This document shows, piece by piece, positions 1 through 64,000 of a stretch of DNA of 64,000 nucleotides (position 1 is the stretch's first letter; each line of letters begins with the position of its first letter). Location of the stretch: NCBI RefSeq assembly GCF_018350175.1, contig NC_058368.1, positions 51,895,815 through 51,959,814 of the forward strand, written 5' to 3'. The DNA comes from Felis catus. Its lineage: Eukaryota. The position numbers were made by a program, and so were the translations under genes. A model generated the notes under the pieces. The model had not been told where the DNA came from and made no database searches. It was given only the letters and a program-made list of their open reading frames with translations.

Positions 1-290
1 GACCAATTAGGAGGATTTTGTAAAAATGTGAGTGATGAACAATGAGGTCCAAACCAGATGTAGTGGATGATACATTAACTATTAGGCAGAACTGACAGGA
101 CACGGGAGCGGGGGGGGGGGGGGGGGTATAGAAGGGAGGTGCATCTGAGGAGATGGCCCCAATTTCCGGATTAGAGGACTTGCTGGGCAGGGAGGGTGCA
201 GCCAGCGGGTCTGAATAAGTGTGGAAGGCGCCGTGTGTGAAGGGGAGGAAGAAGTGAATCCGGTTTTGTACTTGAATGGTTTTGGCTTAG
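1..290 (+). mobile_element. Old L2 (LINE2) fragment, approximate
   Basis: Purine-rich degenerate sequence resembling L2 3' regions; low certainty. Confidence 0.35.
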
Positions 291-420
291 CATTCAAATA
301 TATCTTTTGTTTTCTGAGCTTGAGCGATCTGTTAGGGGAACTTCAGTTTAGGGACAGTGTGTCTTGTGGTCCTGTGCTGAATTCACAGCTCAGCAGCACG
401 GGGATCTGTGGGCGACTCTC

Positions 421-437
421 TGCTGCCCTCTTGTGGC
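421..437 (-). promoter_or_regulatory. CTCF-like motif in a SLAIN1 intron
   Basis: Reverse complement GCCACAAGAGGGCAGCA fits the CCASYAGRKGGCRS core with one deviation; motif match only. Confidence 0.4.
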
Positions 438-818
438 AGCATGTGTGCTCAGCCAGGACAATGAAATGGAAGCGTTCTCTTTTCAGGTCTCAAGAGGTTT
501 AGTGGCTTACTCATAGTTAAAACTTTCCAGAAGTTAATGTAGTCATGTTGGTGTGATGAGTGGGTATCTCAGAACATGTCAAGTTAGGATTTTAATAATT
601 TTTTTCCCATTTTTCTATGCTAGGAAGAGATACAGTAGTTGTTAGTTTGGTTCTTTTTTTTTTTTTTAATTACTATGCAATAATTTCTGGTGTCTTTTAA
701 AACTAAGTGGCTGTTAAGATTATTCTCTAACCTCACTTTGATACAAATTTATCCATTTGTATACAAATAGCTAATTGATTAGCTAATTCCTACTTATTTT
801 TATAGAACACATTTTTTT

Positions 819-1039
819 ATTTTTTATTTTTTTTATTTTTTTTAACGTTTATTTATTTTTGAGACAGAGACAGAGCATGAACGGGGAGGGTCAGAGAGAG
901 GGAGACACAGAATCCGAAACAGGCTCCAGGCTCTGAGCCATCAGCCCAGAGCCCGACGCGGGGCTTGAACTCACGGACTGCGAGATCATGACCTGAGCCA
1001 AAGTCAGACGCTTAACCGACGGAGCCACCCAGGCGCCCC
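819..1039 (-). mobile_element. SINEC_Fc-type carnivore SINE
   Basis: tRNA-derived head, (CT)n tract, A tail; TSD agaacacattttttt at 804-818 and 1040-1054. Confidence 0.95.
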
Positions 1040-1138
1040 AGAACACATTTTTTTAAACAGTTGCTTGGTAGAGCCTTTCTTGGAGATACTGAGTGTGCTT
1101 TCTATACAGAAGGTTAATTCTATGGTAGCTTGTTATAG

Positions 1139-1423
<285 letters not shown>

Positions 1424-2269
1424 TAATTCGTTAGTAATTTTTAGTTGTAATACAGTTAGAAAACTATCTTACTATTTCATTTTTTTTTCTTTTGCGAACA
1501 TGGCAGGAAACTTTTCTCCTTGTGACTTTTTTTTTTTAACTTCACCATTACAATTGAGTGGTATTTTCATCAGTGCATATGTTATCAATTAATAATTAGT
1601 AAATTATGTTTAATCCTCTAAACCCAAGGATAGCAGTAGAGGCATACACGATGATTAATTTGTTTGCTTGTCGTATGAACAAAAATAACCTCTTCCCTTG
1701 CAGATCTGCTGCTTTCTAGCTATCTCTGCTTGATCCCTTTTCTCTGAAGAAAGCGTATTTGTTCAGTCTTGCTCTTACCTTTGTGCTGTTTTTCACCTTA
1801 GTGTTAGCTTTGTTTCTCTCAAAATGAAGTTATATTTTAGCGTGCAAAGTAGTACTTACCTGCTCCCTTTCAGCTTACCACGCAGTCTGTCATTCATTCT
1901 CTGGATGTTTTACCCAGCAGTGAGCCATGCAACGAGTGTGAAATCTTGTGTTCATACGTTTTTATTTTGTGTGGGGATGTGGTGGTTCCAGGGCCCCCCT
2001 CCCATTCCCGCTCGTGCTGTTTACGTGAGTAGTTGGGGTTAAGTCCGACACTGATCCCTGGGAGGCAGACTCACGGTCACAGTCCCAGTGTTGGTACCCA
2101 AACGTAGGAGGCCTGACGCATGATCAGAGTGTGCTGGCCAAGTCATCGACCAGGGTGGTCTGAAGCCCTTCTACCTCAGATCCATTTTGGGGGTTCACGT
2201 GGCATTTGCCCCACACGAGACGGTTTTTCATTTCTTATTGTCTTAGTTGCTAAAGACAAATTGACAACA

Positions 2270-2460
2270 TTTACCGTGCACAAGGAACTGTGCTAACCGG
2301 TTTACAGCTATTGTCTTACTTGGTTCTGCTAACAACCCTAGGAGGTCGTTTCTGTCCTCGTTCCCATTTTGCATTTTGAGAAAACAGATAAAGGAACAGT
2401 TTGCACAAGGCCATGCAGGTGAAGGAATAGAGGCAGAAGCTTGTTCTGATCACCCCAGAG
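2270..2460. mobile_element. MIR fragment
   Basis: Core-like cccattttgcattttgagaaaacagataaagg...ttgcacaaggccatgcag. Confidence 0.55.
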
Positions 2461-2659
2461 TTTACACTGATCTTTCCCTTCTTTATGCAGCTTGTTGCTG
2501 TTTACCTTTGTCCTACAGCCCAGACACATACCCTTTGAAAAGGCTCTGCTGATGACCCTAACAGACTTCCCCATAAACCCCCAAAACATATCTAGAATGG
2601 ATTAGATTTTTGGTGCTTACCTTTTTCAGTGTGTCGTATTTTGTGGTCTTTATCTTCCA

Positions 2660-2765
2660 TACTAGATTATCAGCTTAGCTGATTTTCTGTGCCTAGCACC
2701 TGGCATGCTGCCTGGTATATAATGAGTTCGCAGTAAACGTTTGAATGAATGAGTAGACGAATGCC
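2660..2765. mobile_element. L2 3'-end fragment
   Basis: cctagcacctggcatgctgcctggtatataatgag...tgaatgaatgagt terminal signature. Confidence 0.55.
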
Positions 2766-3011
2766 ATAGGGCTGTATCAGATTAGGGCTTAATCTGTTGA
2801 TATTGCAATTAATGGCTTGTGTAAAGACTCGGAAGACGACCTGTGAAATTTGTTAATGGTGGGAAACAGAGCTACTAATTTCATGTCAGGCAGCTGGGAC
2901 AATAGGCCAGATGAGATCATGATGAAATTTAACTGAGATTAGTACACAGTTCTATACTTGAGTACCAGAGTTGATCGTATTAGTGTAGACTAGGAAAATA
3001 CAGGGTTGTTG

Positions 3012-3201
3012 TTTTTTTTAATGTTTATTTTTGAGAGAGCGCATGAGTGGGACAGGGGCAGAGAAAGCGGGGACAGAGGGTCTGAAGTGGGCTCTGTGTT
3101 GACAGACTGTACCGAGCCCGATGGTAGGGCTCAAACTCCTGAACCATGAGATCATGGCCTGAGGTGAAGTTGATGCTCAACTGACTAAGCCACTCAGTCA
3201 C
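3012..3201 (-). mobile_element. Older carnivore SINE
   Basis: Diverged SINEC head and body. Confidence 0.85.
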
Positions 3202-3696
3202 TATGTTATAGTTTTTATAGTAGCAAATGTAGTAATGATTAGGAATTTTTGTTAACTCTGACTCTGTGTGGCTTAATAGTGTGATTCGAGTGCCGGAAGA
3301 ACATATGTAGCCCAAAATGGAATGCACACAACAAAGAATGGCCAGTTATGGTCGAAGTGCTCAAAAAATTATGGGAATATAGAACATAAAAAACAACTTG
3401 AAGAAGTTCCCAGAGACCAAGTCAGTGACAGTTGAAGCCACAGAAAAAAATAATTGTGAAGGATTATAACCAACAGAATAACCACAGGTCCATATGTAAT
3501 GGACTAAATACATAAATTGAGAAGGGAAAATTCTTTACAGGAGAATTCCAATTCATCAATGTAAAAAAATAAGGTAGAAAAATCGGTGTTTGAAAGTCAA
3601 ACATAATGAGAGAAGAAAAATCCTTTAGAGCACTGATGTGCAATATGTCGGTCATATGCTTCTTTCAAATCTTAGGATTCTGTTCTCATTTACTTT

Positions 3697-3923
3697 TTTT
3701 TTTTTACTTTTTTTTTTTAACGTTTATTTACTTCTGAGACAGAGAGAGACAGAGCATGAACAGGGGAGGGTCAGAGAGAGAGAGGGAGACACAGAATCTG
3801 AAACAGGCTCCAGGCTCTGAGCAGTCAGCACAGAGCCCTACGCGGAGCTCGAACTCACGGACCGCGAGATCATGACCTGAGCCGAAGTCGGACGCTTAAC
3901 CGACTGAGCCACCCAGGCGCCCC
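3697..3923 (-). mobile_element. SINEC_Fc-type SINE
   Basis: Full SINE; TSD tcatttacttt on both sides. Confidence 0.95.
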
Positions 3924-4199
3924 ATCATTTACTTTCATTTGTAAGCATTCTAAGTGATTATTCTTTATACGTTCTAAGTTTATACCCTGACGATTCCTAG
4001 TTCTGGACCATTTTACTTTGGAAAACACAGAGGTAAGATAATGTTGGAAAGGCAGCATGATACAGAAGGAAGAACACAGGATTTGCAGTAAAACAATCTG
4101 AGTTTGGGTCTTAATCATATGCTCTTGGATAAGTGATAAGTCCATTCTGATTCTTACTTGTAAAATTAGGATTATGTCTGTTTAACTCTCATCGTTTTT

Positions 4200-5225
4200 T
4201 CTTCTTTTAAAATACTCAAGGGGTTGTCTGTTTTGTTTGTGTATTAGGAGAGTTCATAGGATGATTTTCCTGAGTAACTTGTGTAATTTCATTTCAAATG
4301 ATATTGATTGGGATGTCATTGAGTCTGTAGATAAATTTTAGGAGAATTGGTATCTTCATAATATTCTTCTGTTTCATTAGTATGGAACATCTCTTCATTT
4401 ACATCTTCCTCACGTCTCTCAGGCTAAGTGTTCATGGCTTTCTGAAAGGGAGTTTTAATGCATCATAGTGAAATTTATTCTTAAGTGTTTTTTCAAACTT
4501 TCGTTTCTACTTTGCTGGTGTTTAGAAATAGTTGATTTTTGCATTTGATGTTGTATTCAGTGACTTTGTTTAACTTCATTTATCGTGATGATGGTAGAAT
4601 TCAGAATATATCTTATATAATGAGCACATATGAACACTGACACACATATTCTAGAAGGTTCACAAATCCCAAACTGGAACAACCCAGCCTTTCGTCACTA
4701 GGCAGACAGATTGTGACATTCATACAATTGAGTACTGCATAGCGGTGCAAACATGGCTGAATGTCAAAAACATGATGTTGAGTGAAAGAAGCCAGAGGAC
4801 ATACTGTATAATTCCATTTACTTGAAGTTCAGGGTAGGAATAACCCATCTGTGGTGATAAAGTGAGAATAACTGTTACTGTTGTGGAAAGAGGCATGTGA
4901 GCCTTCTGGGGTGCAGATCACTTCCATGGCCTGGAGTGACTGGTGGTGACACAAGTGTGTTCACTTTGAAAATTGAGTACTCGACTTAAGATTTATGCAC
5001 CTTATGTATGTTTTTCAAAAGAAATTGAGGCAAATTGACATACTGAATTTTTAAATTTAGGCTTTTTTTTTCCGAGCTGTTTTAGGCTTACACCGAAATT
5101 AGAAGTACAGAGCTCCCATACATCCCTGCACATCCCTTCCTTTCCTGGTTTTCTGCTAACATCTCGCATTAGTATGGTACATTCATGATACCTGATGAGC
5201 CAATATATTGACATATTCATTGTCA
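4200..5225. mobile_element. Patchwork of ancient L1M fragments (antisense ORF2 piece ~4200-4600, sense 3' end ~4640-5010, antisense 3' end ~5050-5225)
   Basis: Motifs such as tgagtgaaagaagccag, attccatttacttgaagttc and gagtctgtagataaattttaggagaattg. Confidence 0.6.
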
Positions 5226-5354
5226 AAAGCTTACCTAACTAAGGAATGGTAGAATTGGTGGGAAAGGAACTTAGAGATTGTCAACCAACAGAAATTTTAC
5301 TGTGTCACAAAAAATTGGTTGGATCAAAACTATAGCAGAATCTTGCATAGAACC

Positions 5355-5548
5355 TTTTTTTTTAATTTGAGTTTATTGAGAGAGAGAGAAAGCGCACATG
5401 AGAACAGGCAGAGCGAGAATCCCAAGCAGGCTTTGCACCATCAGTGCGAAGCCTGATGTGGGGCTCAAACTCACAAACTTGATCTTGAGATCATGACTTG
5501 ATCTGAAATTGAGTTGGACACTTAATTGACTGAACCATGCAGGTACTT
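5355..5548 (-). mobile_element. Older carnivore SINE
   Basis: Diverged SINEC body. Confidence 0.85.
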
Positions 5549-6437
5549 TGAATTGAGCCTGATGAATATGTGTCATCAGCATTCCTATGTATAGATTTCA
5601 CCTCGGATGCACTTAACATGAAACTGATTTTTTAAGGAAATCATTCAATAGGCATTAAATAAAACCATGGATTTTTTTTCTCCCTTTCTGTTTTTATTTC
5701 AAAAAGATACTGTGTAAGAAAAGATACTGTATATTTTATGGTTAAGTTCAAAATCAGTTAAACTGTTTTAGAAAATGGTGCATCCATGTTTAACTGAATT
5801 GCAAATCTTAGGCAGCAAAGGCTAGAATAGTTTGTAAAAACAGGCAGAGTTGTATGTGTAAGTTTTCATTAAATCTCTGATTCAGTTTTTTCCCCTTGGA
5901 GAAAAGGACTCTACAGTTTAAACTTTCTGCCAAACAGTTCATTGTTTCACGTGAAATGGTACACACCGTTGGGCGTGTAAGTATATTGATGAAATTTTTA
6001 AGAGTTCTTACCCAGAGAGTTCCCTTCATTTTACAGATTTTGCTGTTATCAAGATAATATCACTTGGTGAGTGGTTACTAAGTGTCGGGTGCCATTGTAA
6101 GGCTGTATGTGGATTAACTCATTTACTCTTCCCACCAACTTTAGGAGATAGGTAAATGTCATTATGATATTATTCAATCTGTAATAAGCTGTTTGGACCT
6201 ACTGAGGCCAATAGGTACACCTGTCTTTATGTCACAGCTATTAATTGTCCCCTTGTTTTGTTTTCGTGAAACCATCCCCAGAGCACCCATCAAGAAGATC
6301 CTCATACCTTCCAAGCAAAGAAACTGTCCCGTAAGAACTCAGGGATGATTCCATTTGTTAAAGGAAAGGAAGTCGGTGTTAGATCTGGCTTTTGAATATA
6401 GTTAGGTGCCCAGAAATGTTGCTGATTGACAGGATAG

Positions 6438-6899
<462 letters not shown>

Positions 6900-8554
6900 T
6901 AGGAACCTTTGTTCATTTGTCTCCATCACTTCTTTCGCAGTTTGAAATTGGAGACTGCTGGGGAACCGTCCTCACTCTTCCTGTCTCTGACGTGGCCTGA
7001 TGTGTGGCCTCCTTCCTCTGGAAAGTGAAGGGGTTGGGAGGGGTGGTCCCTTGCGTGGTCAGGTCTTCCCTTCCTCCCTCATCACTTCACTCCTGACGCA
7101 TTATTGGCTTTTGTTTTAATTTACCAGGTAAGCTCCATCTCCAGAGCTTTTGTGTATTTTCCTTTCTTCAGCTTATTTGTACAGCCTGTCCCCACCCCCG
7201 TCCGACCACAGGACTTCACCCACATGAACGCTGTCCACAAGTGCAACTCCACTGACCGTTGTAACTCCTCTTTCTTACCCTCCTTCTCCATTTTCCCCCC
7301 AGAGCCTGTATCCACAGCTGAGGGACTGTAGATTCTACCTCTTCATTAGTTTGTGGTCTGTCCCCTCTAGAACATAAATTGCGTGGGGTGGGGGGGGAGA
7401 GGAGTGTTCACTACTCTAAATCCTCAATGCCAAGAACTATGTCTAGCACAGGATAGAACTGCAAATACTTCTGAAGCAATAATTTATCAAAATAAGCAAA
7501 TCTCAGGCACATGCACACCCTTGCCCACACTCATGCTTTCAAAAGCACCTTAGTGATACTAAGCCGGGGTTAGCTTATGTTGGTAAGTGTAGTATGGTCC
7601 AGGTAGGATTTTTTTATTCTTTAAAATTCCAGATTAGTTGCAAGGCACATATTAGACAAGCTCATGGTCACGATGTACCCCTTCTTGAACTGGAGATCTT
7701 GGAGTCATCAGCAGGGTTCCACGGAGGTGGGTTGAGGATCATTTGGAAGATGAGACTATGGAGGCAGTAACCACAGACAGCTTCCGCAAGAAGTTAGGCT
7801 GTTGAGGAGAGGGCCGGACCACAGTGACAGGATGAAAAGGGATGCGCCAGTAAGCAGTTTTCCCTTCTTTGTCGTCAGGACGTGTAAACAGTCTTTATTT
7901 TTCAATTAGAAGTGTTAGTTTCTGACTTTTTGATCTGAGCCCCTATCAAAAAAACACGTGAAAGTAAACAAAAGTGAATGCCAGAATCCTGCTACCCAGC
8001 TAGGAAGCGTTTCGTTGCAGACTTCATAAATTCTGGCTTATTCTGCCCCGGTAAGTGCAGATCTGTGTTTACCGTCACATTTGATGTGTACAGGCTATTG
8101 TGCCACCTCCAAACTAAGCCTCTGTGAAGGTTGTCACTGCCAGACTATAGGAGAGGTTTCCCCAGAGTTAGGCAGAGACTGGGTAGGATTCATTTTAGAT
8201 TCTTTGCCAGTGTGATAGGCAGATCCTGCTCTGGAAGGTGGAACATTTCTTCTTGGTAATTTGCGATCTGCATTCAAGGAGGCAACTTTATTTTTAGACA
8301 GAGTTTATCTTTTTCTCTCTGATTTTAAGCTATTCTTTATCCTCAGTGGACATTGGTCATTTTTCACTTCTGTTGCAACTCCTGCACCCACAGCACACAT
8401 GGCAGTGTGCCGCGAACGGGGTTTCCAGCCGGGGAGCACGGTGCGAAGGTCGGGTGCGTGAAACCCAGGGCGCGCTTGGGAAGGTGCTAGTGAGTTGTCC
8501 CTGGTGGGGTGGAGAACGGATGAGAGCGAGCGCTGGGACTCCTGGCAGCATTAA

Positions 8555-8659
<105 letters not shown>

Positions 8660-9536
8660 CACTGTCTCGCGTACCCTTGAAGAATGGGAAAGACGTGGAA
8701 ATGAGGGTTGAGTTACCTAGCTGGCTAGGTAACCGTGAACGTCGGGATATTCTTTCCCTTTTGCATTTTAACATATTTACTGCATTGTTTTCCAATGGAC
8801 CAAGCACCAGAGACTAATTATTGCACTTAATATTTGCCTGAGATAATACTGCAACGTTCTCAAATCCACGGTTGCAGTATTGTGACACTTAGATCTAGGA
8901 AGTTTTTGTAGAACTGCTATGTACCTGAATACTTTTTGAGAGAATTGAGATGTATCAATAATGCTTTCTTTGCCATGAGTTTTTTAAAGTAACTTGTTCT
9001 ATTTACTTACGTGTTCTAAACATCTTCCCGTTACATGTTCTGTATTTTAATACATTGCATATTTACAACTAGGTTCTATAATTTATGCTTTGAAATTTAC
9101 TTTTTTATAGTTTACAGGAATTTTATTTTTTGTGCCTATTTCTTTTTACACCTATGTGAACCACTATGGAACAACTTAAATTTTGTGCCATAAGAATATT
9201 TTTGTGGTAAGGTACTATTTTTTTAGCTCTAGGGATATATCAGCAAAAATCCACCATACAATTTGAAAGACCTCATTTTATGTTGGATGAGCACAACATA
9301 AGCTGAAGCATTGCAAGGAGATAGCCAGACAGCAGTTAGATGGTCTTGTCTTTTTCATTGTTAATTTATTGTCCTACGTGGGTTTCAGATTTATAAAGGC
9401 ATCACAGGCTCATTGCACTTAATACCTGCAATGTTTGCTACTGTACCACAATTGATTTTCAATACTTTATTACAGAGGATGAGAAACTGTAATGTTTTAT
9501 TAACAATGCTTCTGGAAATGAATGCATTTTAAAGCA

Positions 9537-9542
9537 AATAAA
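9537..9542 (+). terminator. Proximal polyadenylation signal AATAAA
   Basis: AATAAA in the 3'UTR followed by T-rich sequence. Confidence 0.55.
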
Positions 9543-9650
9543 TCTTTTTGATAGACCTTTTACAAAACCCATTTGCACTAATGAATGCTTTCTTATGGTA
9601 TAGGACTTAATATTTGTTACTGTGTACATTGCTCTTTTGGAATGTTCCGA

Positions 9651-9656
9651 AATAAA
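9651..9656 (+). terminator. Distal polyadenylation signal AATAAA
   Basis: AATAAA with an upstream TGTA element and a downstream GT-rich tract. Confidence 0.7.
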
Positions 9657-10075
9657 GACTATTTCAGCAATACCAGGTCACGCATGAATGTGCAGCATAA
9701 GCAGTATAAATACCATTTCTGTGTTTCACGATAATTGTGAAAGCAGTCATTGTCGCTGTGTATCTCGCACACAGCATTTAGATCTGAAGCAGGTAGGCAG
9801 AATACTTACACTTGTGAAAATTATTCCTCTAGAATGCTCCTGATAAGAAATGGGAGGTTTGGGGTCTCAGGCCATCAAAATTCAAGTAGCCTCTTGCCCA
9901 GAAATACATATATGGATGAACGCTGTCCACAGAGATTAATATTTTGCAGGGGTTGAATTTGAAATACTGTCTCAGTATCAGCAAAATCTTATACACTATA
10001 TCTGGTAGACGTTGGAAAACTTTTCACCTCAAGGTACTAGGGAAAGTTTAGGCGAAGGTTTTAATGGTAGGTTTT

Positions 10076-10297
10076 TTTTTTTTTTTAATTTTTTTTTTCA
10101 ACGTTTATTTATTTTTGGGACAGAGACAGAGCATGAACGGGGGAGGGGCAGAGAGAGAGGGAGACACAGAATCGGAAACAGGCTCCAGGCTCTGAGCCAT
10201 CAGCCCAGAGCCCGACACGGGGCTCGAACTCACGGACCGCGAGATCGTGACCCGGCTGAAGTCGGACGCCTAACCGACTGCGCCACCCAGGCGCCCC
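10076..10297 (-). mobile_element. Young SINEC_Fc SINE
   Basis: CpGs retained; perfect TSD aatggtaggtttt at 10063-10075 and 10298-10310. Confidence 0.97.
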
Positions 10298-11039
10298 AAT
10301 GGTAGGTTTTAAAATAGAAACTTCCATATAATCCCATCTAGAATGGCATTTAACCTGCAAGGTAAATGAAACGTGAGCTAGCGGAGGGGAGATACCAAAG
10401 GGGGGGGGGGGGAGTTATGTTTCTTGAGCACTCCTTTGGTGAGGAAAACTGGAGACTTCACAATCGTTTGTCTATCCCAGATCACCTACTGTTCTTACAA
10501 GATAAAGATCCGAGCCCCAGATAGCACATTAACCTCATATAAACATCTAGCTCCTAGTGAAGCTGACTTACAAATCCGGGTTTAGCTGATCTCAAAAATC
10601 TGTTTTACCGCTGTGCTCTTTCTATGAGCAGATATCGTTAATACATCTTTAAAAAATGGGTTCATATTCTGAGGAAATTAAAGGATTAAATCATTTGTAG
10701 GACAAATATATCTATTCAAAAAAAGTCTGTTTAGCCCTTGGGATAAAAAAGATCTCCACGTCTTGGACCTCACATTCTAGCTGGTGGGAGAAACAGTAAA
10801 CAGTGAGTGAATCACATGATTGGTCCATACTGGTCTGGGAGGGAAAAGAGGTGCTCAAGGTAAGGAGGTGCGGTCAAAGCAGGAGAAAACAGAGATAGGA
10901 AGAGATCACGCTATGAAATGTCATCTGGACAAATCTCATTAAGAGGAAGAAGGAAAATTGGTCCTAAAGTTCCTTCACAGCCTTTCCCCTGGACTTCCAC
11001 AGAACACAGAGCGGTATCCATCATCAATGGATGCCCTAG

Positions 11040-11150
11040 GGTCGTGGTTCTCAGTGTGGTCCCCACATCAGCTCTTGGGAACTTATGAGAAATGCAGATT
11101 CTCAAGCCCCTCCCCGGACCTGCTGGGACAGCCCTCGAGTTGATTTGCCC
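11040..11150. mobile_element. MER5A-like hAT-Charlie fragment
   Basis: gtggttctcagtgtggtcccc...gaaatgcagattctcaagcccctccccggacctgctg. Confidence 0.7.
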
Positions 11151-11159
11151 AACCTCCTC

Positions 11160-11700
11160 CGAGACAGACTTGCTGGGAAGGAGGGAACCGCCTATGCAAA
11201 GGTTTAGGAAGAGCAAGGCCAATGTGGCTGCAAGCAGACAGGACAAGGAGGAAAGCAGTAGACATCAGGGCAAGATCATGAGGGCTTTGTGGCCTGCAAT
11301 GAGGAGTTTCATTTTACTTTGGAATGGGAGCTGTGCGTAGTTGTGAGCCACAGAGTTCATGATCTGCCTTATGTTTAAATATGCTACCCTGGCATTTGGT
11401 GGGAATAGACGAACCTACTTCAGTAATCCAGGCAAGAGAGAAGGAATTGAACCAGGAGGATCACAGTGGAGGTGGTAAAAATGGTCAGCTTTGGAATATG
11501 TTCTAAAAGTACAGCCATCGTGATTCTTTATGGATTGGACATACTCTGTTCAGAAATGAAAACAAGCATTTAGGGCCGGCAATCAGAAGGATGGAGTCTC
11601 TCTGGTAGAAATGGGGAAGGCCATGGGGAAGTACGCATGAAAGCCAGGGTTCCGGCTGAGATCACCAGAGTGAGTTTAGATAGATAAGAGGACTAAGGAC
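11160..11700. mobile_element. L2 fragment, approximate
   Basis: gagtttcattttactttggaatgggagc, gtaatccaggcaagagag and similar L2-type motifs. Confidence 0.5.
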
Positions 11701-11834
11701 AGACAGCTAGCCACATGTGCTTCTAGCTTATGGGAGTTCCTTGTACTGGGTAAATACATCCTGAGAGCTTAGTTTTCAAACATGGAAGGGAGCTATGGTG
11801 TTGGTTTCACACAGAATCTAGCATGACTTCTATT

Positions 11835-12340
11835 TATAATAGCTATCACAGTCTAACGAGTTACCACAAAACTTAGTGACCTAAGAGAGTATCTCACAGT
11901 TTCTGTGGGTCTGGAATCTAGCCACAGCCTAGCTCAGTCTTCTGGCTTAGGGTCTCTACCATGGCTGCGGTGTGTCAGCTAGGGCTGCAGTCATGGGGAG
12001 ACTCGCCTAGGAAAGAATCAGCTTCCATGCTTGCTGACGGGGTTGTTGGCAGGGTTCATTTGTGTGCCATTGACCAGAAGCTGTCCTCAGTTTCTTCCAC
12101 GTGGAATTCTCCTTGGGCAGCTTACAACACAGTGCTTGCTTCCTCTGAACAAACAAGTGAGAGGTGCGAGAAAGTGCACCAGAAATATGGAAATTAGCCT
12201 TATAACTTGAAGCGATATCCCTTCCCTTTGCCATAGTCTATTCATTGGAAGAAGTCACTAAGTCCAGCCCTCATTCAAGGTGAGGGACTATCACAAGAAT
12301 GTTAATACCTGGAGACAAGGATCTTACTAGCTGTCTGCAA
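11835..12340. mobile_element. MLT1-type (MaLR) solo LTR
   Basis: ttaccacaaaacttagtgac, tatctcacagtttctgtgggtc and gaagtcactaagtccagccc are MLT1 hallmarks. Confidence 0.75.
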
Positions 12341-12349
12341 AATACTGCC

Positions 12350-14830
12350 ATCAACTTTACTAGATGATGCCAATCTCATTTACAAAATGATTGTCACACT
12401 GTACCTATTTGCCATCAGTATGAGAATTCCTGTTACTATATACCCTTAGTGTTATAATGTCTTTAACTTTCTAACCTATGGGCATGTAGTAGTGTCTCAT
12501 GATTTCAATTTGCATTTCCTTTGTTGCCAGTTGAGATCGAATACTTTTTCATTTGTTACGTTGGACATTGGCATATCTTTCATGGATTCCTTTTCAGGTC
12601 TCTTGCCCATTTTTCTGTTGGGGTTTTCTGACTGGTTTGTAGTTCTTTATAAAGCCTGGTCTAAGCCTTTTGTCAGTTATATGTGTTACATCTTCACATT
12701 GTGTAGCTTACCTATTAATTCTCTTGATGGTGTATTTTTATAGACTTAGTATAGTACCACGTATCATTCCTTTAAGATTAGTCATTTTATAGCTGATTTA
12801 AAGAGTATTTTCCTACCCTGGAATCATGATTATATTCTGTATTCCCAAAGCTTTATTTTGCTTTCCACCTATAATTTTTTATTGTCCATGTGGTTGTCTA
12901 GTTCTAATAACACTGAAAACTTCATCCTTACCTTAGTTTTTCTTTGTCAAAAAGCAGACGCCTTTGTGTGTATCTATTTCAACTATCTAGTCTTGCACCA
13001 GAACCATACTGTTTTAAACGCTGTAGCCTTACAATAAGTTTTGCTGAATAGCAAAGCAATCTTGTGTCTTATTTTCCCTTAAGAATGTCTTGGTTATTCT
13101 TGTCCCTTTAAGCTTTGTTCAAAAATATATATAGACATTCAGTCAGTGACATTCCAGAAAAAAAAAAAATCCTGTTGGAATTTTGGAATTGCATGGAACT
13201 TAGTTTGGGAGAAATTGATTCTTTATAATATTGAGTCTTACAATCCATGGACATAGTCTGCATCTTTTATTGATCGAGGTATTCCTTAATCTCTCAATTA
13301 AAATGTGCAGTTTCCCCATGGAACACTTGTATACTTTTTGTCAGTTGAGTTTCTGGATAGTTGGTATTTTTATGCAATTGTAAGGGATATTTTTTAAAAT
13401 TTCATTTCTGAGGTTTTGCATGTTTTATTCAACTTTACATTTATATCAGTTATATTATGTTTGGAGGCTTTACTTCACAGTTAAATGTGTGAATGTTTTA
13501 TTTCTTACTTTCCTGTCCTAACTTCTTTCTTTTTCTTGACTATGATCTTTAATGCTCTATTAAATATAAAGGAGAATATTTTTCTTTTTGCTAATATCAA
13601 AAAGAAAGCCTATTTACCATTAACTTTCAAATTTACTAAGAGAATTTTTAATTGTAAAAGTGAATTTGAACAACCTTTATGTCTATTAAAATATCTTAGT
13701 CTTAATATGCCAACTTTATGACGGATTTTTTAATATTGAATCAACTTTGAATTATTGACATAAATCCAACTTGGGACATTTTATTCTTCTAAAAGGTGGA
13801 TTTGATTTACTAACGGTTAGGGGTTTTGCTCAGTATTTTGAATACGATTGATCTGTATTAGGTTTTGGAATTACGATAGTGTTAGACTCATAAAATGAAT
13901 TGGGAAGTACTTTATGTTCTATCTGGATGAGCTTGTGTAATATTGGCATTATTTCTCTTTTATTTTTTTAAACATTTTTAATTTTTATTTATTTTTGAGG
14001 GAGAGGGAGACACAGAATCCGAAGCAGCCTCCAGGTTCTGAGGTGTCAGCACAGAGACTAATGTGGGGCTCGAACTCATGAGTCATGAGATCATGGCCTG
14101 AGTCAACATCAGATGCTTAACTGACTGAGCCATCCGGCACCCCTTATTTCTCTTTTAAAACAGGTGATATGGCTCAGTGGTGAAGCCATTGTGGCCTGGA
14201 ACCCAGGTCTGTTTTAGAAGCCTGGCATTGTGTCTACTTATTGTACTTCCCCAAGCATTATGAGAAAACCCACCTCAGTGGTGGACATCTATATACCCCT
14301 CATAGTTCTAATTTTGGTTCATGTCTTTTGAGGGCATAGGATTTGGTGAATATATATTTAGGTATTATTAGAACATTAAACAGGTTCACTCTATTATTGG
14401 AACTATTCTTATTTTTTTAAGGTCTCAAAATCTATTTTTCTGATATTAAGTAGCTATATCAGCTTTGTTTTAGTGTTTGTAGGATATAGATTTTTAAACC
14501 GTTACCGTCAAACTTCTATCCTTTTTATGTGAGAACAGCATATAGTTCAGTTTTTAACCTAGTATGAAAATCTTTGCCCTTCTGCCTGAGTATTTAAGCC
14601 ATTAGTATAGAAAATTCCTGACATATTTGAATACAAACGTACCACCCTCTCATGAGCCGTTTGTTACGTGTTGCTTTTCTCTCCTATTAGTTTGAAAAGT
14701 ATACCCTAATGCTCTTTTGCCGTCTGTAGTGGTTCCCCAAGGAATTACAGTTTTCATTGTAACCTATCAAAGAATATTCATCTTAACATTTCCCATCCTC
14801 CTAGGCAAAACAAGGACATCCTTACATCTA
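12350..14830 (-). mobile_element. Ancient degraded L1M (antisense), interrupted by a SINE
   Basis: T-rich antisense L1 motifs (ttcaatttgcatttcc, tagtttgggagaaattg, gactcataaaatgaattgggaag). Confidence 0.7.
13963..14143 (-). mobile_element. Carnivore SINE
   Basis: TSD ttatttctctttta at 13949-13962 and 14144-14157. Confidence 0.93.
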
Positions 14831-15466
14831 ATCTAGTGTCATACTAGACATTAGCCTCCCGACACCTAATCTCTGTATACGCAATTTAAGTCTCAGCCAG
14901 GGATTGGGGAAGGAAGATCATATATAGATTTAGGGGCTCTCCGAAATTCAGAGAAAACAGAGTCAGCCATGTAAACAGTGCAACACCGTATGATTAAAAA
15001 ATATTTAGAGAAAGTGATGGGACCAAGGGAATGATCAGCAGGTGAAGTTGCAAGTTTCCCCAGCAGTGTTTGTATTTCATCTTAAACCAGGGCCCGAGTT
15101 TACTTGCCCAACAGATAGTTATTGACTAGTATTTGTCAGCTTTGTGCCACATGCCGAGGGTATCACAGCCAATAAACCAGGTCTGGTCCCTGCCTTCGTG
15201 GAAGTTACACTGTTGATTCATTTGAAGGTAAAATCAAAGTACTATGTCCTACCTATATAGAATAAGGGGTTAGAAGAGGAGGACAAGGATGATTTACCCT
15301 AAAGGGGGTGCTTCAGAAAGGCCTGAGAAGAGGGTATTTAAGCTGAGGATTTATAGGATTAATCAAATGAGGAGAAGGAGAAAGATTATTTTAGAGATGG
15401 GGGAGAATTTGGAGTGTAAAAAAAGCAAAAGGAGGCTGGTGGGGCTGGACCTTAGGGTGCTAGCGA

Positions 15467-15864
15467 CAGGACTGGCCACATGAATTTGGGGTCCAGTACA
15501 AAATGAAAATGTAGGGGAGCTTGGGTGGCTCAGTAAGTTGAGCATCTGACTTCAGCTCGGGTCATGATCTGGCGATTCATGGGTTCGATCCCCCTGTCAG
15601 ACTCTGTGCTGACAGCTTGGAGCCTGGAGCCTGCTTCAGATCCTGTGTCTCCCCCTCTCTCTCTGCCACTCCTCCGCTCATGCTCTGTCTCTCTCTCAAA
15701 AGTAAAAATAAACGTTAAAAAATGAAAATTAAAATGTAAAATGAATATCGAAGACATTCAGAATTTTAGGATGGCAACAGCAGAACACTAAGCCAATCAA
15801 AGGGCCCCTCAGAGCACAGGGCTGCATGCCCCTATGCAGGCCGCAGGACCTGGAGCCAGCCCTG
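15467..15864 (-). mobile_element. MER45A-like hAT-Tip100 element split by a SINE
   Basis: Termini caggactggc...gccagccctg; body matches the recalled MER45A consensus on both sides of the SINE. Confidence 0.75.
15514..15724 (+). mobile_element. Carnivore SINE inside MER45A
   Basis: TSD aaaatgaaaatgta / aaaattaaaatgta. Confidence 0.92.
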
Positions 15865-16059
15865 GCTGGAAGGAGAGTGGGGAGAGCTGAGTTGGGAGAA
15901 GAGATGGGCATGACCCTGTAGAACCTCAAGTACGGATGGGCTGTGAATTGTATTGGAAGTTCAATGGGAAACTGTAACACTGACATCATGCTCTTCCTAT
16001 GGGCTAGACCCTCTGCTGCTACATTCTTTAGTTTTTCCTAATTTAATCCTCACACAACC

Positions 16060-16540
16060 TTACTGTTCTAAAATCTGTGGGATTTATGGAGGTGATGGAG
16101 GACATGAAGAAATCACCACGTTTGCAAGATTTCATTAGTGACACTTCCCGAGAGGAAGGGGCAGTCATGCCACGCAGGGCCATGTGAGAAGTATCAGGCT
16201 TTGTTCAGGGGGCAGAAGCAAGAGCGAGGGGAAAGTATAGGCTGGAGACTTTATTGGAGCTCCTGTGGGGAAAGCAGAGTAAACATTTTAGGATGGGCTC
16301 GTTTGACTAAAGCCAGTGCGTTCAGGGCTGGAGAGGTGGTTTCTGGTTGCCCAGTAGTTGGCCCTGGGATGATTCAGGGCAGGAGAAATTTGGTTTGGTG
16401 TATGAGAATTGCCAAAGAAAGTGGGTAGGCAGCATCAGATCAGCAGGTCTGCACAGGTAAGCTTACAGGAGAGAGGTCAGCACCTTGATAGTTTGGCCGT
16501 GTGATGAATGGATGTCAAATAGATGCAACAAATCTTCGAA
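16060..16540. mobile_element. Old ERVL-class LTR (MER54/MER74-like), approximate
   Basis: Recall-based resemblance; contains an antisense poly(A) signal (ctttattg) at an LTR-like position. Confidence 0.45.
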
Positions 16541-19500
16541 CGCCTACTGATGATCTCCATTTTATCTTTTTGTTACATCCTATGACTTATTTTGTAACTG
16601 GAAATTTGGCCTTTTTCACCCCTTTCACCAATTTTGGCCCCTTCCCACCCTCTGCCACTACCTTTCTGTTCTTTTTATCTCTGAGTTTTTTTTTTTCTTA
16701 AAGATTCTACATATAAGTGGTGACATATGCAGATTTGTCTATTCCCATTTTAAAGATGGGGAAACTCAGGTACAGATTGGTTAGAAAACTTGCCTGTGAT
16801 CATAGAACTATTAAGTGCCAGAGCCTGGCAAAAAGCAGTAATTAGGACAAATGTGAATTTCAAACTCACTTTATATGGAGGCAAAAGGAAGATGGTGGAG
16901 TAGGAGGATCCTGAGCTCACCTTGTCTCCCCTCCCACCACCACCCCCCCCCCCGCCGCCAGACACCCCAAGGTAACAGCTGTACTTGGAAACTAACTCTG
17001 AAAATGATGTGAGTGCTGGCAGAACAGATCTTCCACAGTTAATGCCAGAGAGGAGGACGCATGGTTGGGAACCAAAACCCTGGCAAGACTAACCACAACG
17101 TGGGGGACACCACAAACACAGAGAAGAGAGAGGATCAGACCGTATGCCAGAAACTCCAGGCACTGTGGGCCCACACTGGGAAAATGAGTCCCCGTAATAT
17201 CTGGCTTTGAAAACCAGTGGGGCTTGGGAAGGAAGTTAATTAAGATGGCAGAGTAGTAGGGGGACCCTGAGTCGACCTCATCCCTCAAACACATCCCTTG
17301 AGCTGAGGATTAAGAAAACAATCTACACAACTGGAGGAAGAGAACATGGCAGATGTGAGGTTCAGAGCTGTGAATTGGGGAGAGGAAAGCTGTGGTGCTG
17401 TAGAGGGAAGGGAACCCTTTCCCCAGAGAGTGGTCAGGAAAGGGGAGAGTGGTAGGGTGTGAGCTACGTGTAAGGTTTGGGCAAAACTCTGGTGTGGGGA
17501 TCCCCTGGGTGGCACTGGGAGACATTCCAGGTGTATATTTGGAAGAAGGTTTTTTTTTTGCCTCTCCGAGGACTAAGGGCCTGCTGGGAGCTATTGAGTG
17601 GCCTTTCAACACCAAGAAACAGAAACACATGTAGATGGCAGATATCCTTGTTGCAGCTTTTTACTGTGTGCGACAGCAGACTCCAGCCACTGGGCATGTT
17701 GGAAGAGGGGAGTGGGTCTGTGATTTACCATGCCCTTTAAGATTTGGAGCTTTGAATCCCAGCAGCGGGCCAGAAAGAGAGCAGAACTGTAGTGCTGGGT
17801 GTGCCAACTTCTGGGCACAGACAGGTTAAGAATAGGAATCTGACAAAAGCCTGGGACACTTTTCTTTGAGGGCCTCTTGAACAGAGGCAGCCATAAGTTG
17901 CCCTTAGTGGGGTGATGCCATTGTCCGCCACCCCCCCCCCCCCCCCCCCCCAGCAGCATGGTCAGACTTCACAGAGAAATACAGCACTATCTGGTGGAGG
18001 CTGGAACCACTTACACCAAGTCCCACCCACCTGTACCCTGGAGGCTCATTTCCACTAAAACATGTCTAGGTGAGAATCAGCATAGCAGGCCCCTCCTTCA
18101 GAAGACCAGCACAAATCCTTTCTACCCACTTGCTCTACAGATTATAGTATGCTGCAATGTTTCAGCTCTAGGGGAAACTGGATCTAGCTTAGGTTTTGGG
18201 TTTTGTTTTGTTTGTTAAATTGTTCATTTTCTTTGCTTCTGTTTTTGTTTCTTTTTTAATTTTCTTTCTTTCTGTTTTTCTTTCTTGGATACAGAAAGAA
18301 ATTTTATTTCTATTTCTTTCATTGTTTAAAGTAAAAATTTAATTTCTCTTCTCTCTTTTCTCTCTTCTCATTTTTTTCTTTTCTTTCTCTTTTCTATCAA
18401 GCTTCTCTTAATAAGCAGACCAAAACACACCTAGGACTAGCTTCCTTTGATTTTGTTTTATTTTTAATTTTTAATTTTATTAATTTTTTTCTTCCTTCAA
18501 AATGACAAGATGGAAGAATTCACCCCAAAAGAAAGAACAGGAAGAAACAGCCAGGAATTTAATCAACACAGATATAACTAAGATATCTAAAACTAGAATT
18601 TAAAACTATGATTATGAGAATACTAGCTGGCATTGAGAAAAGCATAGAAGACATCAGAGAATCCCTTTCTGCAGAGATAAAAGAGCTAAAATCTAGCCAG
18701 GCCAAAATTAAAAAAGCCATCACTGAGATGCAATCTTGAATAGATGCCATGGAGGCAAGGATGGATAAAGCAGAGCAGAAAATTAGTGATATAGAAAATA
18801 AAATTATGGAAAATAATGAAGCTGAAAAGAAGAGGAAACAAAGGCAGATGATCATGATACAAAACTTAGAGAACTCAGAAACTTATTGAAGAGGAATAAC
18901 ATTCATATCATTGGAGTCTTAGAGGATGAAAAGAGAAAAAAGGTACAGAATGTTTATGTGAGCAAATTATCGCTGAAAACTTCACTAATTTGGGGAAGGA
19001 CATAGACATTAAAGTCCAAGATGCACAGAGAACTCCCATTAAATTTAACAATATCCAACCATCACCAAGGCATATCATAGTCAAATTCACAAATTACACA
19101 GACAAGAAAAGAATCATGAAAGCAGCAAGGGGAAAAAAAATTTTTTTTTAACTAAAAGGAAGACAGATCAGGCTTGCAGCAGATCTGTCCACAGAAACAT
19201 GGCAAGCCAGAAAGGAGTGGCAGGATATATTTAACATGCTAAATGGGAAAAATATGCAGCCAATAATTCTTTATCCAGCAAGCCTGTCATTCAGAATAGA
19301 AGGAGAGATAAAAAGTCTACCAGTTAAACAAAAACTAAAAGAGTTTGTGACCACTAACCCAGCCTTGTAAGAAATTTTAAGGGAGACTCTTAGAGTAGAA
19401 GAAAAATAAACAAAAAAGACCAAAAGCAACAGAGACTAGAAATGACCAGAGAAAATCACCAGAAACACCAACTCTACAGGCAACAAATGGCACTAAATTC

Positions 19501-19608
19501 ATACCTTTCAATAATCACTCTGAATGTAAATGGACTAAATTCTCCAATCAAAAGACATGAGGTATCAGAACAGATTAAAAAACAAAAACAAAAACAAAAA
19601 ACAAGACT

Positions 19609-19818
19609 GAGGCGCCTGGGTGGCTCAGTCGGTTAAGCGTCCGATTGGAGCTCAGGTCATGATCTCATGGTTCATGAGTTCGAGCCCCGCATCGGGCTCT
19701 GTGCTGACAGCTCAGAGTCTGGAACCTGCAGCCTGCTTTGGATTCTGTGTCTGCCTCTCTCTCTGCCCCTCTCCCACTCACACTCTCTGTCTCTCAAAAA
19801 TAAATAAATGTTAAAAAA
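19609..19818 (+). mobile_element. SINE in L1 B ORF2
   Basis: Typical SINEC structure. Confidence 0.93.
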
Positions 19819-20767
19819 AAAAAAAGATCTATCTATACCCTGCCTACAAGAGACTCATTATAGACGTAAAGAAACCTGCAGTTTGAAAGTGAGGGGATGG
19901 AGAACCATTTGTCATGCTAATGGACATCAAAAGAAAGCCAGTGTAGCCATACTTCTCTCAGCCAAACTAGATTTTAAAATAAAGACTGTAACAAGAGATG
20001 AAGAAGAAAATTGTATCATAATTAAGGGGTCTATCCACCAAAAAGATCTAGGAGTTGTGAATATGTATGGCCCCAACTTGAAAGAATCCTAATATATAAG
20101 TCAATTACTAACAAATATAAAAAAACTCACTGTTAAAGTCCCATACTATTATTGTATTATTTAATACCCCACTTACAACAATGGATACATCGTCTAAGCA
20201 GAAAATCAACAAGGAAGCAATGGCTTTGAATGACACACTGGACTGGCTAGGCTTAACAGATATACTCAAAACATTTCATCCTAAAGCAGCAGAATACACA
20301 TTCTTCTCAAGTGCACATGGAACATTCTTCAGAATAGATCAGCTACTGGGTCACAAATCAGCCCTCAACAAGTACAAAAAGATTGAAATCATACCATGCA
20401 TATTTTCAGACAACAAAGCTATGAAACTTGAACCACAAGAAAAAATTTGGAAAAACCACAAATACTTGGAAGTTAAAGAACATCCTAAAGAATGAATTGG
20501 CTAACCAAGAATTTAAAGAGGAAATAAAAAAAGTACATGGAAACCAATGAAAATGAAAACATAGCAGTCCAAAACCTTTGGAATACAGCAAAGGCAGTCA
20601 TAAAATGGAAGTATATAGCAATCTAGGTCTTCCTAAAGAAGGAAGAAATGTGTCAAATATACAACCTAAACTTACACTAAAGGAGCTGGAAAAAGAATAG
20701 CAAATAAAGCCCAAACCCAACAGAAGAAGGGAAATAATAAAGATTAGAACAAAAATCAATGACATCA

Positions 20768-20901
20768 GGGGCACCTGGGTGGCTCAGTCGGTTAAGCATC
20801 CGACTTTGGCTCAGGTCATGACCTCACAGTTTGTGAGTTCAAGCCCCACATCAGGCTCTGCACTGACAGTTCAGAGCCTGGAACCTGCTTCCAATTCTGT
20901 G

Positions 20902-20963
<62 letters not shown>

Positions 20964-20994
20964 CTCAAAAGTAAATAAATATTAAAAAATTTAA
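20768..20994 (+). mobile_element. SINE in L1 B ORF2 with expanded (TC)n microsatellite (~20905-20952)
   Basis: Perfect 17-bp TSD aaaaatcaatgacatca. Confidence 0.95.
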
Positions 20995-23926
20995 AAAAAT
21001 CAATGACATCAAAATAAAAAACAGAACAGATCAATGAAAACAAGGGTCTGGTTCTTTGAAAGAATTAAAAAATTGATATACCCCTCACTAGACGTATCAA
21101 AAAGAACAAGGAAAGGACTCACATAAATAAAATCATGATTGAAGGAGAAATCACAACCAACACTGAAGAAATACAAACAATATAAGAGAATATTATGAGA
21201 AATTATATGCCAACAAATTGGACAGTCTGGAAGAAATGGATGAATTCCTAGAACCATATAAACTACCAAAAATAGAAACAGGAAGAGATAGAAATTTTGA
21301 ACAGAATCCTAACTAGTAAAGAAATTGAATCAGTAATCAAAAATCCCCCAAATAAGAGTCCACGGCTGGATGGCTCCCAGGGGAATTCTACCAAACATTT
21401 AAAGAAGAATTCTTTAGAAGAATTCAAAAGAATACATATTCTTTTGAAACTGTTCCAAAAAATAGAAATGGAAGGAAAGCTTCCAAACTCATTCTATGAG
21501 GCCAGCATTACCTTAATTCCAAAACCAGACAAACCTACTAAAAAGAATTACAGGTTAATGTCCTTGATGAAACTTGATGCAAAAATTCTCAACAAGAACT
21601 AGCAAACCAAATATAACAATACATCAAAAGCCTTATTCACCACAGTCAAGTGGGAATTATTCCTGGGCTTCAGGGGTAATTCAATATCCACAAAATCAAT
21701 GTGATATACCACATTCATAAAAGAAAGGATAAGAACCACATGATCCTCTCAAAAGATGCAGAAAAAGCATTTGACAAAACATAGCATCCTTTCTTGATGA
21801 ATACCCTCAAAAAAGTAGAGATAGAAGAAATATACTTCAACATCATAAAGGCCGTACACAAAAGACTCACAGCTAATATCATCCTCAATGGGGAAAAGCT
21901 AAGAGCTTTCCCCCTAAGGTCAAGAACACAGCAGGGATGTCTACTCTCACTAATGTCGTTCAACATAATACTGGAAACCCTAGCCTCAGCAATCATAACA
22001 AAAAGAAATAAAAGGTATACAAATTGTCAAGGAAGAAGTCAAACTTTCACTCTTTGCAGATGACACGATACCCTACGGGGAAAACCCAAAAGACTCCATC
22101 AAAAATTTGCTAGAACTGATACATGAATTCAGCAGTCACAGGACATAAAATCAATGTACAGAAATCAGTTGCATTTGTGTATACTAATAATGAAACAGCA
22201 GAAAGAGAAATCAAGGAATTGACCCCATTTACAAGTGCACCAAAACTCATAAGATACCCAGGAATAAACCCAATTAAAGAGGTAAAACCTAGGTATGCTG
22301 AAAATTATAGAATTCTTATGAAAGAAATTGAGGAAGACACAAAGAAATGGAAGAACATTCCATGCTCATGGATTGGAAGAACAAATATTGTTAAAATGTC
22401 TATACTACCCAAAGCAATCTACATGTTCAATGCCATCCCTATCAAAATAACACCAACATTCTTCACAGAGCCAGAGCAAACAATTCTAAAATATGTGTAG
22501 AACCAGAGAAGACTCTGAATAGCCAAAGGAAAACCAAAGCTGGAGGAATCACAATTCCAGACTTGAAGCTGTATTACAAAGCTGTAATCATCAAGGCAGA
22601 TGGTACTGGCACAAAAACAGACACATAGATCAATGGAACAGAATAGAGAACCCAGAAATGAGCCCACAAATGTATGGCCAACTAATCTTCAACAAAGCAG
22701 GAAAAAATATCCAATGGAAAATGGTGTTGGGAAAACTGAACAACGACATGCAGAAGAATGAAACTGGGCCACTTTCTTGCACCATACACAAAAAATAAGT
22801 TCAAAATGGATGAAAAACCAAAATGTGAGATAGGAAACCATCAAAATCCTGTGGTAAAACACAGGCCACAAGCTCTTTGACGTCAGTGACAGCAACTACT
22901 TACTAGACATGTCTCCAGAGGCAACAGAAACAAAAGCAAACATGAACTATCGGGACCTCTTTAAGATAAAAAGCTTCTGCACAGTGAAGGAAACAATCAA
23001 CAAAACTAAAAGGCAACCGACAGAATGGGAGAAAATATTTGCAGATGACATATTGGATAAAAGATTAGCATCCAAAATCTATAAAGAACTTATCAAACTC
23101 AACACTCAGAAAACAAGTAATCCAGTGAAGAAATGGGCAGAGGACATGAATGGACACTTTTCCAAAGAAGACATCCAGATGGCTAACAGACACATGAAAA
23201 AATGCTCAATATCACTCATCAGAGGAATACAAATCAAAACCACAAGATACCACCTCACACCTGTCAGAATGTCTAAAATTAACAACTTAGGAAACAACAG
23301 ATGTTGGCAAGGATGCAGAGAAAGGGGAACCCTTTTGCATTGTTGGTGGGACTGCAAACTGGTGCAACCACTCTGGAAAACATTATGATGGCTCCTCAAA
23401 GAATTAAAAATAGAACTACCCTATGACCCAGCAATTGTACTGCTATATATTTACCCAAAGGATACAAAAATGCTGATTCGAAGGGGCACATGCACCTCAA
23501 AGTTTATAGCAGCACTATCAACAATAGCCAAATTATGGAAAGAGCCCAAATGTCCATTGACTGATACATGTATAAAGAAAATGGTGTATATATAATCACA
23601 AAGGAATATAACTCAGTGATCAAAACGAAGGAAATCTTATGATTTGCAACAACGTAGATGGAACAACGTAGATGTATTATACTAAGTGAAATAAGTCAGT
23701 CACAGGAAAACAAATATCATATGATTTCACTTATATGTGGAATTTAAGAAAGAAAATGATGAACATAGGTAAAGGAAAGGAAAAATAAGACAAAAACAGA
23801 GAGGAAGGCAAACCATAAAAGGCTCTTAACTGTAGAGAACAAACAGGCTTTGTTTGGGTTGCTGGCAGAGTGCTGGGTTGGACAATAGGCCAGATGGATG
23901 ATGGGCATTAAAGAGGACATATGTTG

Positions 23927-25619
23927 ACAGACTTCAAGCTGTATTACAAAGCTGTAATCATCAAGACAGTATGGTATGGCACAAGAACAGACACTCACAT
24001 CAATGGAACAGAATAGAGAACCCAGAAATGGACCCACAAATGCATGGCCAACTAATCTTTGACAAAGCAGGAAAGAATATCCAATGGAATAAAGACAGTC
24101 TCTTCAACAAGTGGTGCTGGGAAAACTGGACAGCGACATGCAGAAGAATGAACCTGGACCACTTTCTTATACCATACACAAAAATAAAGTCAAAGTGGAT
24201 GAAAGACTTCAATGTAAGACAGGAAGCCATCCAATTCCTCGAGGAGAAAGCAGGCAAAAACCTCTTTGATCTTGGCCGCAGCAACTTCTTACTCAACACG
24301 TCTCTGGAGGCAAGGGAAACAAAAGCAAAATAAACTACTGGGACCTCATCAAAATAAAAAGCCTCTGCACAGCAAAGGAGACAATCAGCAAAACTAAAAG
24401 GCATCCAACAGAATGGGAGAAGATATTTGCAAACAGCATATCAGATAAAGGGTTAGTATCCAAAATCTATGAAGAACTTATCAAACTCAACACCCCAAAA
24501 ACAAATAATTCAGTGAAGAAATGGGCAAAAGACATGAATAGACGCTTCTCCAAAGAAGACATCCAGATGGCCAAGTGACACATGAAAAAATGTTCAACAT
24601 CAGTCATCATCAGGGAAATACAAATCAAAACCACAATGAGATACAACCTCACACCTGTCAGAATGGCTAACATTAACAACTCAGGCAACAACAGATGTTG
24701 GTGAGGATGCGGAGAAAGAGAAAGGATCTTTTTTTCACTGCTGGTGGGAATGCAAACTGATGTAGCCACTCTGGAAAACAGTATTGAGGTTCCTCAAAAA
24801 ACTAAAAATAGAACTACCCTATGACCCAGCAATTGCACTACTAGGTATTTATCCAAGGGATACAGGTGTGCTGTTTCAAAGGGGCACATGCACCCCAATG
24901 TTTATAGCAGCACTATCAACAATAGCCAAAGTATAGAAAGAGCCCAAATGTCCATCAATGGATGAATGGATAAAGAAGATGTGGGATATATATACAATGG
25001 AGTATTACTCAGCAATCAAAAAGAATGAAATCTTGCCATTTGCAACTACATGGATGGAACTGGAGGGTATTATGCTAAGCGAAATTAGAAAAAGACAAAT
25101 ATCATATGACTTCACTCATATGAGGACTTTAAGACACAGAACAGATGAACATAAAGGAAGGGAAGCAAAAATCATAAAAACGGGGAGGGGAACAAAACAT
25201 AACAGACTCTTAAATATGAAGAACAAACAGAGGGTCACTGGAGGGGTTGTGGGAGGGGGATGGGCTAAAGGGGGTAAGGGGCATTAGAAATCTACTCCTG
25301 AAATCATTGTTACACTATATGCTAACTAACTTGGATGTAAATTAGAAAAATAAATTAGGGGCGCCTGGGTGGTGCAGTCGGTTGAGCGTCCGACTTCAGC
25401 CAGGTCACGATCTCGCGGTCCGTGAGTTCGAGCTCCGCGTCGGGCTCTGGGCTGATGGCTCAGAGCCTGGAGCCTATTTCCGATTCTGTGTCTCCCTCTC
25501 TCTCTGCCCCTCCCCCGTTCATGCTCTGTCTCTCTCTGTCCCAAAAATAAATAAAAACGTTGAAAAAAAAATTAAAAAAAAAAAAAAAAGAAAAAAAGAA
25601 AAATAAATCAAAAAAAAAA
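23927..25619 (+). mobile_element. L1 'C': 5'-truncated L1_Fc-type element in the 3'UTR of L1 B
   Basis: TSD aaagaggacatatgttg (23910-23926) / aaagagggcacgtgttg (25620-25636); ORF2 C-terminal region, felid 3'UTR and A tail. Confidence 0.92.
25358..25596 (+). mobile_element. Young SINEC_Fc SINE in the A tail of L1 C
   Basis: TSD agaaaaataaatta / agaaaaataaatca. Confidence 0.95.
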
Positions 25620-25784
25620 AAAGAGGGCACGTGTTGGGATGAGTACTGCATATTATATGTAAGTGATGAATCACTAAATTCTACTCCTGAAACAATACTA
25701 CACTATATGTTAACTAACTTACATCTGAAAAAAAAAATAAAGAAAAGGAAAAAATAAAACTAGTGGGCTTAACTCTGTACTTTA

Positions 25785-25925
25785 CGTTTTTAGCTTTATT
25801 CTTTGTTTTTTAAACGTTTAATTCCTGTTAGTTAGCATATAGTGTTATATTAGTTTCATGCATACAATATACTAATTCAACACTTTCATACATCACCCTG
25901 TGCTCATCATAAGTGCACTTCTTGA
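25785..25925 (-). mobile_element. Short antisense L1 3'-end fragment inside the L1 A 5'UTR
   Basis: gttagcatatagtgttatattagtttca...catcaccctgtgctcatcataagtgc. Confidence 0.75.
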
Positions 25926-26833
25926 AAACTTAACAGACCTTAACTTCAAGAGAGCCTGGAGGGCAATAGAAAACAGAGGCCTCACTCTTAAAAAGCTAGC
26001 ATAATAACTCTGCCCAAGACACAGCACAGAACTAGTAGTTTGAAAAGCACTTGGGGGATGCATGAAGACTTATTTGCTAATCTCAGTACCTGTGCTAAAG
26101 GAGCAGGGATCTTCAGGAGACTTCTCCAAGAACAAACATGCTAGTGGATACCATTTTCTTCCCCTCCCCGACCTAGATAGCTAGACATTTGCAGGAACCA
26201 GCACTAACAGTCTCCATCTTGCTAGTGCCATGTGCCCAACTCACTGTTCTCCTGCAGACCCACCCATCCAACCCACCCATCTTGGCAGGCATCCCGACGA
26301 AGCCACTTTTGCCCTGCCATACTCTGCAAGCAGGCCTGTCAGGAACTGGCTCCTCTCCAAAATAACTCCTGCCCTGGCGAGAGGGGGAGATAGCCCCACA
26401 CACCAGCATGCCCATGGTTCAAGCAGCCAAGGCTTTATTAGCTGGCTGCACAGGGAGAAAGCCCAGGCATTTAATGTGCTCATAGCTGTGGCAGAGAGGC
26501 TAACTGCAGATGGCTAGCTTAACTGCTGACCCTGCCCACTTACAAGCCCACAGCAACCTCCTACAGGCCCTTCAATAGCAAAGGGACCAAACCCTCACTA
26601 GTGTGTCAATAGCAGGCAAAGCAGGCCATTGCAGCTAAGTGGGCTAAAAGTGAATGTGCTACAGTCACAAGAGTAGGACACATGCAACCCAAATAGGAGA
26701 GACTCATAAGGCTCCTGGTTCTTATATGAGGGGAAATTGTACTACAGGTCACAGGACCTCTTCTACACAAGACCACTACAATCAAGACCTGGAGATGTAA
26801 CTGCGATCCCTCATATGTAGAAACAAACTCAGA

Positions 26834-27052
26834 GGTGTGCCTGGGTGTCTCGGTCAATTAAGCATCTGACTTCAGCTCAGGTCATGATCTCACTGTTCGT
26901 GGGTTCAAGCCCCATGTTGGGCTCTGTGATGACAGCTCAGAGCTTGGAGCCTGCTTCAGATTCTGTCTGTCTGTCTGTCTTTCTCTCTCTCTCTCTGTTC
27001 CTTCCCTGCTCACACTCTGTCTCTGTCTCTCTCAAAAATAAACATTAAAAAA
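26834..27052 (+). mobile_element. SINE in L1 A
   Basis: SINEC body and tail. Confidence 0.9.
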
Positions 27053-30039
27053 AAAAGAAACTTGGAGTTAGATAAAATAAAGAGACAAAGGAAAATGTTC
27101 TAAATGAAAGAACAAGATAAAATCATAGCAGAAGAACTACATGAAACAGAGATAAGCAATGTGTCTGATAAAGAATTCAAAGTAATGGACTTAAAGAGAG
27201 TCACTGAACTTGAAAAAAAGAGAGTGGATAAGCTCAATGAGAACTTCACCAAGAGACAGAAAACATTAAAAAAAAACAGAGATGAAGAATTCAATAACTA
27301 AATTAAAAATACATTACAGGGCATCACCTTCAGATCAGAGGATGCAGAAGAAAGAATCAGTAATCTGAAAAAGTAATAGAAAGCAACCAAGATGAACAGC
27401 AAAAAGAAAAAAGAATAAGAAATGAGAATATGGTAAGGGGACTCAGTGACATTATCAAACATAATGACATTTGCAATTTAGGGTTATTAAAAGGAGAAGA
27501 GACAGGAGGGGGCAGAAGACTTATTTGAAGGAATAATGACTGAAAACTTCCCTAGTTTGGAAAAGAAAACACACATACAGTCTCAGAAGCACACAGAGAG
27601 CCTCTAAAAGATTAACCCAAGATGGTCTACACCAAGACACATAATAATTAAAATGGCAAAAAGTAGTGATAAAAAAAGAGAATTTAAAAGCAGCAAGAGA
27701 AAAGAAAAAGAGTTACATATAAGGGAAACTCACTCCATAAGGCTATCACCTGATTTTTCAGCAGAAACTCTGCAGACCAGAAGGGAGTGGCAAGATATAT
27801 TTAATGTGATGAAAAGAAACCTGCAGCCAAGAATACTCTAACCAGCAAGGATATCATTCAGAATAGATGGAGAGAAAAAGAGTTTCCCAGGCAAACAAAA
27901 GTAATATGGAGTTCATCACCACTGAATCAGCCTTACAAGAAATATTAAAGAAAGTTGAGTGGAAAGGAAAGAACATACTGGAGTAAGAAAATTATGAAAG
28001 GAAAACATTTCACAGGTAAAAGCAAACATTAATAAAGGTAGTAGGCTAATCACTCATAAAGCCACTATGGAGGTTAAAACACACAAGTGGTAAAATCAAT
28101 TACATCTACAAAAATCAGTAAACGGATACACAGAAAGATATAAAATATGACATCACATACATAAGATATGGAGAAGGGAGTAAAAATTCAGTGCTTTTAG
28201 AATGTGTTCAAACTTAAATAACCATCAACTTAGTATAGACTGCTATGCATATAAGATGCTATACATGAACTTAACGCTAACCACAAACCAAAAACCTGTA
28301 ATAGATCCAGGCAGAACACTAAAGAAAGTAATTGAACCACAAGAAAAGAAAGCAAAAGAAAGGAACAGAGAAGAACTACATAAACAACCAGAAAACAATT
28401 AACAAAATTTCAATAAATACATACCTATTAATAATTACTTTAAGTATAAATGGACTAAATGCTCAAATCAAAAGAAATAGCATGACTGAATGGACTAAAA
28501 AAAAAAAAAAAAAGCAAAAACAGAAACAAAAAACACAAGACCCATCTATACACTGCCTACAAGAGACCCATTTTAGATCTAAAGACACATACAGACCGAA
28601 AATGAAGGGCTGGAAAAACATATACCATACAAATGAAAGCAGCAACAACAACAAACTGGGGCAGCAATACTTATATCAGAAAAAAATTTACCTTAAAACA
28701 ATACTACAACAACAAAGAAGGACATTACATAATGATAAAGGAAATAAAACAAGAAGAAGAGATAACAATTGTAAATATTGATGCACCCAATGTATAAGGC
28801 AAATATTAACAGACCTAAAGAAAGAAATTGGCAGTAATACAATAATAGTGGGGCACTTTAACACCCCGACTTACAACAATGGAAAGATCATCCAGAAAGA
28901 AAATAATCAAGAAAACAGTGGCTTTGAAGGACACATTAGACAAGAAAACCCTAACAGATATGTATAGAACATTCCATCCAAACCAACAAAATATAAATTC
29001 TTTCCAAGTGGACATTGAACATTCTCTAGGATAGATCACATGTTAGGCCAGAAAATAAGTCTCAACAAACTTCAGAAGACTGAAATCGTATCATGCATCT
29101 TTTCAGGCTACAACATGTGAAAGCAGAAATCAATCATAAGGAGAAATCTAGAAAGAACACAATACAAACACATGGAAGTTAAACAACATGTTACTAAACA
29201 ATCAATGTGTCAACCCAGAAGTCAAAGAGGAAATAAAAAATGTATATGGCGACAAATGAAAATGAAAACACAATGGTGAAAAATCTTTGAAACACAGCAA
29301 AAGCAGACCTAAGAGGTAAGTTAACAGCAATATAGGCCTACCTCAAGAAACCAAAAAAATAAATTCTCAAACAAACAACATAACCTTACACCTAAAAGAG
29401 CTAGAAAAAGAACAAAGCCCAAAGCTAGCAGAAGGAAAAAATAATAAAGATGGGAGCAGAGATAAAAAATGAAATAGACTATAAAAGCAAAGAACAGACC
29501 AATGAAACAAGGAACTAGTTCTTTGAAAAGATAAAATAAAGTTTTAGATTCATCCAAAAAAGTCTTAAAATCACAAATAAAGAGGAGAAATAACCACAAT
29601 GTAAATAAAATGGATTATAACAGAATATTATGAAAAATTATATGCCAACAAATCGGATAACCTAGGAGAGAGAAGTTCTCAGAAACATACAATCTTCTAA
29701 AACAGAATAAAAAATACAAAATTTGAAGACTAATTATAAATAATAAAATTAAATAATAAACACCAACAACAAAATCTCTTAACAAAGAAAAGTACAGGAC
29801 CAGACAGCGTCACAGGTGAATTCTACCAAACATGTAAAGAAGAATTAATACCTATGTTTCTAAAACTATTCCAAAAAAGTACAATACTAAGGAAAATTTC
29901 CTACATATTATTAAGGCCAGCATTACCCTGATATCAAGATATTAGAGATAGAGATATTGCAAAAACCAAAAAAGAAAGAAAGAAAAAGAAAAAAGAAAAC
30001 TACAGGCTATTATCTCTGATGAACATAGATGAAAAATAT

Positions 30040-30272
30040 TTTAAAAATTTTTTTAAGTTTATTTGTGAGGGAGAGAGAAAAGAGAGAGAGAGAGAAAGAG
30101 AGAGAGAGAGCATGAGCAGGGGAGGGCTAAAGAGAGGGAGACACAGAATCTGAAGCAGGCTCCAGGCTCCAAGCTGTCAGCATACCTGATGAAGGACTTG
30201 AACTCACAAACCACGAGATCATGACTTGAGACAAAGTTGGATGCTGAAATGATTGAGCCACCCAGGTGCCCC
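30040..30272 (-). mobile_element. SINE in L1 A ORF2
   Basis: SINEC body with long (GA)n. Confidence 0.92.
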
Positions 30273-31004
30273 TACACGAAAAAAATTCTTAACAAAATCT
30301 TAGCAAACAATTCAAAAATACATTAAAAAAAATCACTTACCATGATCAAGTAGGATCTATTCCCGCAATGCATGAATGGTTCAGTAATAGCAAATTGGAT
30401 GAACATAGATGCAAAAACTATCAACAACATGTTACCAAAACAATTAAAAAACATTAAAAATTCATTTACCAAAATCAAGTAGGATTTATTACAGGATGCA
30501 AGTGTGGTTCCCTATTTGCAAATCAATCAATGTGATACATATACATCACACTAATAAGACAAAGGATAAAAAACACCTGAATGGATGCAGAAAAAGCACT
30601 TGACACAATAATACATGCATTCATGATAAAAACTCCCATGAAGTAGGTTTAGAGGAAACATACCTCAACATAATAAACACCACATTTGATGAACAGAAAG
30701 CTAAATCATATTTAATGGTGAAAAACTGAGAGCTTTTCCTCAAAAGTCAAGAACAAGACAAGATCCACTGTCACCACTTTAATTCAGTGTAGTACTGGAA
30801 GTCCTAAATGCACCAGTCAGATGAGAAAAAGAAATCAAAGTCATCCAAATTGGCAAAAAAAAAAAAAAAAAAGTAAAACTGTCAGTAAGCGGATGACATA
30901 GTACAGTATAAACAAAATTTAAACTGCTCCAAAAACCATTAGAACAGATTAATGAATTCAGTAAAGCCAGAAGTTATGGAATTAATATAGAGAAGCATGT
31001 AATT

Positions 31005-31213
31005 AAAATTTTTTAAGTGTTTATTTATTTATTTTGAGACAGAAAGAGAGACAGCAAGTGGGGTAGGGGCAGAGAGAGAGAGAGAGTCCCAAGCAGTCTC
31101 TGTGCTGTCAGTGGGGAGCCTGATGCAGGGTTCAATCCCACAGACCGTGAGATCATGACCTGAGCTGATATCAAGAGTCGGATGTTCAACCCACTGAGCC
31201 ACACAGGTACCCT
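31005..31213 (-). mobile_element. SINE in L1 A ORF2
   Basis: TSD gagaagcatgtaatt / gagaaacatgtaatt. Confidence 0.93.
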
Positions 31214-33033
31214 GAGAAACATGTAATTTTATACACTAATAACAGAAACAGAATATTTGAAAAAATCCTATTATCAATTACACAAACACACACACACACA
31301 CACACAATTGGCACCACAACTGGCACCAAAAATAAACACATAGATCAATGGAAGGAAATAGCTATGGAACAGAACACTTACATGGTCAATGAATCTACAA
31401 CAAAGGTGGCAAGGATGGGCTAAGGGGAAAATAGAGTCTCTTCAATACACGGCGCTGGGAAAATTGGACAGTCCATGCAAAAGAATAAAACTGGACCACT
31501 TTTTGACCCCTTACAAACACACTTGAAATGCATTACAGATCCACATGTGAGACCTGAGACCATAAAACTGCAAGATGATGACACTGGCAGTAACTACTCA
31601 GACATTAGTCTTTGCAACACTTTTCTAGGTAGGTCTCCTCAGGCAAGGGAACCAAGAACAGAAATCAACTGATTGGGACCGCATCAAAATGTGATGCTCT
31701 TAAACGGCAAAGGAGACCATCCATCAAATGAGAAGGTAACCTACAGAATGCAAGAGACATTTGTAAATGCTGTATCTGATAAGGGATGAATATTCAAAGT
31801 ATTGAAAGAATTTATACAAGTCAACACAAAACCATCAAATCATTAGATGAAATCGTAGACAGGGGCCTTGAATACACATTTTTCCAGAGAAGACATACAG
31901 ATGGCCAACAGACACATGGGAAGATGCTCAACATCACTAGTCATCTACTAAAGGAAAATCAAATCTACAATGTGATATCAGCTGACAACTGATGGGTAGA
32001 ACCCAAAGGTCAGAAATACCAAGAGTTGCCAAGGGTATGAAGAAAATGAACCCTCATGCACTATTGGGGCGGGGGGTGTAATTTGGTATACCCTATGGGG
32101 AAAACAGTCTGAATATTCCTCCAAAATTACAAAGAGAAATAACATGGGATCCATTACTTCCAAAGCTGTGTACTCACTCAAAAATATATACATACACACA
32201 TACATACATAAATAAAAACACTAATTTGAAAATATATAATCACCTTGATTTTGGATGCAGCATTACTCATTATAGTCTAGATACTGAGGAGACCCAAGTA
32301 TATATCGACAGGTGAATGGATCAAGAACAAGTGGTATACACATAGAATGGAATATTACTTGGCCTTGAAAAAAAGATCTTTCATTTGATGCAACATTAAC
32401 AGCCCTAGGAAGCCTTACACTAAGTGAAATTTATGAAATAGGATATGACAAGTACCACAGAATCTTCCTTACATTTGAAATTTCAAAAACAAACCCAACC
32501 AACGTAGCAAGTAGAATCTGAGAAACAAACAAACAAAAGCAGACTACTAAATACAGAAAACAAAGTGCTGGTCACTAGTGGGATGATGGGCACAGTTTTG
32601 AGGTTAAATGGATAAATGGTATTAAGGCTTACAAACTTCCAGTGATAAGATAAATATCAGGTATGTGAAAATTATTGCATAGGGAATAGAGTCCATAATC
32701 TTGTAATAACACTGTTTGGTAACAGCTGGTGACTATACTTATCATGATCAGCAGTTAGTAGCGTTTAGAATTTTTATATCTTTACGTGTACACTTGAAAC
32801 CAATATAATACTTTATGTTAATAAATCAATGTAAAGACTCACTTTATATTGACAACGGATTAAAGAGTGCAGGACTGGAAGCAAGCCCAGGTGATATGTG
32901 CATATCTTGTAAAGGCAGCTGTACATAGAAACAGATGTGCAAAGTATAGAAGTTGCAATGCTTGGTGAATCCAAGCCTTGTCTCATTTAGCTACACTGCA
33001 GTGCAAGGGAGTGTTTATAAGAAAGAAGCTTAT

Positions 33034-33212
33034 GGGGCACCTGGGTGGCTCAGTCAGTTGAGCATCTGACTTTGGCTCAGGTCATAATCTCACAGTTTGT
33101 GAGTTTGAGTCCCATATTGGGCTCACTGCTGTCACCACAGAGCCCACTTCAGATACTCTGTCCCGGTCTCTCTGCCCCTCCCCTGCTCACACACTCTCAA
33201 AAATAAACAATA
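33034..33212 (+). mobile_element. Carnivore SINE
   Basis: SINEC head; aagctta-containing TSD. Confidence 0.9.
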
Positions 33213-33337
33213 AAAAAATAAGCTTAGAAATGGGCAGGATATAGCTTTTGGATGTCCTTTTATCCTATCCAATGTATAAATGGAGAGCCAGATCTTTCCA
33301 AGGAAAGGCTTGAAAGCAAGAATACCTTCTAATTCTC

Positions 33338-33885
33338 TGTTAGCCAGGGTTTAGTCCAGGTAGCACAGACTATTCTGTTTTCAAGCAGAAAGTATTGGAT
33401 GGTAGAAATCAGTACCTACGAAATTATTGGAAGGACAGTTTGGCTGGGTCAGGCTGGACCTCTGAGAATGGCTTTTATAGCACTGCAGACCAAGAGACAG
33501 GGAGGTTGTAAGAGACTGGGATGTGGGGAACTGGAACCACCGTTTCACTAATACACTCTTTAGCTCCGGTCCACGGATCAGGCTGTATCCAGGCTGTCAT
33601 GGTGCCTTCCAGATCTGCACTAACAAAAAATAGATTGGCCGCAGGTCTCATGTGTCCCACCCGTGAAAACAGTGACCACATAGGGGGATCTCTGTAATGC
33701 TGCCACAGAATAAAACCAATGCCTCTCTGGCTGTGCTTATTAAAAACACTAGGTTTCCCTGAATGGTCACCTTTCACTACAAGTACATCTAAGAGGTGGA
33801 CCTACCACTGCTTTTGGAATCCTTGCAGCAAAGAGTGAAGTTTTTAGCTTTCTCTGCATTGTAGGAAGACATACTCAAAGGAGCC
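33338..33885. mobile_element. Ancient ERVL-class LTR (LTR33/LTR41-like), approximate
   Basis: Begins tgttagccagggtttagtccagg; ends with ggaatccttgcagcaaagagtg...tttttagctttc; recall-based. Confidence 0.45.
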
Positions 33886-34159
33886 CCACATTCACCATGG
33901 AGAGGATTGTATTCACCTGGTGGACAATAGATAGACTGGAAGGAAAAGATTAGAGAAACATAGGTAGATAGGTAGATAGATAGATAGGATTTAGTGACTT
34001 ATTAGATAGACTTTGGATTAAACAGAGCTAAGGCAATTTATCAGCTTATGCTCAAAAGATTCATTTAGTGAACATCACATCCAGTGACTAACTGGAGGTG
34101 AGGGCTGTGGTGTGATCTCCCCCAGCCTCCCAGCAAGAAAAGTCATTGAAGGCTACAGC

Positions 34160-34851
34160 TGTACCATTTTTTTTTTCCACAGCAAAATAAGGGTCTCCAT
34201 TTTTCTAGCTCAGATGCCATTTTCCTAATCTCTCACTGCTTAACTGCTAAGCCAATTGAATCTTAAATCAGGGAAACTGAAGGACTCCATAAAAATCTGC
34301 TTTTTGCTCCTTTTCCTGCTTCTATCTTTCTAGGACCCGTACCCACCCCCCCCCCATCCCACCCCCATGTTACACATGCCTCATAATGCAAATAGTGTAT
34401 GTCCTTGTAAGGGACAAGGAGTTGATGTTTTCTTTAGAGTAGATAAATCACATCTAAGAAAGGACCAGGTGAGAATGGCCAGACAAAGCTTTCACGTGCA
34501 TATTCCAGGCCACCAGCCTAGACATCTCAACGCCAAGATGACCTGGCTCCAGAGAGTAACACCTGGGTCCTCGTCTTTGTTGTAATCTGTTCCTGGGTGC
34601 CTGAGAGGACATGTACAACAGACCACAGTCGTCAATGAAAAAAACCCAGACTCCGAGCAAAGACAAAGCTCATGCTCCTTTCCTTTCAGAGTCTCCCAGA
34701 TACTCTGTCCGTATTTGCTCTCTTTATATCTTCAATAAACTCTATTCTCATTTCCTGCAGGCTTGCATTTGGTTTCTGTACTGCGCAAAGCCAAGGACTC
34801 CCTTGGCTGGTACTGTGGGACCCCCTCCTCAGACCTGGCCTGCCGACATCA
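34160..34851 (+). mobile_element. ERV LTR (carnivore ERV1-like); 5' boundary uncertain
   Basis: AATAAA near 34734 followed by U5-like sequence ending gccgacatCA; no TSD identified. Confidence 0.65.
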
Positions 34852-34887
34852 ATACTTTTTAAATTTTAGTACAGTTAGTGTCTGCAG

Positions 34888-35319
34888 TGATGTGAGGAAC
34901 AAAGGCAGAAGGAAATGGCAGATAAAATTAAATTTCCTTATAACCTGCAGCACACTGACAAATTCTTGAGGCCAGCAGAGTAACCTTTCTCCAGGAACTC
35001 CCTATTGTCTTAATGCTAATGATTTTCTAGAGAGAAAGACAACCTTAGCTTGACCATAGCTAGGCCTCCAGTATCTTGTGAGTCTTCTTTAGCTTATGAA
35101 AATCTCACTGGAAACTTCCCCTGGAATTTAGCTCCCCCAACTCCATAGAATATAACCAGTCTCTCCTTCTGGTCCCAGGGGAGCTCATTCTGCCCACAGG
35201 TCCTGTCCCCATGCTTTAATAAAAATCACCTTTTTGCACCAAAGATGTCTTCAAGAATTCTTTCTTGGCCATCGGCTCCGGACCCCACGACCTCCACTAT
35301 CACCCCCAAAACCTCATCA
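34888..35319 (+). mobile_element. Solo ERV LTR, 432 bp
   Basis: TGATG...CATCA terminal inverted repeats; perfect 5-bp TSD TGCAG (34883-34887, 35320-35324); TATA-like at 35151; AATAAA at 35218-35223. Confidence 0.92.
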
Positions 35320-35343
35320 TGCAGGATATCTAAACTTTTTTTT

Positions 35344-35558
35344 TTAATTTTTTTTCAACGTTTATTTATTTTTGGGACAGAGAGAGACAGAGCATGAACA
35401 GGGGAGGGGCAGAGAGAGAGGGAGACACAGAATTGGAAACAGGCTCCAGGCTCTGAGCCATCAGCCCAGAGCCCGACGCGGGGCTCGAACTCACGGACCG
35501 CGAGATCGTGACCTGGCTGAAGTCGGACGCTTAACCGACTGCGCCACCCAGGTGCCCC
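35344..35558 (-). mobile_element. Young SINEC_Fc SINE
   Basis: TSD tctaaactttttttt. Confidence 0.95.
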
Positions 35559-35691
35559 TCTAAACTTTTTTTTAATCAGCTAAATCTTTTGACATTTGTC
35601 TGCCAGTTTTCTGTTTCAAATCTTCTGATTTGTATTATGTCTCCTAATTTCATTAAAAATGGAGTTAGTTTTTTGTTTGTTTCTGTTCTTT

Positions 35692-35773
35692 TTTAAAAAT
35701 TTTTATTTAATTTATTTTTCTAAATTTACATCCAAGTTAGCATATAAGGCAACGATAATTTCAGGAGTAGATT
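35692..35773 (-). mobile_element. Very short (~80 bp) 5'-truncated L1_Fc 3' end
   Basis: aaatttacatccaagttagcata...caggagtagatt; TSD tttctgttcttt on both sides. Confidence 0.85.
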
Positions 35774-36114
35774 TTTCTGTTCTTTCTGCTGATTTGGGGC
35801 AATTCTTAAAAAGAGAAGTGCTACGAAATGTCTTTATTTGTCTGGAAAATAAAGCCTTGCTTGGTTAATGTTTAATAATTTCTTCTCATAAAATGTTATA
35901 ATTCTTCTAATAACAACTTATATTTATATCAAAGATTCCTTCAAGCTCTGAATTCTAAAATTTTTTTGACCTGGAATATAGTTCTTATCACCACTCAGTA
36001 AACCTCTTCACGTATATACTTAAATGAAACAGAGTTAACATACGGAAACAATTGGTATAAAGGAAAAACAGTTTATAGCAAATATAATTTTGATATGTAA
36101 AAACAGGTATAGCA

Positions 36115-36775
36115 ATAACTACAACAACTAAAAGGCAACCAGATTAAAAAGTGGTCAAAGGACTTGAATAGACAATTTTTCTAAAGAACAAATGGCCACT
36201 AAGCACATGAAAAGATGTTCAATGTCACTAATCATTAGAGAAATGCAAATCAAAGCCACAATGTGATAGAAATTGACACCCATTAGAATAGTTTTCATAA
36301 ACAGTACAGGATAACACAAAACAAAACAAGTTTGGGCAGGAATGTAGAAAACCTGGAAACCTTGTGAACTGCTGGTAGTAATAAGCAGCTAGTATGGACA
36401 ATATTATGATGGTTTCTCCAAAAACCACAGAATTACCACATGATCCAGCAATTCCATCTCTGGGTACATACCCCAAAGACCTGAAAGCAGGGACTCAACC
36501 AGATATTTGTACACCTATGTTTATGGCATCTTTATTCATAGTAGACAAAAGTGGAAGTAACCCAAGTGTTCATCTGCAGACGAATGGGTAAATTCAATGT
36601 GGAATATACATGTAATGGAACACTATTAAGCCTTAGAAAGAAAGAAAATTCTGACACATGCTACAACATGGATATAATTTGAGGACATTATACTAAGTGA
36701 AATAAGCCAGTCACAAAATGACAAATACTGTAGGATTCTACTTATAGGAGGTGCCTAGCTAGATTAGTCAAATCA
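36115..36775 (+). mobile_element. Old L1M (L1MB/L1MA-like) 3' fragment
   Basis: ORF2 C-terminal remnants (ELPHDPAIP...ICTPMF) and 3'UTR motifs. Confidence 0.8.
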
Positions 36776-36887
36776 ACAGCAGTTGCTAGTGGCTAGGGAG
36801 CTTCTCACCGAGGAGAAAAGGGATTAAGCACATTGGGTACCCCAACTTATAAGACTGCACCGAGGAGACAAACCACCAAAACATCTT

Positions 36888-37101
36888 TTTAAGAAATTTT
36901 TTTAATTTTTTTAATTTTTGAGAGAGAGAAAGAGACAGAGTCAGCTGGGGAAGGACAGAGAGAGAGACACAAAATCCAAAGCAGGCTCCAGGCTCTGAGC
37001 TGTCAGCACAGAGCCTGACACAGGGCTTGAACTCATGAACTGTGAGATCATGACCTGAGCTGAAGTCCAAAGGCTAACCGACTGAGCCACCCAGGTGCCC
37101 C
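36888..37101 (-). mobile_element. SINE in L1 E 5'UTR
   Basis: TSD core ccaaaacatctt. Confidence 0.92.
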
Positions 37102-38456
37102 ATGCTGCCAAAACATCTTATTTTTGAAAACCAACAGTGCTTGTATCCACGGGACCTACACTGAGAAATGGCTGTTACAGGACTTGTACTCTTGACCTCA
37201 CTCACCCCAGGGGTCAGTATAGAAGCAGCTGATTAAAAGACACCCAGCCTTATTTTCTTATCTTAAAACACTGAGCTGAGGGCAAGACATCTCAGTTAAC
37301 ACACATGTAGGAACATGCTGGGGTTCTCTCTGGGGATGGAGTCTGGCAAGTGTCATCTTTGCATTCTCTCTTTGCCATGCTCCAGAGTGTCAGTATTTCC
37401 CAGGGGGGAGCTTTAACACATCTGGTGCTCTGGTTTTTATGTCTGGCACCACAGATTTGATGGCTGCTGCCCAGGAGACACCCTGACTGCTGCCAGGGGC
37501 CATGCATTCCTAGATCAATGGAATGGTAACAAATGGAAAGACCACCCCCAAGGCAATGCACAGACCTGACCGAAACTCACTCCAGTCTTTCTAGAAGAGA
37601 GGCCTATTTGCCTGTCCTGGAGGTTTGGCAGGAGAGATAGGCATCTCTTTTGGCACACATCTAGGAACCTACTGAGGTGTTCCCTGGGGACAGTGGCTGA
37701 TGGGTGCCACTTTGTGCTCTCCCTCTGTTTTATTACAGGTCACTGGTATCTCCTCAAAGGAATACTTACACTTTTCTGTCATCCTGATTTGCTGGCTCTC
37801 ATCTAGGGGACACTGGCATATACCTGGTTCTGGTGGCCAATGGGATTTATGCTCGTCGTCCCACAGACTGTATATATTGGCACACTTTAAAAACTGCTTC
37901 TTGAGGGTTTGGCTTTCAATCAGCCTGAATCTAGGTGCTGACAGATCCTCTCTTTTGGGACACTTACAGGTCTTGGCATACCTTCAGATATTGGGAGCCA
38001 CTTAAAAAAGTCACAAAGGACAGTCACAAAGATTGAGAGACAAGAGCTAGGGCAGAGGTGAACAAGAAGTTTCATCTCCTACAGAAGGCCATTTTTTCAA
38101 GACGGGGAGAGGTGGCTGTTTTATTTAATGTATAAAATCCAACATAGGCAATCAAGAAAAATGAAGAAAAAGAATATGTTTTAGACTAACAACATAAAAA
38201 GTCCTTAGTGAAATGGAGATTAGCTATTTACCTGATAAAGACTTGAAAAAAATGGTCATAAAGATGGTCAAACTCAGAATAATGGACAAATACGGTGAGA
38301 ACTTCAACAAAAAGATGGAAAACACGAGAAGGTACCAAATAAAAGGCACAGAGTTGAAGAATTTAATAGCTAATCTGAAAAAAAATGCTGCAGTGGCTCA
38401 ATATCAGACTAGATGAAGCAGAAGAAAATATCAGTGAACTTGAAAACAGTGCAGTT

Positions 38457-38496
38457 AATAAAAAACGTTGAAAAAAAATTAAAAAAAAAAAAAAAA
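38457..38496 (+). mobile_element. Tail-only (40 bp) SINEC_Fc retro-insertion
   Basis: Perfect 15-bp TSD gaaaacagtgcagtt (38442-38456, 38497-38511); the insert matches the young SINE tail aataaaaaacgttgaaaaaaaattaaaa. Confidence 0.85.
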
Positions 38497-39335
38497 GAAA
38501 ACAGTGCAGTTGGACTCACCCAATCAAAGCAGCAAAAAGAAAAAAAAAAGGAGTAAAGAAAAGTGAAGTTAGCTTAAGAGACTTCCAGGACAACATAAAA
38601 CAGGATAACATTCACATAATGGGGTCACAAAAGGAGGGAAGAGAGAAAGGGGCAGAAGTCTTATTTGAAGCAGTAATTGGTGAAAAATTCCCTAAACTTG
38701 GGAAGGAAATAGATATCCATGTCCTGGAAGACATTTCAGTGTGAGTTGAATGAGCGTTTCAAATACGATAAAACCAGAGATATCTATACCAGAACACTTT
38801 ATAAATAAAATGTCTAAAATCAAAGACAAGGAGAGACTCTTAAAACCAGCAAGGGAGAAACAAAAAACAAAAAACTTGTTACATACAAGAGAATCTCCAT
38901 CAGATTTTTCAGAAGAAAACTTTCAGGCAAAAAGAGAGTTGCACAACATATTCAAAGTACCAAAGGAAAAACTAAACAAAACAAAACACCTTACAACTAA
39001 GAATACTCTATCCAGCAAGACTATCATTCAGAATTGAAGGAGAGATAAAACGTTTTCTAGACAAACATAAGGTAAAAGAACTCATCACCAACAAACACGT
39101 ATTAAATGTTAAAGACACTTCTTTAGGCAGAAAATAAAGGGTGTCATTTAGTAACAGAAAAGTATATGAAAATATAAATCTCACTGGTAAAGGTAAATAT
39201 GTAGTAAAATTTAGCATAATATAATGTTGTAAAGGAGGTAGGTTCATCACTTATAAAGCTGATAAGAAGGTTAAAACACACAAAAAATAACTATAATAAT
39301 TATAAAAGAACTAATTTTTTAAAAATTATAACTTT

Positions 39336-39547
39336 GGGGGCACCTGGGTGGCTCAGTTGGTTAAGTGTCCGACTTTGACTCAGGTCAGGATCTCGCAGGT
39401 GATGAGTTTGAGCCCTGCGTGGAGCTGTGTGCCGACAGCTCAGAGCCTGGAGCCTGCTTCACATTCTGTGTCTCCCTCTCTCTCTGCCCCACCCCAGCTC
39501 ATGTTCTCTCTCTGTCCCTCAAAATAAATAAAAACATTTAAAAAATT
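39336..39547 (+). mobile_element. SINE in L1 E
   Basis: TSD aaaaattataacttt / aaaaagtataacttt. Confidence 0.93.
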
Positions 39548-39872
39548 AAAAAGTATAACTTTAAAATTTATAATAATTATAAACATGGGAGAGTAAAGAT
39601 GTAGAACTTTAGAATGCATTTAATCCTAAATTGTTACCAATTTAAAATACACTGTTATAAGTTGTTATATGTAATCCTCATGGTAACCAGAAAGCAAAAA
39701 CCTATAGTAGATACACAGAAAATTAAAAACAATGGCATCTAAGCATGCCACCAGAGAGAATAACTAAATCACAGGATAAAAGAGCGAGAATAAAGGAACA
39801 GAGAAACTATAAAATAGCCAGAAAACAATGAACAAAAATGACAATAGGTATATACTTTTAAAGAACTACTTT

Positions 39873-42800
39873 AGGAGGCGGGATCAAGATAGGAAGATCC
39901 TGAGCTCCTCTCCTGCCATGGACACCCCTACATATAACACAACTATCTCTGATAACAAATCAGAAATTATCCTAACAGATCAGACACAACTAAGGATATA
40001 AAGAAAAAGTCACATCAAGATGGGTGTGAGGGATAGAGATGTGGGTTAGCGAAGATCCCTTTGCTAGCACAACAAAACACAAGTGGAAGGGATAGCAGAA
40101 CCTTCCACGAGGAACAAGGGTCCACGCCCCACATTGGGCTCCACAGACCAGGGGACCTGCACGAGGAAGAGGAGCTCCCATAACATATGGCTCTGAAACT
40201 AACAGGGCTTATAGTTAGGAAGGTTGAAGGACAGTGGGAAACCAAGACCCTGCACTTGAAGGGTACATACGTGATCTCACTCACTGTGATTCCTACCAGA
40301 GGCAACGGCTTGAAAAGACCCCGGGTTACACATGAAGATCCACTGACTAATTTGGGGGCATGTGCTATTTTATTTATTTATTTATTTTATTTTATTTTAT
40401 TTTATTTTATTTTATTTATTTTAGGGGCAGCGATCTGTTAGAATATTCTTTGGGGATGGAAGCACTGGTAAACACCTGTTTTGTCTTCTTCCTCCCCACT
40501 TACCTTCTACCTAGCTGCGCTGAGGTTGGTGGAAGCCATGTCTGACACTCTCCATCTAGTGTGCTAGCACCACTCACCCCACTTGGCATTCCCCTGCAAA
40601 CTCACCCTGCCAAATTGTCCACCCAGCCCAAAGACCAACCTAAGTGGGCCTCTGCCCTGCCACTGCTTCTGGGTCCCCTTGAACAGCACTGGAGCCTACC
40701 TCAAGCAGTCCTCCTCTCCGCCGCACCTGGCAGGGAGCCTCAGATGGCACTGGAGCCCCTCCCAAGCTCTCGTGCCCTGGGCCACCAGCCATATACCCTA
40801 GAATACCTACAGTAGTAACAAGAGGACCTCATGGGAAGCCACACCACAGTTCTTCCCCGCCTACCAGCATGCATGCTGGTGTCACAGCTGGGCCTCACAG
40901 CAATCGAACCAAGAACCAATCTTACACACTAGCATGGCTACAAAAGTCATGACTGGACCTCTCAGCCAAACAGGTTGGGGCCACACATGTTCACCAGAAC
41001 ACTCATAGCAATCATGACCAGAATGAAGGCCCACTAGTCACTCTACACTGATCATGACACAGCCACAACAGGAGGGTGCATGTAGCCCACCCTCAGGGGT
41101 TATTCAGCTCAGACGAGGAAAGATGTTTACACTACTGGGCCTCACAAAATATCTTGGGCATAAAGTCACTCCTTCGAGACTGGGAGATGTAAACGACCTA
41201 CCTAATACATAGAAACAAAGAGTTAAGCAAAATGAGGAGACAGATATGTTCCAAACAAAAGAATAAGACAAAATCTCAGAAATAGAATGAAGTGAAATGT
41301 AGATAAGCAATCTATTTGATAAAGAGTTGAAAGTAATAGTCATAATTATGCTCACCAAACTCAGGAGAAGAATGGATGAACACAGCAAGAACAGCAACCA
41401 ACAGACAAAAAATATAAAAGAGAACCAATGGGAGCTGAAGAATACAATAACTGAAATGAAAAATACAGAAAAAGGGATCAACAGCAGATTAGAGGACACA
41501 GAACAATGAATCAGTGGTTAGGAAGACAGCATAGTAGAAATCACCCAAATCAGAAGAGCAAAAACAAACAAACAAAAAAACAAAAATACAAAAAAAAAAA
41601 AAAAAACCCCACCCCAAAACAAAAACAAAAAACAAAGCAAAAACAAACAAACAAAAAAGAAAATGGTTTAAGGGACAATATCAAGGGTTCCTATAATTCA
41701 CATTGTAGGTGTCCCAGAAGGAGAAGAGGGAGAGAACAAGAACATTTATATGAAAAAATAATGGCTGAAAATTTCCCCAACCTGGTGAAGAAAACAGATA
41801 TCCAAGTCCGGGAAGTACAGAGAATCCCAAAGAAGAGGAATGCAAAGAGACCAACACTCACTATCACCGAAGTGTTAACAGCTAAAGAAAGAATCCTCAT
41901 AGCAGCCAGAGAAAAATAAAGCTTTGCACAAGGGAACAAGCATAAGACCATTAGCTGATCTTCAGCAGACACTTTATAGGCCAGAAGGGAATGCCACAGT
42001 ATACTCACTGTGTTGAAAGAAACAACTTCCAAACGAGAATATTCTATGAGCTAAAGTTATCACTCAGAATTGAAGGAGAGATAAGGAGTTTCTGAGACAA
42101 GCAAAAGCTAAAGGAAATCATCAACAAAACCAGCTTATGAGAAATGTTAAAGGGACTTCTTTGCGTGCAAAAGAAAAGGCCATTTCAAAAAATTAGAAAA
42201 TTATGAAAAAAAAATCACAGTGTTAATGGCAAATGTATGGTAAAGGCAGTGGATCAACAACCTATATAGCTAGTAAGAAAGTTATTCAAACAACCTAACT
42301 TTACAACTCAAGGAATTAAAAAATAAAAGAACAAAAGAAACCCGAAGTTAGTAGAAGGAAGGAAATAACAAACATCAAAGCAGAAATAAATGAAATAGGG
42401 GTGCCTGGGTGGCTCAGTCGGTTGAGCGGCCGACTTCGGCTCAGGTCATGATCTCGCATCCCGTGAGTTCAAGCCCCGCGTCGGGCTCTGTGCTGACAGC
42501 TCAGAGCCCGGAGCCCGTTTCAGATTCTGTGTCTCCCTCTCTCTCTGCCCCTCCCCCATTCATGCTCTGTCTCTCTCTGTCCCAAAAATAAACAAAAACG
42601 CTGAAAAAAAAATTAAAAAAAAATAAAATAAAGAAATAAATGAAATAGAGATTTAAAAGACAATAAAAAAGATCACTGCAACTAAGAGGTGGGTCACTGA
42701 AAAAAATTAAGAAACTCTTAGCTATGTTCACCAAGAAAAAAAAAAAAGAGGATTGAATAAAATCAGAAATAAAAGAGGGCACATTACAATTGCTACTCAA

Positions 42801-44167
42801 AAATGAGAAGGATCATAAGAGACTATCATGAATAATTATCATCAACAAATTAGACTTAGAAGAAATGGATAAATTCCTAGGTATATAAACCTACCAAGAC
42901 TAAAATATAAAAGAAAATTGGAATAGATCAAATACTAGTAAGGAGATTGAATCAGCAATTAAAAACCTCCCAACAAAAAAAGTCCAAGACCAGATAGCTT
43001 CACTGGTCTACCAAATTTTCTACCAAAAATTTAAAGAATTAATATCAGTCCTTCTGAAATTTAAAAAAAAAAAAAAAAAAAAAAAGAATGAAGGAAAGAC
43101 TTCTAAACTCATGTTTTGATATCAGCATTACACTGATGCCCCAAACAGACAAAAGATACCAGAAAAAAAGAATATTATAGATCAATATCCCTGATGAACA
43201 TAGATGCAAAAATTCTCGATAAGATGTTGGCAAACCAAATTCAACAATACTTTAAAAGGATCATGCAATATTGTCAAGTGGGATTTATTCTAGGGATGCA
43301 AAAATGACCACCCTTCACAAATCAATGTGATCCACCACCTTCATAAAATGGTTAAATCGTATGATCATTTCAATAGATGCAGAAAAAGCAGGTGATAAAA
43401 TTCATCACCTGTTAATAAGAACTCTCAACAAAGTGGGTATAGTGGGAACATACCTCAATGTAATAAAGGCCATATATGATAAGCCCATAGGTAAGATCTT
43501 ATTCAATGGTGAAAAGCTGAGAGCTTTTCCTCTAAGATTAGAAACCAGGAAGGATGCCCACTCTCACAACTTTTATTTCAACCTAGTATTGCATGTTCTA
43601 ACCAGAACAATTAGGCAAGAAAAAGAAATAGGTACAAATGGAAGGAAAGAAATAAAACTATTTGCAGATGACATTATATACAGAAAACCCTAAAGATTCC
43701 ACACACACACACACAAAACTATCAGAAGAAATGAATTAAGTTGCTGAATACAAAGTTAATACATAAAAATCTTGTTGCATTTCTATATGCTAATAACAAA
43801 CTACCAGAAAGAGAGATTAAGAAAACAATCTCCTTTACAATAGCATAAAGAAAATGAAAATTTCTAGGAATAAATTTAACCAAGGAAGTAAAAGAACTGT
43901 ATCCTGAAAAAGTAGAATAAAGAAAGAAAATGAAAAAGACACAAATAAATGGAAGATATTACATGCTCATGAATTAGAAGAATTAGTATTGTTAAAATGT
44001 CCATATTACCCAAAACAATCAACAGATTCATTGCAATCCCTATTAAAATACCAACAGTACTTTCCATGAAACTAGAACAAAAATTCTAAAGTTACTATGG
44101 AACCACAAAAGACGCCAAATAGCCAATGCAGTTTTGAGAAAGAACAAAGCTGGAGGCATCATGCTCC
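39873..44167 (+). mobile_element. L1 'F': 5'-intact, EN domain deleted (~42285), 3'-truncated
   Basis: 5' end ggaggcgggatcaagataggaagatcctgagctc similar to L1 A; ORF1 and RT (LFADD) remnants; (TTTTA)n at ~40367-40422. Confidence 0.85.
42398..42631 (+). mobile_element. SINEC_Fc SINE in L1 F
   Basis: Perfect TSD agaaataaatgaaata. Confidence 0.95.
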
Positions 44168-45054
44168 ATGCTCTCCTTTTAACCTAAAATTATGATAAAC
44201 TTACTGTTATAATAAAATACATTTATTGAGTATAAATGAAAAGCCTAGTTATTCCATGTAAATGAATAAATAAGCTGCAATGTTTTATTTTCTTCCTTGG
44301 GGAAATTAAGTTTAAATCACTAATTGATTTTAGATTTTGAAAAGTAAAACGGATTAGTATTACTCTTAGATTTCTGTTCTGAAAAGTAATGATTAAAAGT
44401 TTGAGGCTGAGCAGTGAGGCAGGACACTTTCTCATTTTGTTTAACTTCTCTTCATTAATAATGTTCTCATGAGTATGTTGCAAATAACGTTGAGGAATTG
44501 AGTAACTCGGGCAATTACTTTTTAAGTCTTGGCTGACATAACAACGAAGTCTTTTGGAACCACTAAACATGTAAGAAATTTTTCTCTTGTAATTTCAAAT
44601 TTTATTCATTAAGAATGTTGAAAGCGTTAAAGATGTCCATTTGGTTACCCAAATATTGTTTTTCAATAAAAATATGCATCACAAATCAAGTTCATTTATT
44701 CTACTGTCCCTTATGACAACCAAAACCTGACATGATCCAGTAAGTTGTTATGGTCAGTTCCAATCTCTGAATAAAAAGGGGAGGGGGGCTATTCAGTGGA
44801 ACTCTTTTAATAAAATTAGTATATTTCACTGGCTTTCAATATACTATGACAAGCAGAATTTCTTTAGATGCTGAAGGAATGCTGTGTCTAAGACAGTGAT
44901 TCCCAATGGCACTGTTATTAATGGCTTAGAGCAATTTTTAACACAATCAGAATTTAGTACAGAAGGATCTACTACTGTCGGTTGTAATTCCTTTAAAATT
45001 TCTGTTTAATTAAACTGACCAACTCTACTCTCTTCCAACTCTTATATTTTTTAT

Positions 45055-45310
45055 AAGACTCTTAATATATTTAATATATTTAATTATATTTAAATATATT
45101 TAAATATATAAGTAAAACTCTTAATATATTTAATAAATTAAATAAAAAATTATTATATATTTATTTAATATATAATATATATTTAATTTATTAAATATAT
45201 AAATATATAAAACTTAATATATTTAATAAATTAAATAAAAAATAAATTAAATAAAAAATAAATAAAATATATAAATAAAACTCTTAATATATTTAATAAA
45301 TATATTAAAA
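45055..45310. repeat. AT-rich complex repeat with direct and inverted units
   Basis: Only 7 G/C in 45061-45310; unit aaaactcttaatatatttaataaat recurs about 4 times. Confidence 0.9.
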
Positions 45311-45805
45311 TTCAGCTAAGTGTATAGTTTAAACCACAAAACAAATTCTCACAAAATAATCCTGCCACTTATCTGACATCAACTCAAAGTTTTGCACAGT
45401 AGTGAAAGCATCAAGTTGGTCACAAAACTCTAGACCAGATTGTAACGTTAATTAAAACATTAAGTTTTAATGTTTATTATGCAATAGGACAAATCCATTG
45501 TATTTTGTTACTACTTAAGAGAGATGGATTTTCACATGGTAGCTTATTTAGCATGGAAAGTCAGAGAAAACACATTCATACGTGTCAAAATAATTTTATT
45601 TTGCCAGATGATATTTCTTCCTTTGTTACATGGTAAATATGAGGCTTTCTAATAGTTGTAGAATGGCTAGGAAATAGTCCCAGGAGCTTCGTTATTTTTT
45701 CTTTTCTTAAATAATATTCAAGAGACTTAATAAATTCACATTTTGTGTTTCCAGGTGTCTCATTAATTTTGAAGTGGGTAAGCTTTCAGTTTTAAGACTA
45801 TTTTA

Positions 45806-45856
45806 TATTTTTAAAGTTTCTTTCTTTATTTTGAAAGAGAGTTCGAGTGCAGGAGG

Positions 45857-45896
<40 letters not shown>

Positions 45897-46041
45897 CTCA
45901 TGCAGGTTCCATGCAGTCAGCACACAGAACCCGACATCTGAAGACAACCTGAACTGAGGCTTGAGCCCACGAACCGAACCGTGAGATCATGACCTGAGCC
46001 AAAATTGAGACACTCAATTGACTGAGCCACCCAGGCACCTG
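45806..46041 (-). mobile_element. Carnivore SINE with long (GA)n and a ~20-bp internal insert
   Basis: TSD taagactatttta. Confidence 0.9.
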
Positions 46042-46104
46042 TAAGACTATTTTAAAGATTATAATCCTGATTGGTTATTTTCATGCACAATGAAGCAATA
46101 GGAG

Positions 46105-46628
46105 ATATGAACAAAGAAAGAAACAGACCCCTAAATACAGAGAACAAGCTGGCGATCGCCAGAGGGGAGATGGGTAGGAGAATGGGGGGGTGGGTAGAGA
46201 GGATTAAGAGGCACAAACTTGCACTTAGAAAATAAATCACAGAGGTGAAAAGCACAGCATAAGGAATACAGTCAATAATATTTTTTTTAACGTTTATTTT
46301 TGAGACAGAGAGAGACAGAGCATGAATGGGGGAGGGTCAGAGAGAGAGAGGGAGACACAGAATCGGAAGCAGGCTCCAGGCTCTGAGCCGTCAGCACAGA
46401 GCCCCACGCGGGGCTCAAACTCATGGACGGCGAGATCGTGACCTGAGCTGAAGTCGGATGCTTAACCGACTGTGCCACCCAGGCGCCCCAATAATATTGT
46501 AATAACATTGAATGGTGACAGATGGTGACTGAACTTATGGAGAGCATAGAGTAATGTATAGAATTATTGAACTGCAATGTTGTACACCTGAAACCAATAT
46601 TGTATGTTAATCATATTTCAATAAAAAA
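46105..46628 (+). mobile_element. L1 3'UTR fragment split by a SINE
   Basis: aaatacagagaacaagctgg...gttgtacacctgaaaccaata...A tail. Confidence 0.8.
46283..46489 (-). mobile_element. SINEC_Fc SINE
   Basis: TSD aataatatt. Confidence 0.93.
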
Positions 46629-47000
46629 ACAAACATGCGATAGTATTACAAAATATTCCACTTGTTTTCCTTTTAGGAGACTCACATGAATCAAAATTTA
46701 CTGATTAGTCGGTATTTTCTCATAATACACTATATTTTCAGATCCACCACTTACGCTTGAACTTGGTCATACCTCTGTATTTTACATGCCATTGTTCTTT
46801 TTACCTTCTAACAACAAATTATCTAAAGGGCAATTGGATTATTTAATGACAAAGTTACCTCAAGAACTTAGAACAGGTGATAAGCACCCCATAGTAATAC
46901 TGAAATAACTCAGTGAAAAGTCCACTGACAGGATAAAGTTGTGTTACATTTTGCTTCACAATTATTCATAAAATATAAAATTAAGTTGTGGGATATTAAC

Positions 47001-47532
47001 TGCGTTAGTTTTCCGCTGCTGCATAAAAATTGCCATACACTTAAAGGCCCTAGAACAACACAAGTTTATTACCTTACAGTTTGTGGAGGTCAGAAGTCCA
47101 GGCTGGCGGGGAGTGGGTTTTCTGCTCAGAGTTTCTCAAGGCTGAAGTCAGTGTTTTAATGGTTTGCTTTCCTTTCTGAAGCTCAGCGTCTTCTTGTACC
47201 TTCATTCATGTTGTTGGCTGAATTCACTTCCTGACATTGGTAAGACTTAAGCCCCTGTTCTGCTGGCTGTCAGCCTAGGGTCAGCTTAAAGACCCTCCCT
47301 GGTCATGCGGCTCCCTCTTTGTGCCTCAGATCCTTCTGGAGAGGCCCCGGTTCTTTTAAGGGCTAAGCTAACTTGCTTAGATTTGGCCCACCTGAGTAAT
47401 CTCTCATTGATTAGCCCAAAAGTCAACAGGTTAGTAACCTAACGGTGGGAGTGATACTCCGTGTTCATATAAAGTGTGTGCCTTAGGGGGCGGTAGAGCT
47501 CTGGAGGGCCACCTTAGAATTCTGCCTACCAC
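47001..47532. mobile_element. MLT1E-like MaLR solo LTR
   Basis: tgcgttagttttcc...ttacagtttgtggaggtcagaagtcc...gggccaccttagaattctgcctaccac. Confidence 0.8.
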
Positions 47533-49663
47533 CTGGGTTCCTTATGCTGATGTTCAAATTGACTATTACAGGCCGGAAAATCAAGTGAGTAACTAGTGAG
47601 GAAAAGATCAAATGATCTTCCCTAGCCGAGACACAGATTTATCACATTATTGTGTCAGTTGAACCTTACACCCACCTCTTGCACTTCACAATGACCATTT
47701 CTCAGTGGGCGTGGGTCTTGCTGAGGATCTGTGCAATCCTTTAAAATGTTTTTTACTTATTTTTGTTTTATTTTATAACTTTAAAAAATCTGATAATAAC
47801 TCAAAAAATGGATTTCACAATTTTCAATTTCAAAAATTGTATGATTCATGATTTGAAAAACATGGTCTTAATAGACACATTTAATTTTAATTAGTTTTAA
47901 TTTTAATCTTGAAAGATATATTTATAGAAACACTCAAATGTATTTATGCAAACATAATTACTTATGAATAAAATAATGTGTACTAATTATAGATGTGGAT
48001 GGGTAAACAAATATATAATCTTCAGAAGTTTTCTAATTATGAGATGATTAGCAATACCTCTACAGTCCACACGAGGGCAGCATGTGTTCTAGGTATATTT
48101 TCGGCTTAACTTAAATGTGTTGTTTTCTAGTTGAGCAGGAATTCTAAGCGAATTATTTATAGTGTAGTGGCATAAGCCCTGGACTCACGCTCTGCACCAC
48201 AGGCTCTTGACCTGAACCCTGAGTAGAATCTGGAGGGGAGGAGCCTCATATTCTGAAAGAGATGCCTGGTGGAAAAAACCCCAAACTCCAAGTTTGCTAG
48301 GGCTATGTGCTCCTCGTGTCAACTGTGCTCCAAAACGCATGCTCCTTTTTTTTTTCTTTCTCTTCCTTTTAAACTATCATTATAAAACTCCAAATCCTTC
48401 AAAAAAAAGTTATTGTAACTCTTCAGCATTACATCTGTCCCTTCATACACACTCTCCCGGGTCCCAGAACCTAAAAATGCAACCCCAAACTCTCATTCCA
48501 CCCAGCCACACAGGGGTTGGTTTCCAGGAGCAGCCCAGCCAGACTGAGCCCATATTTCCTTCTTTCTCAGAAGTGACCTGACAAGCACGGTTGTTGAGCC
48601 TAAGCGTCTGAGCAACTGAGAAACCCCTGCATGGAGACTGTCCCATCAGTGCTTGAAGTGGGAATAGCCTACGTTTGGAGGAGAGCCGTTCAGGACCTGC
48701 TATGTGGGGAACATAGAATGGCATGTATTTCCATAGTTAGGATCAACCACTGTATTACAATCCTTGGAAACACAGAATCCCAGAATCAACCATTTTGAAC
48801 CACAGTTGAAGATGTCTTGGAAAAAACCCTCTTATTACTAATAATATTCTGAAAATTGGATAGTTTCTCCTCTGTGAATACAGATGTTCTCCCACTGGTG
48901 ATGGGATAGCAAACCCTTAGAAAATAACAACCATCACAAAGTTACTGAATAAACACGGAGTTGTTTTCCTGCTGTCACAGGTGATCAGTTGATGTAACCC
49001 AACTGAGTTTTTCTGAGTTCAGAGTGGGAAGGTACAGAGGATTGTTTGTTATGGATGTCTATGTCATTAGGACAAAGGATGAGTTGAACATTTCTCCTTG
49101 AAATTTCTTTTAAATTTTGTTTTCCATAACTAGACCTAAAAGGAGGAGAATGATAAAATAAATATCTAAAAAGCAAGGAATATGTATGATATTTGAAAAG
49201 ATCCAAGAACACTCACTGAAGTATTTTTTGTGATAGTAAGGAATAGGAAATAATCTGGATAAGCCCCAGTTGGACTCTGGGTAAAAAAAACCCATGGGAC
49301 ACAGTGGAAGACTATATCGTGGTTAAACTGAATAAGCTAAATTATATGAGATAACATAGAAAAGTCTTGAAAGCATAATCTCATTTCAGGTTTATTTAGA
49401 TACAATTGAGGTACAAGGAAAACATGATTTTGAATGAAGAAAGCAAGTGGCAAAGGACATGTGCAAAATGAGAATATTTATGTAAATGGTAGTATTAAAA
49501 AATTATAAGTTGTATGTATTTATCACACAACTTGAAAATACTTGCAAGGAAGGATAAATCCCCAAATCAGGATATTAATTTTCTGGGGGTGGAAGGGGAA
49601 GGAGGTAGGGGATTGGGATTGTAGCCAAAACTATAATGTCATATTGAAAAAAATAAAATTCTT

Positions 49664-49891
49664 GGGGCACCTGGGTGGCTCAGTCCGTTAAGCCTCCGAC
49701 TTCAGCTCAGGTCATGATCTCGCGGTCAGTGAGTTCAAGCCCCGCGTCGGGCCCTGTGCTGACAGCTCAGAGCCTGGAGCCTGTTTCAGATTCTGTGTCT
49801 CCCTCTCTCTCTGCCCCTCCCCCGTTCATACTCTGTCTCTCTCTGTCTCAAAAATAAATAAACATTTTTTAAAAAAATTTTTTTAAAAAAA
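49664..49891 (+). mobile_element. SINEC_Fc SINE within an old L1M 3' fragment (~49200-50000)
   Basis: TSD gaaaaaa(a)taaaattct. Confidence 0.93.
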
Positions 49892-51014
49892 GAAAAAATA
49901 AAATTCTGAAGCTAACATGGAAAAATGTTAAAATTTATTAAAGTTTTCTGATAGATACACAGAGTTTTTTTGGGGGGGTGGTTTTGAAATATAAAAATCA
50001 AATGAAGGTGACATATGAAAGTAAGCATCTAAAAACAGTCTCAGATAAATAATTGTTGCCAAGAGACTCAGGATATCAGTTCTCAGCCCTTTCAGATAGA
50101 AATTTTTTTTAAACTGTGCCTAACTGATCCTGTCCCTCTTCTTCTTGGGGAAGAATCATGGGGAGAAAGGAGAGACTGCAAGAGAGAGCAGAAATGCAAA
50201 CACACACAAGTCTTTGGCCACCAACAAGGTTTTTATTTCTTCCCAAATAGGCACTCTTTGAAGGGAAGGATAGCCTTTGATCTTCCTGTACCAATCCAGC
50301 ATATCCAGCCAAGTGCAAGGAATACAAAGGCTGCTAAAAATATCAATAACAAAACTTTAGGTTGTTCCTCTGAGCAGCTCAAAGCAGGTTCACACGGATT
50401 CCCTCCTGGCGCTTCACTGGGGTCCTGGGAATCTGATTCAGATCATACTACCAGTGCCACTCTGCCTAATCACAACAGTCTTGTCCTGTTCAATATGGGA
50501 CCAGAAGGGCTTTGTTCTAAGAAAGATGACATGGGAAGTCCTGCCGAGATCGGTTAGTCTGGATTGCGTTTGGCTCATCTCATTACCGGATTGATGAACG
50601 TCGAGAACAATGACAGTATGTTTCTCTGTTGGATTTTATTGAAAGAAACTTGCCTTGGATACTTCTGACTGTGACGAAGCCTCAGCATATTTTCTCTCAG
50701 TGCCTGCCATAAAATTGCTGAGGGTTTTCATGGTTGCTGTCTGTAAGCCGGGGTTTTGAGGGCTCTCGGTGTGAAAGATGTAGTAAGAGCTGCCTCCAGC
50801 TGATTCAGGAAAACTAGAAATCTGTGCTTATCGGGACTATATTAGTCATTCTTTCTGGGCAAGACAAGACATGATAGAGTTTAGCCCTGGCTCCTTAGAG
50901 TTAATTATTTATATCACAGATTAGCTACTAAATTGGAGAGCCAGAGAGCACTAGCATGCGATTTTGATTTGCCATCTCTGCTGAGATATTTCTGCTATTA
51001 TCATCCTAATTTCT

Positions 51015-51234
51015 TTTTTTTTTCAATCTTTTTAACATTTATTCATTTTTGAGAGACAGAGAGACAGAATGTGAGTGAGGGAGGGGAAGAGAGAGAGGGA
51101 GACACAGACTCTGAAGCAGGCTCCAGGCTCAGAGCTGTCAGCACAGAGCCCGCCATGGGGCTAGAACTCAGACCGCGAGATCATGACCTGAGCTGAAGTT
51201 GGATGCCTAACCGACTGAGCCACCCAGGTGCTCC
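51015..51234 (-). mobile_element. Carnivore SINE
   Basis: TSD atcatcctaatttct. Confidence 0.94.
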
Positions 51235-51255
51235 ATCATCCTAATTTCTGATGAC

Positions 51256-51558
51256 TTTTACTTATTGATTGATTGATGGATTGATTGATTTTAGAGAGCA
51301 CGCCTGTGTGCATGTGTGCATGTGCAAATGGGAGGGGGGCAGAGAGCGGGGAACAGAGGACCCAAAGCAGGCTCTGCACTGAAAACACAGAGCCTGATGT
51401 GGGGCTCAGGCTCAGCAGCCATGAGATCATGACCTGGGCCGAAGTCAGACTCTTAACCGACTGAGCCACGGTGGTGCCCATTTTTGTTTTTTTAAGTAAG
51501 CTCCATGGGACTTGAATTCATAGCCTGGATGCTCTACCGACTGAGCCAGCCAGGCACC
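51256..51558 (-). mobile_element. Two tandem older SINEs (51256-51479 full; 51481-51558 internally deleted)
   Basis: Two successive SINE heads (ctgagccacggtggtgccc; ctgagccagccaggcacc). Confidence 0.8.
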
Positions 51559-52353
51559 TTTCTGATAACTATCTTTTGATTCCTAATGAATGGTTTGAGT
51601 TTTGTCAAAGGATAAAGAAAACACCATGAATATCATAATGCAAATTTTACAGCTTCTTTAGGCTGGTGATGTGGTCAGGTGAATATGGGTTCCACTCTAG
51701 ACCCAGCTCCCTAATAAAAAATGATTCTAAAGGATGCAGAGAAATTAAACTCCTCACTCTCCTGTTGATGGCAGGTAACAAATTTTGATGTAGGGAATTT
51801 CCTCTGTGGGGACAGAGTGGTGGCCAAGGAGGAAGAAATGAAGGGTGGAACCCCCGAGCCCTTACTGTGGAAGCATCACATGAGGTTTCTAATCTAAGGG
51901 ATGGGGCCAGGTGGCCTGGTGGGCAGTGATTGGAAAGAAGGAGGTGGAAAAGCTCTACTGTTGCTGCCCATGCCTACAGATGTGACACTCAGTCAGACTC
52001 GACTTTTGATAATTCGTCAAAAAGAAAGAGAAAGTGACTTAGTTTTTGAGCTCTCATTATTTCTAGGCACTTTTCTGAGTACTTAAAAATAAGTTTTAAA
52101 TCCACTTGTCAAACATGTGACTGTATATGACTATGTTAACTTTTAGAGGAGAAAACCAAGCTTGGTTTTCTAAGGTCACATGTCTGCTGAATGGGAGGTG
52201 GGTAGAATTTAAATCGAGTTTTGTACTTGACCTCAAAGCTATGTTTATTCTACTAGTCAACATTTGGACCTTAAAGTGGATTCTAAGGCAAATGAGGGCA
52301 TCCATGTGCACAAACAACACACACATTCACTTACATGCTTTCATTGTGTTTAC

Positions 52354-52612
52354 ACAAGGGATTTCCAAAATGGGGTGCATGTTCCCTGAGAGGTACATAG
52401 GCTGATCAGTTGAGAGTATGGGAAGAAAATATTAGAACTTCCATTTGTATTTTATCTCAGCTTTTTAAAATGACTCCTTTGTATATGTATTGCAGTATAT
52501 ATACTATGTGTATATTACATACATTATTTATATCATATATAATGCATGTGTAGGTATATAATGTGTGAGTGTGCATATATGAGATGTGTGCTCAAAAAAG
52601 TTTGAAGAGTGT
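52354..52612. mobile_element. hAT-Charlie-like MER fragment
   Basis: caagggatttccaaaatggggtgc...ctcaaaaaagtttgaaga termini; recall-based. Confidence 0.5.
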
Positions 52613-52622
52613 TGAGACAGAT

Positions 52623-52823
52623 CAGGGGTTGGGAATTATAGCCTGTGGATCAAATCCAGCCTATCATATGATTTTATCGATGAACTTTTAGTGAAACATA
52701 GCCATGCTTATTTACTTCCATATTGTTTATAGCTGAGCCGAGTTGTTGCATCACAGACCATTTGGCTCACAAAGCCTAAAATATTTCCCGTGTGGCCTTT
52801 TCAGAAATGTTTGCCAACCCCAG
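52623..52823. mobile_element. MER58A-like hAT-Charlie element
   Basis: TIRs caggggttgg...ccaaccccag; body matches recalled MER58A. Confidence 0.8.
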
Positions 52824-54169
52824 ATTTAGACCATGAAGTAAAAGTAGATGATAGAAGTTTTGAAGCAAAAGCTTTGACCTTAAGTATAAATTGGTATTTG
52901 ATTACTGTCCTGCCTAGAAGTGGTTAGAACCCACCGTCTCATTTCAATGATCACGAATCAACTTTTTAGTTAGGGATTGATATGTCATTACCTAAAATCC
53001 TGTATTTCATCAACCTATTTTTGTAAAATAGGTGGTGATGAAGAGGCTCAAGAATTAGCACAGAAAAACTAAAGGGAACTGACCAATAGTGAACAAAAAA
53101 GGATACTTTCTATCAAAGCCAGTCTTAATCTAGCTGTCTGAGATGTGGCTCTCTTGCATACCCCCTCCAACCTACTGAGCTACAGGAATTCAGAAATTCA
53201 GCTGTAAGCTCGGTCTTGTGAATTGCCCTCAGTCAGTCATAACCAACTTGGCCTCAACCCCACCAGCAGGTAGTTTCTGGAGTAATTCTAGGATTTGGTC
53301 TGTCTAGGGTCCAGATTTTCTCTCTATTGTTTCTTTGGGATAAAGCTTCAGCCACCATCTACTGAGCTGGGGGTGTGGCTACTTTGTAACTGGTACTGCC
53401 CTTATATGTGCAAATATCCTGTTTCAATCATGTGGTGACACCCCTTCCTCTCTTAGAACCATTGCAGCAGGACTTAGCCTCATGGCTAGGTTAGCCTCTA
53501 GCACATTCTTTTCAGATCCATGCTAACTTCCCTTTTTCTGACAGCCCAATTTTGAGTCCCTAGCTTGCCTGGCAGATAAGAACATAAGGGTTTTGTCTGT
53601 GGTCTTCCTAAACAGTAAAATAGGAGCTTCAAATAACTTTGGATAGCTTCAAATAGCTTTGAAATAAACAGAGTAACAGAATAAACCACTTATGAGATAA
53701 ATCAGTCACAGCTAAGATAATTCTCAAATAATTAAGCATCTTGCTGTTATCCTAGTTCCTCATGTGACTTCCTAACAGGACAGAGGAGTTACTAAGAGGT
53801 CTGGATGCTCTTATGCAGTGATCAGAGGTTAATAATTCTTCACAGCAGTGACTCCTGCTTGCACTGCAACTCCAGACCTCACAGGCTCTTGGAGATCCTC
53901 ACATGGGGGAATGCCCACTTGCACTGCCCAAGCAGCTTGGTGAAACAGCACTGACGCCCAGTTGTTATATGATGTCATACAGAGATGGGGCTGACCCAGC
54001 AGCCACTACTGGGATGTTAAGGATGCCCACAGATTGTTAGCTTGCTTTTGGTTTGGACAGCCTTGAGAGAAAACTGTTCTCTGGGATGTAGTTCTCCATA
54101 ATTCTTGTAAAGATTCACCACATCATGAAGAATGCCTTCCAGAAGATGCCTGATTTTCTACTTGGTCTC

Positions 54170-54890
54170 ACTTCTTCCACTCTTGTCCCTCTAGCCAGAC
54201 AGATTCTTCAACATATAAATCAGATTATATTTCTTCCCTGTTTAAAATCTCTCATGGTTCCCCATGGCAATGATTAGGGCTCATAAGGCCCTGCACCATC
54301 TGGCCGGTGCCTGCTTCTCCACACTCTTAGCCCTCCCCATGTTTTAGCCACATTGGACTTCCATGTTCATTTCTACCTCAGGCAGGACCTTTGCAGTTTC
54401 TGATCCTGGAATGTTCTTTCCAAGACCTTTGTGTGGCTGGCTGAATCTCATCACCCATGTCTTAGCACAAATGACACCTCCTCAGAGAAGTCTTCCCCGA
54501 CCACCCTAGCTGAAACAACCCCGAGGGCTGCCCAGGCTCTTCCCCCATTTCCCTGTTTGTCTTGTTCACTACTTCATGTTCAGACAACAGAGATATGTTT
54601 TCTTTTTTTTTTTTTTAATTATTTTTTTTCAACGTTTATTTATTTTTGGGACAGAGAGAGACAGAGCATGAATGGGGGAGGGGCAGAGAGAGAGGGAGAC
54701 ACAGAATCGGAAACAGGCTCCAGGCTCCGAGCCATCAGCCCAGAGCCTGACGCGGGGCTCGAACTCCCGGACCGTGAGATCATGACCTGGCTGAAGTCGG
54801 ATGCTTAACCGACTGCGCCACCCAGGCGCCCCAGAGATATGTTTTCAATAAGTATTTCTGGGTAAAATATTGAATGAATAAATGAGGCAA
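54170..54890. mobile_element. L2 fragment split by a SINE
   Basis: aaatcagattatatttcttccctgtttaaaa, ctcctcagagaagtcttcccc, terminal tgaatgaataaatga. Confidence 0.65.
54603..54832 (-). mobile_element. Young SINEC_Fc SINE
   Basis: Perfect TSD agagatatgttttc. Confidence 0.96.
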
Positions 54891-55241
54891 TGACTAGTTT
54901 TCTCTGTTACTTCCATCACTTATTCATCTTCATGAGCTTCTTAGGCACCTCTTTGCAGCCAAGACTCAGATTTCACATATACTTTCCAGAAAACCCCAAA
55001 TTGACTTTGAATGTCTGCCACATCTCTGCAGAGAAATAGGAAACTCAACTCACAAGCCCTACTATTCTAAAGTGCTAATAAAAACTTCCATACCATTAAA
55101 CTTGCCCACAATTATTAATGAGAAGCCTCCAAAACTTTCTCTGCTAAATCTTTACATACTTTTACAAATTTATCAAATTAAATGGAACTGAGTAGCCCAC
55201 GAGAAGTTTAAAATATTGTGCAAACTAAGATTACCTGTGGG

Positions 55242-58200
55242 GACCAGAATGCTATGAAACTCGAAATCAACCACAAGAAAAAATTTGGAAAGGTAACAAA
55301 TACTGGGAGACTAAAGAACATCTTACTAAAGAATGAATGAGCTAACTAAGAAGTTAAAGAGGCAATTAAAAAGTTCATGGATGCCAATGAAAATGATAAC
55401 ACCACAACCCAAAACCTCTGGGATGCGGCAAAGGCGGTCATAAGAGGAAAGTATATAGCAATCCAGGCCTTCCTAAAGAAGGAAGAAAGATCTCAGATAC
55501 ACAACCTAACTTTATGCCTTAAAGAGCGGGAAAAAGAACAACAAATAAAACCCAAAACCAGCATAAGTCAGGAAATAATAAAGATTCGAGCAGAAATTAA
55601 TGCTATCAAAACAAAAACGAACAAACAAATAAACAAACAAACAAACAACAACAACAACAAAACCCAGTAGAACAGATCAATGAAACCAGAAGCTGGTTCT
55701 TTGAAAGAATTAACAAAGTTGATAAACCACTAGCCAGTTTAATCAAAAAGAAAAACGAAAGGACCCAAATAAATAAAATCAAGAATGAAAGGAGAGATCA
55801 CAACCAACACAACAGAAATAAAAACAATAATAAGAGAATATTATAAGCAATTATATGCCAATAAAATGGGCATTCTGGGGGCACCTGGGTGGCTCAGTCG
55901 GTTGGGCGTCTGACTTCGGCTCGGGTCATGATCTCATGGCTCGTGAGTTCGAGTCCCGCATCGGGCTCTGTGCTGACAGCTCAGAGCCTGGAGCCTGCTT
56001 CTCATTCTGTGTCTCCCTCGCTCTCTGTCCCTCCCCCACTTGTGCTCTGTCTCTCAAAAATGAATAAATGTAAAAAAATAAAAATAACAAAATTGGCCAT
56101 CTGGAAGAAATGGACAGATTCCTAGAAACATATACACTACCAGAACTGAAATAGGAAGAAACAGAAAATTTGAACAGACCCATAACCAGGAAGGAAATGG
56201 AATTAATAATCAAAAATCTCCCAAAAAACAAGAGTTCAGGGCCAGATGGCTTCCCAGGGGAATTCTACCAAAGATTTAAGGAAGAGTTAACACCTATTCT
56301 CTTGAAGGTGTTCCAAAAAGTTGAAGTGGAAGGAAAACTTGCAAACTCATTCTATGAATCCAGCATTACCTTGATTCCAAAACCTGACAGAGACCCCACT
56401 AAAAAGGAGAACTATAGACTAATTTGCCTGATGAACATGGATGCAAAAATCCTCAACAAGATATTAGCCAACCAAGATAATGTCCAACAAGACATTAAAA
56501 AAATTATTCACCACGACCAAGTGGGATTTATCCCTGGGATGCAGGACTGGTTCAATATCCGCAAAACAATTAATGTGATTCATCACATCAATGAAAGAAA
56601 GGACAAGAACCGTATGATTCTCTCAATAGATGCAGAGAAAGCATTTGACAAAATACAGCATCCTTTCTTGATAAAAACCCTCAAGAAAGTAGGGATAGAA
56701 GGATCATACCTCAAGATCATAAAAGCCATATACGAAAGACCCAATGCAAATATCATCCTCAATGGGGAAAAACTGAGAGCTTTCCCTCTAAGGTCAGGAA
56801 CAAGACAGGGATGTCCACTCTCAACCACTGTTATTCAACATAGTATTGGAAGTCTTAGCCTCTGTAATCAGACAACACAAAGAAATAAAAGACATCCAAA
56901 TTGGCCAGGAGGAGGTCAGACTTCCACTCTTCACAGATGACATGATACTCTATATGGAAAACCCAAAAGATGCCACCAAAAACCTGGTAGAACTGATTCA
57001 TGAATTCAGCAAAGTGGCAGGATATAAAATCAGTGCACAGAAATTGGTTGCATTCCTATACAGCAACAATGAAGCAACAGAAAGAGAAATCAAGGAATTG
57101 ATCCCATTCACAATTGCACCAAAACCCATAAAACACCTTGGAATAAATCTAACCAAAGAGGTGAAAAATCTATACACTGCAAACTATAGAAAGCTTATGA
57201 AAGAATTTGAAGAAGACACCAAAAAATGGAAAATGATTCCATGCTCCTGGATAGGAAGAACAAATATTGCTAAAATGTTGATACTACCCAAAGCAATCTA
57301 CATATTGAATGCAATCCCTATCAAAATAACACTAGCATTCTTCACAGAGCTAGAACAAATAATCCTAAAATTTGTATGGAACCAGAAAAGACCCCGAATA
57401 GCCAAAGCAATCTTGAAAAAGAAAACCAAAGCAGGAGCATCACAATCCCAGACTTCAAGCTATACTACAAAGCTGTAATCATTAAGACAGTACGGTACTG
57501 GCACAAGAACAGACACTCAGATCAATGGGGCAGAATAGAGAACCCAGAAATGGACCCACAAACGTATGGCCAACTCATCTTTGACAAAGCAGGAAAGAAT
57601 ATCCAATGGAATAAAGACAGTCTCTTCAGCAAGTGGTGCTGGGAAAACTGGACAGTGACATGCAGAAGAATGAACCTGGACCACTTTCTTACACCTCACA
57701 CAAAAATAAACTCAAAATGGATGAAAGACCTCAATGTAAGACAGGAAGCCATCCAAATCCTCGAGGAGAAAGCAGGCAAAAACCTCTTTGATCTTGCCTG
57801 CAGCAACTTCTTACTCAACACATCTCTGGAGGCAAGGGAAACAAAAGCAAAAATGAACTACTGGGACCTCATCAAAATAAAAAGCTCCTGCACAGTGAAG
57901 GAAACAATCAACAGAACTAAAAGGTAGCCAATGGAAGGGGAGAAGATATTTGCAAACAACATATCAGATAAAGGGTTAGTATCCAAAATCTATGAAGAAC
58001 TTCTCAAACTCAACACCCCAAAGACAAATAATCCAGTAAGAAAACGGGCAAAAGACATGAATAGATGCTTATCCAAAGAAGACATTCAGATGGCCAAGTG
58101 ACACTTGAAAAAATGCTCAACATCACTCATCACCAGGGAAATACAAATCAAAACCACAATGAGATACCACCTCACACCTGTCAGAATGGCTAACATTAAC

Positions 58201-58876
58201 AACTCAGGCAACAACAGATGTTGGTAAGGATGTGGAGAAAGAGAGAGGATCTCTTTTTCACTGCTGGTGGGAATGCAAACGTGTAGCCACTCTGGAAAAC
58301 AGTATGGAGGTTTCTCAAAAAATTAAAAATAGAACTACCCTATGACCCAGCAATTGCACTAGTAGGTATTTATCCAAGGGATATGGCTATGTTGTTTCAA
58401 AGGGGCACATGCACCCCAATGTTTATAGTAGCACTATCAACAATAGCCAAAGTATGGAAAGAGCCCAAATGTCCATTGATGGTGAATGGATAAAGAAGAA
58501 GTGGTATATATATATACAATGGAGAATTACTTGGCGATCAAAAAGAATGAAATCTTGCCATTTGCAACTATGTGTATGGAACTAGAGGGTATTATGCTAA
58601 GCAAAATTCATCAGTCAGAGAAATATCATGACTTCACTCATATGAGGACTTTAAGACACAGAACAGATGAACATAAGGGAAGGGAAGCAAAAATAATATA
58701 AAAACAGGGAGGGAGACAAAACATAAGAGACTCATAAATATGGAGAACTAACAGAGGGTTACTGGAGGAGTTGTGGGAGGGGGGATGGACTAAATGAGTA
58801 AGGGGCATTAAGGAATCTACTCCTGAAATTATTGTTACACTATATGCTAACTAATTTGGATGTAAATTAAAAAAAA
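55242..58876 (+). mobile_element. 5'-truncated L1_Fc-type LINE (ORF2 RT and C-terminal regions in several frameshifted pieces)
   Basis: Perfect 15-bp TSD aagattacctgtggg (55227-55241, 58877-58891); ORFs 56170-56940, 56846-57478 (LFTDDM) and 57376-57927 are L1 ORF2. Confidence 0.96.
55877..56085 (+). mobile_element. SINE inside the L1
   Basis: SINEC structure; diverged TSD. Confidence 0.93.
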
Positions 58877-59034
58877 AAGATTACCTGTGGGTTTCAGAGA
58901 CAACTTTTATTGACTTTGAGAATTGTGCTACCTTAAAAAAGCCTACGTAGGTACAAAATGGTAGTCAATGACAATGTTTCAAATGTGTCAAAACCATACA
59001 TTACTGATTGATTTCAGTGTAATTAGTCATGCAG

Positions 59035-59620
59035 GTGTGCCAATAAGGGTTTGATCAGAGAAGGAGAACGCTACTGGGTGATAAAGAAGGCTTATTGTAG
59101 GGATTTGACCTTATGCAGTTATGGGAGCTGGTTAAGCAGTTACTTGAGTATGCCGCCTTTGCGGCTGAGTGCTGGGCCCAAGTCAGCTGGGAGAAGTTCA
59201 AACGGGAAGAAGAGCATGGCATGTGGATGGCCACAGACAGAGTGAAACCCAGGAGGATGAACTGGAATTCGTGGTGATCTCTGACTGCTTCCAAGCATCC
59301 TACTTTGATGCCATGGGTGACTGCAAAAGAGCTGGTACGCTTTGCCATGGAGAAGCTGCTGAAAATCTGGAAGGAGCTGGAAGAATCAAGGCCTGGATGT
59401 TGCTCCATGCCAATGAGGTGACCCAGCACATCTGTGACAAGGTGCATGCGGTGAGCTGCAACTCGCCTCACTGTCAACCAATCTTTTCTGTAAACATGGC
59501 AACTGCCTCTCTTCCACCTTCTAAATCATGAATAAATTTCTCTTTTGGACAATCCTAACTCAAACCATTCAGGGAAACCGTTCTGGCTTAGTCAATTTTA
59601 CACAAATACTAAGTCACCAC
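59035..59620. mobile_element. Ancient ERVL-class solo LTR, approximate
   Basis: gggtttgatcagagaaggagaac...gggatttgaccttatgcagttatgggagctgg resembles old ERVL LTRs; recall-based. Confidence 0.5.
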
Positions 59621-59994
59621 GGTAGGCAGTAGATTTTACTTACCTGTACAACCCATACAACTGAAAATATGTATGTCTTTGAAGCTCATTGATTCCAGAT
59701 AAAGCTGGGTTCTAGCTGAGACTTCACCTCCAAGCAGCACCTTACCTTTTGAAGGTCACTTAAACACCTTGACCTTAAGCTATTGCATTGGCTAAATAAG
59801 GGCACTGAGATCATATCTCTAAATGGTTTTCCAATACCTTGATGTCCTGACTCTAAGATTTACCTTCTTCTTAGTTTTTAATTTAAAAGATGTGACTACA
59901 GAAAATGCAACCAATAAACATGATTTTTGATCAGTGTGCCTATGTAGAACATGCTGGCTCTAAATCTAGGAAATTTTAAAATACATCTTATTTT

Positions 59995-60238
59995 TTAAAG
60001 ACATGCATTGAACTCTTTGTAGATGAAATGACATGATATGTGGGATTTGCTTCAAAATAATAAGGGAAAGAAGGAAGCTCCAGGGAAGGAAGAGAGTAAA
60101 CATGTAACAATAGGCCATAAAAATTAATAATTGCTGAAATTCATAATTATTGAATGTGGGTAATGGGTTTATTATATTATTTTCTCCACTTTTATACATG
60201 TTTGAAATTCTCCATAATAAAGCGTTTATTAAAAAATT
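59995..60238 (+). mobile_element. Old L1M 3'-end fragment
   Basis: gatgaaatgacatgatatgtgggatttgcttcaaaata...tgtttgaaattctccataataaa. Confidence 0.7.
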
Positions 60239-61754
60239 GGATGCTAAAGCGTTTTGGTTGTTACACTTCATTTTTCCTCATTTTGTTTTATTATTGTCTA
60301 TAAAAAATGAGGTATAATTGCTTCATCATAAGATCTCCAGGCAGACAGAGCCCTCTGCCCATATGATAATTTATATCTACTGGTATCAATAAATTATTCT
60401 CCCCCCCGCCCCCACCCTGTGTTGCAAGCTCAGACCTGGGAACTTTTGTTCAGTCACAGAGAAGAACATTAAAACATTCAACATACAAAATTAATACAAT
60501 TCCCTTGTTTTCATGAGGTGCTTCACCTTTGCCCCTGACAGAGCCTTTCTGGCACAACATTACCAGAGTATAAACCTTCTGTTTTAGATTGTTTTATACT
60601 CTGTTTATATTGTGTCAGCCAGCTGTAAGAGTCGCGGAGTGGAATGGAAGTCTGACCATTTCTTACAAGGATTTGAATGGATCCTGTTTGATCAGCCCGC
60701 ATCCCAGCCAGTCAGGTAGGGCTTGGCTTTGGTCAGAGAGGAGTCTGTTATCTGGGCTCTGTGGAGGCAGCTGTAACTCGTCCTTGGGATTTCCACCTTC
60801 TGACATGTTATTGATGTATATTATTTCCTACCGTTTCACCTGCAAGTCTTTTTGTTCTTATTAATTGGTATCATTTTTTTTTATCCTTCATTCTAAATTT
60901 TAGGGCTTAGTGGGTGCTAGAGAGAAATGTATTTGTTTAATCCTGTCCCTTCAGCTGGAAATCTCGGCTTGAGTATGTCAGCCCAGATCACGGTATCCCT
61001 TGTTTTCGCAGAACTCACTTCAGGTGTCTTAGGTGGCTCTACCCTCCTTCCTTTCTTCCTCAGATACTAACTGGCTGTGGATCTTGAACCATGCCCACCT
61101 GGACTTGCAGTGTCTGCTCACCTGCTGAGCCAGATTCCTCCTTTCAGAATCTTTCCATCAGTCCTAGGTCTCCTGACACAAGTAATGCTTCCTTGGATTG
61201 CATTATTATTCTCACCCAACCAAATCCTCAGCGTGATCATCAGCATAAGGCATCCAGATGTGCTATGGAAGATGACGCTTACCTGTGTTTAAAAGCAGAT
61301 GACAGGCTAATTCTGCCTTCTGGAAGGTCAGCTTCATCAAAACGGACAGCTACAGTGCTTGCAATCTTGTGCATTTGCATGTTCGGTGAAAGAGGTCTGT
61401 CTTTGTCTTACAGGGACCAAAAGTTCCTTCTGGTCATTGTTTTTTTAGTACGTAAAGCATCTTTGGAGTGAGTGACAAGCATCCAGGAGTGATGCCAATA
61501 GCTCCCTTCTATCACCTTGCAGGGGTTTGGTGGAGAGGGAAGGCCAGGAGCAGATGCAGACAGACCTCTGGCAAGGATCTGGGAAGTCTTGCAGGGCCCA
61601 GCAGGATGAAGCGCCTCTTTGCATCTCCTACCTTTACTTTGGTCTGCAGGCTCCAAACCCAATCTTGAGTCTTTTGAGATCTGAAAGGACCTGAGATGCT
61701 GTACTGATATGCAAACCTGTTCTTGGAATGTGTACTTTAAAATCTCTGATTTGG

Positions 61755-62776
61755 AATTGCACTACTAGGCATTTATCCACGGGATACAGGTGTGCTATTT
61801 CGAAAGGACACATGCACCCCCATGTTTATAGCAGCACTACCAACAGTGGCCAAAGTATGGAAAGAGCCCAAATGTCCATCGATGGATGAATGGATAAAGA
61901 AGATGGTGTATATATATACAATGGAGTATTACTCGGCAATCAAAAAGAATGAAATCTTGCCATTTGCAACTATGTGGATGGAACTGGAGGGTATTATGCT
62001 AAGTGAAATGAGTCAGAGAAAGACAAAAATCATATGACTTCACTTATAGGATGACTTTAAGAGACAAAACAGATGAACGTAAGGGAAGGGAAACAAAAAT
62101 AATATAAAAACAGGGAGGAGGACAAAACATAAATATGGAGAACTAACAGAGGGTTACTGGAGGGGTTGTGGGAGAGGGGATAGGCTAAACGGGTAAGGGG
62201 CACTAAGGAATCTATTCCTGAAATCATTGTTACACTATATGCTAACTAATTTGGATGTAAATTTTTTTTTAATTTTTTTTCAACGTTTTTTATTTATTTT
62301 TGGGACAGAGAGAGACAGAGCATGAACGGGGGAGGGGCAGAGAGAGAGGGAGACACAGAATAGGAAACAGGCTCCAGGGTCCGAGCCATCAGCCCAGAGC
62401 CTGACGCGGGACTCGAACTCACGGACCGCGAGATCATGACCCAGCTGAAGTCAGACGCTCAACCGACTGCACCACCCAGGCACCCCGGATGTAAATTTTA
62501 AAAAATAAAAAATAAAATTAAAAAATTAAAAAATAATGAAATAGGATTTGTCAAAAAAATAAAATAATAAAAAATAAATAAAATGATATAGTTAATGGCT
62601 GACTTCTCATTAGGAACAATGGAAGCAGAAAGACATTGAAAAAACATATTTAAAATGCTAAGGGGGGAAAAAAACTACCAAATAAGGTTCAATATATACT
62701 GAAATTATGTTTTATAAATGGATGTAAAATAAAGGTATTTCCAATTAAAAAACAAAAACAAAACAAAAAATTAAAA
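61755..62776 (+). mobile_element. 5'-truncated L1_Fc with nested SINE and a 3'-transduced segment
   Basis: TT|AAAA site; TSD aaaatctctgatttgg (61739-61754) / aaaatctctgctttgg (62777-62792). Confidence 0.9.
62266..62486 (-). mobile_element. Young SINEC_Fc SINE at the L1 3' end
   Basis: TSD ggatgtaaatttt (62253-62265, 62487-62499). Confidence 0.96.
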
Positions 62777-64000
62777 AAAATCTCTGCTTTGGTTTAGACA
62801 GTTGCCTTCACTATAAAGACAGTGGTTTTGACTTAGCAATTAAGGCAAAACACTTAAATGAAGAAAGCCCCCGAATTCTGTGAATCCCCGTTTTTGCGTA
62901 TTTACTTCCTGTTGCAAGATAGGGAAAGGCCTCTGATAATACACTTAACTCTTTTCCTTCAATTTCTGTTGTTTCTTCCTCCTTCTCTGCTTCTCTTCAG
63001 TTATTATTAGTTAACATTCATTGAGTCTATGATATTTGAGATTTAAAAACAAGTGGGAAGGCATCGTTCCTGTCTTCAAGGAGCTTACAGTCAATACAAT
63101 AGCATTTCCCTTGGAGGTTGTTATTCAGTTAAGAAGAGGAGAAAATATTTCACAAAGGGCCAGATTTTCATTTTCCATTTTCCTTTTCATTTATAATTGC
63201 ACTCTCCATGCTCTGTCCCACTTTGTCCCTGTGCAAAAACATTGTCATCCTCCTACATGAGTTTTCCAAACTTATTTTTTACAACTCACATGCCACCCAC
63301 ATTTGTTCAATCCCCCTTTAATTGTTCACAGAGAGATGTGTCATCTTTGGTTTGAGTTTCTTTGTCTTTAATTAGGAAGTCTGCCTCAAACCCATCCTTT
63401 TTATGGGGGGGGGGGGAGGGGGCGGGGGAGAGTGTTTCTTTTCCTTTCTCCCGAAATACAACTGGCTACAAATGAGCTTCTCATCTGTTTCAGATTTCCG
63501 TGTGCACGTCTCTTGGGGTTAGTTGGTTTCTTCCATTATCTTCATTAAATATCTTCTGCATGTAAATATTTTGAAAGGAAATGTGAATTGTGCAAGGGAA
63601 GGCAAGGACTTTGAGTGTGAGGCCTCTTTTTATTTGGCTGTGTATCCCATGCTACTTAGGCATGCCTTTGCCTCAATTTCCCCAAATTAGGAATTCCCTT
63701 TAGAGTAATGGCTCTGTTTATTTCATGGACGTTGGAGATAAGAAAAGACTACATAATTAGGCATGGAATGTTTCCATCTGTGTTTAATCTGTTTTTGAGA
63801 TTGTGCAATACCACAAAATATGGTTCCCCATTGCTGTGTTACATAGCAGGAATATGCAATGCTTCATACTCTGTGTAATTCAATGTTTGCTTTGAATTTA
63901 TTAATCAGGGGCATGACTTTATTCTTATTCTGGGGGAAGTTATATTGTTCTGATGAAACAAAATAAGCTTAAATGAATCCACATTGTGAAGATAGCTTCC

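Follow-up and report, generated by a model that had tools for sequence, protein, structure and literature searches.

A probable L1 3' transduction, possibly serial, with a fragment of an ancient L1 ORF1 in the cat genome

How did a single target-site duplication (TSD) come to enclose an L1 3' end, two A-tracts and a piece of foreign DNA in a stretch of 64,000 nucleotides from Felis catus, here called the window? The initial annotation proposed an L1 3' transduction, possibly serial. The transduction holds up, on the evidence of a TSD that closes beyond the cargo, the spacing of the poly(A) signal and the age of the TSD, whereas its serial nature is only plausible. In our assessment, the locus very probably records one retrotransposition event with partnered 3' transduction, in one or more rounds.

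Boundaries of the insertion

The left copy of the TSD is situated at 61739..61754 and the right copy at 62777..62792, both on the (+) strand. Each is 16 bp long, and 15 of the 16 positions are identical. The left copy starts with AAAA and is preceded by TACTTT, which gives a TT/AAAA nick context, and homology to L1 begins at 61755, the base next to it. A third copy of the 16-bp sequence is absent from the 64-kb window when both strands are searched with up to two mismatches. The number of such matches expected by chance per 1.5 kb ranges from 4e-5 (order-0 model) to 1.7e-4 (order-4 Markov model), or about 1e-4. As an empirical control, 40 of 5000 random 16-mers had a comparable match within 100-1600 bp, and the matching control 16-mers that were listed are, judged by eye, L1, SINE or low-complexity words. 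The locus as a whole displays the features of L1 target-primed reverse transcription, namely a TSD of 7-20 bp around the whole insert, a nick site at TT/AAAA and an A-rich tail before the 3' TSD. The initial annotation had placed the TSD, its mismatch and the canonical nick site correctly, and every other feature that it listed was likewise found in its place.

TSD searches around the two related L1s in the window revealed none that was convincing (best 10-11 bp, SINE-derived matches aside), so these elements provide no control for the TSD. An assembly error at the 3' junction is unlikely, because 0.99 of the words sampled from 62520-63400 are present in 20 of the 24 sequencing runs listed. 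Fourteen of these 20 supporting runs are flagged as a possible source; the other six, from two studies, are not.

Composition of the insert

The segment 61755..62265 (+) contains the end of the ORF2 region and the 3' UTR of an L1, with a BLAST identity of 87-88% to 24831-25343 and 58352-58868 of the window. The copy at 58352 belongs to an element whose ORF at 56792 matches Pfam RVT_1. Private changes at non-CpG positions number 19 in 435 columns (4.4%), similar to the two window copies, and judging by its sequence the L1 is an old, 5'-truncated copy. Its subfamily is putatively L1_Fc, the label used in the initial annotation.

The last bases of the L1 are interrupted by an antisense SINE at 62262..62486 (-), which is 94% identical to three SINEs in the window and is presumably a tRNA-type carnivore element (SINEC or SINEC_Fc). 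The TSD test identified a perfect 13-bp duplication around it (62253-62265 and 62487-62499), and the left copy constitutes the final 13 bp of the L1 segment described above. The initial annotation makes no mention of this SINE. Because it is nested within the L1, the SINE postdates the L1 sequence. Dating the two against each other was rejected, as the 3.1% private non-CpG divergence of the SINE (5 changes in 161 columns) and the 4.4% of the L1 (19/435) involve too few sites to establish an order. The SINE would have entered the L1 3' end later, either at this locus or in the source element, and with 5 changes in 161 columns these two options cannot be told apart.

Beyond the SINE, the L1 terminus and A-tract 1, the A-rich end or tail of the L1 itself, occupy 62487..62536 (+) and include two AATAAA motifs (62504, 62511) as well as two ATTAAA motifs (62517, 62525). 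This is followed by a 16-nt non-A spacer at 62537..62552 (+), with a GC content of 31% and a length like that of a TSD, which ends 22 nt past the ATTAAA at 62525. A-tract 2, at 62553..62583 (+), is about 81% A and contains four AATAAA motifs. Both tracts lack G and C and have a tail-like composition; together they hold six AATAAA and two ATTAAA. A segment scan delimits A-tracts at 62500-62536, 62553-62583 and 62743-62780, and sequence and scan together bear out the two A-tracts, the 16-nt tag between them and the AATAAA at 62728 that had been annotated.

The spacer is unique in the window. Its best other match, at 32434 with two mismatches, is preceded by no A-tract and was taken as chance. 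As had been claimed, the remaining L1 3' ends in the window, at 25343, 58868 and 25701 (+) and at 35749 and 25844 (-), lack both tags, with neither the spacer nor the foreign piece in any of the five.

Three L1 ends and a SINE are found within 550 bp at 25313-25860, where an L1 3' end whose tail contains a SINE precedes a second, short (+) end (about 25623-25760) and a third that faces it on the (-) strand (about 25844). The end at 35749-35670 (-) is isolated and very short, with a match of about 55 bp and a long A-rich tail. The sole coding exon identified in the window, at 6606-6900 (+), belongs to the SLAIN family (Pfam SLAIN, E 5e-19) and is situated about 55 kb upstream of the insertion; we take it to resemble a late exon of SLAIN1. 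No effect of the insertion on a gene is apparent.

Origin of the foreign DNA

The foreign DNA at 62584..62759 (+) is on the same strand as the L1, and its homology to ORF1 starts where A-tract 2 stops. It reads in a single frame as LMADFSLGTMEAERH*KNIFKML. Among 3192 six-frame tiles, the best three non-self loci are ORF1 pieces near 19193, 27750 and 38903, and the related piece at 27674/27750 matches Pfam Tnp_22_dsRBD (PF17490) with an E value of 6.7e-14. At the DNA level, the foreign piece aligns to the window ORF1 at 19193 with z=5.0; the three other window ORF1 references align at the homologous place without reaching significance (1 of 4 significant). A nucleotide profile of the window ORF1s has the foreign piece as its best non-self match in the window, with an E value of 0.044. 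Human ORF1p chains in the PDB match residues 2-54 with E values of 0.15-0.21. The top PDB match, above ORF1p, is an unrelated alphaRep repeat protein. The foreign piece and the right flank were each searched against Pfam in three frames, and none of the six gave a family. The identity of the foreign piece to window ORF1 is 60-67%, compared with 79% between two of the references, which indicates that it derives from a much older L1. On these alignments, the foreign DNA is a decayed L1 ORF1 fragment from the RRM/CTD junction region (end of the RRM and start of the C-terminal domain), in agreement with the initial annotation. The bounds proposed there, 62584-62746, are right at the start, but the ORF1 homology extends as far as about 62755-62760.

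A 10-nt match to the L1 terminal motif is present in the foreign piece at 62719-62728 (+), just before the AATAAA. As it is aligned to ORF1 codons, it is probably a coincidence.

The AATAAA poly(A) signal at 62728..62733 (+) coincides with the E-I-K codons of ORF1. The A-rich tail past the ORF1 homology covers 62760..62776 (+), within an A-rich segment at 62743-62780 that is 85% A. A final A-rich tail had been annotated and is present, but the first 10-12 nt of it are templated, being the A-rich sequence of ORF1 itself. The untemplated stretch is short, about 17 nt, and counts against a transduction. The distance from the signal to the start of the tail is 13-26 nt, and because the ORF1 homology enters the tail by about 12 nt, cleavage likely occurred in that range past the hexamer. 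The exact AATAAA is found in none of the three aligned window ORF1 copies. It may have arisen by mutation, perhaps only after the insertion; as a conserved feature of ORF1 it is unsupported within the window.

If the ORF1 piece were resident at this locus, ORF1 should continue on one side of it. Comparison of each 500-bp flank with four ORF1 stretches from the window reveals no ORF1 homology (z between -1.1 and 1.6), in a test of low sensitivity. The test is weak because the genuine foreign piece itself scores only E 0.044 in the profile, reaches significance with one of the four references, has no direct Pfam match and gives the alphaRep protein as its top PDB match. The profile also matches 63052-63145 (E 15); this match corresponds to the same part of ORF1 without continuing it, and was taken as chance. 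Alternatively, the locus may consist of local DNA or of nested insertions. In that case the ORF1 piece would have long been resident here, or would have entered the same target earlier, with the L1 inserting next to it. The 16-bp match would then be due to chance or be the TSD of the older element, and the spacer would be the decayed true TSD of the L1. Old L1 ORF1 relics abound in the window, the tail is partly templated, and the spacer region has a short word in common with the left TSD, all of which fit this arrangement. However, the shared word has a local score of 12, compared with 28 for the distal TSD copy; 17% of 5000 random 26-mers score equally, and the spacer was rejected as a decayed TSD. 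The TSD of the younger element should also match better, not worse. A match at 15 of 16 positions by chance has an expectation of about 1e-4. A TSD belonging to an older element fits poorly with the state of the TSD. One mismatch in 16 has P=0.57 at 9% pairwise divergence, the age of the L1, but if the TSD had the age of the ORF1 piece, 15 matching positions would seldom have been preserved (P=0.015 at 33%, the divergence of the piece from its closest window relative, and 0.12 at 21%). In this respect the TSD is far more in keeping with the age of the L1 than with that of the ORF1 piece. With an ORF1 continuation found in neither flank, we consider a local or nested origin very improbable.

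The junction could also have formed at the RNA level, with reverse transcription starting on a polyadenylated RNA of the old ORF1 and switching, or being ligated, to the A-rich 3' end of an L1 RNA. This implies that the ORF1 piece never had an L1 upstream of it. Same-orientation L1 chimeras are reported to arise by template switching and RNA ligation (bioRxiv 10.1101/2025.02.02.635956), and the A-rich junctions observed here could anneal. Nevertheless, in the chimeras described in that report the foreign RNA is at the 5' side and the L1 at the 3' side, the opposite of the present layout, and the spacer and two tracts demand extra steps. A chimeric RNA is thus another explanation to which we give very little credence.

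In the preferred reading, a partnered 3' transduction, the sequence from 61755 to 62776, the SINE excepted, would have been delivered by a single event of L1 target-primed reverse transcription. The template would be the RNA of a source L1 whose transcription continued past its poly(A) signal into a decayed ORF1 downstream on the same strand, so that about 250 bases of the previous home would have been carried along with the L1. This RNA would have been cleaved and polyadenylated 13-26 nt past the AATAAA of the ORF1 relic. After the ORF2p nick at TT/AAAA, about 800 nt would have been copied before synthesis stopped, which would account for the 5' truncation and leave the 16-bp TSD. The TSD is unique and closes past both the foreign DNA and the A-rich tail, and within it the L1 3' end and an internal A-tract are followed by non-self DNA. 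The poly(A) signal precedes the final tail by 13-26 nt, inside the range of 10-30 nt associated with partnered 3' transduction. On the other side of the balance, up to eight hexamers in tracts 1 and 2 must have been bypassed by the RNA, if they already existed. We predict that the copy fingerprints its source element.

Number of rounds

The succession of tract 1, spacer, tract 2, ORF1 piece and tail provides two foreign segments that are bounded by poly(A), the pattern of two or more rounds of transduction. With two rounds, the source L1 would itself be a second-generation copy. The RNA of its ancestor would have been cleaved about 16 nt into the flank, directed by a hexamer within the A-rich tail of that ancestor, and then re-tailed, creating the spacer and A-tract 2, and the resulting copy would have landed inside an old ORF1. 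The spacer would then be a short first-round transduction, or perhaps the TSD of the donor, and A-tract 2 would be an aged poly(A) tail. The absence of G and C from both tracts, the position of the spacer end 22 nt past an ATTAAA and the start of ORF1 at the end of tract 2 argue for two rounds, as does the scarcity of double tracts: in the window, where A-tracts have a density of 0.22 per kb per strand, just one of 27 others is accompanied by a second A-tract within 40 nt. We favor two rounds over one, with about an even chance of being right.

One round could produce the same end if the donor locus had an A-tract before the source L1 inserted about 16 nt upstream of it; this A-tract would be either the tail of an older element or an A-rich stretch that had expanded within the decayed ORF1. 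The spacer, tract 2 and the ORF1 piece would then all have been taken up by a single read-through. L1s prefer A-rich targets, and a single event is simpler than two. Moreover, the one other double tract of the window, two A-rich tracts 9 nt apart at 41560-41663 (+), is situated inside an old L1 ORF1, just upstream of a match to Pfam Transposase_22. This indicates that such tracts arise without retrotransposition, and makes tract 2 weaker evidence for a second round. Yet the tracts at 41560 contain C, whereas tract 2 has neither G nor C. Double tracts are uncommon in the window, and no homology of the spacer and tract 2 to upstream ORF1 sequence was found (z at most 0.8). One round is therefore a possible, if somewhat doubtful, account. 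Because one read-through over a donor flank with a pre-existing A-tract looks identical to two rounds, the serial reading is plausible only.

Relation to known L1 transductions

The feature is real, and it shows the characteristics of a partnered L1 3' transduction that can be tested on sequence; it would be an ordinary new instance of a well-known process. On its own it has little significance. If a donor and siblings with the tag were found, the copy would serve to mark an old felid L1 lineage and to date a carnivore insertion, and its cargo would represent an under-counted class, old repeats, because repeat-masked pipelines remove such cargo (PMC13103737). One bolder proposal is that a felid L1 source lineage, once prolific, passed on the end made up of A-tract, 16-nt tag and A-tract as its signature, that one of its daughters, inside an ancient ORF1, used the AATAAA of the relic as its new 3' end, and that a family of old copies with the extended end exists. 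We consider this speculative and unlikely; if true, it would allow the reconstruction of a multi-generation L1 pedigree that reaches much further back than those described in human and dog. No literature on felid L1 transductions was found by title or abstract start, in a search that covered few subscription papers, and supplements could list felid or carnivore loci.

Partnered L1 3' transduction was reportedly described by Moran in 1999 and by Goodier and Pickeral in 2000. The cat locus has the same layout of an L1 3' end, an internal A-tract, a foreign flank, a poly(A) signal that precedes a second tail by 10-30 nt and one TSD at TT/AAAA. The process is described in PMC13009371 and PMC6681178, and the general picture is likewise found in PMC6681178, PMC8647825 and PMC9311842. 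In a long-read study of 349 human transductions, 274 of the ends have a poly(A) signal within 10-30 nt, the majority of the transductions (248/349) are shorter than 100 bp, and canonical signals are at times bypassed (PMC13009371). The 16-nt spacer between two A-tracts resembles the short transductions of that study that are flanked by poly(A) on both sides, but those are somatic events in human cancer with known sources. The copy described here differs from partnered human cases in that it is old (about 4-5% private divergence), resides in a felid genome, carries a decayed L1 ORF1 as cargo and has a donor that is putative.

Transduction families and multi-generation L1 lineages are said to have been described by Szak in 2003. 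In the germline, about 20% of new L1 insertions come with a 3' transduction, and one 14-member family comprises a progenitor, a donor and a de novo daughter with a 44-nt transduction after an internal poly(A) of 17 nt (PMC6425141). [quoted passage not shown] In these families, internal poly(A) tracts and short tags are inherited via successive sources, as is proposed here (PMC6425141, PMC5668948). They are proven through donors and siblings, in contrast to the present putative lineage, which is inferred from one copy.

Poly(A) sites within the internal sequence of L1 were reportedly characterized by Perepelitsa-Belancio and Deininger in 2003. Old L1 internal sequence often donates such sites (PMC2553571), and at the cat locus the sense-strand AATAAA of an old L1 ORF would similarly have ended a transcript. 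In contrast to that work, the hexamer would end the read-through RNA of another L1 and not that of a gene, and its exact form is absent from all three aligned ORF1 copies of the window. For L1 3' transduction itself, a carnivore parallel is provided by the canine LINE-1 3' transductions, for which 322 loci, a group of 10 with one common transduction and "parentless" cases are reported (PMC13103737). The pipeline of that study discarded cargo that was homologous to interspersed repeats or had fewer than 25 unmasked bases, and cargo like that of the cat copy could be filtered out by it.
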